Of a stretch of DNA of 64,000 nucleotides, positions 1 to 64,000 are shown in pieces. The notes under the pieces are model-generated. The model ran no database searches. It was not told where the DNA came from and worked only from the letters and a program-made list of their open reading frames with translations. The stretch covers positions 64,001 through 128,000 of the forward strand of contig JBGPFC010000002.1 in NCBI GenBank assembly GCA_041483195.1, given 5' to 3'. Within the stretch, counting starts at the first letter, position 1, and every line of letters begins with the position of its first letter. The stretch comes from Candidatus Eiseniibacteriota bacterium. Lineage in GTDB: Bacteria; Eisenbacteria; RBG-16-71-46. The position numbers were made by a program, and so were the translations under genes.

Positions 1-1
1 A

Positions 2-616
2 CTCGAGCCGCCAGTGATAGGTGGTCTCGCCGCGCGCCCGGTCGGGAAGCGTCTCGACCAGGCGGCCGTTCCCGAGCGCGAACATGCCCGCCGGCACGGT
101 GTACCACAGGTCGCTCGCCGCGCGCTCGACGGGCTCGTCGACGTCGGGGAACCAGAAGCGCGCGCCCTCCTCCTCGCCCTGCGACCACACCTCGGCGCGC
201 CGGCCCGGATGGTTCGCGTCGGGGCCCGCCCAGTAGAGTCCCGCGCGCGGCGCGGCGTCGTAGGCGATGGTGATCGCCGCCTGATCGCCGCGGGCGAGCG
301 TGCGCGCGAATCGCACCATCAGCCGCGACTCGTCGCTCTCGTAAGCGAGCGCGCCGCCCGCGCTGTCGCGCACCGAGAGCACGCGCAGCTCTCGCGCGTT
401 GAGGTTCAGCGTGGCCAGCGTGTCGAGCGCACGCCCGGCGAGCGTCATGCGGCCCTCGATCCGGCGGTGCGCGAAGTCGAATCGCACGCGGAGATCGCGA
501 TGCTCGATGTCGAAAGCGCGCGAGGGTGTGTCGTGAACGACGCGGGCCGGCTCGGCCATCGCGGGCGCGGCGAGCAGGCATATGGCGAGTGCGGCAACGA
601 CGCCTGAGGCTTGCAT
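2..616 (-). CDS. M1-family aminopeptidase, N-terminal part (runs off left edge)
   Basis: Not in the ORF track. Hand translation from ATG at 616 (GGAGGAG RBS upstream) gives a signal peptide MQASGVVAALAICLLAAPAMA, then ...VWSQGEEEGARFWFPDVDEP...ALGNGRL...TTYHWRLE, typical of the M1 peptidase N-terminal domain. The catalytic HEXXH would lie outside the window. Confidence 0.8.
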   Translation of the reverse strand, partial: MQASGVVAALAICLLAAPAMAEPARVVHDTPSRAFDIEHRDLRVRFDFAHRRIEGRMTLAGRALDTLATLNLNARELRVLSVRDSAGGALAYESDESRLMVRFARTLARGDQAAITIAYDAAPRAGLYWAGPDANHPGRRAEVWSQGEEEGARFWFPDVDEPVERAASDLWYTVPAGMFALGNGRLVETLPDRARGETTYHWRLE

Positions 617-696
617 GCGGGGTCTCCTCCCGGGTGGAAACCGGAGAATATTGAGGAGCGGCGGGCGCGGGTCAACCGGCGCGTCGAGCCCGGGGT

Positions 697-725
697 TTGA
701 TTCGACGCGATGCGCCTGCTAGCGT
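697..725 (+). promoter_or_regulatory. Putative sigma70-type promoter for purA
   Basis: TTGATT-17 nt-TAGCGT with TGn extended -10. Confidence 0.4.
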
Positions 726-789
726 GCCGCGCGGTTTTTCGCGCGGTTACGCTCGGAACGCGGCGCGTGGTTTCGTCCGGAGGTCGAAC

Positions 790-2061
<1,272 letters not shown>

Positions 2062-2079
2062 GCCACGCGCGGCGCTGCG

Positions 2080-2109
2080 TTGCCCCGTCCGCGGGCTTCG
2101 GCATAGACT
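2080..2109 (+). promoter_or_regulatory. Putative sigma70-type promoter for tRNA-Lys
   Basis: TTGCCC-18 nt-TAGACT about 90 nt upstream of the tRNA. Confidence 0.35.
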
Positions 2110-2200
2110 CCGCGCGCCGCGAGCGGGGCGGAGGGCGGTCGCGGTTCGCCGCGCTCGCGGTGAGCGCCGTCCCGACGACCTGCACGTACGTGCAGTCCGT

Positions 2201-2276
2201 GACCCGTTAGCTCAGTCGGTAGAGCACCTGCCTTTTAAGCAGGGTGTCGCTGGTTCGATCCCAGCACGGGTCACCA
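2201..2276 (+). tRNA. tRNA-Lys (anticodon UUU)
   Basis: Acceptor stem GACCCGT/ACGGGTC, D-arm GCTCAGTCGGTAGAGC, anticodon arm CCTGC-CTTTTAA-GCAGG, T-arm GCTGG-TTCGATC-CCAGC, encoded CCA; 76 nt. Confidence 0.97.
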
Positions 2277-2389
2277 ACTTGGTACGGTACCTCGGTGCGG
2301 ATCGCCTTTGGGGCGGCCGCTCCCCGCGATCGCCGCGGGCTCCCGGGAGGGGGGGGCGATCGAAGGAATTTCGGGTCCCGTTAATTTTC

Positions 2390-2420
2390 TGTAAACCCGT
2401 TCCGGCGGGCTCCGCATCTA
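2390..2420 (+). promoter_or_regulatory. Putative ECF-sigma-type promoter
   Basis: TGTAAAC-17 nt-GCATCTA preceded by an AT-rich tract (TTAATTTTC); resembles the ECF AAC / CGTC-type consensus. Confidence 0.35.
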
Positions 2421-2513
2421 GACAACCCGTCAGTTGGCGCCCCCCCCGAAGGTCGCCGACCTCACGATGGCCGCGTGATGCGAGGCCGCGCACGTGGTTC
2501 TCCCTGGCCAGCG

Positions 2514-2792
2514 ATGGAGCAACGGGAAGTGGACTGTATTGGAGTCCGGGACAAGCTCTCGGAGTTTCTGGACCGCGATCTCGTCGACGCGATTTGTCGC
2601 GAGATCGAAGAACATCTCGAGCGATGCCGCGATTGCAGGGTCGAAGTCGACACGGTGAGGAAGACCATCACGCTCTATCAGAACGTCGGTGACGTCGAGG
2701 TCCCGATGCAGGTGACGGCGGCGCTCGAGAGCGCGCTGTCGCGCGAGTACCAGCGCGCAACTTCCGCGACACCCGAAGGGGCCGCCGATTGA
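2514..2792 (+). CDS. Small zf-HC2 (ZAS anti-sigma-like zinc finger) protein
   Basis: DC...LSEFLD...IEEHLERCRDC (Hx3Cx2C) motif; 92 aa, no TM segment; start uncertain. Confidence 0.85.
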   Translation: MEQREVDCIGVRDKLSEFLDRDLVDAICREIEEHLERCRDCRVEVDTVRKTITLYQNVGDVEVPMQVTAALESALSREYQRATSATPEGAAD

Positions 2793-2818
2793 CAGGCGCT
2801 CCGCGCGCCGCGTAGATT
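2789..2818 (+). promoter_or_regulatory. Putative sigma70 promoter for ychF
   Basis: TTGACA-18 nt-TAGATT overlapping the upstream stop codon. Confidence 0.55.
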
Positions 2819-2837
2819 TCCCCAATCGAGACCGCAC

Positions 2838-2875
2838 ACCGCCCGCGGGAAGTCGCCCTCGCGGGCGGTTCTGTT
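2838..2875 (+). terminator. GC-rich hairpin with weak U-tail (terminator or leader hairpin)
   Basis: ACCGCCCGCG / CGCGGGCGGT stem followed by TCTGTT. Confidence 0.35.
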
Positions 2876-2893
2876 CCCTCCACCGGAGCACTC

Positions 2894-3949
2894 ATGAAGC
2901 TCGTCGGCATCCTCGGACTTCCCGGGTCCGGCAAGACCACGTTGTTCGAGATTCTCATGCAGGGCGCCGGCGCCGCGCATGCCGGCGGCGGCGCGCGCGA
3001 CCAGGTCGGCGTCGTCAAGGTTCCCGATCCGCGGATCGACCGGCTCTCGGCGCTCTACCATCCGAAGAAGACCACGTTCGCCAACATCCAGTTCGTGGAC
3101 AGCGCGGCCGCGGGGCAGGGCAGCGCCCGCGCCGCCGCGAAGGGCCCCGATCTGTTCTCGGCCGTGCGCAACTGCGACGCGCTGATGGCGGTCGTGCGTG
3201 ACTTCGAGAACCCGGCGGTGCCGGCGGAAGGCGGGGTCGATCCGGTCCGCGATCTCCGCAATCTCGAGGCCGAGCTCATGCTCAACGATCTCGCGATCGC
3301 GGAGACCCGTCTCGAGCGGATCGAAAAGGAATTGCGCATCGGCAAGAAGCAGGGGGAGCGCGAGCACGCGCTGCTCCAGCGCTGCCGCGGGATGCTCGAA
3401 GCGGAGCGTCCGCTGCGCGGCGAGTCCTTCGACGCCGAGGAGACGAAGCTGCTGCGGGGATTCCAGCTTCTTTCGCTGAAACCACTGCTGGTGGTGTACA
3501 ACCAGGATGAGCATTCCCGTCGCGTGCCGGCCGCGCCCGGCCCCGGCGCGCTGGCGGTCGCGTTGCGGGCGCACCTGGAGCGCGAGATCGTGAACCTCGA
3601 GGCCGGGGAGCGCGAAGCGTTCCGTCGCGAGATGGGGATCGACGAGGACGGGCTCTCCCTTCTCATCCGCGCCTGCTACGAGGTGCTGGGCCTGATCGCG
3701 TTCTTCACAGTGGGACCCGATGAGGTGCGGGCATGGACCATCCACCGCGGAGAGCGGGCGGTGGACGCGGCCGGAGAGATTCACAGCGACCTCGCCCGCG
3801 GTTTCATACGCGCGGAGGTGATCGGCTGGGAGCAGTTGCTCGAAGCGGGCACCCAGGCGAAGGCGCGCGAAAAGGCGTGGCTCCGACTCGAGGGCCGCGA
3901 ATACGTCGTGCAGGACGGGGAGTGTCTCGAGATTCGCTTCAACAAGTGA
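2894..3949 (+). CDS. ychF: YchF/Obg-family ATPase (atypical motifs)
   Basis: GLPGSGKTT P-loop, VKVPDPRIDRL, LLSLKP, FFTVGPDEVRAW, AGEIHSDLARGFIRAEV, RLEGREYVVQDG C-terminal TGS-like domain. Confidence 0.9.
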   Translation: MKLVGILGLPGSGKTTLFEILMQGAGAAHAGGGARDQVGVVKVPDPRIDRLSALYHPKKTTFANIQFVDSAAAGQGSARAAAKGPDLFSAVRNCDALMAVVRDFENPAVPAEGGVDPVRDLRNLEAELMLNDLAIAETRLERIEKELRIGKKQGEREHALLQRCRGMLEAERPLRGESFDAEETKLLRGFQLLSLKPLLVVYNQDEHSRRVPAAPGPGALAVALRAHLEREIVNLEAGEREAFRREMGIDEDGLSLLIRACYEVLGLIAFFTVGPDEVRAWTIHRGERAVDAAGEIHSDLARGFIRAEVIGWEQLLEAGTQAKAREKAWLRLEGREYVVQDGECLEIRFNK

Positions 3950-3963
3950 TGAGGGAGGCGCCG

Positions 3964-4587
3964 ATGACGCGCGCATCGCGCGAGGCCCGGCGCGCGGCGC
4001 CGCCGCTCGCGGGGCGGATGCTCGCGCTCTCGGTGCTGGCGCTCGCCGCGCTGCGGGTGCCGGTCGCGAGCGCGGCGACGCCGCCGAAGCTGGCCCAGCT
4101 CCAGGGGCATCTCGCGTTCGGATACGCGCGATTGCTGACCCGGGACGCGCCGGCCGGCTCGATCGCGGTCGACGGCGGGATCGATGTTCCGCTCGATGCC
4201 GATTGGAGCGCCGGGGTCACGCTCGGGTACGCGTTGCTCGGCGGCCGGACCGTCGAGCGCGGCAGCCTGATCGCCAGCCTGGACTACAGCGTGTTCGAAG
4301 CGATCGCGTTCGCGCACGTTCGGCCCTCGGGTCTCGGACCCATCGGCCGCCTCTCGTTCGGCCCCGGTTTCTTCTCGACCCGCGCGACGCTCTCGACGTC
4401 GGGCGGAGGCGCGTTGTTCAGCGACCTCGCGCGCGAGGAATTCGTCCCCGGATTCGCGATCGACGCGACGCTGATGAAGCACAAGCCATCGCCGGTGCGG
4501 GTGGGGTTGGAGCTCGGCACCCGCGTCGCGTTCCTGAGAGAGGAAGTCTGGACCCTCAGCGGGGTGCGGATCGCGTTCCACTATTAG
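3964..4587 (+). CDS. Hypothetical exported protein, probable small outer-membrane beta-barrel
   Basis: GGGAGG RBS; signal peptide ending VASA; alternating amphipathic strands; C-terminal VRIAFHY beta-signal-like end. Confidence 0.6.
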   Translation: MTRASREARRAAPPLAGRMLALSVLALAALRVPVASAATPPKLAQLQGHLAFGYARLLTRDAPAGSIAVDGGIDVPLDADWSAGVTLGYALLGGRTVERGSLIASLDYSVFEAIAFAHVRPSGLGPIGRLSFGPGFFSTRATLSTSGGGALFSDLAREEFVPGFAIDATLMKHKPSPVRVGLELGTRVAFLREEVWTLSGVRIAFHY

Positions 4588-4624
4588 CCGGCCGCCGCTC
4601 CACTCCCGGGTGAACCATTCTTCG

Positions 4625-4653
4625 TTGACTCGATCCGCCTCCCTTTCTAGAAT
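4625..4653 (+). promoter_or_regulatory. Near-consensus sigma70 promoter for a small intergenic transcript
   Basis: TTGACT-17 nt-TAGAAT. Confidence 0.7.
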
Positions 4654-4681
4654 TCGCGCCACGCGGAAAGGAGGTGGTCCA

Positions 4682-4726
4682 TTGACTAGCACCCAGTTGT
4701 GGATCGCGGAGGTGGCTGTCCGCTAG
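4682..4726 (+). CDS. Putative 14-aa peptide MTSTQLWIAEVAVR
   Basis: TTG start 7 nt after GGAGG of a perfect AAAGGAGGTG Shine-Dalgarno; TAG stop at 4724-4726. Confidence 0.45.
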   Translation: MTSTQLWIAEVAVR

Positions 4727-4779
4727 ACGGCCCACCGACGGCGGTTGGGTCGTCCGCGAATCCCAACAGCCTACCGGTT

Positions 4780-4816
4780 ACGCGGGGGGCGAGCGGTTGC
4801 CCCCCGCGTGCTTTTT
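4780..4816 (+). terminator. Rho-independent terminator
   Basis: Perfect 11-bp stem ACGCGGGGGGC / GCCCCCCGCGT, 8-nt loop, then GCTTTTT. Confidence 0.8.
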
Positions 4817-4891
4817 CCGCCGGGGGCGCGAGCGCCCGCGGCCGCCGATCCGCCGGGCGTGAAATCGCCGGCGCCCCGCCCGGCGGCGTTT

Positions 4892-4921
4892 TTGACACCC
4901 GCGGAGGGCGGCGGGTATCCT
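4892..4921 (+). promoter_or_regulatory. sigma70 promoter of the rib operon
   Basis: TTGACA-18 nt-TATCCT immediately upstream of the FMN aptamer. Confidence 0.65.
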
Positions 4922-4933
4922 CGCCGGCTCAAG

Positions 4934-5097
4934 CTCCTTCGGGGCGGGGTGCGAAGTCCCCACCGGCGGTAAAGCCCGCGAGCGGGAGCGGACGGAATCC
5001 GGCGTCAGCCGGAATCGCGCGGCATGCCGCGCCCACCGCTCCTGCTGATCCGGTGAAACTCCGGGGCCGACCGTGACAGTCGGGATGGAAGAAGGAG
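4934..5097 (+). promoter_or_regulatory. FMN riboswitch (RFN element)
   Basis: CTTCGGGGCGGGGTG...TCCCCACCGGCGGTAAAGCCCGCGAGC...GATCCGGTGAAACTCCGGGGCCGACCGT...AGTCGGGATGGAAGAAG matches the RFN consensus; lies upstream of ribD. Confidence 0.95.
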
Positions 5098-5150
5098 GGG
5101 ATCGCGCATGCCGGCCGGCAGGCGCGAAGCTCGCGCGTTGCGCACGTTCC

Positions 5151-5184
5151 GCCCCGTGGTGCAGAGACCACGGGGTTTCTCGTT
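5151..5184 (+). terminator. Riboswitch expression-platform terminator
   Basis: GCCCCGTGGT / ACCACGGGGT stem followed by TTCTCGTT, just before the ribD start. Confidence 0.65.
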
Positions 5185-5191
5185 AAGGGCC

Positions 5192-6307
5192 ATGGCGACC
5201 AAACGACAGCAGCCTGGATTGAGTTTCATGCAGCGCGCGCTGCGCATCGCGGAGCGCGGTCGCGGGCGCACTCGTCCAAACCCGATCGTCGGGGCGGTCG
5301 TGGTGCGTGGCGGCCGTGTGGTGGGGGAAGGCTGGCATCGCGCGCTCGGCAGCGACCACGCCGAGGTCGAGGCGCTGCGCGCGGCCGGCGCGCGCGCACG
5401 CGGGGCGACCCTGTACGTCACGCTCGAGCCCTGCGCGCACACCGGGCGCACTCCGCCATGCGTGGACGCGCTGGTGCGCGCGGGCATCCGGCGCTGCGTC
5501 GTCGCGCTGCGCGATCCGCACGCGATCGTGAACGGCCGCGGCCTCCGGGCGCTGCGCCGCGCGGGGGTGGACGTCGAGCTGGGGCTCTGCGCGGCGGAGG
5601 CCCGCGACGGGCTCGAAGGTTACTGGCTCGCGCACACGCGCGGCCGCCCGCGGGTGACGTGGAAGGTGGCGGCGACGCTCGACGGCAGGATCGCGGATGC
5701 GCGCCGGCGTTCGCGCTGGATCACGGGTCCGGCGGCGCGCGCGCACGGCCATCGGATGCGCGCGGCAGCTGACGCGGTGCTGATCGGCGCCGGGACGGCG
5801 CGCGCCGACGATCCGCGACTCACCACGCGGCTCGGCCGCCCGGCGCCCCAACCGCTGCGCGTGCTGTGCGACACGCGTCTCGCGAGCCCATTCGGCCTGC
5901 GGCTGTTCGGGCCATCGCTCGCGCACGGCACGGTGGTGGCGTGCGGACCGCGCGCGCCGCGTGCCCGCGAGCGCGCGCTCGAATCGCGGGGCGTCAGGGT
6001 GTGGCGCCTGCCGCTGCGTGACGGCCGGGTCTCGCCGCGCGCGCTCGCGCGCCGGCTGGTCGCCGCGGGCTGCCACGAGGTGCTGCTCGAGGGGGGCGCG
6101 ACGCTCGGCACGGCATGGCTGCGCGCGGGGCTGGTCGATCGCGTCGCGCTGTTCACCGCGCCGCGGGTGCTGGGGGCCGAGGGGCTCGCGTGGTGTGGCG
6201 CGCTCGCGCGCGGCGGGCTGGCGAGCGCGCCGCGCGGCCGGCTGGTCGAGCACCGCCGATTCGGCGAGGATGGGTTCACCATGGTCGCGCTCGAAAGGAA
6301 TGCGTGA
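5192..6307 (+). CDS. ribD: Bifunctional riboflavin deaminase/reductase
   Basis: [44 protein letters not shown] motifs; start may be ATG 5192 or 5228. Confidence 0.95.
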
Positions 6308-6918
6308 TGTTCACGGGACTGGTCGAGGAGATCGGCGCGGTCGAGCGCATCGAGGAGCGACCCGGCGGCCGGCGCTTCTGGATCGGCGCGCGTCGAGTGC
6401 TCGAGGACACCCGCACCGGCGACAGCGTGGCGGTGTCCGGATGCTGCCTCACGGCGGTCGCGGTCGAGGCCGCGTGCTTCGCGGTCGAGGCGGTGCCGGA
6501 GACGCTGCGGCGCACGACGCTCGGCGCGTGGCGCGAGGGCGAGCGCGTCAACCTGGAGCGGGCGCTGCGCCTCGACCAGCGGCTGGGCGGACACCTGGTG
6601 CAGGGGCACGTCGACGCGGTCGGCGAAGTGCGCGCGGTGGTGCCGGAGGGGGACGGGCGGCGGCTCACGCTCGCGCTCCCCGCGGGCATCGCGCGCTACG
6701 TCGCGGAGAAGGGCTCGCTCGCGGTGGACGGCGTGAGCCTCACGGTCGCCGCTCGCGACGGCGCGGGCTGCGAGATCGCGCTGATTCCCCACACGCTGGC
6801 CGTGACCATCGCCGGCGACTACGCACCGGGACGCCGCGTTCATCTCGAGGTCGATCTGATCGCGCGCTACATCGCGCGGCTGATCGACGAGGCCGGCGTC
6901 GCGGGGGGCCCGCGATGA
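6307..6918 (+). CDS. ribE: Riboflavin synthase (alpha chain)
   Basis: [10 protein letters not shown] start, [41 protein letters not shown]. Confidence 0.96.
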
Positions 6919-8192
6919 CCCGACCGGTCCGGGTCGCCGCCAGCGGGCGCGGCACGGCGCGTGCGCGGTCCGGCCTCACGCCTTTCATCACGGTCAAGGA
7001 TGCGATCCGCCGCATCCGCGCCGGCAAGATGATCGTGGTGGTGGACGACGCGCAGCGCGAGAACGAGGGCGACCTGGTGTTCGCGGCCGAGAAGGCGACT
7101 CCCGCGATGGTGAATTTCGCGGTGAAGCACGGCCGCGGCATCCTGTGCGCGCCGATGACCCCCGCGATCGCCGACCGGCTGGGCCTCAAGCTCATGGTGC
7201 CGCACAACACGGCGAAGTTCGGAACGCCATTCACCGAATCGGTGGATGCCGCGAAGGGCACGACCACCGGCACGTCGGCGTTCGACCGCGCCCGCACGCT
7301 GCGCGCGCTCGCCGATCCACGGGCGAGGGCCCAGGATTTCGTGCGCCCCGGCCACATCTTCCCGCTGCGCGCGGTGCCGGGCGGCGCCCTGCGCAGGGCC
7401 GGCCATACCGAGGCCGCCCCCGACCTGTGCTCGCTCGCGGGCCTCCAGCCGGTGGGAGCGGTGTGCGAGATCCTCGCTGAGAGCGGGCGCATGGCGCGGC
7501 TCCCCGAGCTCGAGCGGTTCGCCCGCGAGCACCGGCTCGGCATCCTCACCATCCGCGATCTCATCGCGCACCGTCGCAAGAGCGAGAACCTCGTGCAACG
7601 CGTGGTCTCGGTCCCGCTGCCCACCAACGCCGGGCTGTTCCAGCTCCACCTCTACCAGTGCGTGCTCGAGGGCGATCACCACGTCGCGCTGGTCAAGGGA
7701 CGCTTGCGGGGGCGCGGCCCGGTGCTGGTCCGCGTGCACTCGCAGTGCCTGACCGGCGACGTGTTCGGCTCCGAACGCTGCGACTGCGGGGCGCAGATGC
7801 ACGCCGCGCTGAAGGCGATCGCCGCGCGCGGACGCGGCGTGTTCCTCTACCTGCGACAGGAAGGGCGCGGGATCGGACTCGCGAACAAGCTCAAGGCCTA
7901 TGCGCTTCAGGACCGCGGCCTCGATACGGTCGAGGCCAACGTCCAGCTCGGGTTCCCCGCCGACCTGCGCGACTACGGCATCGGCGCGCAGATCCTGGTG
8001 GATCTCGGCGTGCGCGAGATCGAGCTGCTCACCAACAATCCGCGCAAGATCGTGGGCCTCGAGGCCTACGGCCTCACCATCCGCAAGCGCGTGCCGATCC
8101 ACACCGCGGCCAACCGCCACAACCGGCGCTATCTCGCCACCAAGCGCGACAAGCTCGGTCACCTCCTCGACCTCAAGCTGGGGGAGACGTGA
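6915..8192 (+). CDS. ribBA: Bifunctional DHBP synthase / GTP cyclohydrolase II
   Basis: [65 protein letters not shown]. Confidence 0.96.
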
Positions 8193-8665
8193 TGGGCGCC
8201 GAGATCAAGCCGGGGCACGACGCCGGCGGCCACCGTTACTGCCTGGTGGCCGCGCGGTACAACGAGAGCCACGTGCGGCGCATGGTGGACGCCGCGCTCG
8301 AAGTGCTCGCGCAGCGGGGCGCGGCGCCCGACGACCTCGAGGTGTGGTGGGTGCCTGGATCCTTCGAGCTGCCGCTCGCCTGCGCGTGGGCCGCCGCCAC
8401 CTCACGCTTCGACGCGGTGCTCGCGTTCGGCGTGCTGATCCGCGGCGAGACCGAGCACTTCCGCCTGGTCGCAGAGGCCGCGACCCAGGGGTTGATGCGG
8501 GTGGCGCTCGACGCCTCGGTGCCGGTGCTGAACGGCGTGCTCGCGACCCTCGACGCCGCGCAGGCGGCTGCCCGCACCGGCGGTGACCTGGGCAATCGCG
8601 GGGCCGAGGTCGCGCTCGCGGCGATCCAGATGGCGCAGCTGCGCCGCGCGCGCGGGAAGCGATGA
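8192..8665 (+). CDS. ribH: 6,7-dimethyl-8-ribityllumazine synthase
   Basis: VPGSFELP, GVLIRGETEHF, VPVLNGVL motifs; position in rib operon. Confidence 0.95.
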   Translation: MGAEIKPGHDAGGHRYCLVAARYNESHVRRMVDAALEVLAQRGAAPDDLEVWWVPGSFELPLACAWAAATSRFDAVLAFGVLIRGETEHFRLVAEAATQGLMRVALDASVPVLNGVLATLDAAQAAARTGGDLGNRGAEVALAAIQMAQLRRARGKR

Positions 8666-9096
8666 CGCACCGGCTCGAGACCGCGCGGCGGCGCGCGCGC
8701 GAGGTCGCGTTCCGCGTGGTCTACCAGGCCGACGTGGCCGGCGAGACCTGCGCGCAGGCGTGGACGCTGCGGCAGGAGGACGAGCATCTGAGCGCGGACG
8801 GGCGCGCGCTGGTCGAGGACGTGCTGCGAACGCTCGAATCGTCCCGCGCGGAAATCGACGGCGCCCTGCGCGAGGCGGCCGAGCACTGGCCGCTCGAGCG
8901 CATCGCCGCCACCGATCGCGCGGTCCTGCGCGCGGCGGTGGCCGAGCTCATGGGGCGCTCCGGCACGCCGGCGCGCGTCGTGCTCGACGAGGCCATCGAG
9001 ATCGCCAGGCGCTTCGGCTCCGAGGAATCGGGCCGGTTCGTGAACGGCGTGCTCGACCGGATCGCGAAGCGGCTCCGGCCCGCGGAATTCGAATGA
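8662..9096 (+). CDS. nusB: Transcription antitermination factor NusB
   Basis: RRRARE, WPLERIAATDRAVLR, VVLDEAIEIARRFG...FVNGVLD; conserved ribH-nusB linkage. Confidence 0.95.
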   Translation: MTHRLETARRRAREVAFRVVYQADVAGETCAQAWTLRQEDEHLSADGRALVEDVLRTLESSRAEIDGALREAAEHWPLERIAATDRAVLRAAVAELMGRSGTPARVVLDEAIEIARRFGSEESGRFVNGVLDRIAKRLRPAEFE

Positions 9097-9818
9097 TCCA
9101 CGCGATCCTCTCCGACATCCACGGCAACCTCGAAGCGCTCGAAGCGGTGCTCGCCCACCTCACGGAGGAGCGGCCCGACAGCGTCGTGTGCCTCGGCGAC
9201 TTCGTCGGCTACGGCGCATCGCCCAACGAGTGCATCGATCGTCTGCGTCCCCGGATCGAAGCGGCGGTCGCCGGCAATCACGACCTCGCGGCGTGCGGGC
9301 GGCTCCGGCTGAACTACTTCAATCACGACGCGGCGACGGCCGCGCGCTGGACCGACGTGCAGCTCAGCCCCGAGAACCGCGCCTATCTGGTGGACCTGCC
9401 CTACGCCGTCGCGTGGCGCGGGGCGAAGCTGGTGCACGCATCTCCCGCCGATCCCGAGGAGTGGCACTACGTGCTCTCGCCCAACGACGCGCTGGTCGAG
9501 ATGGGCGCCTATCCCGAGGTGCTGTGCTTCATCGGGCACTCGCACTTCCCGGGGGTTTTCGATCGCGACGAACTGAGGGTGCGATACACCCGCGAGCCAG
9601 AGCTCCCGATTCAGCCCGGGCATCGCTACCTGGTGAACGTCGGCAGCGTCGGCCAGCCGCGCGACGGCGACCCGCGCGCCGGCTACGTGCTGTGGGACGA
9701 CGAGGCCCACACCGTGCGCCACGTGCGGCTCGAGTACGACGTCGCGACCGCGATGCAGCGGATTCGCGCCGCCGGGCTGCCGCCGTTTCTCGCGGAGCGG
9801 CTGCAGTGGGGCGAATGA
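9093..9818 (+). CDS. Calcineurin-like metallophosphoesterase
   Basis: SDIHGN, LGDFVGYG, GNHD, HASP, GHSH, NVGSVGQPRDGDPRA. Confidence 0.9.
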   Translation: MIHAILSDIHGNLEALEAVLAHLTEERPDSVVCLGDFVGYGASPNECIDRLRPRIEAAVAGNHDLAACGRLRLNYFNHDAATAARWTDVQLSPENRAYLVDLPYAVAWRGAKLVHASPADPEEWHYVLSPNDALVEMGAYPEVLCFIGHSHFPGVFDRDELRVRYTREPELPIQPGHRYLVNVGSVGQPRDGDPRAGYVLWDDEAHTVRHVRLEYDVATAMQRIRAAGLPPFLAERLQWGE

Positions 9819-9890
9819 CATGACCGCGTTCAGCGAGACGGGCCGGCCCCGCCGCCCGGCCCGGCCCGCGGTGCAAGCGGGGCGTCGCGC

Positions 9891-10679
9891 GTGAGCGGGC
9901 CCATGCCGAAGCGCGTTTCGACGCTCGCCCACTGGGAATCGTACTGGCTCGGGCACGCCAACCTGGAAGAGACATACTCCACGGGCGGCCGGCTCACCCG
10001 CGAGATCCTGAGCGACGGGCCGGTCAATGGGCTGCGCGTGCTCGAGGTGGGGGCGGGCTCCGGCCGCGACACGCTGGGCCTGACGCGGGCCGGCGCGATC
10101 GGCATCGTGCTCGATTACTCGCCCGCTTCGCTCGATCTGGTCCGGCGCCAGGCGCGCTCGCAGGGACTCGCGGTTCAGCTGGTGCGCGCCGACGCGCTCG
10201 CGATGCCGTTCCGCGATGGGGCGATCGACGTGGTGTTCCACCAGGGCCTGCTCGAACACTTCCGCGATCCCATGCCGCTGCTGCGCGAGAACGCCCGCGT
10301 CACGCGGCGCGGCGGGCGCGTGGTGGTGGACGTGCCGCAGACCGTGCATCTCTACACCCTCATGAAGCAGGTCCTGATCGCGATGAATCGATGGTTCGCG
10401 GGATGGGAGACCCAGTTCACCCCGGGCGGGCTCGAGCGGCGCGTGCGCGAGTCCGGGCTCAGGGTGCGACGCACGTACGGCGAGTGGATGGTGCCGGGGC
10501 TCGCCTACCGCGCGCTGCGCGAGACCCTGAAGCGCTTCCTCCGAATGACGCTGCCGCTCGAGCCGCGCGGGCCGAAGTGGTGGCACGCGGGGTGGGAGGG
10601 ATGGCGTGCCCGAGCGATTCGCCACCGGGCCGCGCTCTACACGTGCCACGTGATCGGCACGGTGGGCGAGAAGCCGTGA
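9891..10679 (+). CDS. Class I SAM-dependent methyltransferase
   Basis: VLEVGAGSG motif I, ADALAMPFRDGAIDVV, GLLEHF. Confidence 0.85.
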   Translation: MSGPMPKRVSTLAHWESYWLGHANLEETYSTGGRLTREILSDGPVNGLRVLEVGAGSGRDTLGLTRAGAIGIVLDYSPASLDLVRRQARSQGLAVQLVRADALAMPFRDGAIDVVFHQGLLEHFRDPMPLLRENARVTRRGGRVVVDVPQTVHLYTLMKQVLIAMNRWFAGWETQFTPGGLERRVRESGLRVRRTYGEWMVPGLAYRALRETLKRFLRMTLPLEPRGPKWWHAGWEGWRARAIRHRAALYTCHVIGTVGEKP

Positions 10680-11800
10680 GCGGCGCGCCGCACCTGCTGG
10701 CCGTCAACTTCCGCGATCCCGCGCACCCGGAAGCGGGGGGCGCGGAGCTCCATCTCGAGCACATCCTGCTCGAGGCGGTCGGGCGCGGCATGCGGGTCAC
10801 GTGGCTCGCGGCCGGGTTTCCCGGCGCGGCCGAGCAGGGCGAACATCGCGGGATCCGCGTCGTCCGGCGCGGCGACTGGTGGAATTTCAATCTGGTGGTC
10901 CCGGGCGTGCTGCGCCGCGAGTTCTCGAGCCCGCCGCCGGAGCTCGTGGTCGAGGACATCAACAAGGTTCCGTGCTTCACGCCCTGGTGGTCGAGATCGC
11001 GCGTCGCGGTGATCGTTCCCCATCTGTTCGGAACCGCCGCGTTTCGCGAGGCCTCGCTCCCGATCGCCGGCTACGTGATCGCGCTCGAAGCGCTCATCCC
11101 GAGCGCGTACCGTGGCTCGCGGTTCGTGGTCATCTCGGAGAGCACGCGCGACGACCTCGTCGCGCGCGGCATCCCGCGCGAGCGCGTCGCGGTCGTGCAC
11201 TGCGGGCTCGACCACGCGCACTACCGCCCCGATTCCGCGGGAACCAAGAGCGAACGTCCCACGGTGCTCTACATCGGGCGATTGCGACGCTACAAGGGGG
11301 TCGACTGGGTGATGCGCTCGCTGCCCCGGGTCCTGCGGCGCGTGCCAGGGGCGCGGCTGGTCGTGGTCGGCGACGGGCCCCACCTGCCGGAGCTCAAGCT
11401 CTCGGCGGCCCGTCGCGGTCTCTCGCACGCCGTGGAGTTCCGCGGATTCCTCCCGCTCGATGAGAAGGTCCGTCTGCTCCGCGAGGCGTGGGTGCTGGTG
11501 CAGCCCTCGCCCAAGGAAGGCTGGGGGCTCACCGTGGTGGAGGCCGGCGCGTGCGGCACCGCGGTGGTCGCGGCCGACAGCCCGGGGCTCCGCGACTCGG
11601 TGCAGCATGACGTGACCGGCCTGCTGGTTCCCTACGACGACGACACCCGGCTGGTGGAGGCGCTCTCCCGCGTGCTCGAGGACGCAGCGTTGCGCGGGCG
11701 CCTCGCGGCGGCGGGGACGGCATGGGCCGCGCGCTTCACGTGGCCCGAGTGCGCGGCACGCTCGCTCGACGCGCTGCTCGACGACGCGGGGGGGCGCTGA
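10676..11800 (+). CDS. Glycosyltransferase family 4 (GT-B)
   Basis: HPEAGGAE, YIGRLRRYKG, PSPKEGWGLTVVEAGACG. Confidence 0.9.
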   Translation: MSGAPHLLAVNFRDPAHPEAGGAELHLEHILLEAVGRGMRVTWLAAGFPGAAEQGEHRGIRVVRRGDWWNFNLVVPGVLRREFSSPPPELVVEDINKVPCFTPWWSRSRVAVIVPHLFGTAAFREASLPIAGYVIALEALIPSAYRGSRFVVISESTRDDLVARGIPRERVAVVHCGLDHAHYRPDSAGTKSERPTVLYIGRLRRYKGVDWVMRSLPRVLRRVPGARLVVVGDGPHLPELKLSAARRGLSHAVEFRGFLPLDEKVRLLREAWVLVQPSPKEGWGLTVVEAGACGTAVVAADSPGLRDSVQHDVTGLLVPYDDDTRLVEALSRVLEDAALRGRLAAAGTAWAARFTWPECAARSLDALLDDAGGR

Positions 11801-11801
11801 G

Positions 11802-12797
11802 ATGGCGGGCGGCGGACGTCCGGGCGCGAAGGCGCTCCTCATCGGGTTCAAGATCGCGTTCAGCCTCGGCCTCATGGCATTCCTGGTCTCCCGCATCCCG
11901 CTCGACAGCCTGGGCGATGCGCTGCGCGGCGCGCGACGCGAGTGGCTGGTCGCGGCCTGGCTGCTGTTGCTCGCCAGCAATCTGATCGGCAGCTACCAGT
12001 GGGAGCGCCTGCTCGCGGCGGTCGAGATCCGGATCCCGTTCTGGAAGGTGTGCGCCTACTACCACGTCGGGCTGTTCTTCAACAATTTCCTCCCCGCGAA
12101 CATCGGCGGCGACATCGCCCGCGTCGCCGACGCCTCGCGCTACGGCCCCACCCGAGCCGCCGCGGTCTCGACCGTGATACTCGACCGTCTGATCGGAACC
12201 GTCGCGCTCGCCGGGCTCGCGCTGGTCACCACGCTGCCGGCGATCGACCACTTCCATCTGACCCTCGTCTACCTCGCGGTGGTGGGATTCTTCGCGCTGA
12301 GCGTCGGGCTGCTGTGGGCGCTGTTCCACCCGGCGCTGCTCCCGCTCGCGGAGCGCGTGCTCGCGCGGGTCGGGATGGGCGGGCTCAAGCCGCACCTCGA
12401 CGAGCTGGCGATGCGTCTGGCGCGCTTCCGTGGCCAGCGCCGGCTGTTTCTCCAGCTGATCGCCGTCGCGCTCGTCGTGCAGGTCTCACGCATCTTCGTG
12501 CACGTTCTGGTCGCGCGCGCGCTGGGGCTCTCGGTGCCGCTTCCTTACTTCTTCCTTTTCGTGCCGCTGCTCGCGGTGATAGTCTCGCTGCCCATCTCGT
12601 TGAATGGCATCGGCGTGCGGGAGGGTGCCGGCGTGGTGTTGTTCGGTCTGGTCGGCGTGAGCCGGGCCCACGCCTTCTCGCTCCAGTTCACGACCTATCT
12701 GATCGCCGTCGCGGTGAGTCTGCTCGGGGGACTCGTGTTCCTCGTGCGGATTCCCCGCCGGCGGGCGGAAGCGCGGCACACGGAGGGATCGTCCTGA
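11802..12797 (+). CDS. Flippase-like membrane protein (UPF0104 / LPG-synthase TM region)
   Basis: Multi-TM; FFNNFLPANIGGD, DRLIG, LPISLNGIGVRE. Confidence 0.85.
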   Translation: MAGGGRPGAKALLIGFKIAFSLGLMAFLVSRIPLDSLGDALRGARREWLVAAWLLLLASNLIGSYQWERLLAAVEIRIPFWKVCAYYHVGLFFNNFLPANIGGDIARVADASRYGPTRAAAVSTVILDRLIGTVALAGLALVTTLPAIDHFHLTLVYLAVVGFFALSVGLLWALFHPALLPLAERVLARVGMGGLKPHLDELAMRLARFRGQRRLFLQLIAVALVVQVSRIFVHVLVARALGLSVPLPYFFLFVPLLAVIVSLPISLNGIGVREGAGVVLFGLVGVSRAHAFSLQFTTYLIAVAVSLLGGLVFLVRIPRRRAEARHTEGSS

Positions 12798-15415
12798 TGA
12801 ATTGGAACGGGCGCGCGACAGCGGGTCTCGCGCTGATCGTGTTTCTGGTGTCCGCCGCCATCTTCATGATCACGCTCACCCCGACCGTTCCGTTCTGGGA
12901 TTCCGGCGAGTTCATCGCCGTCTCGTACATCCTCGGCATTCCGCACCCGCCCGGCACGCCGTTCTACGTGCTGCTCGGCCGGGTCGCCTCGCTCATTCCG
13001 TGGTCCGACGTCGCGCACCGCGTGAACGGCCTCTCCGCGATCTCCTCGGCGCTGGCGGTGATGATCACCTTCCTCACCGGGCTCAAGCTGATCCGCGTGT
13101 CGATGCCGCCGGAGCGCACCCGCTCGCAGGACTGGCTCGCTTACGGCGGTGCGGCGCTCGGCGCGTTCATGCTCGCGTTCTCCGACAACTTCTGGGAGAA
13201 CTCGATCGAGGCCGAGGTCTACTCGATGATGAGCCTCGCGCAGATCCTGGTGTTCTGGCTCGGCCTGAGGTGGTGGGAGGCGCACGAACGCCGCCCGACG
13301 GTCGGACCGCTGCTGGTCGCGATCTACGTCATGTGGCTGTGCGTCGGGCTCCATCTCGGCGTCGGGATGATGGGACTGCCGCTGCTGGTGCTCGCGATGC
13401 TGGTGGATCGCAAGGTGGCCGGGCTGTTCGCGATGCCCTTCCTCGCGGTGCTGCTCGTCACCTGGGGCCTCGAGCGGATGGTGGGAGGCGTGATCGTTGG
13501 CGCGGCCGCGCTCACCGTCTACTTCGCGAGCAAGAAGAAGATCCCGGGCTGGCTCGCGCTCACCTCCGCGGCCGGCTCGCTGTACGCCACCTACGTGGCG
13601 TTCAGCGACGTGGACTTCACGCCCGGCAGCGCGCTGATCGCGGCGGCCTCGGTGCTGGCTCCGATGATCGCGCTCGCGCGCAAGGCGCGCGAGGGCCGCA
13701 TCCTCCTGCTCGCGCTCTTCCTCATGACGGTCGGCTACTCGACGCACCTCTACCTGCCGATCCGGGCCGCGCAGCACCCGGCGATCAACGAGGGCAATCC
13801 GTCGAACTGGGAACGGATGCGCGATCTGCTCGAGCGCAAGCAGTACGGCTCGTCCAGCATGTTCGTGCGGCGCGGGCCGCTGTCGGCCCAGCTCGACAAG
13901 GAATTCTGGCGCTATTTCCAGCGTCAGTGGCCGCTGATGCCGGCGGGGCGCCCCTGGGTCGCCTCGCTGCTGCCGCTGCTGCTGGGCGTCGCGGGGGCGG
14001 TGTGGCACGCGCGGCGCAACCGAACATCTTTCCTAACGTGCGGCGTGCTGTTCGCGTTCGCGACCGCCGGCATGATCGTGTTTCTCAACTTCACCGATCA
14101 CGAGGTCCGCGACCGCGACTACTTCTTCACGACCGGCTACCACTGGTATGCGCTGTGGATCGGCATGGGTGGAGTATGGCTGGCCGGCTGGGTGCGCGAG
14201 TCGTTCGCGCCGGGCCGCATGCGGGGAGTCGCGACCGGATCCACCGCCGCGGTGCTCATGCTGCTGCCTGCGCTGCTCTGCAAGAACCTCTGGTTCATGC
14301 ACGACCGCAGCGGGAACTACGTCGCGCACGACTACGCGTACAACATGCTGGCGCCGCTGGCCCCCAATTCGTACGTCTTCACCAACGGAGACAACGATAC
14401 GTTCCCGCTCTGGTACATGCAGGAGGTCGAGCACTGGCGCAAGGACGTGCGGGTCGTGAACCTGAGCCTGCTGAACACCGACTGGTACATCCGGCAGCTG
14501 CGCGACGAGACGCCGCGGGTGCCGATGTCGGTCGACGATCGCACCGTCGACATGCTCGGCCGCGGCGCCGTGCAGGACACCAGCGGACGGATCCTCTACA
14601 CCAACCAGTTCATGGTGCAGCACATCGTCCAGCAGAGCCACCGGCCCGATGGCGCGGGCTGGATCAAGCAGCCCTACTTCGCCGTGACGGTGCCCGATCA
14701 GATGGGGCTCACGCCCTACTTCACGCTCGAGGGCCTGGTCTACCGCGTGAACACCGACAGCCTGCAGGGGGTGTTCGACGCGGAGCGCACGCGCAAGTCG
14801 CTCTACGACGATTTCAAATATCGCGGGCTGTTCCTCAAGGACGGTTCGTGGGACTCGACCGTGTACAAGGACGAGAACGCCTCGACGCTCACGCGCAACT
14901 ACATGGCGGCGCACCTGCAGCTCGCGTTCTACTACCGGCACCACGACGATCTGGGGCGCGCGATCGCCGAGATGGAGCGCGTGAGCCGCATGTTCCCGGA
15001 CTTCATCGAGGCCCAGATCCCGCTCGGCGGCTTCTACCTCGACCACGGGGATACCGCGAAGGCGATCGAGTTGTTCGCGCGACTCGCGCGGCTCCACCCG
15101 GAAAATCCCGAGGCGCGCTACTACTACGGCGTCACCCGGATCTACCGGGGCGACCTCGAGGGCGGCATCCGCGAGTTCGACGCCGCGATCCAGGATGAGC
15201 CCAACTACAACATGGCGTATTACGCGGCGTACTCGATGCTGTGGGAACGGGGCCAGCGCGAGCGCGCCCTGACCTACCTCGAGCGCTGGCTCTCGCTGCA
15301 TCCCGACGACGCGCAGGCGCGCGCGCTGCTGGAGGGCCAGCGCCAGGGAGCCGGCGCCGTGCCGCGCCGCAACGCGCCGCCTCCGCCTCCGACCCGGATC
15401 CCGGGCCTGCCCTGA
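12797..15415 (+). CDS. DUF2723 / TMEM260-like GT-C protein with C-terminal TPR repeats
   Basis: PTVPFWDSGEFIA...LGIPHPPGTPFY, EAEVYS, EVRDRDYFF, FTNGDNDTFPLWY, VRVVNLSLLNTDWY; TPR-like helices at the C-terminus. Confidence 0.88.
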   Translation: MNWNGRATAGLALIVFLVSAAIFMITLTPTVPFWDSGEFIAVSYILGIPHPPGTPFYVLLGRVASLIPWSDVAHRVNGLSAISSALAVMITFLTGLKLIRVSMPPERTRSQDWLAYGGAALGAFMLAFSDNFWENSIEAEVYSMMSLAQILVFWLGLRWWEAHERRPTVGPLLVAIYVMWLCVGLHLGVGMMGLPLLVLAMLVDRKVAGLFAMPFLAVLLVTWGLERMVGGVIVGAAALTVYFASKKKIPGWLALTSAAGSLYATYVAFSDVDFTPGSALIAAASVLAPMIALARKAREGRILLLALFLMTVGYSTHLYLPIRAAQHPAINEGNPSNWERMRDLLERKQYGSSSMFVRRGPLSAQLDKEFWRYFQRQWPLMPAGRPWVASLLPLLLGVAGAVWHARRNRTSFLTCGVLFAFATAGMIVFLNFTDHEVRDRDYFFTTGYHWYALWIGMGGVWLAGWVRESFAPGRMRGVATGSTAAVLMLLPALLCKNLWFMHDRSGNYVAHDYAYNMLAPLAPNSYVFTNGDNDTFPLWYMQEVEHWRKDVRVVNLSLLNTDWYIRQLRDETPRVPMSVDDRTVDMLGRGAVQDTSGRILYTNQFMVQHIVQQSHRPDGAGWIKQPYFAVTVPDQMGLTPYFTLEGLVYRVNTDSLQGVFDAERTRKSLYDDFKYRGLFLKDGSWDSTVYKDENASTLTRNYMAAHLQLAFYYRHHDDLGRAIAEMERVSRMFPDFIEAQIPLGGFYLDHGDTAKAIELFARLARLHPENPEARYYYGVTRIYRGDLEGGIREFDAAIQDEPNYNMAYYAAYSMLWERGQRERALTYLERWLSLHPDDAQARALLEGQRQGAGAVPRRNAPPPPPTRIPGLP

Positions 15416-15429
15416 TCGGGCGCCCCTCC

Positions 15430-16389
15430 ATGGCCGAAACGCACGCGCTGGTGACCGGGGCCGCCGGCTTCATCGGCTCGCACCTGGTCGAGCGGCTGCT
15501 GCGCGAGGGGGCGCGCGTGACCGGAGTGGACTGCTTCACCGACTACTACGATCCCGCGCTCAAGCGCCGCAATCTCGAGGCCGCGCGCGCCGATCCGCGC
15601 TTCGCGCTGCTCGAGCTCGACCTGGGCGCCGCCGACCTCGCGACGCTTCCCGAGGTGGGCGTCGTATTCCACCAGGCGGCGCAGCCGGGGGTGCGGGCAT
15701 CCTGGGGCCGGGAGTTCGCGGCCTACGTCCATCACAACGTGCTCGCGACGCAGCGGCTGCTCGAGCGCTACCGGCAGGCGCCGCTCGAGCGATTCGTGTA
15801 CGCATCTTCGTCTTCGGTCTACGGCGACGCGGAGCGCTTTCCCACCGACGAGCTGCTGCTGCCGCGCCCGTTCTCGCCGTACGGCGTGACCAAGCTGGCT
15901 GGCGAACACCTCGCGCTGCTCTACGGGCGCAACTTCGGGCTCCCGGTGACGGCGTTGCGCTACTTCACGGTGTACGGCCCGCGCCAGCGCCCCGACATGG
16001 CGTTTCATCGTTTCTGCCGCGCCCTGCTGCAGGGCGAGGAGATCGTCGTGTACGGCGACGGCCGGCAGTCGCGGGATTTCACGTTCATCGACGACGCGAT
16101 CGAGGCCAATCTCCGTGCCTGGCGGCGCGCGAGCCCGCAGGGTGTGTACAATGTGGGGGGCGGGTCGCAGGTCGATGTGCTGGAGGCGATCACGATGCTC
16201 GAGCGCGCGCTCGGACGCGCGGCGCGTCTGCGATTCGAGCCGCGTCCGCCCGGCGATCCCCTGCGCACGCGCGCCGATGCGTCGCGCATCTCGCAGGAGC
16301 TCGGCTTCGTGCCGGCGGTGCCGATCGACCGCGGGCTGGCCGCGGAGGCGGAGTGGGCCAGGCAGCTCTACGCGAGGAGCGTCGCTTGA
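15430..16389 (+). CDS. NAD-dependent nucleotide-sugar epimerase/dehydratase
   Basis: TGAAGFIGSH, HQAAQPGVR, SSSSVYG, YGVTK, RYFTVYGPRQRPDMA. Confidence 0.92.
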   Translation: MAETHALVTGAAGFIGSHLVERLLREGARVTGVDCFTDYYDPALKRRNLEAARADPRFALLELDLGAADLATLPEVGVVFHQAAQPGVRASWGREFAAYVHHNVLATQRLLERYRQAPLERFVYASSSSVYGDAERFPTDELLLPRPFSPYGVTKLAGEHLALLYGRNFGLPVTALRYFTVYGPRQRPDMAFHRFCRALLQGEEIVVYGDGRQSRDFTFIDDAIEANLRAWRRASPQGVYNVGGGSQVDVLEAITMLERALGRAARLRFEPRPPGDPLRTRADASRISQELGFVPAVPIDRGLAAEAEWARQLYARSVA

Positions 16390-17333
16390 GCGAGACGCCG
16401 TTCATCACGGTGCTGGTGCCGGCGTACAACGAGGCCGAGAGCGTGCCCGTGCTGCAGGCCGAGCTCGCGGCCGCACTCGATGCGCTGGGCCGTCCCTGGG
16501 AAGCGCTCTGGGTGGACGACGGCTCGCGCGACGGGACCGACGCGGCGATCGCCGCGATCGCCGCCGCCGACCCCCGGGTGCGCGGCGTCTCGCTGCGGCG
16601 CAATTTCGGAAAGTCCGCTGCGCTCGCGACCGGCTTCAAGCTCGCGCGCGGCGAATGGATCGTCACCATGGATGCCGACCTGCAGGACGATCCCGCCGAG
16701 CTGCCGCGCCTGATCGAAGCGCTCGAATCGGGCCACGATCTGGTCTCGGGCTGGAAGCTGAACCGCCAGGACCCGATCTCGAAGACCGTGCCCTCGCGCC
16801 TCTTCAACGCGGTGACGTCGTGGGTCGCCGGCGTGCGCCTGCACGACTTCAACTGCGGGTTCAAGCTCTACCGGCGAGAGGTGACGCTCGCGATCGAAGT
16901 CTACGGCGAGTTCCACCGCTTCATGCCGGCGCTCGCGCACTGGGCGGGATTCCGGGTCGCCGAGGTCGCCGTGCGCCATCGCCCGCGCCGCTTCGGGAAG
17001 AGCAAGTTCGGTCCCGCGCGCTTCGTGAACGGCTTCCTCGATCTCATGAGCGCCGCGTTCATCTCGACCTCGGCCCTCAAGCCGCTGCATGTGTTCGGGC
17101 GCATCGGCCTGCTGTTCCTGCTCGCGGGCTTCGGGATCGGCGCGTGGTTCGTCGCGCTGTGGCTGGGGGGCGAGCCGATGCGCGTCCGCCCGCTCATGCT
17201 GTTCGGCACGGGACTGGTGCTGCTCGGGATTCAGTTCATCCTGATGGGCCTGCTCGGCGAGATGATCGCCCACCTGGGCGCGCACGCGAGCTATCCGGTG
17301 CGCCGCCGCTACAATCTGGGCGAGGAGGCATGA
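16386..17333 (+). CDS. GT2 polyprenol-phosphate glycosyltransferase (ArnC/GtrB-like, two C-terminal TMs)
   Basis: VPAYNE, VDDGSRD, RNFGKSAAL, MDADLQDDP, DFNCGFKLY; TTG start overlapping upstream stop. Confidence 0.88.
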   Translation: MSETPFITVLVPAYNEAESVPVLQAELAAALDALGRPWEALWVDDGSRDGTDAAIAAIAAADPRVRGVSLRRNFGKSAALATGFKLARGEWIVTMDADLQDDPAELPRLIEALESGHDLVSGWKLNRQDPISKTVPSRLFNAVTSWVAGVRLHDFNCGFKLYRREVTLAIEVYGEFHRFMPALAHWAGFRVAEVAVRHRPRRFGKSKFGPARFVNGFLDLMSAAFISTSALKPLHVFGRIGLLFLLAGFGIGAWFVALWLGGEPMRVRPLMLFGTGLVLLGIQFILMGLLGEMIAHLGAHASYPVRRRYNLGEEA

Positions 17334-18022
17334 AGGCCTTCGTGCTCGCGGGCGGCATGGGCACGCGTCTCAAGTCGCGGTTCGGCGACCTGCCGAAGCC
17401 GCTCGCCCCGATCGGCGGCCGGCCATTTCTCGCGCGTCAGCTCGAGTGGCTCGGCGCGCGCGGGGTCCGGGAAGTCGTGGTGTGCGCGGGCTACGGCGCC
17501 GACCAGCTGCTGGGCGCGCTCGGCGATGGCCGCGCGCATGGCGTGCACATCGCGTGGTCGGTCGAGGCCGAGCCGCTCGGAACCGGCGGCGCGCTGCGGC
17601 TCGCGGGGAGCCACGTGAACGGCCCGGCGCTGGTGGTGAACGGCGACACGCTCCCCGATTGCGATCCGCTCGCGCTCGAGCGCGAGCGCTGGGAGCACGG
17701 CGCGCTGGGCGCGGTCGCGCTGTTCGAGGTGGCCGACGCGCGTGCGCGCGGCCGCGTCGAGTGCGACGCCGATGGCGTGATCGTTCGGTTCGTCGAGAAG
17801 GACGCGGCGTCGAGCGGCGCGGCCTGGGTGAACGGCGGGCTCTACGCGTTCGCGGCCGCGCTGTGGCGGCACCTGCCGGCCGGCGTCTCGTCGCTCGAGC
17901 GCGACGTGCTGCCGGAGCTCGCCGCAGCGGGCCGACTGCGCGGCTTCCGGAGCGCTGGCACGTTCTTCGACATCGGCACGCCCGATGAGTGGGAGCGGGC
18001 CGAGCGGCACTTCGCCTCATGA
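17330..18022 (+). CDS. Sugar-1-phosphate nucleotidyltransferase (HddC-like)
   Basis: LAGGMGTRL, PKPLAPI, EPLGTGGAL, VNGDT, FFDIGTP. Confidence 0.85.
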   Translation: MKAFVLAGGMGTRLKSRFGDLPKPLAPIGGRPFLARQLEWLGARGVREVVVCAGYGADQLLGALGDGRAHGVHIAWSVEAEPLGTGGALRLAGSHVNGPALVVNGDTLPDCDPLALERERWEHGALGAVALFEVADARARGRVECDADGVIVRFVEKDAASSGAAWVNGGLYAFAAALWRHLPAGVSSLERDVLPELAAAGRLRGFRSAGTFFDIGTPDEWERAERHFAS

Positions 18023-19047
18023 GGGCCCCGCACTATTTTCGCGCGCGCGCCCCGCTCCGGCTCTCGTTCTGCGGTGGAGGCACCGACGTCTCGCCGTATC
18101 CCGAGGAGCACGGGGGGATGGTGCTCTCGGCGACCATCAACCAGTACGCCCACGCCTCGCTGCGCCCGCGCCGCGACTCGCGTCTCACGCTCGCGAGCCT
18201 CGACTACGACGTGGTCGCGAAATACGACCATCCACGGCGGCTCAAGCTCGACGGCAGCCTCGATCTCATCAAGGCGGTGGTGCGTGCGTTCAAGGTGCGC
18301 CGCGGCGCCGACGTGTGGGTGCACAGCGACGCGCCGCCGGGCTCCGGGCTCGGCTCCTCGAGCACGCTGGTGGTCGCGCTGATCGGCGTCCTGAGCGAAT
18401 GGCTGAAGCGTCCGCTCTCGGGCTACGAGGCCGCGGAGCTGGCGTACCGCATCGAGCGCGTCGATCTCGGCCTCGCCGGCGGGCGGCAGGACCAGTACGC
18501 GGCCGCCTTCGGCGGCTTCAACTTCATCGAGTTTCACCGCGACTCGACCATCGTGAACCCGCTGCGCATCCCGCGCGCGGTGCTGCACGAGCTCGAGTAC
18601 CGCCTGCTGCTCTGCTACATGGGGCAGACGCGGCAGTCGGCGCGCATCATCGAACGCCAGACCGCTTCCTACCGCCAGGGCAAGCCCCAGGTGCTCGAGG
18701 CGCTCGAGCGGCTCAAGCGCGAGACGCTCGAGATGAAGAAGGCGCTGCTGCTCGGCGAGGTGGACGCGATCGGGGAGCTGCTGCACGAGGCGTGGGAGAA
18801 CAAGAAGCGTCTCGACGAAAGCATCTCGAACACCCGCGTCGACCGGCTCTATCGGCTCGCGCGCCGTGAGGGGGCAATCGGCGGCAAGATGCCGGGCGCC
18901 GGGGGCGGCGGATATTTTCTCCTGCTCACGCGCTTCGACCGCAAGCATCGCGTGGCGGCCGCGCTCGAGACGCACGGCGGGCAGGTGGTTCCGTTTCAGT
19001 TCGAGGCCCGCGGGCTCCAGACCTGGTCGTCGCCTCGCGCGCGCTGA
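18019..19047 (+). CDS. GHMP-family sugar kinase (HddA-like heptose-7-phosphate kinase)
   Basis: RAPLRLSFCGGGTD, PPGSGLGSSS, GGRQDQYAAAFGGFNFIEF, GAGGGG. Confidence 0.88.
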   Translation: MRAPHYFRARAPLRLSFCGGGTDVSPYPEEHGGMVLSATINQYAHASLRPRRDSRLTLASLDYDVVAKYDHPRRLKLDGSLDLIKAVVRAFKVRRGADVWVHSDAPPGSGLGSSSTLVVALIGVLSEWLKRPLSGYEAAELAYRIERVDLGLAGGRQDQYAAAFGGFNFIEFHRDSTIVNPLRIPRAVLHELEYRLLLCYMGQTRQSARIIERQTASYRQGKPQVLEALERLKRETLEMKKALLLGEVDAIGELLHEAWENKKRLDESISNTRVDRLYRLARREGAIGGKMPGAGGGGYFLLLTRFDRKHRVAAALETHGGQVVPFQFEARGLQTWSSPRAR

Positions 19048-19049
19048 CC

Positions 19050-20198
19050 ATGCGCATCGCGCTGCTCGGTCCCGTGGCACCCTGGCGTGGCGGGCTCGCG
19101 CAGTACCTCGCGCTGCTGGGCGAGGCGCTGATGCCGGTCGCGGAGGTGCGGGGCGTGACCTTCACCCGGCAGTATCCCGGCTTCCTGTTTCCGGGGCAGA
19201 GCCAGCTCGACCCGTCCGCCGAGCGGCCGCGATTCCCGGTGGTGGCGCTGCTCGATTCGATCGATCCCCTCTCATGGCGCCGCGCCGCCGCGCAGCTCGA
19301 ACGGTTCGCGCCCGGCGCGGTGATCCTCAAGTGGTGGCTCCCCTTCTTCGGACCGGCGTTCGCATCGGCGGTCGGTCCGCTGCGGCGCCGCGGCACGCGC
19401 GTGGTGCTGGTGTGCGACAATCTGGTTCCGCATGAGAGACGTCCGCTCGACCGGGAGCTCACGGCCTGGATGCTTCGGAATTCCGACGGATACCTGGTGA
19501 TGAGCGAGAGCGTGGAGCGCGACCTCGACCGGTTGAAGCCCGGCGCGGCGCGCCGCCGCGTGCTGCATCCGCTGTACGCGCAGTTCGACCGCGGGCGGTG
19601 GACGCGCGCGAGCGCGCGCGCGATGCTGGGGCTCGCGCCCGACGCCGAGGTCGCGCTGTTCTTCGGCTACGTCCGGCATTACAAGGGACTCGACACGCTG
19701 CTCGCCGCGTGGCCGGCGGTGCGCGCGCGGCGTCCGGTGACGCTGCTGGTCGCCGGCGAGTTCTACGAGGACGCTGCGCCCTATCGCGCGCTCGCTCAGG
19801 CCGCGGGCGGTGAGCCCGGCGTGCGGCTGCTCGATCGCTACCTGCCCGACGCGGAGGTCGAGGCGGTGTTCAAGGCGGCGGACGTCGCGGTGCTGCCCTA
19901 TCGGTCCGCCACGCAGAGCGGCGTCACGCACGTCGCCTATGCGCTCGGCGTTCCGGTGATCACCACCGACGTGGGCGGGCTCGCCGAAACCGTGATCCCC
20001 GGGGAGACCGGCCTGGTGGTGCCGCCGGAGAACCCGGCGGCGATCGCGGACGCCGTCGTGCGCTTCTTCGAGCGCGGCATGGGGCCGGCGCTGCGAGAGG
20101 GCGTCGACCGGTTGCGCCACGCGCACTCGTGGGACGCGCTCGCCACCCGGACGCTCGAGCTGGTGGACGCGCTCGCGCCGGAGCGGGGATGGCGATGA
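19050..20198 (+). CDS. Glycosyltransferase family 4
   Basis: PWRGGLAQY, FFGYVRHYKGLD, LPYRSATQSGV, TDVGGLAE. Confidence 0.9.
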   Translation: MRIALLGPVAPWRGGLAQYLALLGEALMPVAEVRGVTFTRQYPGFLFPGQSQLDPSAERPRFPVVALLDSIDPLSWRRAAAQLERFAPGAVILKWWLPFFGPAFASAVGPLRRRGTRVVLVCDNLVPHERRPLDRELTAWMLRNSDGYLVMSESVERDLDRLKPGAARRRVLHPLYAQFDRGRWTRASARAMLGLAPDAEVALFFGYVRHYKGLDTLLAAWPAVRARRPVTLLVAGEFYEDAAPYRALAQAAGGEPGVRLLDRYLPDAEVEAVFKAADVAVLPYRSATQSGVTHVAYALGVPVITTDVGGLAETVIPGETGLVVPPENPAAIADAVVRFFERGMGPALREGVDRLRHAHSWDALATRTLELVDALAPERGWR

Positions 20199-21751
20199 AG
20201 GGGCCGGTGGGAAGCCCGCGCGCGACGGCGCTCGCGATCGGCCTCGCCGTGTTCTGGATCTACGCGCTCACCGGCGGCGGACGCATCGTGGGCAGCGACG
20301 AGATCGCGATGTTCGACCTCTCGCGCGCGATGCTGCACGGGCACATCGATGTTCCCGAGAGTTCGACCCTCAAGGGCGTAGGCGGGCGTTTCTACACGAA
20401 GAATGCCGCCGGGCAGGCGGTGATCGCGCTCCCCATCGTCGCCCTCGCGGAGGGCGCGGCCCGGGCGAGCGGACTTCCCGCCGCCGGCCGCGAGCTCGCC
20501 GCCCGATTCGTCGTCTCATTCTTCAACGCAGCGGTCGCAGCCCTGCTCATCGGACTGTTCTATCTCGGCGCTCGCCGGCTGGGCATCGGAGCGCGCCCCG
20601 CGCTTGGCGCAGCCGCGATGCTGGCCTTCACGACGCCGCTCTGGGTGTACTCGAAGAGCTTCATGGCGGAGCCGCTCGAGGCGCTGGGACTCCTGCTGGT
20701 TTGCGTCGATGCGGCCCGAGCCCGGGCGAATGAGACTCGCGACGCGCGTTACGCCGGGATCGGTGCGTGCCTCGCGATCTCGGTCAAGCTCAGCATGCTG
20801 GCGCCGGCGCTCGTTCTGTGCGCGACGATCCTGGGGTCGCGTCCTCGTCTGTGGGTCTGGCCGGCGATCGGGATCGCCATCGCGCTTGCCGGACATGCGT
20901 TCTACGACCTGAAGCGATCGGGCGCCGTGCTCGCGACCGGCTACGGTGCACAGGCGACCCCGGCCGCGTACACGACGCCCCTGCTCGTCGGTCTCTACGG
21001 ATTGCTGCTCTCGTCCGGCAAGGGCGTGATGTGGTTTGCGCCGGTGCTGTGGCTCGTACCCCGTGGCTGGTCGGCCATGAGCCGCGGGGGAGCGCACCGC
21101 GCCGACGCGCCGCTGCGGCGCCGCGCAGCGTGGTACGCGGGGTGGGGGATCCTCCTGGCATGCGTCGCGTGCCTGGCGCTCTACGCGAAGTTTCAGCACT
21201 GGGCCGGCGACGGCTCGTGGGGGCCGCGCTATCTCGTGCCGCTCCTCCCGCTTGCGTTCCTCGCCGTCGCGTTCGCGCTCCATGGCGCCTCGCGCAATCG
21301 GCGCCGGCTCGCGTGGGCGCTCGCGCTGGCCGGGCTGATCGTGCAGATCGGCGGCGTGTCGATTTATTTTGGAGCGCAGATGCGCGAGGCGGGCGATTAC
21401 CCGTACCGCGTTCCACTCGAAGATCCACGCTCGATGAGCGACAGCCATTTCAATCCGGCGTTCAGCCCGATCGCCGCGCACTGGGGCATGCTCGCCCGCA
21501 ACGCGGGGGAGCATCTGCGGGGCGCCGCGCCGCGGCTCTCGGGCGGGGGCGAGGTCGACCCGCGGCTGGGCGTGAGCGCGGCCGACCAGCGGCAGCTGCT
21601 TCACGCCCTCGATTTCTGGTGGGCCTACATGGGCTACGCCGGCATCGCGCGCGGCGCGATTCTCGGCGCGATCGGAGTGCTGCTCGCGCTCGCGGGGGCC
21701 GCGCTGATCGTGCTGCGCCGGGCGCTCGCGGCCGAGGCCCGCGCGGGATGA
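20195..21751 (+). CDS. Multi-TM GT-C-type (lipid-carrier-dependent) glycosyltransferase-like protein
   Basis: N-terminal TM followed by GSDE acidic motif, ~11 TMs, GLLLSSGKG, WGPRYLVP. Confidence 0.65.
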   Translation: MKGPVGSPRATALAIGLAVFWIYALTGGGRIVGSDEIAMFDLSRAMLHGHIDVPESSTLKGVGGRFYTKNAAGQAVIALPIVALAEGAARASGLPAAGRELAARFVVSFFNAAVAALLIGLFYLGARRLGIGARPALGAAAMLAFTTPLWVYSKSFMAEPLEALGLLLVCVDAARARANETRDARYAGIGACLAISVKLSMLAPALVLCATILGSRPRLWVWPAIGIAIALAGHAFYDLKRSGAVLATGYGAQATPAAYTTPLLVGLYGLLLSSGKGVMWFAPVLWLVPRGWSAMSRGGAHRADAPLRRRAAWYAGWGILLACVACLALYAKFQHWAGDGSWGPRYLVPLLPLAFLAVAFALHGASRNRRRLAWALALAGLIVQIGGVSIYFGAQMREAGDYPYRVPLEDPRSMSDSHFNPAFSPIAAHWGMLARNAGEHLRGAAPRLSGGGEVDPRLGVSAADQRQLLHALDFWWAYMGYAGIARGAILGAIGVLLALAGAALIVLRRALAAEARAG

Positions 21752-22656
21752 AGCGCCTCGTCATCGTGGTCCTCAACTGGAACGGGCTCGAGGATACGCG
21801 CGCGCTGCTCAACAGCCTCGCGCGATGCCGCGAGCCCGGGGGCTGGAGCGCGTCGGTGCTGGTCGTCGACAACGGCTCGACCGACGGCTCGGTCGCGGCG
21901 CTCGGCGCGGAGTTTCCGCGGATCGCGCTGCTCGCGCTCCCCGACAATTTGAGATTTGCGGGCGGGAACAACGCGGGGGTGCGGCGCGCGCTCGAAGAGG
22001 GCGCGGACGCGGTCATGCTGCTCAACAACGACACCGAGGCCGACCCCGCGCTGGTCGAGCGCATGCTGCTCGCGCTCGACCAGCATCCCGAGGCCGGCGC
22101 CCTGGGCCCGCTCATCTACTACGGCGCCCCGAGCCAGCGCATCTGGTACGCGGGCGGGCGCTGCGTCGTCGGGTGGGGACACACCGCGCATCGCGGGCTG
22201 CGCGATCTCGATCGCGGCCAGTACCGATCGATCGAGTCGACCGGCTATCTCACCGGCTGCTGCCTGCTCGCGCGGCGCGAGGCGTGGGAGCGCGTGGGCC
22301 TGCTCGACGAGCGCTACTTCATCTACGCGGAGGACGCGGACTGGAGCCTGCGCGCGCGTCGCGCGGGGCTGCGCCTGCTGTTCGTGCCCACCGCGCGGCT
22401 CTGGCACAGGGTGAGCGCGACCGCCGGCGACGCGAGCCCGTGGAAGATCTATCAGCGCTCGCGCGCGAACCTCACGCTTTACGCACGCCACGCGCGCGGG
22501 GTCGCGAGGGTCACGTGGATGCCGGCGTTTCTCGCGCAGCAGCTCGCGCTCGCGGCGTGGCTGCTGGTCCGGGGCCGGGGCGCGGCCGCGGTCGCGGTGC
22601 CGCGCGCGTTGTGGGACGCGGCGCGCGGGCGGCCCCCCGCGGCGGTGGCGCCGTGA
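21748..22656 (+). CDS. Glycosyltransferase family 2 (rhamnosyltransferase-like)
   Basis: VVLNWNG, VVDNGSTDGS, FAGGNN, LLNNDT, LLDERYFIYAEDADW. Confidence 0.9.
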   Translation: MKRLVIVVLNWNGLEDTRALLNSLARCREPGGWSASVLVVDNGSTDGSVAALGAEFPRIALLALPDNLRFAGGNNAGVRRALEEGADAVMLLNNDTEADPALVERMLLALDQHPEAGALGPLIYYGAPSQRIWYAGGRCVVGWGHTAHRGLRDLDRGQYRSIESTGYLTGCCLLARREAWERVGLLDERYFIYAEDADWSLRARRAGLRLLFVPTARLWHRVSATAGDASPWKIYQRSRANLTLYARHARGVARVTWMPAFLAQQLALAAWLLVRGRGAAAVAVPRALWDAARGRPPAAVAP

Positions 22657-23498
22657 GCGCGCCCGAGTGGGTGCGCAAGCCGGCGCGCGGGCCGGGCGAT
22701 CCTCCGCTCTTCCTCTACGAGATGGTGGACGCGGCGGCGGCCGGCGCGCGCGTGCTGGACGCCGGCTGCGGGCCGGGCTCGTGGGACTACCCGCGGCGGC
22801 CGGATCTCGCGATCACCGGCTTCGACGTGAAGTTTCCTCCCGGCCCGCCCGCGCGCGGCCCGCGGGTCACGGTGTTCCGCGGCGACCTCGCGCGGCTGCC
22901 GCTACGCGATGGGAGCTTCGATCTCACGGTGTGTCACTACGTGCTCGAGCACGTCACCGCCCTCGGCGCGTGCTGCGACGAGTTGGCCCGCGTGACGCGC
23001 GCCGGGGGCTCGCTCTACCTCTCGGTCCCGCGGGCCGCGGCCTTCGACGACCGGCTCTACCGTTTCGCGGGATACTTCGCGAAGTTCGCGCTGCTGAAGC
23101 TCCGCAAGCGGATCGAGCACCAGCAGCGCTTCGACTTCGAGATGCTGGTCTCGCTGTTCGCCGCGCGCGGATTCGAGCCGGTCGCGCTGGCGCGCGTGCC
23201 CGCCGGGTTCTCGTGGATGAACGACGCGCGCACCAGGTCCCTGCAGGGACCGTTCACCGACACGCTCGCTTTGCTCCACCGCGTGACGGGGATCGATCTG
23301 GCTCGCGACGCCAACTTCGTGCTCGCGTTCGTGAAGAGTGGGAGGGCCGGCGCGCGCCGCGTCCCGGCGGAGCGCCGCGTGACGCACGTGTGCCGCGCCT
23401 GCGGCGAGCACAGCGTGCTCGATCCGCCGCGCCCGTGGCCGGCGCGCTGGAGCTGCCCGTGGTGCGGGGCCGTGAACCCGTTCGGGAGGCCGCGGTGA
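22653..23498 (+). CDS. SAM-dependent methyltransferase with C-terminal Cys4 motif
   Basis: VLDAGCGPG, LPLRDGSFDL, YVLEHV; C-terminal CRAC...CPWC. Confidence 0.8.
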   Translation: MSAPEWVRKPARGPGDPPLFLYEMVDAAAAGARVLDAGCGPGSWDYPRRPDLAITGFDVKFPPGPPARGPRVTVFRGDLARLPLRDGSFDLTVCHYVLEHVTALGACCDELARVTRAGGSLYLSVPRAAAFDDRLYRFAGYFAKFALLKLRKRIEHQQRFDFEMLVSLFAARGFEPVALARVPAGFSWMNDARTRSLQGPFTDTLALLHRVTGIDLARDANFVLAFVKSGRAGARRVPAERRVTHVCRACGEHSVLDPPRPWPARWSCPWCGAVNPFGRPR

Positions 23499-23559
23499 CC
23501 GGCGCGACGCGATGCGCCGGGGCGCACGCCACGCGGCCCGCGAGCCTCCGGGAGTGCCC

Positions 23560-25008
23560 ATGCGCGAAGCATTGAAGAAGCTCACCGGCGAGTCGCTGAT
23601 CTACGGCGTGGGTCAGGCGAGCGGCCGTGCCGTGCAGCTGCTGCTGGTGCCGCTGCTCACGCGTCTGCTGGATCCCCAGGCGTTCGCCGTTGGCGACCTG
23701 ATGATGGCGTACTCGCAGACCGCGATCCTGGTCATGGTGTGCGGCATGGACGGCGCGCTCGCGCGATTCTTCTACCAGGAGCCCGATCGCGAGGCCCGCA
23801 TCCGAATGGCCTCCTCCTCGCTCGTCTTCCGGCTCGCGACCGGCACCGTGGTCGCGGGGCTGCTGTGGCTGCTGGCGGCGCCGCTCGCGGCGTTGCTGGT
23901 GGGCAACGCGGTGTACGCGAAGTACGTGCGGATCGGGGCGGTGACGATCCCCTTCACGCTCCTCGTCCTGTTCGGCAACGACGTCCTGCGGGTGACATTT
24001 CAGCCCGGAAAATTCGTCGCGCTCAACATCACCCAGACGATCCTGGTGGGCGCGTGCTCGCTCTGGTTCGTGTGGCGCATGCATCTCGGCGTGGTGGGCG
24101 TGCTCTACGGACGGTTGCTCGGCGACGCCGCGAGCGCGGCGATGTCGATGGTGCTGGTGCGGCACACCGTGCGCCCGCGCTTCAGCTCCGCCGCGCTGAG
24201 GCGCATGCTGGCATACGGCGCTCCGGCGGTGCCCGCCATGTTCGCGTACGGCCTGATCGCTTCGGCCGACCGCTTCGCGCTGCAGCGCTGGTGCTCGCTC
24301 GAGGCGGTCGCGGTGTACGCGGTGGCCATCAAGTTCTTCGCGGTCGTCGCCATCGGCGTCTCCGCGTTCCAGCTCGCCTACGGCCCGTTCGCGTTCGCGC
24401 GAGCGCAGACGCCGGATGCGCCGCGATTGTTCGCGCGCGTGTTCGCGGCCTACGTCGTCGCCGCGTGCCTGGGCGCGCTGCTGGTCGCGGAGTTCGCGCC
24501 GGCGATCCTCGGGGTGCTGGTGCCGGCGAGCTACGCGGGCGCCGCGTGGCCGGCGGCGTGGCTCGCCTTTGCGGCGGTCGCGCTGGGCGCATACACTGTG
24601 GCCTCGATCGGCATCGGCCTCGCGCTGCGAACGCCGCTCCTGAACTGGTGCGCCGGCGGCGCCGCGCTGGTGGCCATCTCTGGAAACGCCCTCCTCACCC
24701 CGCGCTTCGGTCCTTCGGGGGCTGCGGTCGCGACCCTGCTCGGGTACGTTGCCTCGTCGGTGATCACGTATGGGATCGCGCAGCGCGTTCATCCGCTGCC
24801 GTATCGAGGCGGGCGTCTGCTGGCGGTCTTCTCGCTCGCGCTCGCGCTCGCGCTGGGCGCGCAGCGATTCGCGCCGCCGGGCGCCGCGGGAGTAGCGGTC
24901 AAGCTGGGCGCCGCGCTGGTGTTCGTGGCGGCCTGCGCCCGGCTCGGGATGTGGACGGTGCGTGGCTCGGTGGCGGCCGAGCGCCCGGGAGACACGTCGC
25001 GCGCATGA
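23560..25008 (+). CDS. Wzx-like oligosaccharide flippase
   Basis: LKKLTGESLIYG...LLLVPLLTRLL, GMDGALARFF, ADRFAL; ~12-14 TMs. Confidence 0.88.
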   Translation: MREALKKLTGESLIYGVGQASGRAVQLLLVPLLTRLLDPQAFAVGDLMMAYSQTAILVMVCGMDGALARFFYQEPDREARIRMASSSLVFRLATGTVVAGLLWLLAAPLAALLVGNAVYAKYVRIGAVTIPFTLLVLFGNDVLRVTFQPGKFVALNITQTILVGACSLWFVWRMHLGVVGVLYGRLLGDAASAAMSMVLVRHTVRPRFSSAALRRMLAYGAPAVPAMFAYGLIASADRFALQRWCSLEAVAVYAVAIKFFAVVAIGVSAFQLAYGPFAFARAQTPDAPRLFARVFAAYVVAACLGALLVAEFAPAILGVLVPASYAGAAWPAAWLAFAAVALGAYTVASIGIGLALRTPLLNWCAGGAALVAISGNALLTPRFGPSGAAVATLLGYVASSVITYGIAQRVHPLPYRGGRLLAVFSLALALALGAQRFAPPGAAGVAVKLGAALVFVAACARLGMWTVRGSVAAERPGDTSRA

Positions 25009-25038
25009 GCGCGGCGGCCTGAAGAGGAGGCGCTGGGG

Positions 25039-27117
25039 ATGTGCGGAATCGCGGGACTGTACGAGACGCGCGGACGAGCCGACCTCGGACGTCTCTCGCA
25101 GATGTCGCGGCTGTTGCGGCATCGCGGGCCGGACGACGAGGGCATCGTGCTCATCGATCCCGGCGCCGGACAGAGCGTGACGCTGGGCGGCCCGGACACG
25201 CCGGCCGACGTGTATGCGAGCGCGCATCCCTACGCACCGGGCCGCACCGCGGGGGCACGGCGCGACGCGCGCCTGGGCATCGGCCTGCTGCACCGGCGGC
25301 TCTCGATCGTGGATCTGAGCCCGGGCGGCCATCAGCCGATGTGCGACGGCGCCGGGCGGCTCTGGATCACGTACAACGGCGAGATCTACAACTACGTCGA
25401 GCTGCGCGCCGAACTCGAGGGGCTGGGCGAGCGCTTCACGAGCGCCAGCGACACCGAGGTCATCCTCGCGGCGTATCGCCGTTTCGGACCCGATTGCCTC
25501 CAGCGTTTCAACGGAATGTTCGCGTTCGCGCTGTGGGACGGAGAGCGCCACGAGCTGTTCTGCGCCCGCGACCGCTTCGGCGTGAAGCCGTTCTATTATC
25601 AATGGGACGGCGCGCGGTTCGCGTTCGCGTCCGAGCCGCGCGCGCTGGTGCTCACCCAGCCTCGCCGCATCGCGGCGCGGCTCGAAGCGGTGCGCGACCT
25701 GATCGCGCTCGACTGGGTGGATCACGAGGCCCACACGTTCTTCGAAGGGCTGCTGGCCCTGCCCGCCGCGCACTCCCTCACGTTGTCCGAGCGCGGGCTC
25801 GCGCTGCGGCGCTGGTGGTCGCTCGATCCCGGCGCGCGCGCGACCGGAGACCCGCGGGAATGGACCGCAACGTTCGAGCGACTCTTCACCGACGCGGTGC
25901 GCGTGCGCCTGCGGGCCGACGTCGAGGTGGGGTCGTGCCTCTCGGGGGGCCTCGATTCATCGGCGGTCGTGACGACGGCGTCGCGCATCGCGGCGCGCCC
26001 GCTGCACGCGTTCAGCTGCGCCTACGACGAGGGCCCGACGTTCGACGAGCGGGCGTTCGCGCGGCTCACGGTGGACGCGAGCGGAGCGATCCCGCACGTG
26101 GTCGTGCCGGACGGCGCGGATTTCTGGAGCGCGTTCGACCGCCTGCACGACCTGCAGGGCGAGCCGACCGCGGGCCCCGGGCTCTATTCGCAGTGGAAGG
26201 TGATGGAGCTGGCGCACGGCGCGGGGCTCAAGGTGCTGCTCGACGGACAGGGCGGCGACGAGACGCTCGCCGGCTACTTCCGTTACCTGCCGATCCGGCT
26301 CCGAGATCTGCTCTCCGCCGGGAACTTCGGGGGCTTCGCCGCGCTGTGGGGCGGCGTATCGAACCGGCTCGGAGCCTCGACCGCGCTCGCACTCACGTTC
26401 GAGCCGTGGCTTCCGTCCGCCCTGATCGCCCCGCTGCGTCGCCGCTTCGGACAGGGGAAGGACCGCGTGCTGGGTGAGGCCATGCGCGCCCTCCCGCCGC
26501 GCGGACTGCCGCGCCCGCCCCGCGGGTGGGAAAGCGGGCTCCAGCGGCAGCTCGCGTTCGACACGCTGCAGCGTCTGCTGCCCTCGCTGCTCCGCTACGA
26601 AGACCGCAACAGCATGGCGTTCTCGATCGAGACCCGACTCCCGTTCCTGGACTACCGGCTGGTCGAGTTCGCGTTCTCGTTGCCAGACGACCAGCGGCTC
26701 GATGGGATCACGACCAAGGCCATCATGCGCCGCGCGCTCGCGGATCGCGTGCCGGCTCCGGTGCTGGATCGCAAGGACAAGATGGGTTTCGAGACGCCCA
26801 CCGACCTGTGGTTGCGCGGACGCTTCGCCGCCGAGGCGCGACGCCGGCTTGGATCCCCCGGCCCGCTGCACGAGTGGCTCGATCCCGCCGCGCTCGGGGC
26901 GGAGCTCGACGGCTACCTGTCCGGCCGTCGCGCGATCGGGCTTCAGGTCTGGCGCTGGCTCGCGCTCGAGTCATGGACGCGCCGCTACCTGGTCTCGGAT
27001 CCCCGGGTCAACGAGCGCGGTTCGGAACCCGCGCTCCACGCGGGCCGCCATCTCCAGTATGCCGAAGTCGTGGAGCGCCGAGCGCGCGAAGCTGCGCTCG
27101 CCGGCCGGCCCGCCTAG
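25039..27117 (+). CDS. asnB: Asparagine synthase-like glutamine amidotransferase
   Basis: MCGIAG, HRGPDDEG, HRRLSIVDL, YNGEIYNY, RDRFGVKP, LSGGLDSS, DGQGGDE, RLPFLDYRLVE. Confidence 0.92.
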   Translation: MCGIAGLYETRGRADLGRLSQMSRLLRHRGPDDEGIVLIDPGAGQSVTLGGPDTPADVYASAHPYAPGRTAGARRDARLGIGLLHRRLSIVDLSPGGHQPMCDGAGRLWITYNGEIYNYVELRAELEGLGERFTSASDTEVILAAYRRFGPDCLQRFNGMFAFALWDGERHELFCARDRFGVKPFYYQWDGARFAFASEPRALVLTQPRRIAARLEAVRDLIALDWVDHEAHTFFEGLLALPAAHSLTLSERGLALRRWWSLDPGARATGDPREWTATFERLFTDAVRVRLRADVEVGSCLSGGLDSSAVVTTASRIAARPLHAFSCAYDEGPTFDERAFARLTVDASGAIPHVVVPDGADFWSAFDRLHDLQGEPTAGPGLYSQWKVMELAHGAGLKVLLDGQGGDETLAGYFRYLPIRLRDLLSAGNFGGFAALWGGVSNRLGASTALALTFEPWLPSALIAPLRRRFGQGKDRVLGEAMRALPPRGLPRPPRGWESGLQRQLAFDTLQRLLPSLLRYEDRNSMAFSIETRLPFLDYRLVEFAFSLPDDQRLDGITTKAIMRRALADRVPAPVLDRKDKMGFETPTDLWLRGRFAAEARRRLGSPGPLHEWLDPAALGAELDGYLSGRRAIGLQVWRWLALESWTRRYLVSDPRVNERGSEPALHAGRHLQYAEVVERRAREAALAGRPA

Positions 27118-28244
27118 TGGATCTCGTCGTCCTCTCCGAGGTGCGATGGGGATACTTCCGGACGCGGAAGCAGTTTCTGCTCTCGCGATTTCCCGAGCGC
27201 TGGCGCGTGTTCTTCGCGCAGCCCCCCGCATTCGGCGCGGACGATCCCTGGTCGCCGCGGCGCGAAGGCAACGTCACCTATTTCACGGTGCCCTTCCTCA
27301 AGCCGGGCACCACGAGCGCGCTCTACAACCGCGCGATCGACGCGCGGCCGGGCCGCGCGCTGGTGGAATGGTTCGCCGAGCGAGCGCTGCGCGCGCGGCT
27401 GCGAGCGCTGGGCGTCGAGCGGAACCCGGCGGTGCTGGTCTCGAACATCTACTGCCCGGGCGCGCTTTCGCGGCTCTCGCGCAAACTGGTATTCTATGAC
27501 TTCAACGACAGTCCCTTTCAGTTCGCCCGGGTGCCGGAATGGGCGAAGGACTACTGGCGGCGCACCTTGCGCGAGGTGGATGCCCTGTTCGTGGTCTCTG
27601 AGTATTACCGCCGCCAACTCGCGGCGGAGACCGCCAAGCCGCTGATTCCGCTCGGCAACGGCGTGGAGTTCGCGCACTTCGAGGCGCCGCGCCCGGCTCC
27701 GCCCGAGCTTCGGCGTCTGCCCCGTCCGCTGATCGGCTACGTGGGGCTGCTCTCGCACTTCCTGGATTTCGAGATGCTCGAGGGCCTGAGGCGGGAACGC
27801 CGGGGGGGAACGCTCGTGCTGATCGGGCCCGGGACCCCGGCGACCGGCGCGGCGTTGAAGGAATTCGCGGCGCGCGAAGGCGTCGCGCTGATCGGCCCGC
27901 GCCCCTACGCCGAGATCCCCGCCTGGATGCAGGCGCTCGACGTTGGCGTCATTCCGTTCCGGGCGGGCGATCCGTTCGTGCAGGGAATCAACCCCAACAA
28001 GGTGTACCAGTACCTGGCGTCCGGATTGCCCGTGGTCACCACGCCGGTGCTCGATCTCGAGCCGTCGCCGCCGCACCTGCAGTTCGCCACCGATGCCGCG
28101 ACGATGACGGCCGCCGTGCACCGCGCGCTCGAGGCGCCCGCCGAACGCGAGGCGCGGCGAGCGCTCGCGCGGCCCCACGACTGGGGCGTGCTCGCCGCGC
28201 GCATGGTCGACGAGATCGAGCGCCGCCTCGATCGGGCGTCGTGA
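27117..28244 (+). CDS. Glycosyltransferase (GT4/TuaH-like)
   Basis: LGNGVEFAHF, IGYVG, DVGVIPF, NPNKVYQYLASGLPVVTT; GTG start overlapping asnB stop. Confidence 0.85.
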   Translation: MDLVVLSEVRWGYFRTRKQFLLSRFPERWRVFFAQPPAFGADDPWSPRREGNVTYFTVPFLKPGTTSALYNRAIDARPGRALVEWFAERALRARLRALGVERNPAVLVSNIYCPGALSRLSRKLVFYDFNDSPFQFARVPEWAKDYWRRTLREVDALFVVSEYYRRQLAAETAKPLIPLGNGVEFAHFEAPRPAPPELRRLPRPLIGYVGLLSHFLDFEMLEGLRRERRGGTLVLIGPGTPATGAALKEFAAREGVALIGPRPYAEIPAWMQALDVGVIPFRAGDPFVQGINPNKVYQYLASGLPVVTTPVLDLEPSPPHLQFATDAATMTAAVHRALEAPAEREARRALARPHDWGVLAARMVDEIERRLDRAS

Positions 28245-30679
28245 GCCGGCCCGCGGGTTCGAGACCGCGAGAGACCGTGGCCGATCGCAAGACTCCGAGA
28301 CGCGAACCGCGGAAGTCCGGGCCGTCGTTCTCGCTGACCACGGGGTGGGCCGCCGCGATCATCGCGCTGCTGGTGGTGGTGTTCTTCCATCAGGTCGCGC
28401 TCGAGGGCAAGACGTTCGTCTCGCCCGACACCACCGCGCCGGTGGGCTTCGTCCGCATGGGGGAGCGCTCGCTCGATCAAGACCACGTCTACCCGCTGTG
28501 GAATCCCTACGTGTTCCTGGGCATGCCCTCGTTCGCCAGCGGCGCTTACAACCCGCTGATCTATCCCCCCGACTGGCCGCTCGCGCTGGTGCAGAAGGTG
28601 ATTCCGCTTCCCGACATGTCGTGGATGCTGCTCTACTATTTCATCGGCGGGCTCGGGCTCTTCCTGCTCGCGCGCGAGTGGGGGGCGCGCCCCGAGGGCG
28701 CGCTGCTCGGGGCGGTGGGATTCGTGTTCGCGCCCAATCTGGTGGCGGTGGGTTCGCACGGGCACGGCAGCCAGCTCGTGGACTCGGCCTATCTGCCGAT
28801 CATGATCTGGCTGGCGACGCGTTGGCTGCGCCGCGGGGGCCTCGCACACGTCGCGTGGCTCGCGCTCGCGGGCGGCTTCCAGCTGCTGCGCGGTCACGTG
28901 CAGATCTGCTTCTACACATGGATCGCGATCGCGTTGTACGCCGGGGTCGAGTGGCTCGGCGCGCTGCGGCGCCCGGGCGACCTGCCACGCGTCACCGCCC
29001 GCGTGATCGCGGTGGGCGCCGCCGCCGCGCTCGCGTTCGGCATCTCGGGGTTCTACAGCCTCCCGCTGCGCGACTACGCGCGCTGGTCGATTCGCGGCAG
29101 CGCGGAGGGCGGCGGCGTGGGAATGGAATACGCGACCCAATGGTCGCTCGCCCCGTTCGAGCTGCCATCGATGCTGGTGCCGGGCTGGGCGGGCTTCGGC
29201 GGACAGACCTACTGGGGCGCGATGCCGTTCACCGACTACCCCAACATCTACCTCGGCACCATCGCGGTGATCCTCGCGGTCCCCGCGTTCCTCGCGGGCG
29301 GCACGGCGCGCGTCTTCGCGCTCACGCTCGGGCTGTTCGCGCTGCTGGTTTCGTTCGGAAAGAACTTCCCGCTCTATGGACTCCTCTACGATCACCTGCC
29401 GCTCTTCAACAAGTTCCGCGTGCCCGTCATGGTGGTGCTGCTCGTGCAGCTCGCGGCCGCGCTCGGCACAGCGTGGGGGGCGTCCGCCGTGCTCGATGTA
29501 CAGCCGTCCAACGCGCGCAAGCCCGCGTCGGTCGACCGGCTGCTGCTGGGCTCGGCCGTCGTGCTGGGAATCGCGCTGGTGGTAGGGGGGCTCGGCCAGG
29601 ACGCGTGGCGCGGGGCGTACGTCGGATTCGCGCTCGGCCACCACGGAGGTTACTCGCCGGAGCTCGCGGGCCTCGCGTATCAGGGATTCGTGTCGGACCT
29701 GGTCCGGGTCGCGCTGCTCGGGTTGCTCGCCGTCTTCGCGGCGTGGCTCGCGCGCCGCGGCAAGCTCACGGTCTCGGTGGCCGGGCTCGCCCTGCTGGTG
29801 CTGATGCTGGCCGAACTGTGGCCGGTTAGCGCTCGCGTCATGCAGCCGGTGATCGGAGACGTGGTGCCGCACCGTATGGACGCGGGCCGCGACGACCTGG
29901 TCGAATTCCTCGAGCAGGCGGGACCGCCGGGATCGTTCCGCATCCTTCCGCTGCAGGAATTCCAGAGCAACCGGTTCGCGGGTTTCGGCATCGCGTCGGT
30001 GGGAGGGGCGCACGCCGCGAAGCCGCGGCTGTTCCAGGATTTCTACGAATCGAACTTCGTCGACAATCTGGCGTGGATGCGCCTGCTCAACGTGCGCTTC
30101 ATCGTGTCCGGCCGGCCGCTCCAGCCGCTGCCGCCCTATCTGAAGCCGGCGCACGAGGGCACGGGCTACGCCTACGAGAATCTGGTCGCGCTCCCGCGCG
30201 CGACGGTGGTGGGCGCCTGGCGCGTGGTCTCCCCGGCGCGCGCCATCCTGGATTCGGTCGCCTCCGGCGCCCACGATCCGGGGTCGTTCACGTTCCTCGA
30301 GCGGGAACCCGGAATCGCGCCGGGCGACGTGTCCGGGGCCAAGGCGACGATCGCGTCGTACCGGCTCAACGACGTGACGGTCGAGGTGACCATGCCGCGC
30401 CCGGCGCTGCTGCGCCTCGCGGATCTCTGGTACCCGGACTGGGGCGTGACCGTGGACGGACGTCGTGCCGAGCTGCTGAAGGCCGACGACCTGCTGCGCG
30501 CGGTCGCGGTCCCGGCGGGGCGGCACCGCGTCGTGTTCCGCTTCGAATCGCCGGCCGTGCGCAGCGGTCTCATGCTCTCGCTCGCAAGCCTGGCCGTCGT
30601 CGTTGCCCTGCTCGGCTTCGGCACGCTCGCGAACCGCAAGCCACCGCCCGCGGGCGCCGTGGCGGCGAAGGCGGCGTGA
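28241..30679 (+). CDS. YfhO-family GT-C membrane glycosyltransferase
   Basis: PLWNPYVFLGMP, many TMs, LFNKFRVP, YENLVALPRA, C-terminal DLWYPDW...VDG...LRAVAVPAGRHRVVFRF plus TM; start may be GTG 28277. Confidence 0.88.
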   Translation: MSRPAGSRPRETVADRKTPRREPRKSGPSFSLTTGWAAAIIALLVVVFFHQVALEGKTFVSPDTTAPVGFVRMGERSLDQDHVYPLWNPYVFLGMPSFASGAYNPLIYPPDWPLALVQKVIPLPDMSWMLLYYFIGGLGLFLLAREWGARPEGALLGAVGFVFAPNLVAVGSHGHGSQLVDSAYLPIMIWLATRWLRRGGLAHVAWLALAGGFQLLRGHVQICFYTWIAIALYAGVEWLGALRRPGDLPRVTARVIAVGAAAALAFGISGFYSLPLRDYARWSIRGSAEGGGVGMEYATQWSLAPFELPSMLVPGWAGFGGQTYWGAMPFTDYPNIYLGTIAVILAVPAFLAGGTARVFALTLGLFALLVSFGKNFPLYGLLYDHLPLFNKFRVPVMVVLLVQLAAALGTAWGASAVLDVQPSNARKPASVDRLLLGSAVVLGIALVVGGLGQDAWRGAYVGFALGHHGGYSPELAGLAYQGFVSDLVRVALLGLLAVFAAWLARRGKLTVSVAGLALLVLMLAELWPVSARVMQPVIGDVVPHRMDAGRDDLVEFLEQAGPPGSFRILPLQEFQSNRFAGFGIASVGGAHAAKPRLFQDFYESNFVDNLAWMRLLNVRFIVSGRPLQPLPPYLKPAHEGTGYAYENLVALPRATVVGAWRVVSPARAILDSVASGAHDPGSFTFLEREPGIAPGDVSGAKATIASYRLNDVTVEVTMPRPALLRLADLWYPDWGVTVDGRRAELLKADDLLRAVAVPAGRHRVVFRFESPAVRSGLMLSLASLAVVVALLGFGTLANRKPPPAGAVAAKAA

Positions 30680-31395
30680 TGCAGACCCTCGTCATCATTC
30701 CCACCTACAACGAGATCGAGAACATCGACGAGTTGCTGCCGCGCCTGCTCTCGCTGCCGCTCGACCTGCACGTGCTGATCGTGGACGACCACTCTCCGGA
30801 CGGCACCGCGGCGGCCGTGAAGCGCTGGATGGAACGCGAGCCGCGCATTCACATGCTCGAGCGCCCGGGCAAGCTCGGGCTCGGCTCCGCCTACCGCGAT
30901 GGTTTCCGATTCGCGCTCGCGCAGGGCGCCGAGTACATCTTCGAGATGGACGCCGATTTTTCCCACGACCCGGACAGCATCGGCGATTTCCTGAAGCACG
31001 CGCAGGAGGCGGACGTCGTGCTGGGATCGCGCTATTTGCACGGTGTGACGGTCGTGAACTGGCCCCTCAAGCGCCTGATCCTCTCGTATGCCGCCAATCT
31101 GTACACCCGGGTGGTGACCGGACTGCCGGTCAACGACGCGACCGGAGGCTTCAAGTGCTTTCGGCGCAGGGCGCTGGAGGGGATTCGACTCGAAAGGGTG
31201 CGGTCGGACGGTTATGCCTTCCAGATCGAGATGTCTTTCAAGTGTTGGAAGCGGGGCTTTAGAATCAAGGAGATCCCCATCCTGTTCGTGGACCGCCGCG
31301 CCGGGGAATCGAAGATGAACCGCCGCATCATCTGGGAGGCGGCATGGATGGTGTGGCGCCTGCGGCTGCTGGACCTGTTCGGCCGGGTGGAGTGA
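30679..31395 (+). CDS. Polyprenol-monophosphomannose synthase (Ppm1/DPM1-like GT2)
   Basis: IIPTYNE, VDDHSPDGT, KLGLGSAY, EMDADFSHDP, DATGGFKCF, GYAFQIEM, FVDRRAGESKM. Confidence 0.92.
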   Translation: MQTLVIIPTYNEIENIDELLPRLLSLPLDLHVLIVDDHSPDGTAAAVKRWMEREPRIHMLERPGKLGLGSAYRDGFRFALAQGAEYIFEMDADFSHDPDSIGDFLKHAQEADVVLGSRYLHGVTVVNWPLKRLILSYAANLYTRVVTGLPVNDATGGFKCFRRRALEGIRLERVRSDGYAFQIEMSFKCWKRGFRIKEIPILFVDRRAGESKMNRRIIWEAAWMVWRLRLLDLFGRVE

Positions 31396-31400
31396 GTGTC

Positions 31401-33662
31401 ATGAAACATCGTCTCGCGATCGGCGCGATCGCGCTCGGGTCCGCGCTGTGTTCCGCGCATGCCTCTGCGACCGGCGCGTGGAATACCTACATCCGCACCT
31501 ACAGCTACTCCGATCTACTCGCGGAAGGCGACACCGTCTGGTGCGCGACCGGCGAGGCGGGGCTGCTCCGTTTCCGTCCGTCGGACTCTTCGTTCGTCAC
31601 CATCGCCCGCGAGCCCAGCGGGCTCGCGAGCAATCACGTGTCGCGCATGGTGCGGGACCGCTCGGGCCGGCTCTGGGTCGGCACGCTCGGCGCGGGGGTG
31701 AGCCGGCTCTCCGCCGACGGCAAGACCTGGGACCTGGTCAATCGGTTCGACGGCCTGCCCTCGGACAGCGTCACGGCGCTCGCGGCCCTGAACGACACCG
31801 TGTTCATCGGAACGACCCGCGGGCTCGCGCTGTGGAACGGATCGTTCATCACGGGCGCCCTGCCGGATGGATTCAACCCTTCGCCGTTCGCGAGCGACTA
31901 CGTCACCGGGTTCGTCGCGTTCGGCGACACGCTCTGGGTGTCGACGACGCTCGGCGTCTATCGCAGTCACCTCTCGACGCGGCTGACCACGTGGACGCTC
32001 GAGACCAACAACATTCCCCCGTTTCCGTTCATCGGCCTCGTGACCGACGGCGTCACGATGTGCGCGGTGACGCTGGGGGGCACGCCCTTCGTGCGCCGTT
32101 TCGCACCCGGACCCTGGCAGGCCAAGTTCACAGACATCGACGGCGCGAGCATCGGCGGGGCGCTCCGCGTGTACGAGGATCACCACCGCATCCTGCTGGC
32201 GACCGATCTCGGACTCTACGCGTGGACCGGCAGCGACTGGCAGATCGCGAGCCTCGCGTTCCCGTCGGACCCGAGGAACCCGCGCCGCATCTTCGCGTTC
32301 ACCGTGGACCCGGTCACGAACCTTTTCTACGCGGCCGATCAGGATGGCCTCTACGAGCAACCCGCGACCCCGGGGCCCTGGCGGCTGCACACGCCGCCCA
32401 CGCCGCCCGGCAACAACGTGCTCAACGTGAACATCCATCGCGGACGGGTGTACGTGACCACGTTCGAGGAGGGCATCGGACGTTTCGACGGACGCGAGTG
32501 GCGCGTGTGGCCGTTCGGCCCGCGCTGCACCGTGGGGTGCGACACCACACTGCTCGCGCCCAATTACCCATTCGCGTTGCTGGTGGACGGGCAGGGGAAG
32601 AAGTGGTTCGGATGCTGGGGAGAGACCATCGACGTCCTGGACGACAACGTGTCGCCGCCGTCTGCGACCCATTTCCTCTACCCGACGCCGCCCACCAACA
32701 ACGACCTGCACACTCGAGCCTGGGCTTCGACCGCGGACTCGCTGGGCGGGAGATGGTTCGGAATGGACACCGACGATTTCGGCAATCCCGAGCGCGCGCC
32801 GCTCGGGCTCGAGTACTACAATCCCCTCGGCGTCTACGCGGCCAACTACAGCCCCGAAAACTCCGCGATGCGCATGGGCAAGGTGCACGGCCTCACCACC
32901 GACCGCACCGGGCGCGTGTGGGTGGGATACACCGGCGCCGGGATCGACTACTTCCTCTGGCCGCCGAACAGCGGCAGCGTCCCGGAGTTCCAGACCGTCA
33001 CGGGCACCGAGCGGCTCGACATCGAGGGTCTCGTCGCGCACGGCGACACGTTGTGGGCGCTCGCCACCAGCGAGGTGCGCGCGTTCCGGACCGTCACCTC
33101 TCCGCCCGCGGAGATCGCGTCGTATCCGATCCCCGCGGCGCCCGGCCAGCTCGCGGCGAATCCGCTCGCCGTGGCGCGGGACGGAACGGTGTGGGTGGGC
33201 ACCGTGAACGGGATCCGGGTCATTCATCCGGGCGGGCTGACTCAGGACTACAACGTGAAGAACTCGCCGCTCGCCGACGACGAGATCCGTGCGATCCGCA
33301 TCGACCCCGCGACCGGCGCGGTGTGGATCGGGACCACCGGCGGGCTCAATCGGTTCGATCCCGGCTACCGTCCCCCGCCGGCGCCATCCGTGCCGCGCCT
33401 CGAGTTCAAGATCTATCCGAACCCATCGAGCCTTTCCGCGCTCGGCGTGTCGCTCCGGCTCGAAGGCAACGCCGCCACCTTCGATGGGGCGATCTACGAC
33501 GTGCAGGGGCGACGGCTCAGGCGATTCTCGGGGATCACGAGTCGCGGGCTGGTGTGGGACGGTCGCACCGAGCGCGGCGAGCTGGTGGGTCCCGGCATCT
33601 ACTTCATCCGGGTGGAATCGGGCGGCAAGTCCTCGGTGTCCCGCGTGGCGCTGCTGCGCTGA
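31401..33662 (+). CDS. Secreted beta-propeller protein with C-terminal FlgD-Ig/T9SS-CTD-like domain (PorZ-like)
   Basis: Signal peptide; repeated GLASN/GLPSD, GRLWVGT, VWIGTTGGL propeller blades; C-terminal IYPNP...IYDVQGRRLR...WDGR...G..V.PGIYFIRV. Confidence 0.7.
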   Translation: MKHRLAIGAIALGSALCSAHASATGAWNTYIRTYSYSDLLAEGDTVWCATGEAGLLRFRPSDSSFVTIAREPSGLASNHVSRMVRDRSGRLWVGTLGAGVSRLSADGKTWDLVNRFDGLPSDSVTALAALNDTVFIGTTRGLALWNGSFITGALPDGFNPSPFASDYVTGFVAFGDTLWVSTTLGVYRSHLSTRLTTWTLETNNIPPFPFIGLVTDGVTMCAVTLGGTPFVRRFAPGPWQAKFTDIDGASIGGALRVYEDHHRILLATDLGLYAWTGSDWQIASLAFPSDPRNPRRIFAFTVDPVTNLFYAADQDGLYEQPATPGPWRLHTPPTPPGNNVLNVNIHRGRVYVTTFEEGIGRFDGREWRVWPFGPRCTVGCDTTLLAPNYPFALLVDGQGKKWFGCWGETIDVLDDNVSPPSATHFLYPTPPTNNDLHTRAWASTADSLGGRWFGMDTDDFGNPERAPLGLEYYNPLGVYAANYSPENSAMRMGKVHGLTTDRTGRVWVGYTGAGIDYFLWPPNSGSVPEFQTVTGTERLDIEGLVAHGDTLWALATSEVRAFRTVTSPPAEIASYPIPAAPGQLAANPLAVARDGTVWVGTVNGIRVIHPGGLTQDYNVKNSPLADDEIRAIRIDPATGAVWIGTTGGLNRFDPGYRPPPAPSVPRLEFKIYPNPSSLSALGVSLRLEGNAATFDGAIYDVQGRRLRRFSGITSRGLVWDGRTERGELVGPGIYFIRVESGGKSSVSRVALLR

Positions 33663-33668
33663 GATGCG

Positions 33669-34715
33669 GTGATCCGCCTCACCCCGCGCGTACAGGAGGG
33701 TCCGCCTGACGTCTGGGCGGCGCTGCTCGCGTCGGATCCCGGCGCCTCGCCCGCCCATCGCCCCGCGGTGTGGGCCGCGCTCGCGGCGTCGCTGCCCGGC
33801 ATGGAGTCGCGTTTCATCGCGGCCGAGTCCGACGGGCGCGTGATCGGTGGCGCCCCGGTGATGATCGAGCGGCGCGCGGGGTTTCACTGGATCCACGCGC
33901 TCCCGTTCCTGCTCCCCGGAACGCCGCTGGCCCCCGAGCAGGATCGGGCCGCGGTGGATCTCGCCGTGGCCGAGGGGATCGCGGCACTGCAGCGCGAGCG
34001 TGCGGCGCTGGGCGGAGAATGGGTCTGCTACCGGCCCGATCCTTCCCCGGGCCACGGCCCCGCGCTCGAGATCCCGTGCGGAGAGACGCGCGTGCATCCG
34101 AGCGCACTCATCGATCTCGACCATGGGCCCGAGGCGGCGCTGCACCGGATGGAGCGCAAGACCCGGCAGGCGATCCGCCATGCGCGCGCGCTCGGCATGT
34201 CCTTCGCGGAGGAGCCCTCGGCGCTGGTGGAGGCCTACGCGCTTTACCTGCGCCAGTCGCGGGGCTGGCGCGGGCATCGCGTGCTTCCGCTCGAGCTCTC
34301 GCGCCGGCTGCTCGCGCCCGCGGGCGGGGCCGCGGATGCGCTCGGGCCGGCGGCGCGCCTGTTCACGGTCCGAGATGGACGCGGCCTGCTCTCCGCGACG
34401 CTCGCGCTCGATCACCCTCGCGAGCTGCTGCTGTGGTGGAGCGGCACCCACCCGGACGCGCGCGGGGGCCAGGCATTCACGCTCCTGCTCGGCGCGATCG
34501 TGGAATGGGCCGCCGCGCACGGTCGTGCCCGCGTGAACCTGGGCGGGAGCGCGGGACTCGTGCCGGTCGAGGCGTTCAAGGCCTCGCTCGGGGCGCGCAT
34601 CGTGCGCGTGCCGGTGCGCTGGCTCGACGCGCGGCACGCTCCGGCCGCCGGACGGTGGGTGGCCGCGCTTCAGAATCGGATCCGGCGCGGCCGGCCGCTC
34701 GGGGAGCTCGCGTGA
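33669..34715 (+). CDS. GNAT / FemAB-like acyltransferase
   Basis: RKTRQAIRHA, WWSGT, LLLGAIVEWA...VNLGGS...FKASLGA pattern of FemAB-like GNAT proteins. Confidence 0.75.
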   Translation: MIRLTPRVQEGPPDVWAALLASDPGASPAHRPAVWAALAASLPGMESRFIAAESDGRVIGGAPVMIERRAGFHWIHALPFLLPGTPLAPEQDRAAVDLAVAEGIAALQRERAALGGEWVCYRPDPSPGHGPALEIPCGETRVHPSALIDLDHGPEAALHRMERKTRQAIRHARALGMSFAEEPSALVEAYALYLRQSRGWRGHRVLPLELSRRLLAPAGGAADALGPAARLFTVRDGRGLLSATLALDHPRELLLWWSGTHPDARGGQAFTLLLGAIVEWAAAHGRARVNLGGSAGLVPVEAFKASLGARIVRVPVRWLDARHAPAAGRWVAALQNRIRRGRPLGELA

Positions 34716-35836
34716 AGATCGCGACGCTCGCGAACGCATCGGTCATCCACACGCGGCGGTGGGTGGAACACTTCCGCGCGCGCGGACACGACGTGCGCCT
34801 GTGGTCGCTCGAGCCGGGACCCGCCGCGCTCCTCGCGCAGCGCCTGCCGCGCTTCCCGCTGCCGGGCTTCGCGCGCTACCCGCTCGCGGCGCCGGCGCTG
34901 CGGCGCGCGTTCGCGTCGTTCCAGCCCGACGTGGTCGATGCGCACTACGTGCCGAACTACGGGGTGCTGGGCGCGCTCGCCGGACGACGCCCGCTGGTGA
35001 TCAGCGCGTGGGGCTCGGATCTGCTGGTGGCCGGCCGGCGCGATCCGCTCCAGCGCGCGCGCGCCCGCTTCGCGATGCGCCGCGCCGACGCGGTGCTGGT
35101 GGACGCCGCGAACCTGGGCGCGGCCGCGCTCGCGCTGGGCGCGCCGCGCGAACGGCTCCACGTCGTGCCGTGGGGCGTGGACCGCGGCCGCTTCCACCCG
35201 GCCGCCGCGCGGGAGCCGGGATTGCTGGTCAGCGCCCGCATGCACGAGCCGATCTACGACCTCGAGACCATCATCGCCGGGACGGCGCCGGTGCTCGAGC
35301 GGCGCCCGGAGGCACGACTCGTGATCGCGGGGGAGGGCAGCCTGCGGCGCGGGCTCGAGGCGCTCGCGGCGCGCCGGCTGCCCGCGGGTCGTTACACGTT
35401 CGTCGGCCGGCTCGAGCCGGTCGAGCTGGCCGCGCTCCTCGCGCGAGCTGAGCTCTATCTCTCCGCCTCGCTCTCGGACTCGACATCGGTCTCGCTGCTC
35501 GAGGCGATGGCGTGTGGCGCGGTGCCGGTGGTGAGCGACATCGACGGCAATCGCGAGTGGGTGGGCGAGGGCGACGGCGCGCGGCTGTTTCCCGCCGGCG
35601 ATCCCGAGGCGCTCGCTCGCGCCGCGCTGGGCGCGCTCGACGACGCGAGCTGGATGGCGGCGGCCCGCGAGCGCAATCGGCGCGTGATCGAGACCCGGGG
35701 CGACTGGAACGTGAACCTGGCGTCGATCGAGGCGCTGTTCGAACGGCTGGCCGCGGGCACGCACGGCCCCGATGCGATGCGGAGGGCCGCGGCGGGGCCC
35801 CGCGGGGGCGCCGTGCCGCGCGGAGCCCGCGAATGA
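34712..35836 (+). CDS. Glycosyltransferase family 4
   Basis: IHTRRW, AHYVPNYG, SAWGSDL, SDSTSVSLLEAMACG. Confidence 0.88.
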   Translation: MKIATLANASVIHTRRWVEHFRARGHDVRLWSLEPGPAALLAQRLPRFPLPGFARYPLAAPALRRAFASFQPDVVDAHYVPNYGVLGALAGRRPLVISAWGSDLLVAGRRDPLQRARARFAMRRADAVLVDAANLGAAALALGAPRERLHVVPWGVDRGRFHPAAAREPGLLVSARMHEPIYDLETIIAGTAPVLERRPEARLVIAGEGSLRRGLEALAARRLPAGRYTFVGRLEPVELAALLARAELYLSASLSDSTSVSLLEAMACGAVPVVSDIDGNREWVGEGDGARLFPAGDPEALARAALGALDDASWMAAARERNRRVIETRGDWNVNLASIEALFERLAAGTHGPDAMRRAAAGPRGGAVPRGARE

Positions 35837-37149
35837 TCAGGCGCCGCCTGCTGGTCCTGTGTTACTTCTATCCGCCACTCGCGGGGGGCGGCGTGCATCG
35901 CGTGCTGGGCTTCACGCGCCACCTGCCGGCATGGGGGTGGGATTGCACCGTGGTGTGCGCCGGGGCGGAGGATTACTGGGTGCGAGACGAGAGCCTGATG
36001 CAGCGGGTGCCGGCGGATACCGAGGTGGTGCGCGTTCCGGGCGGGAGCGCGCTCGCGGCGTGGTTGCGCTGGACGCGCGCCCGCCCCGGCCGCCGCTCGA
36101 GCGGGACGTTCGCGGGACTGCGCCGAATGAGCGACTGGTGGCTCCTGCCCGATTCGTACTCGGGATGGGCGAAGCGCGCGCGCGGGGTCTCGCTGTCGCG
36201 CGTGCGAAAGGGCGGCTTCGACGCCGTGTTCTCGAGCTCTCCGCCCGACAGCGTGCACCTCGCCGGGCTCGAGCTGAAGCGGCGCACCCGTCTGCCGTGG
36301 GTGGCCGACTTCCGCGATCCATGGATCGGGCTCTATTTCCGCGATCCCCCCACCCGGTGGCATCGCGCCCGGCAGCAGTCGCTCGAGCGCGCTGTGCTCG
36401 CATCGGCGGACGTGACGGTGACGGCGTCGCGCACGCACGCCGCATGGCTCGAAGCGCGCCCCGGCGCGCGGCCCGCGCGCGTCGTCCACATCGCGAACGG
36501 CTTCGAACCCGACGCGGCCGTGGCTCCCGCCGCGCCGGCACCCGATGCGGCGACCGCGGGAGAGCGGGCGTTCGACCCGGACCACTTCACGCTGGCCTTC
36601 ACCGGGACGCTCTCCCAGATGCCGGACGCCGAGGTGTTCTTCGAGGCGCTGCACGAGCTGTTCGCGCGCAGGCCCGAGGCGCGCCGGCGCCTGCGGATGC
36701 GCATCGCGGGGCCGTATGATTCCGGCTACGAGGATCGCTCGATCGCGCTCGGGCTCAAGGGCATCGTCGAATTTCTGGGTCCGCTGCCGCACGCCGCGAC
36801 GCGCACGCTGCAGCGCGCGGCCGACGTGCTGCTGATGTGGAAGCCACGCGGCACTCCGACCATGGTTCCGGGCAAGCTCTACGAGTACGCGGACAGCGGC
36901 CGTCCGATGCTGGCGCTGCTGCCCGAAGACGACGAGGCGGCCGAGCTGGTGTCGCGCGCGGGCGGCGAGCGCGTGGCCCCGGGAGATCGCGCGGCGCTCG
37001 CCGCGAGCGTCGAGCGGCGCTATCTCGCGTGGAAGGAAGCCGGACGATCGAGGAGCGCGCGCCCCGCGTGGCTCGACGATCACACGCGCGCGCGCCTCGC
37101 CGGGCAGCTCGCCTCGGTGCTCGATTCGCTCGCGGGATCCGCGCGATGA
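35833..37149 (+). CDS. Glycosyltransferase family 4
   Basis: YFYPPLAGGGVHR, SSSPPDSVH, WVADFRDPW, PGKLYEY. Confidence 0.88.
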   Translation: MIRRRLLVLCYFYPPLAGGGVHRVLGFTRHLPAWGWDCTVVCAGAEDYWVRDESLMQRVPADTEVVRVPGGSALAAWLRWTRARPGRRSSGTFAGLRRMSDWWLLPDSYSGWAKRARGVSLSRVRKGGFDAVFSSSPPDSVHLAGLELKRRTRLPWVADFRDPWIGLYFRDPPTRWHRARQQSLERAVLASADVTVTASRTHAAWLEARPGARPARVVHIANGFEPDAAVAPAAPAPDAATAGERAFDPDHFTLAFTGTLSQMPDAEVFFEALHELFARRPEARRRLRMRIAGPYDSGYEDRSIALGLKGIVEFLGPLPHAATRTLQRAADVLLMWKPRGTPTMVPGKLYEYADSGRPMLALLPEDDEAAELVSRAGGERVAPGDRAALAASVERRYLAWKEAGRSRSARPAWLDDHTRARLAGQLASVLDSLAGSAR

Positions 37150-38696
37150 TCCTCTCGCTGAACGGTCCCGTCACGCGCGTCGAGCGCGTCGGGCTGGTCG
37201 CCGCGCTCGCGCTCGCCACCGCGCTCATGTGGCCGCTCCGGCACTACCTGACCGACGACACCTACATCCACCAGCAGTACGCGCGCCACCTCGCGAACGG
37301 GCAGGGGCTGGTCTTCAACGTCGGCGAGCGCGTGTACGGCTGCACCAGCCCGCTCTGGGTCGCGCTGATCGCGGACGGAATGGCGCTGGGCATCGACGGG
37401 CTGCGGGTCGCTCGCACGCTCGGGTTCCTGGCGACACTCGCATCGATCGCACTCTTCTTCCAGCTGATGCGACGCACGCTCCGCACGCCGGAGCTGCGCG
37501 CGCTCGCCACGCTCGCGTGGGCGGGGCACGCATGGATGCTGCGCTGGTCGCTCTCTGGCATGGAGACCCCGCTCGCGGTGGCGCTCGTGCTCGCGGGATT
37601 CGTCGCGTTCACCGAAGGCCTGCAGTGGGGCTCCCGTCCGGTTCGAACCGCCGCCCTCTGGTCGCTCGCCGCCCTCACGCGCCCGGAGGCCGTCTTCCTG
37701 CTCGGGCTGTGGACGGTGTTCCTGATCGTGGACACCGACAGTCGCGCCGGCCTGCGCCGCCTCGTCTTCGGTCTCGTCCCGCCGCTCCTGATCTACGGAG
37801 GATGGCTGGCCTTCTCGCGCCTCTACTTCGGGACGTTCTGGCCCAACACGCTCGAAGCCAAGGCCGCGGGTTCGGAGGGGCTCGCCTTCCAGCTCGACAA
37901 CCTGTGGCGTCAGGTCAAGATCGTCGGCGCGACCGACGGCGTGAAGGCGGCGGTGCTGATCGCGGCGCTGGTGTTCGGCGCCCGCCGGATGTGGCCGCGC
38001 CACACCACGGCGCAGCGCATGGTGCCATGGGTCTGGCTGGTCGGAGTCCCGGCGCTGTACGTGGCGCGGGGCGTGCCGGTGCTCTCGCGATACCTGTTGC
38101 CGCTGCTGCCGGTGATGGGATGGCTGGCGTGGCGCGCCGCCGAGGTCTGGTGGGTGGGAGAGGACCCATCACCGGCGCAGCGCCGGCGCGCCGTCGTGCT
38201 GGGCGTCGCGCTCGCGGCGCTCACGCTGTTCCAGAATCTGACCGTCTATCGCATGCAGGTGCTCCCGCACGTCGAGTCGTTCAGTGAGGGATTCCGCGGA
38301 TCGCTCGTGCGGTGGGGGCGCTGGTTCGGCGATCACGCGCCGCCCGGAGCGGTCATCGCGACGCCCGACATCGGCGCGATCGGATATTTCAGCAGGCATC
38401 GCGTCGTCGACCTCGCGGGCCTCGTGACGCCGCAGATGGTACCGCTGCTCAGGCAGCAGCCCGCCGAGGACGTGGTGCGCGAGCTGCGGTTCGAATCGTT
38501 CGCGCGTCCCGGTTTTCTCGTCGACCGCGCTCCGGTCGCGAACGATCTGATCGCGCGCAGCAGCTTCGCGGCGTGCCTGACGCCGCTCGGTCACGCGTCG
38601 GTTCCGAATCTCGGGATCGCGCGCCCCGGCGAGGCCGTTTACACGTTCTACCGCGTCGACTGGGCGGTCTTCGACACGCTCCGCGCGCGACGCTGA
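37146..38696 (+). CDS. Multi-TM GT-C-like protein (AftB-like DD motif)
   Basis: TDDTYIHQQYARHLANGQGLVFN.GERVYGCTSPLW, SGMETPL, LTRPE, PNTLEAK, RYLLP, DIGAIGY...VVDLAGLVTP. Confidence 0.75.
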   Translation: MILSLNGPVTRVERVGLVAALALATALMWPLRHYLTDDTYIHQQYARHLANGQGLVFNVGERVYGCTSPLWVALIADGMALGIDGLRVARTLGFLATLASIALFFQLMRRTLRTPELRALATLAWAGHAWMLRWSLSGMETPLAVALVLAGFVAFTEGLQWGSRPVRTAALWSLAALTRPEAVFLLGLWTVFLIVDTDSRAGLRRLVFGLVPPLLIYGGWLAFSRLYFGTFWPNTLEAKAAGSEGLAFQLDNLWRQVKIVGATDGVKAAVLIAALVFGARRMWPRHTTAQRMVPWVWLVGVPALYVARGVPVLSRYLLPLLPVMGWLAWRAAEVWWVGEDPSPAQRRRAVVLGVALAALTLFQNLTVYRMQVLPHVESFSEGFRGSLVRWGRWFGDHAPPGAVIATPDIGAIGYFSRHRVVDLAGLVTPQMVPLLRQQPAEDVVRELRFESFARPGFLVDRAPVANDLIARSSFAACLTPLGHASVPNLGIARPGEAVYTFYRVDWAVFDTLRARR

Positions 38697-38840
38697 GCCG
38701 GCGGCGCGCGCCCGGTTCGCGCCAACGCGAACGCAGGGCATTCGAGCCCTCCTCGAGGAGCGCGCGACCCCGGATCCGGCGCTGCACGCGCGTGCACTTC
38801 CGCCGGCCGCGAAATATTCCAAATCACCTGACGATTCCTT

Positions 38841-38870
38841 TTGACAGCCGCGCATCTTCGCTCGTATCGT
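38841..38870 (+). promoter_or_regulatory. Pmra-like sigma70 promoter of the dcw operon
   Basis: TTGACA-18 nt-TATCGT upstream of the MraZ boxes. Confidence 0.6.
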
Positions 38871-38880
38871 GCGGCACGCG

Positions 38881-38925
38881 GTGGGGAGTTGTGGGGATTC
38901 GTGGCGGTTGGTGGCAACCAATGGG
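38881..38925 (+). promoter_or_regulatory. MraZ-binding direct repeats
   Basis: GTGGG, GTGGG, GTGGC, GTGGC, ATGGG at an exact 10-bp period (38881, 38891, 38901, 38911, 38921), directly before mraZ. Confidence 0.85.
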
Positions 38926-38944
38926 AATGCGAGAAGCGCGTCCG

Positions 38945-39397
38945 ATGGCGTTCTACGGGACCGAAACCTACGCGATCGATCACAAGGGCCGCATCAGCGT
39001 GCCCGCATCGATGCGACGCGCGGGAACGCGCAAGAAGGCGCTCGACTCGTTCTATCTCGTCGCCGGCTTCGAAGGCTGTCTCGCCCTGTACGCGCCCGAT
39101 GACTGGGCGCGTGTCGAGGAGCGTCTCCGCCGCCTCCCGATGGGAGGCCGCAAGGGCCGCGCGTTCGCGCGCGCGTTTCTGATGAACGCAACTCCCGTGA
39201 CGGTGGACGCGCAGGGACGCATCACGATCCCACCGGCACTCGTGGTCCGTGCAGCGCTCGGCAAGGAAGCCGTCCTGCACGGACAAGTCGATCGCATCGA
39301 GATCTGGAATCCCGAGCGGCTTCGGGCGGCCGTCGCCGAGGCCGATGGCCAGCTCGAGTCGCTGGCCGACGAAGTCCTGGGTGGCGGGGACGCGTGA
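38945..39397 (+). CDS. mraZ: Division/cell-wall cluster transcriptional repressor MraZ
   Basis: FYGTETYAIDHKGRISVP and VDAQGRITIP repeats, RIEIWN. Confidence 0.96.
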   Translation: MAFYGTETYAIDHKGRISVPASMRRAGTRKKALDSFYLVAGFEGCLALYAPDDWARVEERLRRLPMGGRKGRAFARAFLMNATPVTVDAQGRITIPPALVVRAALGKEAVLHGQVDRIEIWNPERLRAAVAEADGQLESLADEVLGGGDA

Positions 39398-39843
39398 TGG
39401 CGCGCGGGGCGGTGAGGCCGGCGCGCGTCCCGTTCGCCGTGAATCTCGAGCTCAGCCACGGCCGTCACGGCGCGGCGGCGCGGCTCGAGATTCACGAGCG
39501 CGGCGGCGACCGGCTCGCCCTGCTCAAGCTCAGCGGCTGGATCGACCAGGTCGCGGTGCGCCGTCTGGAAGGGACGCTCGCCGAGCTCGCGGAGCGCGGC
39601 ACGAGCCAGCTGCTCCTCGACTGTTCGCAGCTTCGTCACATCGACTACCGGCTGGTGCCGGTGCTGGTCGACGCGCTGTCGCGTTTCGAGACCCACGCCG
39701 GCGGGTTCGTGGTGTGCGGGCTCTCGCACTACCTGCGCGACCTGTTCCGCCTCGCGGGATGCGAGCCGCGGCTGCGCTGCTGGCCCAACGCGGACGAGTT
39801 GCTCGGTCCCGCCCTCGAGCCGGGCCGTGAGCGCGCGTCATGA
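39397..39843 (+). CDS. STAS-domain protein
   Basis: LLKLSGWID...LLLDCSQLRHID...GGFVVCGLSHYLRDLFRLAG fits the STAS fold; overlaps mraZ stop and rsmH start; true start uncertain. Confidence 0.75.
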   Translation: MARGAVRPARVPFAVNLELSHGRHGAAARLEIHERGGDRLALLKLSGWIDQVAVRRLEGTLAELAERGTSQLLLDCSQLRHIDYRLVPVLVDALSRFETHAGGFVVCGLSHYLRDLFRLAGCEPRLRCWPNADELLGPALEPGRERAS

Positions 39844-40756
39844 ACCGGTTCTGGTCGCCGAGACCCTCGCGCTGCTCCGCAATGGCCCCGGACTCTACCT
39901 CGACGCCACGCTCGGCGACGGCGGGCACGCCGAGGCCCTGCTCGACGCCGAGCCGGCATCCCGATTGCTCGGCTGCGATCGTGATCCCGACGCGCTGGCG
40001 TCCGCGCGCGAGCGACTCGCGCACTTCGGCGGGCGCGTGAACCTGGCGCATGCGACGTTTCGCGAGCTGCCCGACGCGCATCGGGCGATCGGGAGCGAGC
40101 GGCTCGCGGGCGCGCTGTTCGATCTCGGTCTCTCGTCGCGACAGATCGACGACGCATCGCGCGGCATGAGCTTCATGGGGGAGGGCCCCCTCGATCTGCG
40201 CATGGATCGCTCGCGCGGGATTCCGGCAGCGGCGATGCTCGCGGAGGTCGACGAGGGCGCGCTGGCATCGGTGCTGCGCGAATACGGAGATCTCACCGGG
40301 GCGGCGCGTCTGGCGCGCGCCATCTCTGCCGAAGCGAGGCGCGGGGGCCTCCCCACGACCCGCGCGCTCACGGCGGTGGTGGATCGCGCGCTGGGCGGGC
40401 GGCCTCATCCGCGCCGCTACGCGCAGGTGTTCCAGGCCCTGCGCATCTGGGTCAACGGTGAGGCGGAGGATCTCGAGTTCGCGCTGAGCTGGCTGCCGGA
40501 TGCGATGCGCGAAGCGGGCGTCGTGGTGACCATCGCCTATCACTCTGGCGAGGATCGCCGGATCAAGCGGGCGGCGCGGGGACCGGTGAGAACGGCTCCG
40601 TCGCGTCGCCGGCCGCAGGTGCCGGAGGAACGGCTCCCCGAGGGGCCGTGGGAAGTGCTGAACCGTCACGTGGTGGTTCCCTCAGCGGAGGAGACGGCTC
40701 GCAATCCACGCGCTCGCAGCGCGCGGCTTCGGGCCTTCCGGAGGAAGTCGACATGA
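39827..40756 (+). CDS. rsmH: 16S rRNA m4C1402 methyltransferase
   Basis: HEPVL, DATLGDGGH, DLGLSSRQID, PLDLRMD, FQALRIWVN, YHSGEDR, NPRARSARLR. Confidence 0.96.
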   Translation: MSARHEPVLVAETLALLRNGPGLYLDATLGDGGHAEALLDAEPASRLLGCDRDPDALASARERLAHFGGRVNLAHATFRELPDAHRAIGSERLAGALFDLGLSSRQIDDASRGMSFMGEGPLDLRMDRSRGIPAAAMLAEVDEGALASVLREYGDLTGAARLARAISAEARRGGLPTTRALTAVVDRALGGRPHPRRYAQVFQALRIWVNGEAEDLEFALSWLPDAMREAGVVVTIAYHSGEDRRIKRAARGPVRTAPSRRRPQVPEERLPEGPWEVLNRHVVVPSAEETARNPRARSARLRAFRRKST

Positions 40757-41190
40757 AGTTCCATCTCCGCCGTTCCATTCCGTCATGGCGCGCGCCAGAA
40801 GCGCGCGTCGTCCGTCCCGAGCTGTGGCTGCTCGCCATCGCCCTGGTCGGAATCATGCTGGTCGAGGTGTGGCAGAGCTCCCGCATGGCCGAGCTCAGCC
40901 TGCATCTGGACCAGACCCGTTCGGCGCTCGCGCAGGCACACGCACGGCTGGAGTTCGTGCAGGCGCGGCTCGACCGCCGAACCACTCGCGCCGAGCTGAC
41001 CCCGCTTGCGTCTCAGCTGGGTCTGGCGCCAGCCGACGCCCAGCAGGTGGTGGCGCTGCCCGCGGAGTATCTCGCGGGCGCCGACACCCCGTCACGGGAC
41101 GGAGCCTCCGTCTCGATGCTGGCGTTGGCGGAAAGGGCATCGCGGGCACTCGTGCCGGAGGCCACGGCGCGGGTTCGCGCGGGAAATTGA
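40753..41190 (+). CDS. ftsL: Cell division protein FtsL-like
   Basis: Short cytoplasmic tail, single TM, coiled coil ending LASQLGL; position between rsmH and the PBP gene. Confidence 0.7.
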   Translation: MKFHLRRSIPSWRAPEARVVRPELWLLAIALVGIMLVEVWQSSRMAELSLHLDQTRSALAQAHARLEFVQARLDRRTTRAELTPLASQLGLAPADAQQVVALPAEYLAGADTPSRDGASVSMLALAERASRALVPEATARVRAGN

Positions 41191-41299
41191 TCGAACGCAC
41201 GTCGTGACAGAGGTGCGCCGGATGTCCGGCCGCACCACCGCACCGCGCGAGTGATGGCCAGGCGGTCCGCGTGAACCGCCGTTCCATGGAGGGAAGGGG

Positions 41300-43440
41300 T
41301 TGGCCCACACGGAAATGCGCAAGAGTCGGGTGCTGGTGGCTGCGGCCGGTCTGTTTCTCGGCCTGCTCCTGGTGTGGCTGCGCGTCGCGTGGCTCGCGCT
41401 CGCGTGCCACGGAGCGTACGAGGCGCGGGCCGAGCGCAATCAGGAGCAGCGCGTTCCCCTGAAGGCGGTGCGCGGAGACCTGCTCGACCGCTACGGCCGC
41501 CCGCTCGCGCGCGACCTGGTGACCTGCTCGATCTCCGCGGCGCCGGCCGAGATGAAATCGCCGCGCGCCGTGGCGCGCGAGCTCGCGGCGCTGCTTGCGC
41601 GCGATCCGCTGCCGCTCGAGCGCGCGTTCGAGCGGCGCCCGCGATTCCTCTGGGTCGCGCGGCGCGTGCCCCCGGAGCTCGGCCAGCGCATTCGCGATCG
41701 CGGGTGCGTCGGCGTGTACGTCGGCAACGAGATCCAGCGCGAGTATCCGCTGGGCGCGGCGGCGGCGGAGTTCCTGGGACGCACCGATCTCGACAACAGC
41801 GGAGTCGAGGGTATCGAGCTCGAGCTCGACGAATCGCTTCGCGGCCACGCGGGATGGGCGACGCGATTCCGAGACGGTCGCGGCGGCACGCACGAACTCT
41901 CGCGCGGGCTGAAGCGCGAGCCCCAGAACGGCAGCGACGCGGTGCTCACCCTCGATTCGGACCTGCAGGCCATCGTCGAGAGCCATCTCGCGCGCGCCGT
42001 GGATACGTTGCGCGCGGTGCGCGGCTTCGCGCTGTTCGTGGATCCGCGCACCGGCGAGGTGCTCGCGGCGGTCGACGTTCCGCATCTGGCCGCCGGGAAA
42101 TCCCGCAACTGGACCTTCACCGACATGTACGAGCCCGGCTCGACCTACAAGATGGTCGTGGCGGGCGCGGCGATCGAAGAAGGACTCGCGCGGCCCGATC
42201 AGGTGTTCGAGGCATCCGCGAACGGCGTGTGCCAGGTGGCCCCGGGCGCGGTGTTTCACGACGTCCACAAGGCGGCGAGCTACACCTTCCGCGACGCGGT
42301 GCGCTGGTCGAGCAACATCGTCATGGGGAAGCTTGGAGTCCTGGTCGGGGCGGAGCGGCTCTACCGTTATTCGACGGCGCTCGGATTCGGCAGCCTGACC
42401 GGGATCGACTATCCGGGCGAGAGCGGCGGACACCTGCGGAGTCCCGCGCAGTGGTCGGCGCGCTCCTGTCCGACGATCGCGATCGGCCATGAGATCTCGG
42501 TCACGCCCCTGCAGCTCGTCCTCGCGTACGCGGCGGTCGCGAACGGAGGGGTGTTGATGCAGCCGATGCTGGTGCGCGAGATCCGCGACGCGCACGGCGG
42601 CACGCGGCGGTTCGCGCCCCACGCGTCGCGTCGCGTGTTCAGTCCCGCCACCACGCGCCTGCTCGCCGAGATGCTGACCGCCGTCGTGGACAGCGGTACG
42701 GCGAAGGCCGCTCGGGTTCCCGGACTGGCGATCGCCGGCAAGACCGGCACGGCCCAGAAGTACGACGCGAGCATCGGGACCTATGGCAAGGGCATGTACC
42801 TCTCGTCCTTCGTGGGGTTCGCGCCCGCCGCCGATCCCTGCATCGCCGGCGTGATCGTGATCGACGAGCCCCACGGCAAGCACTACTACGGGGGCGATAT
42901 CGCGGCGCCGGTGTTTCGCAAGGTGATCGAAGACCTCCGGAGGCTTCCGCACGGACCGTTCGACCCCGGCATCTCGCAGATCGCGGTGCGTCCCCCCGAA
43001 CCGGCACCGGTGGTGGTGCCCGACCTGCGGCTGCTGCCGCCGCGCGATGCCGAGCGGACTCTGTTCGCGCTCGGACTCCGCGCGCACATCACCGGCGATG
43101 GCTCACGCGTGCTCGCTCAAGTCCCGCCCGCCGGCGACGCGGTCGAGCGTGGCGCGAGCGTGGCGCTCTGGCTGGAGGCGCCGGGAGACTCGATCGGGCG
43201 TGCCCTGCCGGATCTGCTGGGTCTGCCGGTTCGCGAAGCGCTGCGCCGGCTCACCGTGCGCCAGGTGGAGGCGCGGATCGAGGGGCACGGCGTCGTCGTG
43301 CGGCAGGCCCCCGCGCCCGGTACTCCGTTGCCGCTGGCCGGCGGGGTGAGGTTGTGGTGCGAGCGGCGTGTGACGGGTGTGCCGGCCGTGGCCGGCGCGG
43401 GATCGGCGGTCGCAGCGGCGGCCGCGTACCATGAGGAGCC

Positions 43441-43444
<4 letters not shown>
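41300..43444 (+). CDS. ftsI: Class B penicillin-binding protein with C-terminal PASTA domains
   Basis: RGDLLDRYG, REYPLG, EPGSTYK (SxxK), SSN, KTGTAQ; VPDLR.. and LPDLLG.. PASTA-like repeats; start TTG 41300 or ATG 41315. Confidence 0.92.
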
Positions 43445-44972
<1,528 letters not shown>

Positions 44973-44976
<4 letters not shown>

Positions 44977-46397
44977 TCGCGCTCGCCGCCCGGCCGATCC
45001 TGACCCTGCCGCAGCTCGCCCAGCTCTCGAACGGCGACCTCGTGGTGCGCGACATTCCGACCGCGGCCGCGGAGCGCGAGGCGTTCCTGAGGTCCGGGAT
45101 CGACGGCGTGAGCATCGACTCGCGCACGCTGGCTCCTGGCGAACTGTTCGTCCCGCTTCCCGGCACGCGCGTCGACGGTCACGCGTTCATCGCCGGCGCC
45201 TTCGCGCGCGGCGCGGGGGCCGCGCTCTGTGCGCGCGATCGCGTCGCATCGCTCGCCGCGGTTCCATTGGGCCCGCTGATCGTGGTGGACGACGTCACGG
45301 CGGCGCTCCAGAGGATCGCGCACCACTACCGGACCGGCTGGCCGGGATTGCTCATCGGGGTGACGGGCAGCGCCGGCAAGACCACGACCAAGGACCTGGT
45401 CGCTGCGGTGCTCGCGAGCGCCGCTCCGACCCTCAAGACCGAGGGCAATCTGAACAACCACTGGGGCGTGCCGCTGACGCTCCTGCGTCTGCGCCCCGAT
45501 CACCGGGCGGCCGTGATCGAGATGGGCATGAATCACGAGGGTGAAATCGCGCAGCTCGCCGCGCTCGCGGTCCCCGGCGCGGCGATCATCACCGGCGCGG
45601 GCAGCGCCCATCTCGAGCACCTGGGCTCGCGCGAGGCGATCGCGCGCGAGAAGGCCGCGCTCGCGTTCGCGCTCAAGCGGGACGAGGTCGCATTCGTCTC
45701 CGCCGATTCGCCGTTGCTGCTCGCAGCGCTTGAGGGCGCGCCGTGCCGGCGGGTCCGCTACGGGTTCGAGCCCGGCGCCGACGTGCGGCCGCGCGCGGTG
45801 CGCGCGCTCGGGGCCGAGGGCAGCCACATTGAGGTCGATGGTTTCCCCTCGTTCCAGCTGCACCTCGTCGGGCGCCACCAGGTCCCGAACGCGCTCGCGG
45901 CGCTCGCCGTGGCGCGCGAGCTGAAGATCGACCCGGCCGCCGCGGCCTCCGCCCTCGAAGCCTGTCGCGCCGGGCACGGGCGCATGGAGGTGCTCCGCGC
46001 CCGGGGCGCGGTGCTGCTGGTCGACTGCTACAACGCCAACCCCGAGTCCACGCGCGCGGCGCTCGATACGCTCGCGACCTGGCCAGGCGCTTCGCGGCGC
46101 ATCGCGATTCTCGGCGACATGCTGGAGCTGGGCCCCGACGCCGCCCGGTTCCATCGCGAGACCGGGGCGGCGGCGGGGGATGCCGATCTGTGGGCGGTGG
46201 GCGAGCATGCCGCCGACTTCGCGGCGGGCGCGCGGGACGCGGGGGTGTCCGCCACGACATTCCCGAGCATCGCCGCGGTGGCCGAGGCGCTCGCTCGCGC
46301 GCTCGCGCCGGGCGTGGTCGTGCTGCTCAAGGCGTCGCGCGGCGCGCGCCTCGAGCGCGTGCTCGACGGACTCTCAGGGCTCGAAGGGGAGGCGTGA
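44973..46397 (+). CDS. murF: UDP-MurNAc-tripeptide:D-Ala-D-Ala ligase
   Basis: [48 protein letters not shown]. Confidence 0.96.
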
Positions 46398-46401
46398 GCC
46401 C

Positions 46402-47489
<1,088 letters not shown>

Positions 47490-47493
<4 letters not shown>

Positions 47494-48893
47494 CCATCGA
47501 CGCCCGCCACCCGCTGCCCGGCAGCCGCCCGCTGATCGTGGGGGCCGCGCGCTCGGGACTGGCCGCGGCCGAGCTGCTCGCGCGTCACGGGCTGGCGGTG
47601 CGCGTGTGCGACGCGCGGCCCGCTGGGGCGCTGCCGGAAGCCGCGGCGCGGCTGGCCGCGATCGGCGCGGAAGCGGTCTTCGGACGCGACGACGCGGGGC
47701 TGATCGAGGGGAGGGACTTCGTGGTGTGGAGCCCGGGGATACCCGTGAACCATCCGCTCGCGGTGTCGGCGCGGGCGCACGGCGTGCCGCTGCTCTCCGA
47801 GCTCGAGCTCGGGTACCTCGCTGCGCACGCACCGTTCGTGTGCGTCACCGGCACCAACGGCAAGAGCACGACCACCGATCTGGTGGGCGCGCTGCTGCGC
47901 GCGGCGGGCCGCGAGGTCGAAGTGTGCGGCAACATCGGGCGCGCGGTGTGCGAGGTCGCGGAGCGCGTGAGCGTGAGCGGGCTGCTGGTGGTCGAGGTGT
48001 CGTCCTATCAGCTCGAGTCGGTCGAGCGTCTCAAACCGTTCGTCGCGACCTGGCTGAACCTGACGCCGGATCATCTGGAGCGCCATGGCAGCTTCGAACA
48101 CTACGGCGCGCTCAAGCGCCGGCTGTTCGAGCGCCAGGACGACACCGACTACGCGGTGTGGAACGCGGACGATCCCGAGGTCATCCGTCGCCGCGGGGGC
48201 GCGGGCACCTCGCTCACGTTTTCCATGGCGGGTCCGGTGGGCGAAGGCGCGTTCCTGGCCGGCGACACGCTCACGCTCGCATGGCGGGGCGGGATCGAGC
48301 CGCTGATCCCCACGCACGAGCTGCGGCTGCGCGGCCGCCACAATCACGCGAACGTGCTCGCCGCCCTCGCGACCGCGCTCCCGCTCGAGATCGCGCCCGA
48401 GACGCTGCGCTCCGTGTTGCGCGAATACCCGGGACTCGAACACCGCCTGGAGCTGGTGGGAGCGATCGATGGCGTCGAGTTCGTGAACGACTCGAAGGCC
48501 ACCAACTTGAGCTCGCTCGAGGTGGCGCTCGCGAGCTTCGACGCGCCGGTCGTGCTGATCGCCGGCGGGCGCGACAAGGGCCAGGATTTCGGGACGGTGC
48601 GCGAGCTCGCGCGCGAGCGAGTGCGCCACGCGGTGCTGATCGGCGAGGGCGCTCCGCGGATCGCGGCGGCGTGGCAGGGTCTCCCGCTCACCCGCGCCGG
48701 GTCGCTGGCGGAGGCGGTGGATCTCGCGTTCGACCTCGCGAAGCGGGCCGCGGCCGGGCCTGCCGCACCCCCGGCGGCCGTGCTGCTCTCGCCCGGATGC
48801 GCGTCATTCGACATGTTCGCGGACTTCGAGGATCGCGGCCGGCGCTTCAAGGCCGAGGTCCGTCGGCTGCGGCTGGCGGAGGCGCGCGCATGA
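47490..48893 (+). CDS. murD: UDP-MurNAc-L-Ala:D-Glu ligase
   Basis: GAARSG, TGTNGKSTT, GNIG, EVSSYQL, PDHLERH, NDSKATN, SPGCASFDMF. Confidence 0.96.
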
Positions 48894-50026
48894 AACGGGG
48901 CGACCGCTGGATCATCGCGCTCGCGTTCGCGCTCACGGCGGTGGGGGTCATCATGGTCTATTCCTCGAGCGCGATCCTGGGGATCACGCGCTATCAGGAT
49001 CCCGACCATTTCCTGGTGCGCCAGCTCCAGCGCGTCGCGCTCGGCGTCGTGGCGCTGGTGATGTGCGCGCGACTCAATCCGCGCCGGCTCGAAATGGCAG
49101 CGCCCTGGCTGCTCGGAATCGCGGCCGCCATGCTGGCGGCGGTGGTGGTGATGGGGCACGTCGCGAACGGCGCGATGCGCTGGCTGTCGTTCGGATTGTT
49201 CTCCGTGCAGCCCACCGACCTCGGGCGCATCGCCTCGGTCGTGTTCCTCGCGTGGTGGCTCAAGCGACATCCTCCCGCGGAGGGCGGTTTCCTGCGCGGG
49301 GTGATCCCGCCACTCGCCATCGTCGGCTGCCTGAGCGGGCTCATCCTGCTCCAGCCCAACCTGAGCAGCGCGGGCCTGCTCGGCCTCACCGGATTTCTCA
49401 TGGTGTTCCTGGCCGGCGCGCGCCTGCGCCACGTCGCGGTCCCGGTCGCCGCCGCGGCGCTCGTGGTCGTCGTCATGCTCCAGACCCATCCGTACCAGAT
49501 GGAGCGGCTCCATACGTTCCTGCGCTTCACGCTCACCGGGGATCTGGACTCGCGCGGAGCGGGGTGGCAGCTCGATCAGTCGCTGATCGCGATCGGGTCG
49601 GGGGGATGGATGGGGCGCGGCATCGGGGGCGGGCTCCAGAAGTATCTGTTCCTTCCGGAAGCACACACCGACTTCATCTTCTCCATTCTGGCCGAGGAGA
49701 TGGGCTTCCTGGGCGCGAGCGTGCTGCTCGTGCTGCTCGCGCTGCTCGTCTGGCGCGGCATGCGCGTCGCGTCGCGCGCGGCGGAGCCTTTCACCGGCCT
49801 GCTCGCTGGAGGACTCACGTTGCAGATCGGCCTGTACGCCATCGTGAATCTCGCGGTCGCCACGGGGCTCGCCCCGACGACCGGATTGCCACTGCCGTTC
49901 GTCTCGTATGGTGGCTCGGCCCTGCTCGCGAACATGGCGGCCGCCGGACTGCTCTACCGCATCAGCGCGATGAACGGCGTCGACGAAGCGCTCGCGCGCC
50001 AGCGCTGGTCCCGGGAGAGCGCATGA
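48890..50026 (+). CDS. ftsW: SEDS peptidoglycan polymerase FtsW
   Basis: MVYSSS, NGAMRW, QPTDL, LQPN, FLPEAHTDFIFS, PTTGLPLPFVSYGGS. Confidence 0.95.
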   Translation: MKRGDRWIIALAFALTAVGVIMVYSSSAILGITRYQDPDHFLVRQLQRVALGVVALVMCARLNPRRLEMAAPWLLGIAAAMLAAVVVMGHVANGAMRWLSFGLFSVQPTDLGRIASVVFLAWWLKRHPPAEGGFLRGVIPPLAIVGCLSGLILLQPNLSSAGLLGLTGFLMVFLAGARLRHVAVPVAAAALVVVVMLQTHPYQMERLHTFLRFTLTGDLDSRGAGWQLDQSLIAIGSGGWMGRGIGGGLQKYLFLPEAHTDFIFSILAEEMGFLGASVLLVLLALLVWRGMRVASRAAEPFTGLLAGGLTLQIGLYAIVNLAVATGLAPTTGLPLPFVSYGGSALLANMAAAGLLYRISAMNGVDEALARQRWSRESA

Positions 50027-51165
50027 AAGTGATCATCGCGGGCGGCGGCACCGGCGGGCACGTCTTCCCGGGCATCGCGGTCGCCGAGGAGCTCAAGCGC
50101 CGGCGCCCGAGCTCGACCGTGCTGTTCGTCGGCGGACGGCGGGGGCTGGAGGCGCAGGCCGTACCCGGCGCGGGGTTCGCGATTCGCTACGTCCAGACGC
50201 AGGGATTCCCCCGCCGCGCGTGGTGGCGCTGGCCGCAGGCGCTGATCTCGAACTTCGTCGGGTTCATCCAGTCGCTGTGGATCCTGTGGCAGGAGCGGCC
50301 CGACGTGGTGCTCGGCACCGGCGGCTACGTGAGCGGGCCGGTCGCCCTCGCCGCCTGGATGCTGGGCCGCCCGCTGCTGCTGCAGGAGCAGAACAGCATC
50401 CCCGGCCTCGCCAACCGCTGGCTCGCGCGGATCGCCGACGAGGTGCACCTGTCATTCGTCGAGGCGCGCTCCTACTTCGCGCGCAAGGACAACCTGAAGG
50501 TGAGCGGAAACCCGGTGCGCGCCCACATCCTGAGCGGCGACCGCGCGACAGCTCTGCGGGAGTTCGGACTCGCGAGCGGCAAGCCAACGGTGTTCATCTT
50601 CGGCGGCAGCCGCGGCGCGCACCGCATCAACGAGGCAGCGATCGACGCGATGCGGCGGCTCAAGGGCCGGGTGGACGTCCAGTTCATCCTCCAGACCGGG
50701 CGGGAGGATTTCGACTGGGCGCGCGGCGTCGTCGAGCAGGAACAGCTTCCGGCGAAGGTGTTGCCGTTCCTGCAGCGGATTCACATGGCCTATGCCGCGG
50801 CGGATCTGGTCGTGTGCCGCTCCGGAGCGATGACGCTCGCCGAGATCGCGGTGTGCGGCACGCCCGCCATCCTGATTCCGTATCCCCACGCCGCGCACGG
50901 CCACCAGGTCGTGAACGCCGGAAACCTGGTGGACCGCGGGGCGGCCGCGATGATCGTGGATCGCGAGCTGAGCGGAGAGCGGCTGGCGCGCGAGATCGCG
51001 CATCTGGTGAGCGACCGCCAGACCCTGTCGCGCATGTCGGCCAACGCGCGCACCTTCGCGCGGCCCGACGCTGCGGAGCGCATCGTGAAGAGCCTCGAGC
51101 GGTGGTCGGCGGGCCGCAAGGCCGCGCGGGACGCGGCCGGCTCGAGCGAAGGCGGGGGGCGCTGA
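50023..51165 (+). CDS. murG: Lipid II GlcNAc transferase
   Basis: GGGTGGHVFP, GTGGYVSGP, EQNSIPGLAN, GNPVR, GGSRGA, RSGAMT. Confidence 0.97.
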   Translation: MKVIIAGGGTGGHVFPGIAVAEELKRRRPSSTVLFVGGRRGLEAQAVPGAGFAIRYVQTQGFPRRAWWRWPQALISNFVGFIQSLWILWQERPDVVLGTGGYVSGPVALAAWMLGRPLLLQEQNSIPGLANRWLARIADEVHLSFVEARSYFARKDNLKVSGNPVRAHILSGDRATALREFGLASGKPTVFIFGGSRGAHRINEAAIDAMRRLKGRVDVQFILQTGREDFDWARGVVEQEQLPAKVLPFLQRIHMAYAAADLVVCRSGAMTLAEIAVCGTPAILIPYPHAAHGHQVVNAGNLVDRGAAAMIVDRELSGERLAREIAHLVSDRQTLSRMSANARTFARPDAAERIVKSLERWSAGRKAARDAAGSSEGGGR

Positions 51166-52563
51166 ATGTACGGGCGCACGCACCGCATCCACTTCATCGG
51201 CATCGGCGGCTCCGGCATGTGCGGGATCGCCGAGGTGCTGCTGAATCTGGGCTACCAGGTCTCGGGGAGCGATCTCAAGCTCGGCGAGATCACCGATCGC
51301 CTGGTGGCGCTGGGCGGCCGCGTGTTCCAGGGCCACGCGCCGTCGAACGTGGAGGGCGCGCAGGTCGTCGTGTTTTCGAGCGCGGTGCGGCCCGAGAATT
51401 CCGAGCTCGAAGCCGCGCGCGCCGCAGGGATTCCGGTGATCGGGCGCGCCGAGATGCTGGCCGAGCTCATGCGCATGAAATACGGGGTCGCGGTGGGCGG
51501 CTCCCACGGCAAGACCACGACCACCTCGATGATCGCGGCGGTGCTCGCACGCGGTGGGCTCGACCCCACGATCGTGGTCGGCGGCCGCCTGCGCGCGATC
51601 GGCTCGAACGCGATCCTCGGCCACGGGCGCTTCCTGATCGCCGAGGCCGACGAGAGCGACGGCTCGTTTCTCCGGTTGAGCCCGGCCGTCGCGGTGATCA
51701 CCAACATTGATCGCGAACATCTCGACCACTACGCGGGGCTCGAAGCGATCCGCCAGGCGTTCGTGTACTTCGCGAACCGCGTTCCGTTCTACGGCGTGAC
51801 GGTGTTATGCGCGGACGATCCGCAGGTGCGCGAGATCCTGCCCTCGGTGGCGAAGCGCACGACGCTCTACGGCACGAGGCCCGAGGCACAGGTCCGCGCG
51901 TCGCGCGTCGAGCTCACTCCCGGCGGCTCGCGATTCGTCGTGCACGCGTTTGGCCGCGAGCTGGGCGCGATCGAGCTGCAGGTTCCCGGCCGGCACAACG
52001 CGCTGAACGCGCTGGCGGCGGCCGCGGTCGGTCTCGAGGTCGAGGTGGGATTCGAGCACATCGCGGAATCGCTGGGGGCGTTCCATGGGGTCGCGCGCCG
52101 GTTCGAGACGCGCGGCGAGATCGCCGGGGTGCGGGTGGTGGACGACTACGGGCACCATCCCACGGAGATCGCGGTCACGCTCGCGGCCGCGCGCACGCTG
52201 GGCGGCCGCGTGCTGGTCATCTTCCAGCCCCACCGCTACACGCGCACCGCGCTCCTGCGCGAGGAATTCGGCGGCGCCTTCCGCGACGCCGATCGCGCGT
52301 GGGTGCTCGACATCTACGCGGCGGGGGAGACGCCGATCGCCGGGATCTCGGGTCGCACCATCGTCGAGAGCGCGCACGAGCAGGGCGCCACGAACGTCGG
52401 GTACGCGCCCGATGGCGCTGCGGCGGTCGCGGGCGTCGTCGCAGAGGCCCGGCCCGGCGATCTCGTGCTCACGCTGGGCGCCGGCGACGTGTGGAAGCTG
52501 GCGGAGGAGATCCTCGCGCTGCTCGCGACCGGCGCGCAGGCGGAGCAGGGGCGCGTCCGATGA
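51166..52563 (+). CDS. murC: UDP-MurNAc:L-Ala ligase
   Basis: HFIGIGGSGM, GSHGKTTTT, EADESDGSF, DDYGHHPTE, FQPHRYTR. Confidence 0.97.
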   Translation: MYGRTHRIHFIGIGGSGMCGIAEVLLNLGYQVSGSDLKLGEITDRLVALGGRVFQGHAPSNVEGAQVVVFSSAVRPENSELEAARAAGIPVIGRAEMLAELMRMKYGVAVGGSHGKTTTTSMIAAVLARGGLDPTIVVGGRLRAIGSNAILGHGRFLIAEADESDGSFLRLSPAVAVITNIDREHLDHYAGLEAIRQAFVYFANRVPFYGVTVLCADDPQVREILPSVAKRTTLYGTRPEAQVRASRVELTPGGSRFVVHAFGRELGAIELQVPGRHNALNALAAAAVGLEVEVGFEHIAESLGAFHGVARRFETRGEIAGVRVVDDYGHHPTEIAVTLAAARTLGGRVLVIFQPHRYTRTALLREEFGGAFRDADRAWVLDIYAAGETPIAGISGRTIVESAHEQGATNVGYAPDGAAAVAGVVAEARPGDLVLTLGAGDVWKLAEEILALLATGAQAEQGRVR

Positions 52564-53372
52564 GCCTCTACCAGGGGCGCGCGCTGCGCGCCGAGCCGCC
52601 CCGCCGGCGCGGCGGGAAGATCCGGCGCGTGTTCGCGATGCTGGGGCTGGTCGTGACGATCGCCGCCCTCGCGCACCTGCCGTGGAGCGCGATGCGTGAT
52701 CGCTGGGCCGTGGTGAGCGACGTGAGGGTCGAGGGCGTTCACTACCTGACCGCCGCGCGCGTGCGCGCGATTGCCGGAGTGGACCGCGGCGCGGACCTGT
52801 TCGCGTTCGACGCGGCGCGCGCGCGCCAACGGCTGCTGCTCGATCCGCGCGTCCGGGCCGCGCGAGTCGGAAGCGGCGGCCTGCGCTCGCTCGTCATCCG
52901 GATCGAGGAGCGTGTCCCGGTGCTGCTGGTCGAGCACGGCGTGCCGTGGGAGATGGACTCCGCCGGGGTGCTGCTGGCGCCGCTCGCGAACGGCGTGACC
53001 GCCGACCTCCCGTTGCTCGCCGGGCCGGCGTTCGCCGCGCTGCCCGCAGGCGCCCGGGTCGGCTCGATCCAGGTACGGAGGGGGCTCGCGTGGATGCAGG
53101 CGCTGAGCGCGCAGGAACTCGCGCTCGGCGGGCAGATCTCGGAGATCGACGTGTCGGACCCGCGCGCCACCTCGCTGTTGCTCATGAACGGCACGCGGGT
53201 GCTGTCGCCGGCGTGGCCGCCCGCGACCCGCACCCTCTCCGCGCTCCGGGTCGTGCTCGCCGATCTCGCGCATCGCGGCACCCAGGCGCAGGAAGTGGAT
53301 CTTCGATTCGAGAATCAGGTCATCGTCCGGCCGGTCGCGGCTTCCACGGCGCCGGCCTCGCAACGCAGTTAG
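52560..53372 (+). CDS. ftsQ: Cell division protein FtsQ/DivIB
   Basis: Single TM, POTRA-like VRVEGVHYL...IRIEERVP, C-terminal VDLRFENQVIVR; precedes ftsA. Confidence 0.88.
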   Translation: MSLYQGRALRAEPPRRRGGKIRRVFAMLGLVVTIAALAHLPWSAMRDRWAVVSDVRVEGVHYLTAARVRAIAGVDRGADLFAFDAARARQRLLLDPRVRAARVGSGGLRSLVIRIEERVPVLLVEHGVPWEMDSAGVLLAPLANGVTADLPLLAGPAFAALPAGARVGSIQVRRGLAWMQALSAQELALGGQISEIDVSDPRATSLLLMNGTRVLSPAWPPATRTLSALRVVLADLAHRGTQAQEVDLRFENQVIVRPVAASTAPASQRS

Positions 53373-53397
53373 CCCTCACAGGGAGGTGGGCATCGCC

Positions 53398-54636
53398 ATG
53401 GGACAGGTTTCCCGGACATTCGTGGGACTCGACATCGGCACCACCAAGATTTCGTGCATCGTCGCCGACCAGAACGGCAGCGGCGAGCTGCGCGTGGTGG
53501 GCGTGGGCAACGCCCCCAGCGAGGGGCTGCGCCGCGGCGTGGTCGTCGATCTCGAGAAGACCGTGCACAGCATTCGGCGTGCGGTGGAAGAGGCCGAGCG
53601 GATGGCGGGCGTCCCGGCGCGAGCGGTGACCGCCGGGATCGCGGGCGACCACATCCGCAGCATCAACAGCCGCGGGGTGATCGCGGTCTCGCGCAAGGAC
53701 AACGAGATCGGACCGTCCGATGTCGAACGCGTGATCGAAGCCGCCAAGGCGATCGCGATCCCGATGGACCGGGAGATCATCCACGTCATCCCTCAGGAAT
53801 TCATCGTCGACGATCAGGATGGTATCAAGGACCCGATCGGGATGAGCGGCGTGCGTCTCGAGGCGGAGATCCACATCATCACCGGGGCCGTGACCTCGGC
53901 GAAGAACATCTGCCGGGCGATCCAGCGCGCGGGATTCAAGGTCGCGGACCTGGTGCTCGAGCCGCTCGCATCGGCCAACGCGGTGCTGTGTCCCGATGAG
54001 CGCGATCTCGGGGTCGTGCTGCTCGACCTCGGCGGCGGCACCACCGATGTCGCGGTGTTCTTCGAGGGCTCGATCCGCCACACCGCGATCGTCCCGTTCG
54101 GCGGCGCGAACGTGACGAACGACATCGCGATCGGATTGCGCACCCCGATCGACAAGGCGGAACAGATCAAGATCCAGCACGGCTGCGCGCTCGCGGCGCT
54201 GGTGCCGGCCGACCAGACCATCACGGTGTCGGGCGTGGGGGGCCGGGCCGACCGCGAGATCTCGCGCCACGTGCTGGCCTCGATGATCGAGCCGCGCATG
54301 GAGGAGATCTTCGCCCTCGCGAACAAGGAGGTGAAGAAGAACCACTTCGCCGAGCTGCTGGGCGGGGGGGTGGTGCTGACCGGCGGGACCTCCCTGATGC
54401 CCGGGGTGGTCGAGCTCGCCGAACAGGTGTTCGAGATGCCGGTGCGGCTGGGCGTTCCGCAGGGGCTGGGCGGGCTCTCGGCCAACGTCGCCGATCCACG
54501 CTTCGCCACCGGCGTGGGGCTGGTGCTTCACGCCGCGATGGGAGAGGGAGCCGAGACCGCAGGCCGCGAACGCCGCGGTCACGGAGAGAGAGCCCGCGGG
54601 TTCGACCTGCGACGCTGGTTCACCGATTTGTTCTGA
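53398..54636 (+). CDS. ftsA: Cell division protein FtsA
   Basis: [33 protein letters not shown]-terminal amphipathic RRWFTDLF. Confidence 0.97.
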
Positions 54637-54724
54637 TCCATCACCGCCTCATACCCGGCGGATCTCGCGCGCGTACGGATCGTCCGTCCGCGCCGCCGGC
54701 GGGGAAGGCACAGGGAGCCGTGCC

Positions 54725-55864
54725 ATGTTCGAGCTGGAGATCGAGAACACCAACACCGCGAAGCTGAAGGTCATCGGGTGCGGCGGCGCGGGCGGAAACG
54801 CGGTCAATCGCATGATCGGCGCCGGCCTGCGCGGCGTGGAGTTCATCGTCGCGAACACCGACGTGCAGGCCCTCAATCAGTCGCTCGCCCCGCACCGGAT
54901 TCAAATTGGAATGAGCGCGACCCGCGGGCTGGGCTCGGGAGGCGATCCCACGCAGGGCCGGGCCGCGGCCGAGGAGGACACCCAGTCCATCTCCGACGCG
55001 CTCAACGACAGCGACATGGTGTTCATCACCGCCGGCATGGGTGGCGGCACCGGCACCGGGGCGGCGCCGGTCGTCGCGCGCCTCGCGAAGCAGACCGGCG
55101 CGCTGACGGTCGCGGTCGTGACCAAGCCGTTCCAGTTCGAGGGTCGGCGGCGCATGCGGCAGGCCGACGAAGGCCTCGCCGAGCTGCGTGCCGAGGTCGA
55201 CACGCTGATCGTGATTCCCAACGAGCGGCTGCTCTCCGTCGTCGACAAGGGCACGTCGCTGTCGGACGCGTTCAGCGTGTGCGACGAGGTGCTGCTCAAG
55301 GCGACCAAGGGGATCTCGGATCTCGTCACCGTCCCGGGGATCGTCAACCTCGACTTCGCGGACGTGAAGGCGGTGATGTCGAATCGCGGGAACGCGCTGA
55401 TGGGCACCGGCCGCGCCTCGGGTTCGAACCGCGCGACGGAGGCCGCGCAGGCCGCCGTGTCGAGCCCGTTGCTCGAAGACGTCTCGATCGCGGGAGCGGA
55501 AGGCGTGCTCGTCAACATCACCGGGGGTCGCGATCTCACGCTGCACGAGGTCAACGAGGCCGCCGGCGTCGTGGTGGGCGCGGCGGGCGAGGATGCGAAC
55601 GTGATCTTCGGAGCGGTGATCGATCCCAACATGGACGGCGAGATCATGATCACGGTGGTCGCCACCGGATTCGGTCACGTCGAGCCGCGGCTGCGCCTGA
55701 TCGACAAGGCGCGAGCGGCCGCCGATGGCGAGGAGGACGGTGAGCTGAAACACCCGCAGCCCTGGAAGCGGGGCGATGACACCCGCGCCTCGCGCTGGAG
55801 CCGCTCCGGGACGCGCGGCGAATCCCTCGAGGTCCCGACGTTCCTGCGGCGGCAGATGGACTGA
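54725..55864 (+). CDS. ftsZ: Cell division protein FtsZ
   Basis: [25 protein letters not shown] tubulin signature, NLDFADV, C-terminal [12 protein letters not shown]. Confidence 0.98.
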
Positions 55865-55909
55865 CACGCCGGACCGTCACCATCTGAGCGCGACCGCCCG
55901 CGGGGCTCG

Positions 55910-57601
55910 ATGGCCGCGGGCCAGCGGCCCGCGCCAAAACAGGAGTGTGCTCTGACGATCTTCTCGACACTGTTGCGCTGGGGTCACAATCGGCACTACA
56001 GCCGCGGCATGGTGCACTTCAACCGCGGAGAATACGATCGAGCCGCCGAGTCGTTCGAGCGTGCGCTGGCCGAGGTGCGGGAGCCGTCCGATCCGGACTA
56101 CAGCCTCGCTCGATGCTATGCCGCCGAGGCGCGCTCGCAGCTCGGGCTCGCGTTCTTTCACGCCGGGCAGTACTCCAGCGCGGAGCGGGAGTTCACGCGC
56201 GCCCTCGAGGAGAACCCCTCGTTTCCCGATTTGCGCTACCTGCGGGCGCGGATCTACGAGCGCTCGGGGCGCACGCAGGAGGCGGTCGCGGAGCTGACGC
56301 TCGCGCTGGGGGACCAGCCGAACTACGTCGACGCGCACCTGCTGCTGGCGCACTGCCACAGCCAGCTCGGCGATCCAGCCCGGTCCGCCGCCTCGCTGCA
56401 GCGCGCGCTCGAGCTGGGTTACATCCTGCCGGCGGGCATGGAGTCATCGCGGGCCGCCGAATGGAATACCGCGGAATGGGCCGACGTGATTTCCGACGCG
56501 CGCCCGGCCGGGCCCGCCACGGGCTCACAGGATCGCGCCCTCGAGCGCTACCACGAGGGCGACCTGGCCGGCGCCATCGAGGACCTGCGACGGGCGGTCG
56601 CCGAGCAACCCGCGTGGGCCGACCGCCGCTGCCGGCTCGGGGGTCTGTTGCTCGAGGCGGGACGCCTGGACGACGCTCTGCTCGAGCTGGAACAGGCCCT
56701 GCGGATCAACCCGCGCTACCTGGAGGCACGCATGCTCGCAGCCCGCGCCCACCTCGAGCGCGGGGAGGCGGGCGCAGCGGTGGCCGGGCTCGAAGTGGCG
56801 ATCGCGAGCTTCCCCGACTATCCCGATCTCCACTTCTGGCTCGGGCTCGCGCGGTTTCGAGCGGGCGATCTGGCTCGCGCGGCGGAGACCCTCGAGCGCG
56901 CGGTCGAGCTCAATCGCCAGTTCGGGCGCGCCCAGCGCCTGCTCGCGCTCGTCTATCACGCGCTCGGGCGGCGCGAGGACGCGCTGCGGGCGCTGCGCCG
57001 GGGTCTGGCGCGCGATCGCGAAGTGCCGCACGCCGCGGTCGAGGCTGCGCTGCTGCTCGACCAGCTCGGCGATTCGGCGGCCGCCGAGACCGAGCTTGCG
57101 CGCGCCATCACGTTGCGACCCGGCTATCCCGACCTTCAGCTCGGGCTGGCGCGGGTGCGCGCCGGGCGCGGCGATCCCGAGGGAGCGCGGGCCGCGTACC
57201 TCGCGGCGCTCCGGCTCAAGCCGGATTACGGAGTGGCCGCGATGGAGCTGGCGCGCATCGAGCTGCATCTCGGCCGGCAGGCGGAGGCCGAGCGCCTGCT
57301 CGCCGAACTCGTCGGGCGTCATCCGCACTGGGCCGATGCGCAGGGGCTGCTGGGGCGCACCCGGCTGCTGCTCGGCAACGCGCGCGGGGCCGAAGCCCCG
57401 CTACGGGCCGCGGTCGCGCTCCATCCCGGATATGCCGCCGCGCGGGCGGATCTCGGGTGGGCTCTGCTCGCGCTCGCGCGCAGCCGCGAGGCCGACGAGG
57501 AATTCGCGCGCGCGCTGGAACTCGACCCACTCCATGCGCTGCCGCGGCAGCAGCTCGAGTGGCGGGAATTGCTGAGCGCGCGGCGGGAGAGCGCGGCCTG
57601 A
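55910..57601 (+). CDS. All-TPR repeat protein
   Basis: Repeated A..NP.Y.DA/PDL...LG helical TPR pattern along the whole length; no signal peptide seen; start uncertain (ATG 55910 or CTG 55952). Confidence 0.85.
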   Translation: MAAGQRPAPKQECALTIFSTLLRWGHNRHYSRGMVHFNRGEYDRAAESFERALAEVREPSDPDYSLARCYAAEARSQLGLAFFHAGQYSSAEREFTRALEENPSFPDLRYLRARIYERSGRTQEAVAELTLALGDQPNYVDAHLLLAHCHSQLGDPARSAASLQRALELGYILPAGMESSRAAEWNTAEWADVISDARPAGPATGSQDRALERYHEGDLAGAIEDLRRAVAEQPAWADRRCRLGGLLLEAGRLDDALLELEQALRINPRYLEARMLAARAHLERGEAGAAVAGLEVAIASFPDYPDLHFWLGLARFRAGDLARAAETLERAVELNRQFGRAQRLLALVYHALGRREDALRALRRGLARDREVPHAAVEAALLLDQLGDSAAAETELARAITLRPGYPDLQLGLARVRAGRGDPEGARAAYLAALRLKPDYGVAAMELARIELHLGRQAEAERLLAELVGRHPHWADAQGLLGRTRLLLGNARGAEAPLRAAVALHPGYAAARADLGWALLALARSREADEEFARALELDPLHALPRQQLEWRELLSARRESAA

Positions 57602-57697
57602 GCGCGGCGCGCGTGTGCCGGGGGCACGTCACGCTCGCCGGGGCGCGACCCCGTCAGCGGGGACGCGTTCGCGCTCGATGAGCCGGAATGACGCGCG

Positions 57698-57916
57698 TCA
57701 GACGGCCGGGATCTTCCGCCGGCTCCGCGCCGCTTTTTGCACCTTATTGCCGCGCAGGCAGCGCGTGCACACGTCGATGTTCTTGACCCGGCCTCCGACC
57801 AGAGCGCGAACCCGCTGAAGGTTGGGGTTCCAGATGCGTTTGCTCAGGTTGTGGGCATGGCTCACGGCGTGGCCGTGCATGGTTCCCTTACCGCAGACGT
57901 CACAGCGTTGAGCCAA
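57698..57916 (-). CDS. rpmB: 50S ribosomal protein bL28 (Zn-ribbon, C+ type)
   Basis: MAQRCDVCGK...VSHAHNLSKRIWNPNLQRVR...VCTRCLR; TTG start after GGAGG. Confidence 0.95.
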   Translation of the reverse strand: MAQRCDVCGKGTMHGHAVSHAHNLSKRIWNPNLQRVRALVGGRVKNIDVCTRCLRGNKVQKAARSRRKIPAV

Positions 57917-57991
57917 GGCAAATCCTCCTGTGCAGAGAGCGGCCACCGGCAGTCCGCACCGGCGCCATCGAGGGCTCGAAAAGGACGGGAG

Positions 57992-58020
57992 AGACTAGCA
58001 GCCGTGAGCACGAGTGTAAA
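57992..58020 (-). promoter_or_regulatory. Putative sigma70 promoter for rpmB
   Basis: On the - strand: TTTACA-17 nt-TAGTCT with TGn extension. Confidence 0.55.
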
Positions 58021-58217
58021 GCGCGAGGCCCGTCCCGGCGCGAGGGCGCTCGGGCGGGCAGCCGTTCGAGCGGAACGGGCTTTTTCCAGGAGTGCGCCTC
58101 GCGGACAATGCGCGGGACGGCGCGGCGCAGGGCCGCGCCCTTGCGAATGAACCCGGGGAGCGCGATGCACTCGATGCCGATCCGCCGAGCCGCCGGGCGG
58201 TCCGCGCCGGCCCGCCG

Positions 58218-60311
58218 ATGCCGGCCGTGACCAGTTCGCACCTGGATCCGCAGTCGCGCCTGCAGTTTCTGCCGGGCGTCGGCCCGGTCCGCGCGCGCGC
58301 GTTCGAGCGGCTCGGACTCTGCACGCTCGAGCACCTCTTGCGTCACTACCCGCGGGCCTACCTCGACGCGCGCCGGTTCGTGAAGATCGGTGATCTGCGA
58401 CCGGGCGAGCTGGTCACGATCGACGGCGTGGTCCGCAACGCCGCAGCGATCCGTACCCGCGCCGGGCGCACCGATTTCGTCGCGACCCTCGAGGATGGCA
58501 CCGGCCTCCTGCCCTGCTACTTCTTCGGCCAGCCGTTTCTCGCGCGCTCGATCCGGCGGGGCGCGCGGGTCGTGGTGAGCGGCGAGCTCGACCCGATCGA
58601 AGGGCGGATGATGAACCCGCTGTTCGAGGTGATCGATGGCGACATCGAAGCCCTGCTCCACGTGGGGCGGCTGGTGCCGGTGCACGCGCTGACGCGGGGC
58701 GTCACGGCGCGCGCCATGCGGCGCGCGGTTCGCGCCGCCCTCGATGCCGCCGCGGACCGCGTCGACGATCCGGTTCCGCCGGAGATCGCGCGCACGCACG
58801 GCCTGGCTCCGCTCGCGGACGCGCTCGCCGGGATCCATTTCCCCGATGACGATGCGGCGCTCGCGGCCTCACGGCGGCGGCTCGCGTTCGAGGAGCTGTT
58901 CCTGCTGCAGAGCGTGCTCGAGCTGCGCCGGCGCGCGCTGCGCGAAGAGGGCCGCGGGTTGGGGAGCGCCGGCCCCGGCGCGCTCGCGGCCGCGGTGCGG
59001 CGCACCCTGCCCTTCGCGCTCACGGCCGATCAGGATCGGGCGGTCGCGGAAATCGTGGCCGACCTGCGCGCGACGCACCCGATGCAGCGTCTGCTGCTGG
59101 GCGATGTCGGCAGCGGCAAGACCGTGGTCGCGCTGCTCGCGGCCCTCCACGTGGTCGAGGCGGGACATCAGGTCGCGTTCATGGTGCCCACCGAGATCCT
59201 GGCGCGACAGCACGCGGAAACGCTCGCGCGCCTCCGCGGGGAAGCCGGCGTCGCGATCGCCGCGCTCACGGGAGCGACGCCCGCCGCCGAGCGCCGCGCT
59301 CTGCTCGCGCGGCTGAGCGCGGGCGAGCCCATGATCGTGGTCGGCACGCACGCGCTGCTCGAGGAGAAGGTGAAGTTGCCCCGGCTCGGGCTCGCGATCG
59401 TGGACGAGCAGCACCGTTTCGGGGTGCGGCAGCGCGCGACCCTCGCGCAGAAGAACGTGATCCCGGACGTGCTGGTGCTCACGGCCACGCCGATCCCGCG
59501 CACGCTGACGCTCGCGTGGTACGGCGACCTCGACGTGAGCCGGCTGGCGTTCCGGCCTGCCGGGCGCGGCCGGATCGTCACGCGCGTCACCGGCGAGGAA
59601 AAATTCCAGCTGGTGATCGAGTTCATGGCACGAGAGATCGACCGCGGCCGGCAGGCATTCGTCGTGCTTCCCGTGATCGAGGAAGGCGCCCGCATCGAAT
59701 CTCGCGCGGCCGAGGCGGAGTTCGTGAGACTGCGCGGGCACCCGATGCTGCGCCGCTTCGCGCTCGGGCTGCTCCACGGCCGGCTCAAGCCGGACGAGAA
59801 GCAGGCGGTGATGCGCGCGTTCGCGGAGGGCGCCACCCAGCTGCTGGTGACGACGACCGTGATCGAGGTCGGGATCGACGTGCCGAACGCGACGGTGATG
59901 GTGGTCGAGAACGCCGAACGGTTCGGGCTGACGCAGCTTCACCAGTTGCGGGGGCGCGTGGGGCGGGGCTCGAACCGATCGGTGTGCGTCCTGGTGCCGG
60001 GTCCGGGGGCGAGCGCGAGCGCGCGCGAGCGGCTCGCGGTGCTGGCCGATACGGAGGATGGGTTCGCGATCGCCGAGGCGGACCTGCGGCTGCGCGGGCC
60101 GGGCGAGATGTGGGGCACGCGGCAGAGCGGTCTGCCACGGCTGAAGCTCGCGGATCTCGCACGCGACGAACAGCTGCTCGAGGAGACGCGCGCCGCGGCG
60201 CGCGGTCTGGTCGCGGGCGACCCGTGGTTGCAGCAGGCCGCACACGCGACGCTCAAGGCCACGCTGCTCGCGCATTACCGCGAACCGCTCGCGCTCGCGC
60301 TCGCCGGATAA
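58218..60311 (+). CDS. recG: ATP-dependent DNA helicase RecG
   Basis: LPGVGP, GDVGSGKT, DEQHRFG, TATPIPRT, TTVIEVGIDVPNA, QLHQLRGRVGRG, DLRLRGPGE...QSG. Confidence 0.96.
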   Translation: MPAVTSSHLDPQSRLQFLPGVGPVRARAFERLGLCTLEHLLRHYPRAYLDARRFVKIGDLRPGELVTIDGVVRNAAAIRTRAGRTDFVATLEDGTGLLPCYFFGQPFLARSIRRGARVVVSGELDPIEGRMMNPLFEVIDGDIEALLHVGRLVPVHALTRGVTARAMRRAVRAALDAAADRVDDPVPPEIARTHGLAPLADALAGIHFPDDDAALAASRRRLAFEELFLLQSVLELRRRALREEGRGLGSAGPGALAAAVRRTLPFALTADQDRAVAEIVADLRATHPMQRLLLGDVGSGKTVVALLAALHVVEAGHQVAFMVPTEILARQHAETLARLRGEAGVAIAALTGATPAAERRALLARLSAGEPMIVVGTHALLEEKVKLPRLGLAIVDEQHRFGVRQRATLAQKNVIPDVLVLTATPIPRTLTLAWYGDLDVSRLAFRPAGRGRIVTRVTGEEKFQLVIEFMAREIDRGRQAFVVLPVIEEGARIESRAAEAEFVRLRGHPMLRRFALGLLHGRLKPDEKQAVMRAFAEGATQLLVTTTVIEVGIDVPNATVMVVENAERFGLTQLHQLRGRVGRGSNRSVCVLVPGPGASASARERLAVLADTEDGFAIAEADLRLRGPGEMWGTRQSGLPRLKLADLARDEQLLEETRAAARGLVAGDPWLQQAAHATLKATLLAHYREPLALALAG

Positions 60312-60385
60312 TCGCGGCTTGCGCTCACGCGCGGTTCGGGCAGAATGTCGGCGTCTCGCATCGGGATCGAGGAGGAGAGTCCGCG

Positions 60386-60955
60386 ATGACCGTTCAGTGC
60401 CCACATTGCGCCACGCGCTACGAGCTGCCCGGACGTCTCATCGGCGCCGGGGGAGCCGAGGTGCGTTGCCCGCGCTGCCGTCGGAATTTTCTCGTCTCTT
60501 CGGATGGGGTCGTTCTGAGCCCGGCAGCTCCCGCGGGGGGCCCGCGATCCGCGCACCCCGAAGCTCGCGAGCCCGCACGCCCCGATCCCCGCGGGCCCGC
60601 CCGCCCCGCCGCGGAAGCCGGCCCGACGGCCACGGGCGCCGGGTCGGGCCCGACCGGCGGCGCCGCGGAACGGCCGGGCCCCGCTGCGCAGCAGATCGCG
60701 ACGGCTCCCGATCCGCACGTGATCGCCCGCGCCGTGCTCGGAGACCTCGCCGAGCGCTCGGGCGATCCCCTCGCCGAGGCCGGCGCGCAGGGGCGCCTGT
60801 TCTCGGAATTCGGCCCGGCGTTGCTGGGGGCATTCGACGAGTATCGCCGCCGGGTGGGAGCGGGGGCGCAGCCCGGGCCGTTCCGCGAGGCGCTGCGGGA
60901 ACGCTGGGGAATCGAGCTCGAGCCGCGCTGGGGCGAGGACCCCGCGACGCGCTAG
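60386..60955 (+). CDS. Zinc-ribbon (MJ0042-type) protein with Pro/Ala-rich linker and C-terminal helical domain
   Basis: MTVQCPHCATRY...VRCPRCRRNF; strong GGAGGAG RBS. Confidence 0.8.
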   Translation: MTVQCPHCATRYELPGRLIGAGGAEVRCPRCRRNFLVSSDGVVLSPAAPAGGPRSAHPEAREPARPDPRGPARPAAEAGPTATGAGSGPTGGAAERPGPAAQQIATAPDPHVIARAVLGDLAERSGDPLAEAGAQGRLFSEFGPALLGAFDEYRRRVGAGAQPGPFREALRERWGIELEPRWGEDPATR

Positions 60956-62221
60956 CTAGCGCGAGGTGTCGCTTCGCATCAGCTCCGGGTCGCGCCGCCC
61001 CCACATCGCGGCAGTCAGCCCGGCCAGCGAGACGACCAGGGCGCACACCAGCAGCGTCACGCGCGTGCCGAACCCGCGCGTCAGCCAGGCCGCCGCGCTC
61101 ACCGATGCGAGGAACAGCAGGCGCATCAGGAAATCGCGCGTGCTGAAAACGCGCCCGCGCTGCTGCAATTCCGTCCCCTCCTGAATCAGCGTTTCCGAGA
61201 GCACGAAGGCGGGCGCGACGAACACCCCCACCAGGAAGCTCGCCCCCGCGAAGACCGCGAATCGACTCGACAGCGCGAACGCGGCGAGCGCGCCCCCGGC
61301 GAGCAGGAATCCGACGCCCAGCAGCAGCGGACGCGGCACGCTGCGACCGCGGGTGTTCACCCACCAGGTGCTGAGCCCGCTCCCCAGGCCCAGCGCGCAC
61401 AGGAGAACGCCCAGCCGCTCCATCCCCGGCAGACTCGCGGCGCGCTGGATGTGCAGATTCCCGGCGACGTGCAGGAACCCGCCGCCGAGCCAGACCGCGG
61501 CCAGCGCGATGAGCCCGAGCCGCACCCGGGAGCTTTCACGCAGGACGCGCCATCCCTCCCCGACCTCGAGCAGGTAGCCGCCCCACGTGAGCTCCGGCCT
61601 CTGGCCGCGATGCTCGGGCGGCCGGTAGCGCACCAGCGCGAGCGCCGCGACCGAAACCAGATAGGTCCCGGCGTTGATCCGCAACGCCATCGCCCAGCCC
61701 CAGTGGTCGACGACCCATCCGCCCGCGAGGGCGCCCGCCGCCGTCGCCGTGATGCCCGCGACGGACAGCAGCGCGTTCGCGGCCAGCAGTTGCGCGTGCG
61801 GAACGATCTCGGGAGTGATCGCGCTCTTGGCGGGGAGGAAGAACACGTTGCAGGTGAAGAGCAGGAACACCAGCCCGAACACCGGTGCCGCGAGATGGCT
61901 CGAGGTGTAAAGCAGCGGGATGGCGAACACCACGCCGGCGCGCAACGCGTCCGAGACGATCAGCACTCGGCGCAGGTTCCAGCGATCCACCCACGCCCCG
62001 GTGAATGGAGCGAACAGCAGCACCGGCGCGAGCATGACGTTGGCGAGCAGCGAGAGCAGCCACGACGAACGGGGGTCGAGAAAGTGCCGCGTGTGCTCGG
62101 CGAGCAGGCCCACCAGCGCGAGGTAGGTGAAGCGCTCACCGAGGATCGAGATCAGCTGTCCCCACCAGAGCGCTGAGAAATCGCGCTGGTGGAGCAGCGG
62201 CGTCTCGGCCCCCGCCGCCAT
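60956..62221 (-). CDS. MFS transporter (DHA3/H+ antiporter-like)
   Basis: DFSALWWGQLISILGE, GAWVDRWNLRRVLIVSDALRA (motif A), QRGRVFS; ~12 TMs. Confidence 0.9.
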   Translation of the reverse strand: MAAGAETPLLHQRDFSALWWGQLISILGERFTYLALVGLLAEHTRHFLDPRSSWLLSLLANVMLAPVLLFAPFTGAWVDRWNLRRVLIVSDALRAGVVFAIPLLYTSSHLAAPVFGLVFLLFTCNVFFLPAKSAITPEIVPHAQLLAANALLSVAGITATAAGALAGGWVVDHWGWAMALRINAGTYLVSVAALALVRYRPPEHRGQRPELTWGGYLLEVGEGWRVLRESSRVRLGLIALAAVWLGGGFLHVAGNLHIQRAASLPGMERLGVLLCALGLGSGLSTWWVNTRGRSVPRPLLLGVGFLLAGGALAAFALSSRFAVFAGASFLVGVFVAPAFVLSETLIQEGTELQQRGRVFSTRDFLMRLLFLASVSAAAWLTRGFGTRVTLLVCALVVSLAGLTAAMWGRRDPELMRSDTSR

Positions 62222-62231
62222 GGGCTCGGGC

Positions 62232-63374
62232 CTAGGCGGCGCTGTGGACGGCGCCGCGTCGCGCAAGCGCCTCGCGGTAGACCCCCTCGATGCGGTCGGT
62301 GACGCGGGGCCACGCGAACTCCAGCGCGCGCGTGCGCCCCCGCGAGGCGAGGACCACCCGCCGCTCGTGATCTTCCACGAGCCGTGAGAGCGCGTGTGCC
62401 AGCGCCCGGCCATCACCGGCCGGGAACATCACCCCATTCTGGTCGGGGACGACGACCGAGCGATACCCCGGGATGTCGGAGGCCACGACCACGCGTCCCG
62501 CCGCCATCGCCTCGAGCAGGACGATTCCAAAGCTCTCGTTACCTGAGGCCGGCGAGACGAAGATGTCGCCGGTTGCGTACCAGCGCGGGAGCTCGCCGCT
62601 CGGCACGTGTCCAAGGAAGACGACGTGCTCACGCAGCGCGGCCGGCACCGAGGCCTGATACCGCGGCCGCAGGTAGGAATCGCCGACGATCAGGAGCCGA
62701 GCCCGGCCGTGCGTGCGTTCGACCACCTCGGGCATGACATCGAGCAGCAGCTGAACACCCTTGCGCGGGTCGAGTCGGCCGACGAAGAGCAGGTTCACCT
62801 TGTCGCGATCGCGCCAGCGTTCGAACGGCTGCACCGATGGATGGAAGCGATCGATGTCGACCCCGTTCGGGATCACGTGGTACTCGCCCGGGAAGTAGCG
62901 GGCCGTGAAATCGCGAGCGGTGTTGGAGACTGCGATGCGCGCGTCCAGGCGGGCCACCACCGGTTCGAACCAGCCCTTGATCCAGTCGAACACCCGGTTC
63001 GGCGTGCCGGTGGTGTGAAACGTCCCGACCTGCGTGCATTCCGCGGCGAGAATCGCGAGCAGCGGGAGCGTGGGGACGAGCGGGGCGTGCGTGTGGAGCA
63101 GATCGAAATCGTACTCGCGCATGATCGAGCGCAGCTGGCTCTTGAGACGGATCCCGATCGCGAGATCGACGAACGCCCCATTGAAAGGCACGAGGACGTT
63201 GTATCCGATGCGCACCACGCCCGGCGCGTGCATCGCTTCACCCTGTCGAAAGCGGCTGGTGATGATCGTGACGTCGTGCCCGCGCCGCCTCAGCTCGAGC
63301 GCGGTGTAATGCACATGCTCGGTGACGCCGCCGTAGCGCGGATAATAGGACTGGGAGACGATCCCGATCCTCAC
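62232..63374 (-). CDS. GT4 glycosyltransferase, PimA-like (phosphatidylinositol mannosyltransferase family)
   Basis: GGVTEHV, VPFNG, HAPLVPTL, VGTFH, IAVS, IPNGVD, GRLDPRKG, GNESFGIVLLEAMAAG, ASDIPGY. Confidence 0.8.
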   Translation of the reverse strand: MRIGIVSQSYYPRYGGVTEHVHYTALELRRRGHDVTIITSRFRQGEAMHAPGVVRIGYNVLVPFNGAFVDLAIGIRLKSQLRSIMREYDFDLLHTHAPLVPTLPLLAILAAECTQVGTFHTTGTPNRVFDWIKGWFEPVVARLDARIAVSNTARDFTARYFPGEYHVIPNGVDIDRFHPSVQPFERWRDRDKVNLLFVGRLDPRKGVQLLLDVMPEVVERTHGRARLLIVGDSYLRPRYQASVPAALREHVVFLGHVPSGELPRWYATGDIFVSPASGNESFGIVLLEAMAAGRVVVASDIPGYRSVVVPDQNGVMFPAGDGRALAHALSRLVEDHERRVVLASRGRTRALEFAWPRVTDRIEGVYREALARRGAVHSAA

Positions 63375-64000
63375 GACGCCTGCACGCTCCGCGCCGCGGC
63401 CGCGGGCTCGGCCTCGGCGGCCGGGGCCGGCTCCCATAGCGGCCGGAAGATGCACCACTGGTCGAGGTGTTCGCGGATGTGTCGCGCGGCGGAAGCTGCG
63501 ACGGCGGCGTTGAGCGCCGCCGTGTTCTCGAACCGGGCGGGGTCGAGCGCAGGCTCCATCACGATTCGGAATCGCCCCGGTCCGAGTCGCTCGCAGAACC
63601 CCGAGATGATGAGTGCCCCGGTGCGTTGCGCGAGAACTCCGGGGCCGGCGGGAAACCGCATCTCGCGCCCGAAGAATTCGACGGTGACGCCGTGGCTATA
63701 GACGTCGCCGTCCACCATGAGCGCCACGAGATCGTTGTGCTCGAGCGCCCGCAGCAGCTTCCGGAAGCCGTCTTCCGGGGACACGGTGTGGATCGCGAGC
63801 TCGGTTTTCGTCTCGCGCACTGCGGGGGTGAGCCAGCGGTTGAGTTGCACCCCGGCCACCGCGTGGAGCGCGTATCCCCAGTGCGCGAGCACGACCGCCG
63901 CCAGCTCCCAGTTTCCGACGTGGCAGCTGCTGAGGATGACCCCGCGTCCGCGCGCAACCGCCTGCTCGAGGTGCTCGCGTCCCACCACCTCCACCGATCG
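63371..64000 (-). CDS. LpxL/PatA-family lipid acyltransferase (partial, 5' end outside window)
   Basis: GRGVILSSCHVGNWE (H-x4-E), ALMVD, VEFFG...PAGP..LA.RTGA, DQWCIFRPLW. Confidence 0.85.
   Translation of the reverse strand, partial: RSVEVVGREHLEQAVARGRGVILSSCHVGNWELAAVVLAHWGYALHAVAGVQLNRWLTPAVRETKTELAIHTVSPEDGFRKLLRALEHNDLVALMVDGDVYSHGVTVEFFGREMRFPAGPGVLAQRTGALIISGFCERLGPGRFRIVMEPALDPARFENTAALNAAVAASAARHIREHLDQWCIFRPLWEPAPAAEAEPAAAARSVQAS

Follow-up and report, generated by a model that had tools for sequence, protein, structure and literature searches.

The element studied here occupies positions 4625–4816 on the forward strand of a 64-kb window, by which we mean the whole stretch of DNA analysed, taken from contig JBGPFC010000002.1 of the Candidatus Eiseniibacteriota assembly GCA_041483195.1 (source genome G000: 4.17 Mb, 70% GC, 93 contigs). 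All coordinates are those of the window. Pfam searches with 21 flanking ORFs over the loci studied identified YchF and an ORF with no Pfam match upstream of the element and RibD downstream. A consensus scan with shuffled controls detected two promoter-like sites between 3500 and 6000, compared to 0.0 expected. The second of these, TTGACA-18-TATCCT at 4892–4921, precedes an FMN riboswitch at 4931–5100, and thus the riboflavin operon has its own promoter and regulator.

An earlier sequence-only reading of this DNA had described a promoter, a complement to the 16S rRNA 3' end, a TTG-started ORF, a central hairpin and an 11-bp terminator, all of which we find in place (Table 1). It had also proposed that these parts form a unit independent of the riboflavin operon, and the element's own terminator, the second promoter-like site and the riboswitch agree with this. 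From the position of the −10 box, transcription is predicted to begin near A4661 and to yield an RNA of ~156 nt (~4661–4816). The two 11-nt arms of the terminator are 100% complementary and are followed by TGCTTTTT. A promoter of the form TTGAC(A/G)-17-TAnnnT, at an equal distance to ACGCGG, is found in five other loci of the same family and subtype (L002–L006; type A, see below).

The mini-ORF translates as (L/M)TSTQLWIAEVAVR followed by a stop, i.e. (TTG) T S T Q L W I A E V A V R. A repeat search also revealed, inside this ORF, a second copy of GGAGGTGG that the earlier reading does not mention. Furthermore, the GGAUC that begins at 4701 reproduces five letters of the 16S tail, and the first pair of the P3 hairpin involves the G of the stop codon.

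Table 1. Parts of the element and the basis on which each was assigned
Feature	Position	Strand	Basis
Sigma-70-type promoter, TTGACT-17-TAGAAT	4625–4653	+	10 of 12 consensus positions
P1a 5' arm, CGCG, pairs with 4705–4708	4662–4665	+	Family covariation; window pairs checked
Internal loop showing GAAAGGAGGUG, core of the 16S-tail complement	4666–4676	+	Unpaired between P1a and P1b in model R1
P1b 5' arm, GUCC, last part of the 16S complement; pairs with GGAU 4701–4704	4677–4680	+	
Mini-ORF, TTG start, 14 codons, TAG stop: MTSTQLWIAEVAVR, then stop	4682–4726	+	Translation; family frame conservation
3' arms of P1b (GGAU, 4701–4704) and P1a (CGCG, 4705–4708), within the ORF	4701–4708	+	
Second SD-like block GGAGGUGG (4708–4715); GGUGGCUG (4711–4718) is the P2 5' strand	4708–4718	+	
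P3 hairpin, GACGGCCCA / UGGGUCGUC (the central hairpin of the earlier reading)	4726–4754	+	Predicted fold; pairs checked
Joining strand with GAAUCC at 4758–4763	4755–4766	+	(G)CGAAUCC or AAUCC kept in alignments A2 and A3
P2 3' strand, CAGCC-U-ACC, U4772 bulged	4767–4775	+	Pairs checked in the window; family covariation
Intrinsic terminator, 11-bp stem 4780–4790/4799–4809, T-run 4812–4816	4779–4816	+	

Complementarity to the 16S rRNA tail

The sequence GAAAGGAGGTGGTCCA at 4666–4681 is the sole match in the window even when two mismatches are allowed, and none of 100 shuffles contained a match. The pattern AAGGAGGTG[AG]TCC likewise has a single occurrence in the whole 4.17-Mb genome. The source assembly lacks its own 16S gene (0 matches in 93 contigs), and our reference was the complete 16S of four genomes of the same family, all of which end in ...GCGGCTGGATCACCTCCTTTCT. 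Against this tail all 16 of the 16 nucleotides are paired, with one G.U, which bears out the earlier description of a 16-nt complement that contains one G-U wobble and abuts the start codon. Counting a pair between G4665 and the terminal U, the match grows to 17, and the complement then takes in the final base of the tail of these four genomes. The predicted duplex over the full 17 nt has an energy of -29.5 kcal/mol, compared to -8.7 kcal/mol for a bare GGAGG, in line with the suggestion that the complement goes beyond an ordinary Shine-Dalgarno (SD) sequence. The 12-nt GGAAAGGAGGUG (4665–4676), which comprises the loop and G4665, is predicted to pair with -19.3 kcal/mol.

The reading of the long complement as a 16S match held only in part. 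Its length of 16–17 bp stands, but the 3' GUCC doubles as the conserved 5' arm of P1b, so that structure, too, can account for this length. The search pattern allowed either A or G at one position of the complement; this position covaries with the base that it pairs with inside the RNA, and both purines can pair with the 16S U.

Relationship to known RNA families

At gathering thresholds, Rfam gave no match at the element, and elsewhere in the window only the FMN riboswitch and a tRNA (2201–2273) were recovered. Below threshold, RF02471 (Ms_IGR-5) aligns with 4659–4816 over model positions 1–184 at 27.2 bits, short of its gathering cut-off of 45. With E = 4.3e-4 this is the sole match at E ≤ 0.01 in the source genome, and the source genome is the only one of the 21 genomes searched to have such a match. 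The other 20, all relatives, gave no RF02471 match at E ≤ 0.01, because their copies are too divergent for that model. RF01867 (CC2171) reached 22.7 bits on the element, below its gathering cut-off of 75. When 20 loci were tested against Rfam, only those of Mycobacterium (172 bits), Micromonospora (98.5 bits) and Streptomyces (85.2 bits) exceeded a cut-off, in each case that of RF02471.

We built a covariance model, R1, from alignment A3 (48 diverse copies) with three helices written in by eye. R1 matched 97 of 100 loci, including those positive in Rfam; the misses were one locus each from Planctomycetota and Seohaeicola and a chance match within a long ORF, and weak scores of 22–26 bits were obtained for a Leptospira locus and three Terriglobia/Bryobacterales loci. 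The source element, which is among the training sequences of R1, scored 77 bits, and the Rfam-positive Ms_IGR-5 loci scored 87–105 bits. One unpublished genome, G026 (family f3; loci L007 and L154), contributes one row to A2, A3 and R1, and no claim made here depends solely on it.

The Ms_IGR-5 family is thus already in Rfam, and the element is a sub-threshold member of it from another phylum. The earlier statement that no RNA family could be assigned gives way to the full-length and unique RF02471 match. In the literature passages available to us RF02471 itself has no known function, so that this match does not place the element in an already characterised family. The RNAs share not only a full-length alignment and a single model that fits both, but also the order of their blocks, from the 5' helix arm through GGAAGGAGGUGGUCC, the short frame, GAGGUGGCUG-CCGCUAG, a hairpin, GCGAAUUCC and CAGUCACC to the terminator. 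In contrast to the Ms_IGR-5 RNA, which was found in Mycobacterium smegmatis and is actinobacterial, the element has a non-actinobacterial host, an ORF of 14 rather than 12 codons, a P1b closed by G.U rather than G-C, and a P2 with a bulged U.

The likeness to CC2171 is looser. That RNA is also a stand-alone sRNA in which GAAAGGAGGUGAUCC, near the 5' end, is followed immediately by a start codon and an open frame, and which has a terminator; many members carry an internal downstream GGAUC. However, its ORFs are about 22–30 codons long (6 of ten alphaproteobacterial members, translated by eye), the GAGGUGGC block is found in one of ten members, and R1 scores only 9.7–20.5 bits on them. Judged by these sequence comparisons, the element appears to be a divergent member of an sRNA superfamily that Rfam covers in part as Ms_IGR-5, and common descent of the element's family and CC2171 is plausible.

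A conserved fold

Members of the family share a design in which the P1 helix shows AAAGGAGGUG in an internal loop and a GUCC arm is paired to an internal GGAY, together with an ORF of 12–19 codons, a second SD-like block in P2, and a stop at a fixed distance from this block. In alignment A4, 92.1% of 1520 cells hold standard pairs, compared to 29–46% when the partners are slid by 1–3 columns. Changes on both sides of a pair occur in 101 cells versus 30.2 in shuffles (0 of 500 shuffles as high), counts that are inflated by kinship among the sequences and come from an alignment fitted to R1.

P1a, P1b and P2 are each 88–93% paired with covariation in A4. P1a exhibits AU, CG, GC, GU and UA types over three of its four pairs, and the first pair of P1b (G4677-U4704 in the source element) is GC in 68, GU in 12 and AU in 11 of 97 sequences. 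In P2 (4711–4718 with 4767–4775) the outer pairs vary on both sides; the alignment pair 69/126, for example, is UA in 6 sequences and AU in 6, and 93.3% of the cells of this helix (helix 3 in A4) are paired. Because of the slid controls and the many pair types, P1a and P2 are secure despite the fitted alignment. Opposite the GAAAGGAGGUG loop, the other strand has at most one base. P3 differs in length between members and gave no family-wide alignment, and it was left out of R1.

For the source element, the enforced family structure has a predicted energy of -76.4 kcal/mol, compared to -80.5 kcal/mol for the unconstrained minimum. An alternative helix of the minimum-energy fold, 4696–4710/4753–4767, was rejected: it is invariant in family f1 and leaves only GGAU/AUCC in f3, so that its conservation is unsupported. 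RNAalifold also paired AAGGAG with the terminator tail, which we take to be an artefact of the U-run.

Conservation of the mini-ORF

We examined the frame in 131 distinct sequences, looking for a start 7–14 nt after GGAGG and a stop 4–10 nt after the second block. A canonical start and stop were found in 121 of the 131 (ATG 49, TTG 48, GTG 24), a count that overstates the number of evolutionary events since relatives share descent, and that concerns a frame of a length (12–14 codons) often open by chance in 70% GC DNA. The stop lies exactly at +7 after the second block in 110 of these 121 and is TAG in 94, TGA in 14 and TAA in 13. Among the remaining ten sequences, eight, all from Acidimicrobiales, keep the frame open behind an in-frame CTG at +8, one has an in-frame ATC, and one (L105) matched by chance within a long ORF. 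In 113 sequences a start near the SD shares the frame of the stop, compared to 18 and 8 for the other two frames. The ORFs fall into eight length classes of 11, 12, 13, 14, 15, 17, 18 and 19 codons, all differing by whole codons, which indicates that insertions and deletions preserve the frame. Seven sequences, among them those of the sister family f3, read the conserved block in another frame and give a peptide ending in ...DRGGGSS; here too the frame is open, and the stop is shifted to suit.

The peptide itself behaves differently from the frame. A C-terminal E-V-A is encoded in 113 of the 131 sequences (frame 0), and it corresponds to the RNA block GAGGUGGC read in frame; similarly, the frequent W-I, R-T and W-T are the P1b arm GGAU/GGAC read in frame. 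The N-terminal part varies freely among close relatives. Between close pairs of 65 distinct 12-codon ORFs we counted 183 nonsynonymous and 62 synonymous codon changes, and the differences at codon positions 1, 2 and 3 (135, 61 and 87) lack any third-position excess. These comparisons argue that the frame is under selection and that the peptide product is not, with the codon statistics reflecting constraints on the RNA and not on the peptide.

Distribution, neighbourhood and subtypes

Of 40 other relatives, 12 gave related DNA by BLAST, and R1 had one match per genome in 27. Across 120 other genomes of the same phylum R1 had a match in 76, with two matches in one genome only, both at contig ends; one genus, represented by 5 genomes, gave none. 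We also scanned a collection with one genome per species for AAGGAGGTGRTCC and GAGGTGGC separated by a gap of 15–45 nt and obtained at least 120 stretches; this pattern fixed both SD-like blocks, and therefore the invariance of the blocks in that sample is partly by construction. The 80 titled records listed from the scan include 64 from Actinomycetota (Streptomyces, Micromonospora, Mycobacterium, Nocardioides, Acidimicrobiia, Solirubrobacteraceae and others), 9 from Acidobacteriota, and one each from Planctomycetota, Leptospira, Syntrophobacter, Seohaeicola, a 'Rickettsiales' MAG, Krumholzibacteriia and Candidatus Eisenbacteria. The last of these, a MAG so labelled (L091), is the nearest named relative of the element among the matches listed, and, again among the matches listed, R1 scores at least 42 bits in loci labelled Acidobacteriota, Syntrophobacter, Krumholzibacteriia, Eisenbacteria and the Rickettsiales MAG.

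Five genomes of the same order that have no R1 match, including the single-contig G022 and the five-contig G196, contain no such element. In these genomes the full AAAGGAGGTGATCC signature occurs in 16S genes only, and matches to a shorter pattern are ordinary sequence in which the element blocks are absent. The RNA is therefore either dispensable or replaced there by something unrecognised. It is widespread though not universal. The plasmid collection gave a single match, in a 2.66-Mb Nocardia farcinica record; at that size it is a chromosome-sized replicon and does not speak for mobility.

Within the source family there are two subtypes. Type A, to which the source element belongs, is found in 6 genomes of the family, and type B in 14, two of them from the same genus; the two types did not co-occur in these genomes, and blastn found no type B copy in the source genome. 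In G001, G002 and G016, the three genomes examined for this, type B sits at another locus than type A, and neither YchF nor RibD is encoded within about 3 kb of it. In other lineages the flanking genes have different Pfam names, such as a class IV aminotransferase in a Mycobacterium MAG, and an M61 peptidase and a chemotaxis receptor in Leptospira. An all-against-all comparison of flanking ORFs revealed synteny at the level of lineages only, and the idea of a conserved neighbouring gene was rejected. Among relatives with type A, the upstream ORF and the downstream ORF of the source locus were each found again in 9 loci, which belong to families f1 and f3.

Expression and published observations

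In RNA run X18, 6% of the sampled words were present. The one contig found to cover the element is 334 nt long, comes from a soil RNA library and belongs to a relative. It spans 4655–4790 with 6 differences, starts 43 letters upstream of this with promoter-like sequence, and crosses 74 unlike letters into the riboswitch start (4911–4990). This contig could stem from library DNA or from read-through, and it does not display a discrete transcript.

Published passages on the related RNAs report ribosome footprints on Ms_IGR-5 homologues in M. abscessus and M. smegmatis (PMC4974804), and a family member appears as an sRNA in the Streptomyces RNA-seq and transcript-boundary data described in passages of PMC8079986 and PMC8780764. 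CC2171 is described as a Caulobacter sRNA and was validated by northern blot in Methylorubrum, and in the passage available its triggering condition is given as not identified (bioRxiv 10.1101/2022.01.24.477521). The ribosome footprints could equally come from a bound ribosome that is not translating. Searches of open-access and bioRxiv text by names, sequence, peptide and topic found no paper that describes the displayed SD, the internal copy of 16S-tail letters, the open frame with its drifting peptide, the second SD-like block held in a helix, the spread of the design across phyla or the two subtypes.

Discussion

The element is probably a stand-alone sRNA gene whose product engages or senses ribosomes as a riboregulator, with selection acting on ribosome engagement and transit and not on the peptide. 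The RNA has the layout of a miniature mRNA. Its 5' end is predicted to fold into P1, whose loop would show GAAAGGAGGUG, with the GUCC held in P1b by the internal GGAU(C), a copy of letters of the 16S tail. The ORF begins right past the 5' arm of P1b, crosses the 3' arms of P1 and the second GGAGGUGG block in the 5' strand of P2, and stops at the foot of P3. We infer that a 30S subunit could dock on the loop and that its 16S tail would then displace the internal GGAU from the GUCC. Translation of the ORF would follow, with the passing ribosome melting P1 and P2, and the RNA would refold after termination. The downstream effect may lie in the exposed GAAUCC and P2 3' strands, in the stability of the RNA, or in the pool of free ribosomes.

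Parts of such a mechanism have precedents. In the trp and ermC leaders, translation of a short ORF melts RNA helices, and a second SD-like sequence is sequestered by pairing. The element shares with these leader-peptide attenuators a short ORF that could melt helices and a paired second SD-like block. However, it serves no structural gene, has its own promoter and terminator, has no start codon after the second block, and lies among neighbours that are not conserved. 6S RNA sequesters RNA polymerase by mimicking a promoter, and is set free through templated synthesis. By analogy only, the element resembles it as a possible mimic of the substrate of a core machine, single-copy and found in many phyla, with a short 'product' for release; its putative target, in contrast, would be the ribosome and not the polymerase.

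The boldest reading takes this analogy literally, with the RNA as a store or decoy for 30S subunits and the translational counterpart of 6S RNA. It would bind free 30S by up to 17 bp, and the mini-ORF would be an exit route by which ribosomes leave, through translation, when initiation factors and charged tRNAs are plentiful. With the frame as an exit comparable to the product RNA of 6S, this reading fits all the facts, but we still consider it unlikely. A predicted duplex far above that of an ordinary SD, the unpaired display of the SD in a conserved loop, the frequency of weak starts (TTG and GTG in 48 and 24 of 121 sequences, plus the 8 with CTG), a single copy per genome and an unconserved peptide all argue for it. 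However, a single-copy sRNA would need very high abundance to titrate ribosomes, a simple decoy needs neither a fixed stop position nor P2, and some complete genomes lack the element. A pure decoy that makes no use of the frame leaves the start, the frame and the stop unexplained.

It is improbable that the active product is a peptide of 12–19 residues ending in ...EVAxx. A micropeptide gene would account for the strong SD, the correctly spaced start, the kept frame and stop, and the C-terminal E-V-A, and it would agree with the footprints on family members in the passages of PMC4974804. However, the E-V-A follows from in-frame reading of a conserved RNA block, which seven sequences read in another frame; close relatives have N-terminal parts that vary without restraint, nonsynonymous changes outnumber synonymous ones (183 versus 62), and the first codon position is the most variable. 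The earlier proposal of an unannotated small RNA or micropeptide gene therefore survives as an independent sRNA gene with a conserved micro-ORF, and these counts disfavour a specific micropeptide.

We regard as highly improbable an antisense RNA to the 16S 3' end that would act outside initiation, as a guide or a shield for the tail when 30S subunits mature, in dormancy or under nuclease attack. The extension of the complement to the last base of the tail would be expected of such an RNA. A guide, however, needs no start, frame or stop, yet all three are conserved, and the final four bases of the complement pair within the RNA itself. The 16S tail is itself too invariant for a test of co-variation. 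Least credible by far is a role in cis, as a leader or attenuator for the riboflavin operon: the arrangement at the source locus (ychF, element, FMN riboswitch, ribD), the source-type flanks in nine loci and the soil-RNA contig that spans element and riboswitch start would suit it, but a strong terminator and a separate rib promoter intervene, the riboswitch is the operon's own regulator, G001, G004 and G016 have the FMN riboswitch after ychF with no element between, and elsewhere the neighbouring genes are unrelated.

Relative to what Rfam already holds, what appears to be new is the unification of these RNAs across phyla, the helix-displayed SD with its internal mimic of the 16S tail, the conservation of a frame without its peptide, and the mutually exclusive subtypes. 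Ms_IGR-5 and CC2171 stand in Rfam as lineage-restricted sRNAs, and the Ms_IGR-5 design extends well past Actinomycetota. The parts that are conserved are those that would face a ribosome: the displayed SD, the copy of 16S letters, the open frame with a drifting peptide, and the second SD-like block locked in a helix. If the family is indeed ribosome-engaging, then Mycobacterium smegmatis, Streptomyces and perhaps Caulobacter already carry a testable and widespread RNA that would act on translation or sense it, and, if the bolder reading as a counterpart of 6S RNA were true, the pool of idle ribosomes would be tied through this RNA to growth conditions.

Surroundings of the small RNA gene

The small RNA (sRNA) gene of the window lies between an ORF without a Pfam match and the riboflavin genes. 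The true start of this ORF is probably later than the listed one, because the listed start overlaps ychF. In the downstream region (4931-6307), the FMN riboswitch is followed by a terminator-like hairpin and then by ribD. A second terminator-like hairpin is found in the stretch (4816-4895) between the sRNA terminator and the promoter-like site ahead of the riboswitch (rib promoter). This stretch also holds a direct repeat, and the T-run after the hairpin extends into the rib promoter's -35 box.

Features flanking the sRNA gene (window positions)
Feature	Position	Remarks
ychF	2894-3949	
ORF	3733-4587	no Pfam match; between ychF and sRNA
Direct repeat, 28 nt	4816-4843 and 4849-4876	copies 75% identical
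Terminator-like hairpin	arms 4850-4859 / 4877-4886	arms 100% complementary
FMN riboswitch	4931-5100	88.8 bits
Terminator-like hairpin	5151-5176	between FMN riboswitch and ribD
ribD	5192-6307	RibD_C and deaminase domains

The sRNA promoter spacer ends with CCTCCCTTTC (4638-4647), a near-reverse complement of the SD loop, and a C/T-rich run directly ahead of the -10 box is present in relatives too. The SD-loop complement would be relevant only if an upstream transcription start were also used.

Related sites and family members elsewhere

Outside the window, the same genome has another strong SD, AAAAGGAGGTGG, on the minus strand of contig C9 (~11770), followed by a GTG-started 16-codon ORF; more AAAGGAGGTG sites occur on contigs C4, C9 and C11.

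A full family member (L200, 398-511; 73.9 bits, E = 1e-18 with our covariance model R1), which carries an ORF and a terminator-like end, was found on MT835602.1, a 25.7-kb unannotated scaffold from fecal samples titled 'UNVERIFIED: Bacteriophage sp.'. This scaffold may be a piece of actinobacterial DNA under a wrong label, or it may represent the flank of a prophage.

Within the window's family, G001, G002 and 12 other genomes, which are without the window's subtype (type A), carry a second subtype, type B, at a different locus (L156-L169). A conserved hairpin, GGGAGGG...CCCTCC, precedes the SD of type B by ~20-30 nt. Each genome has only one of the two subtypes, type A or type B.
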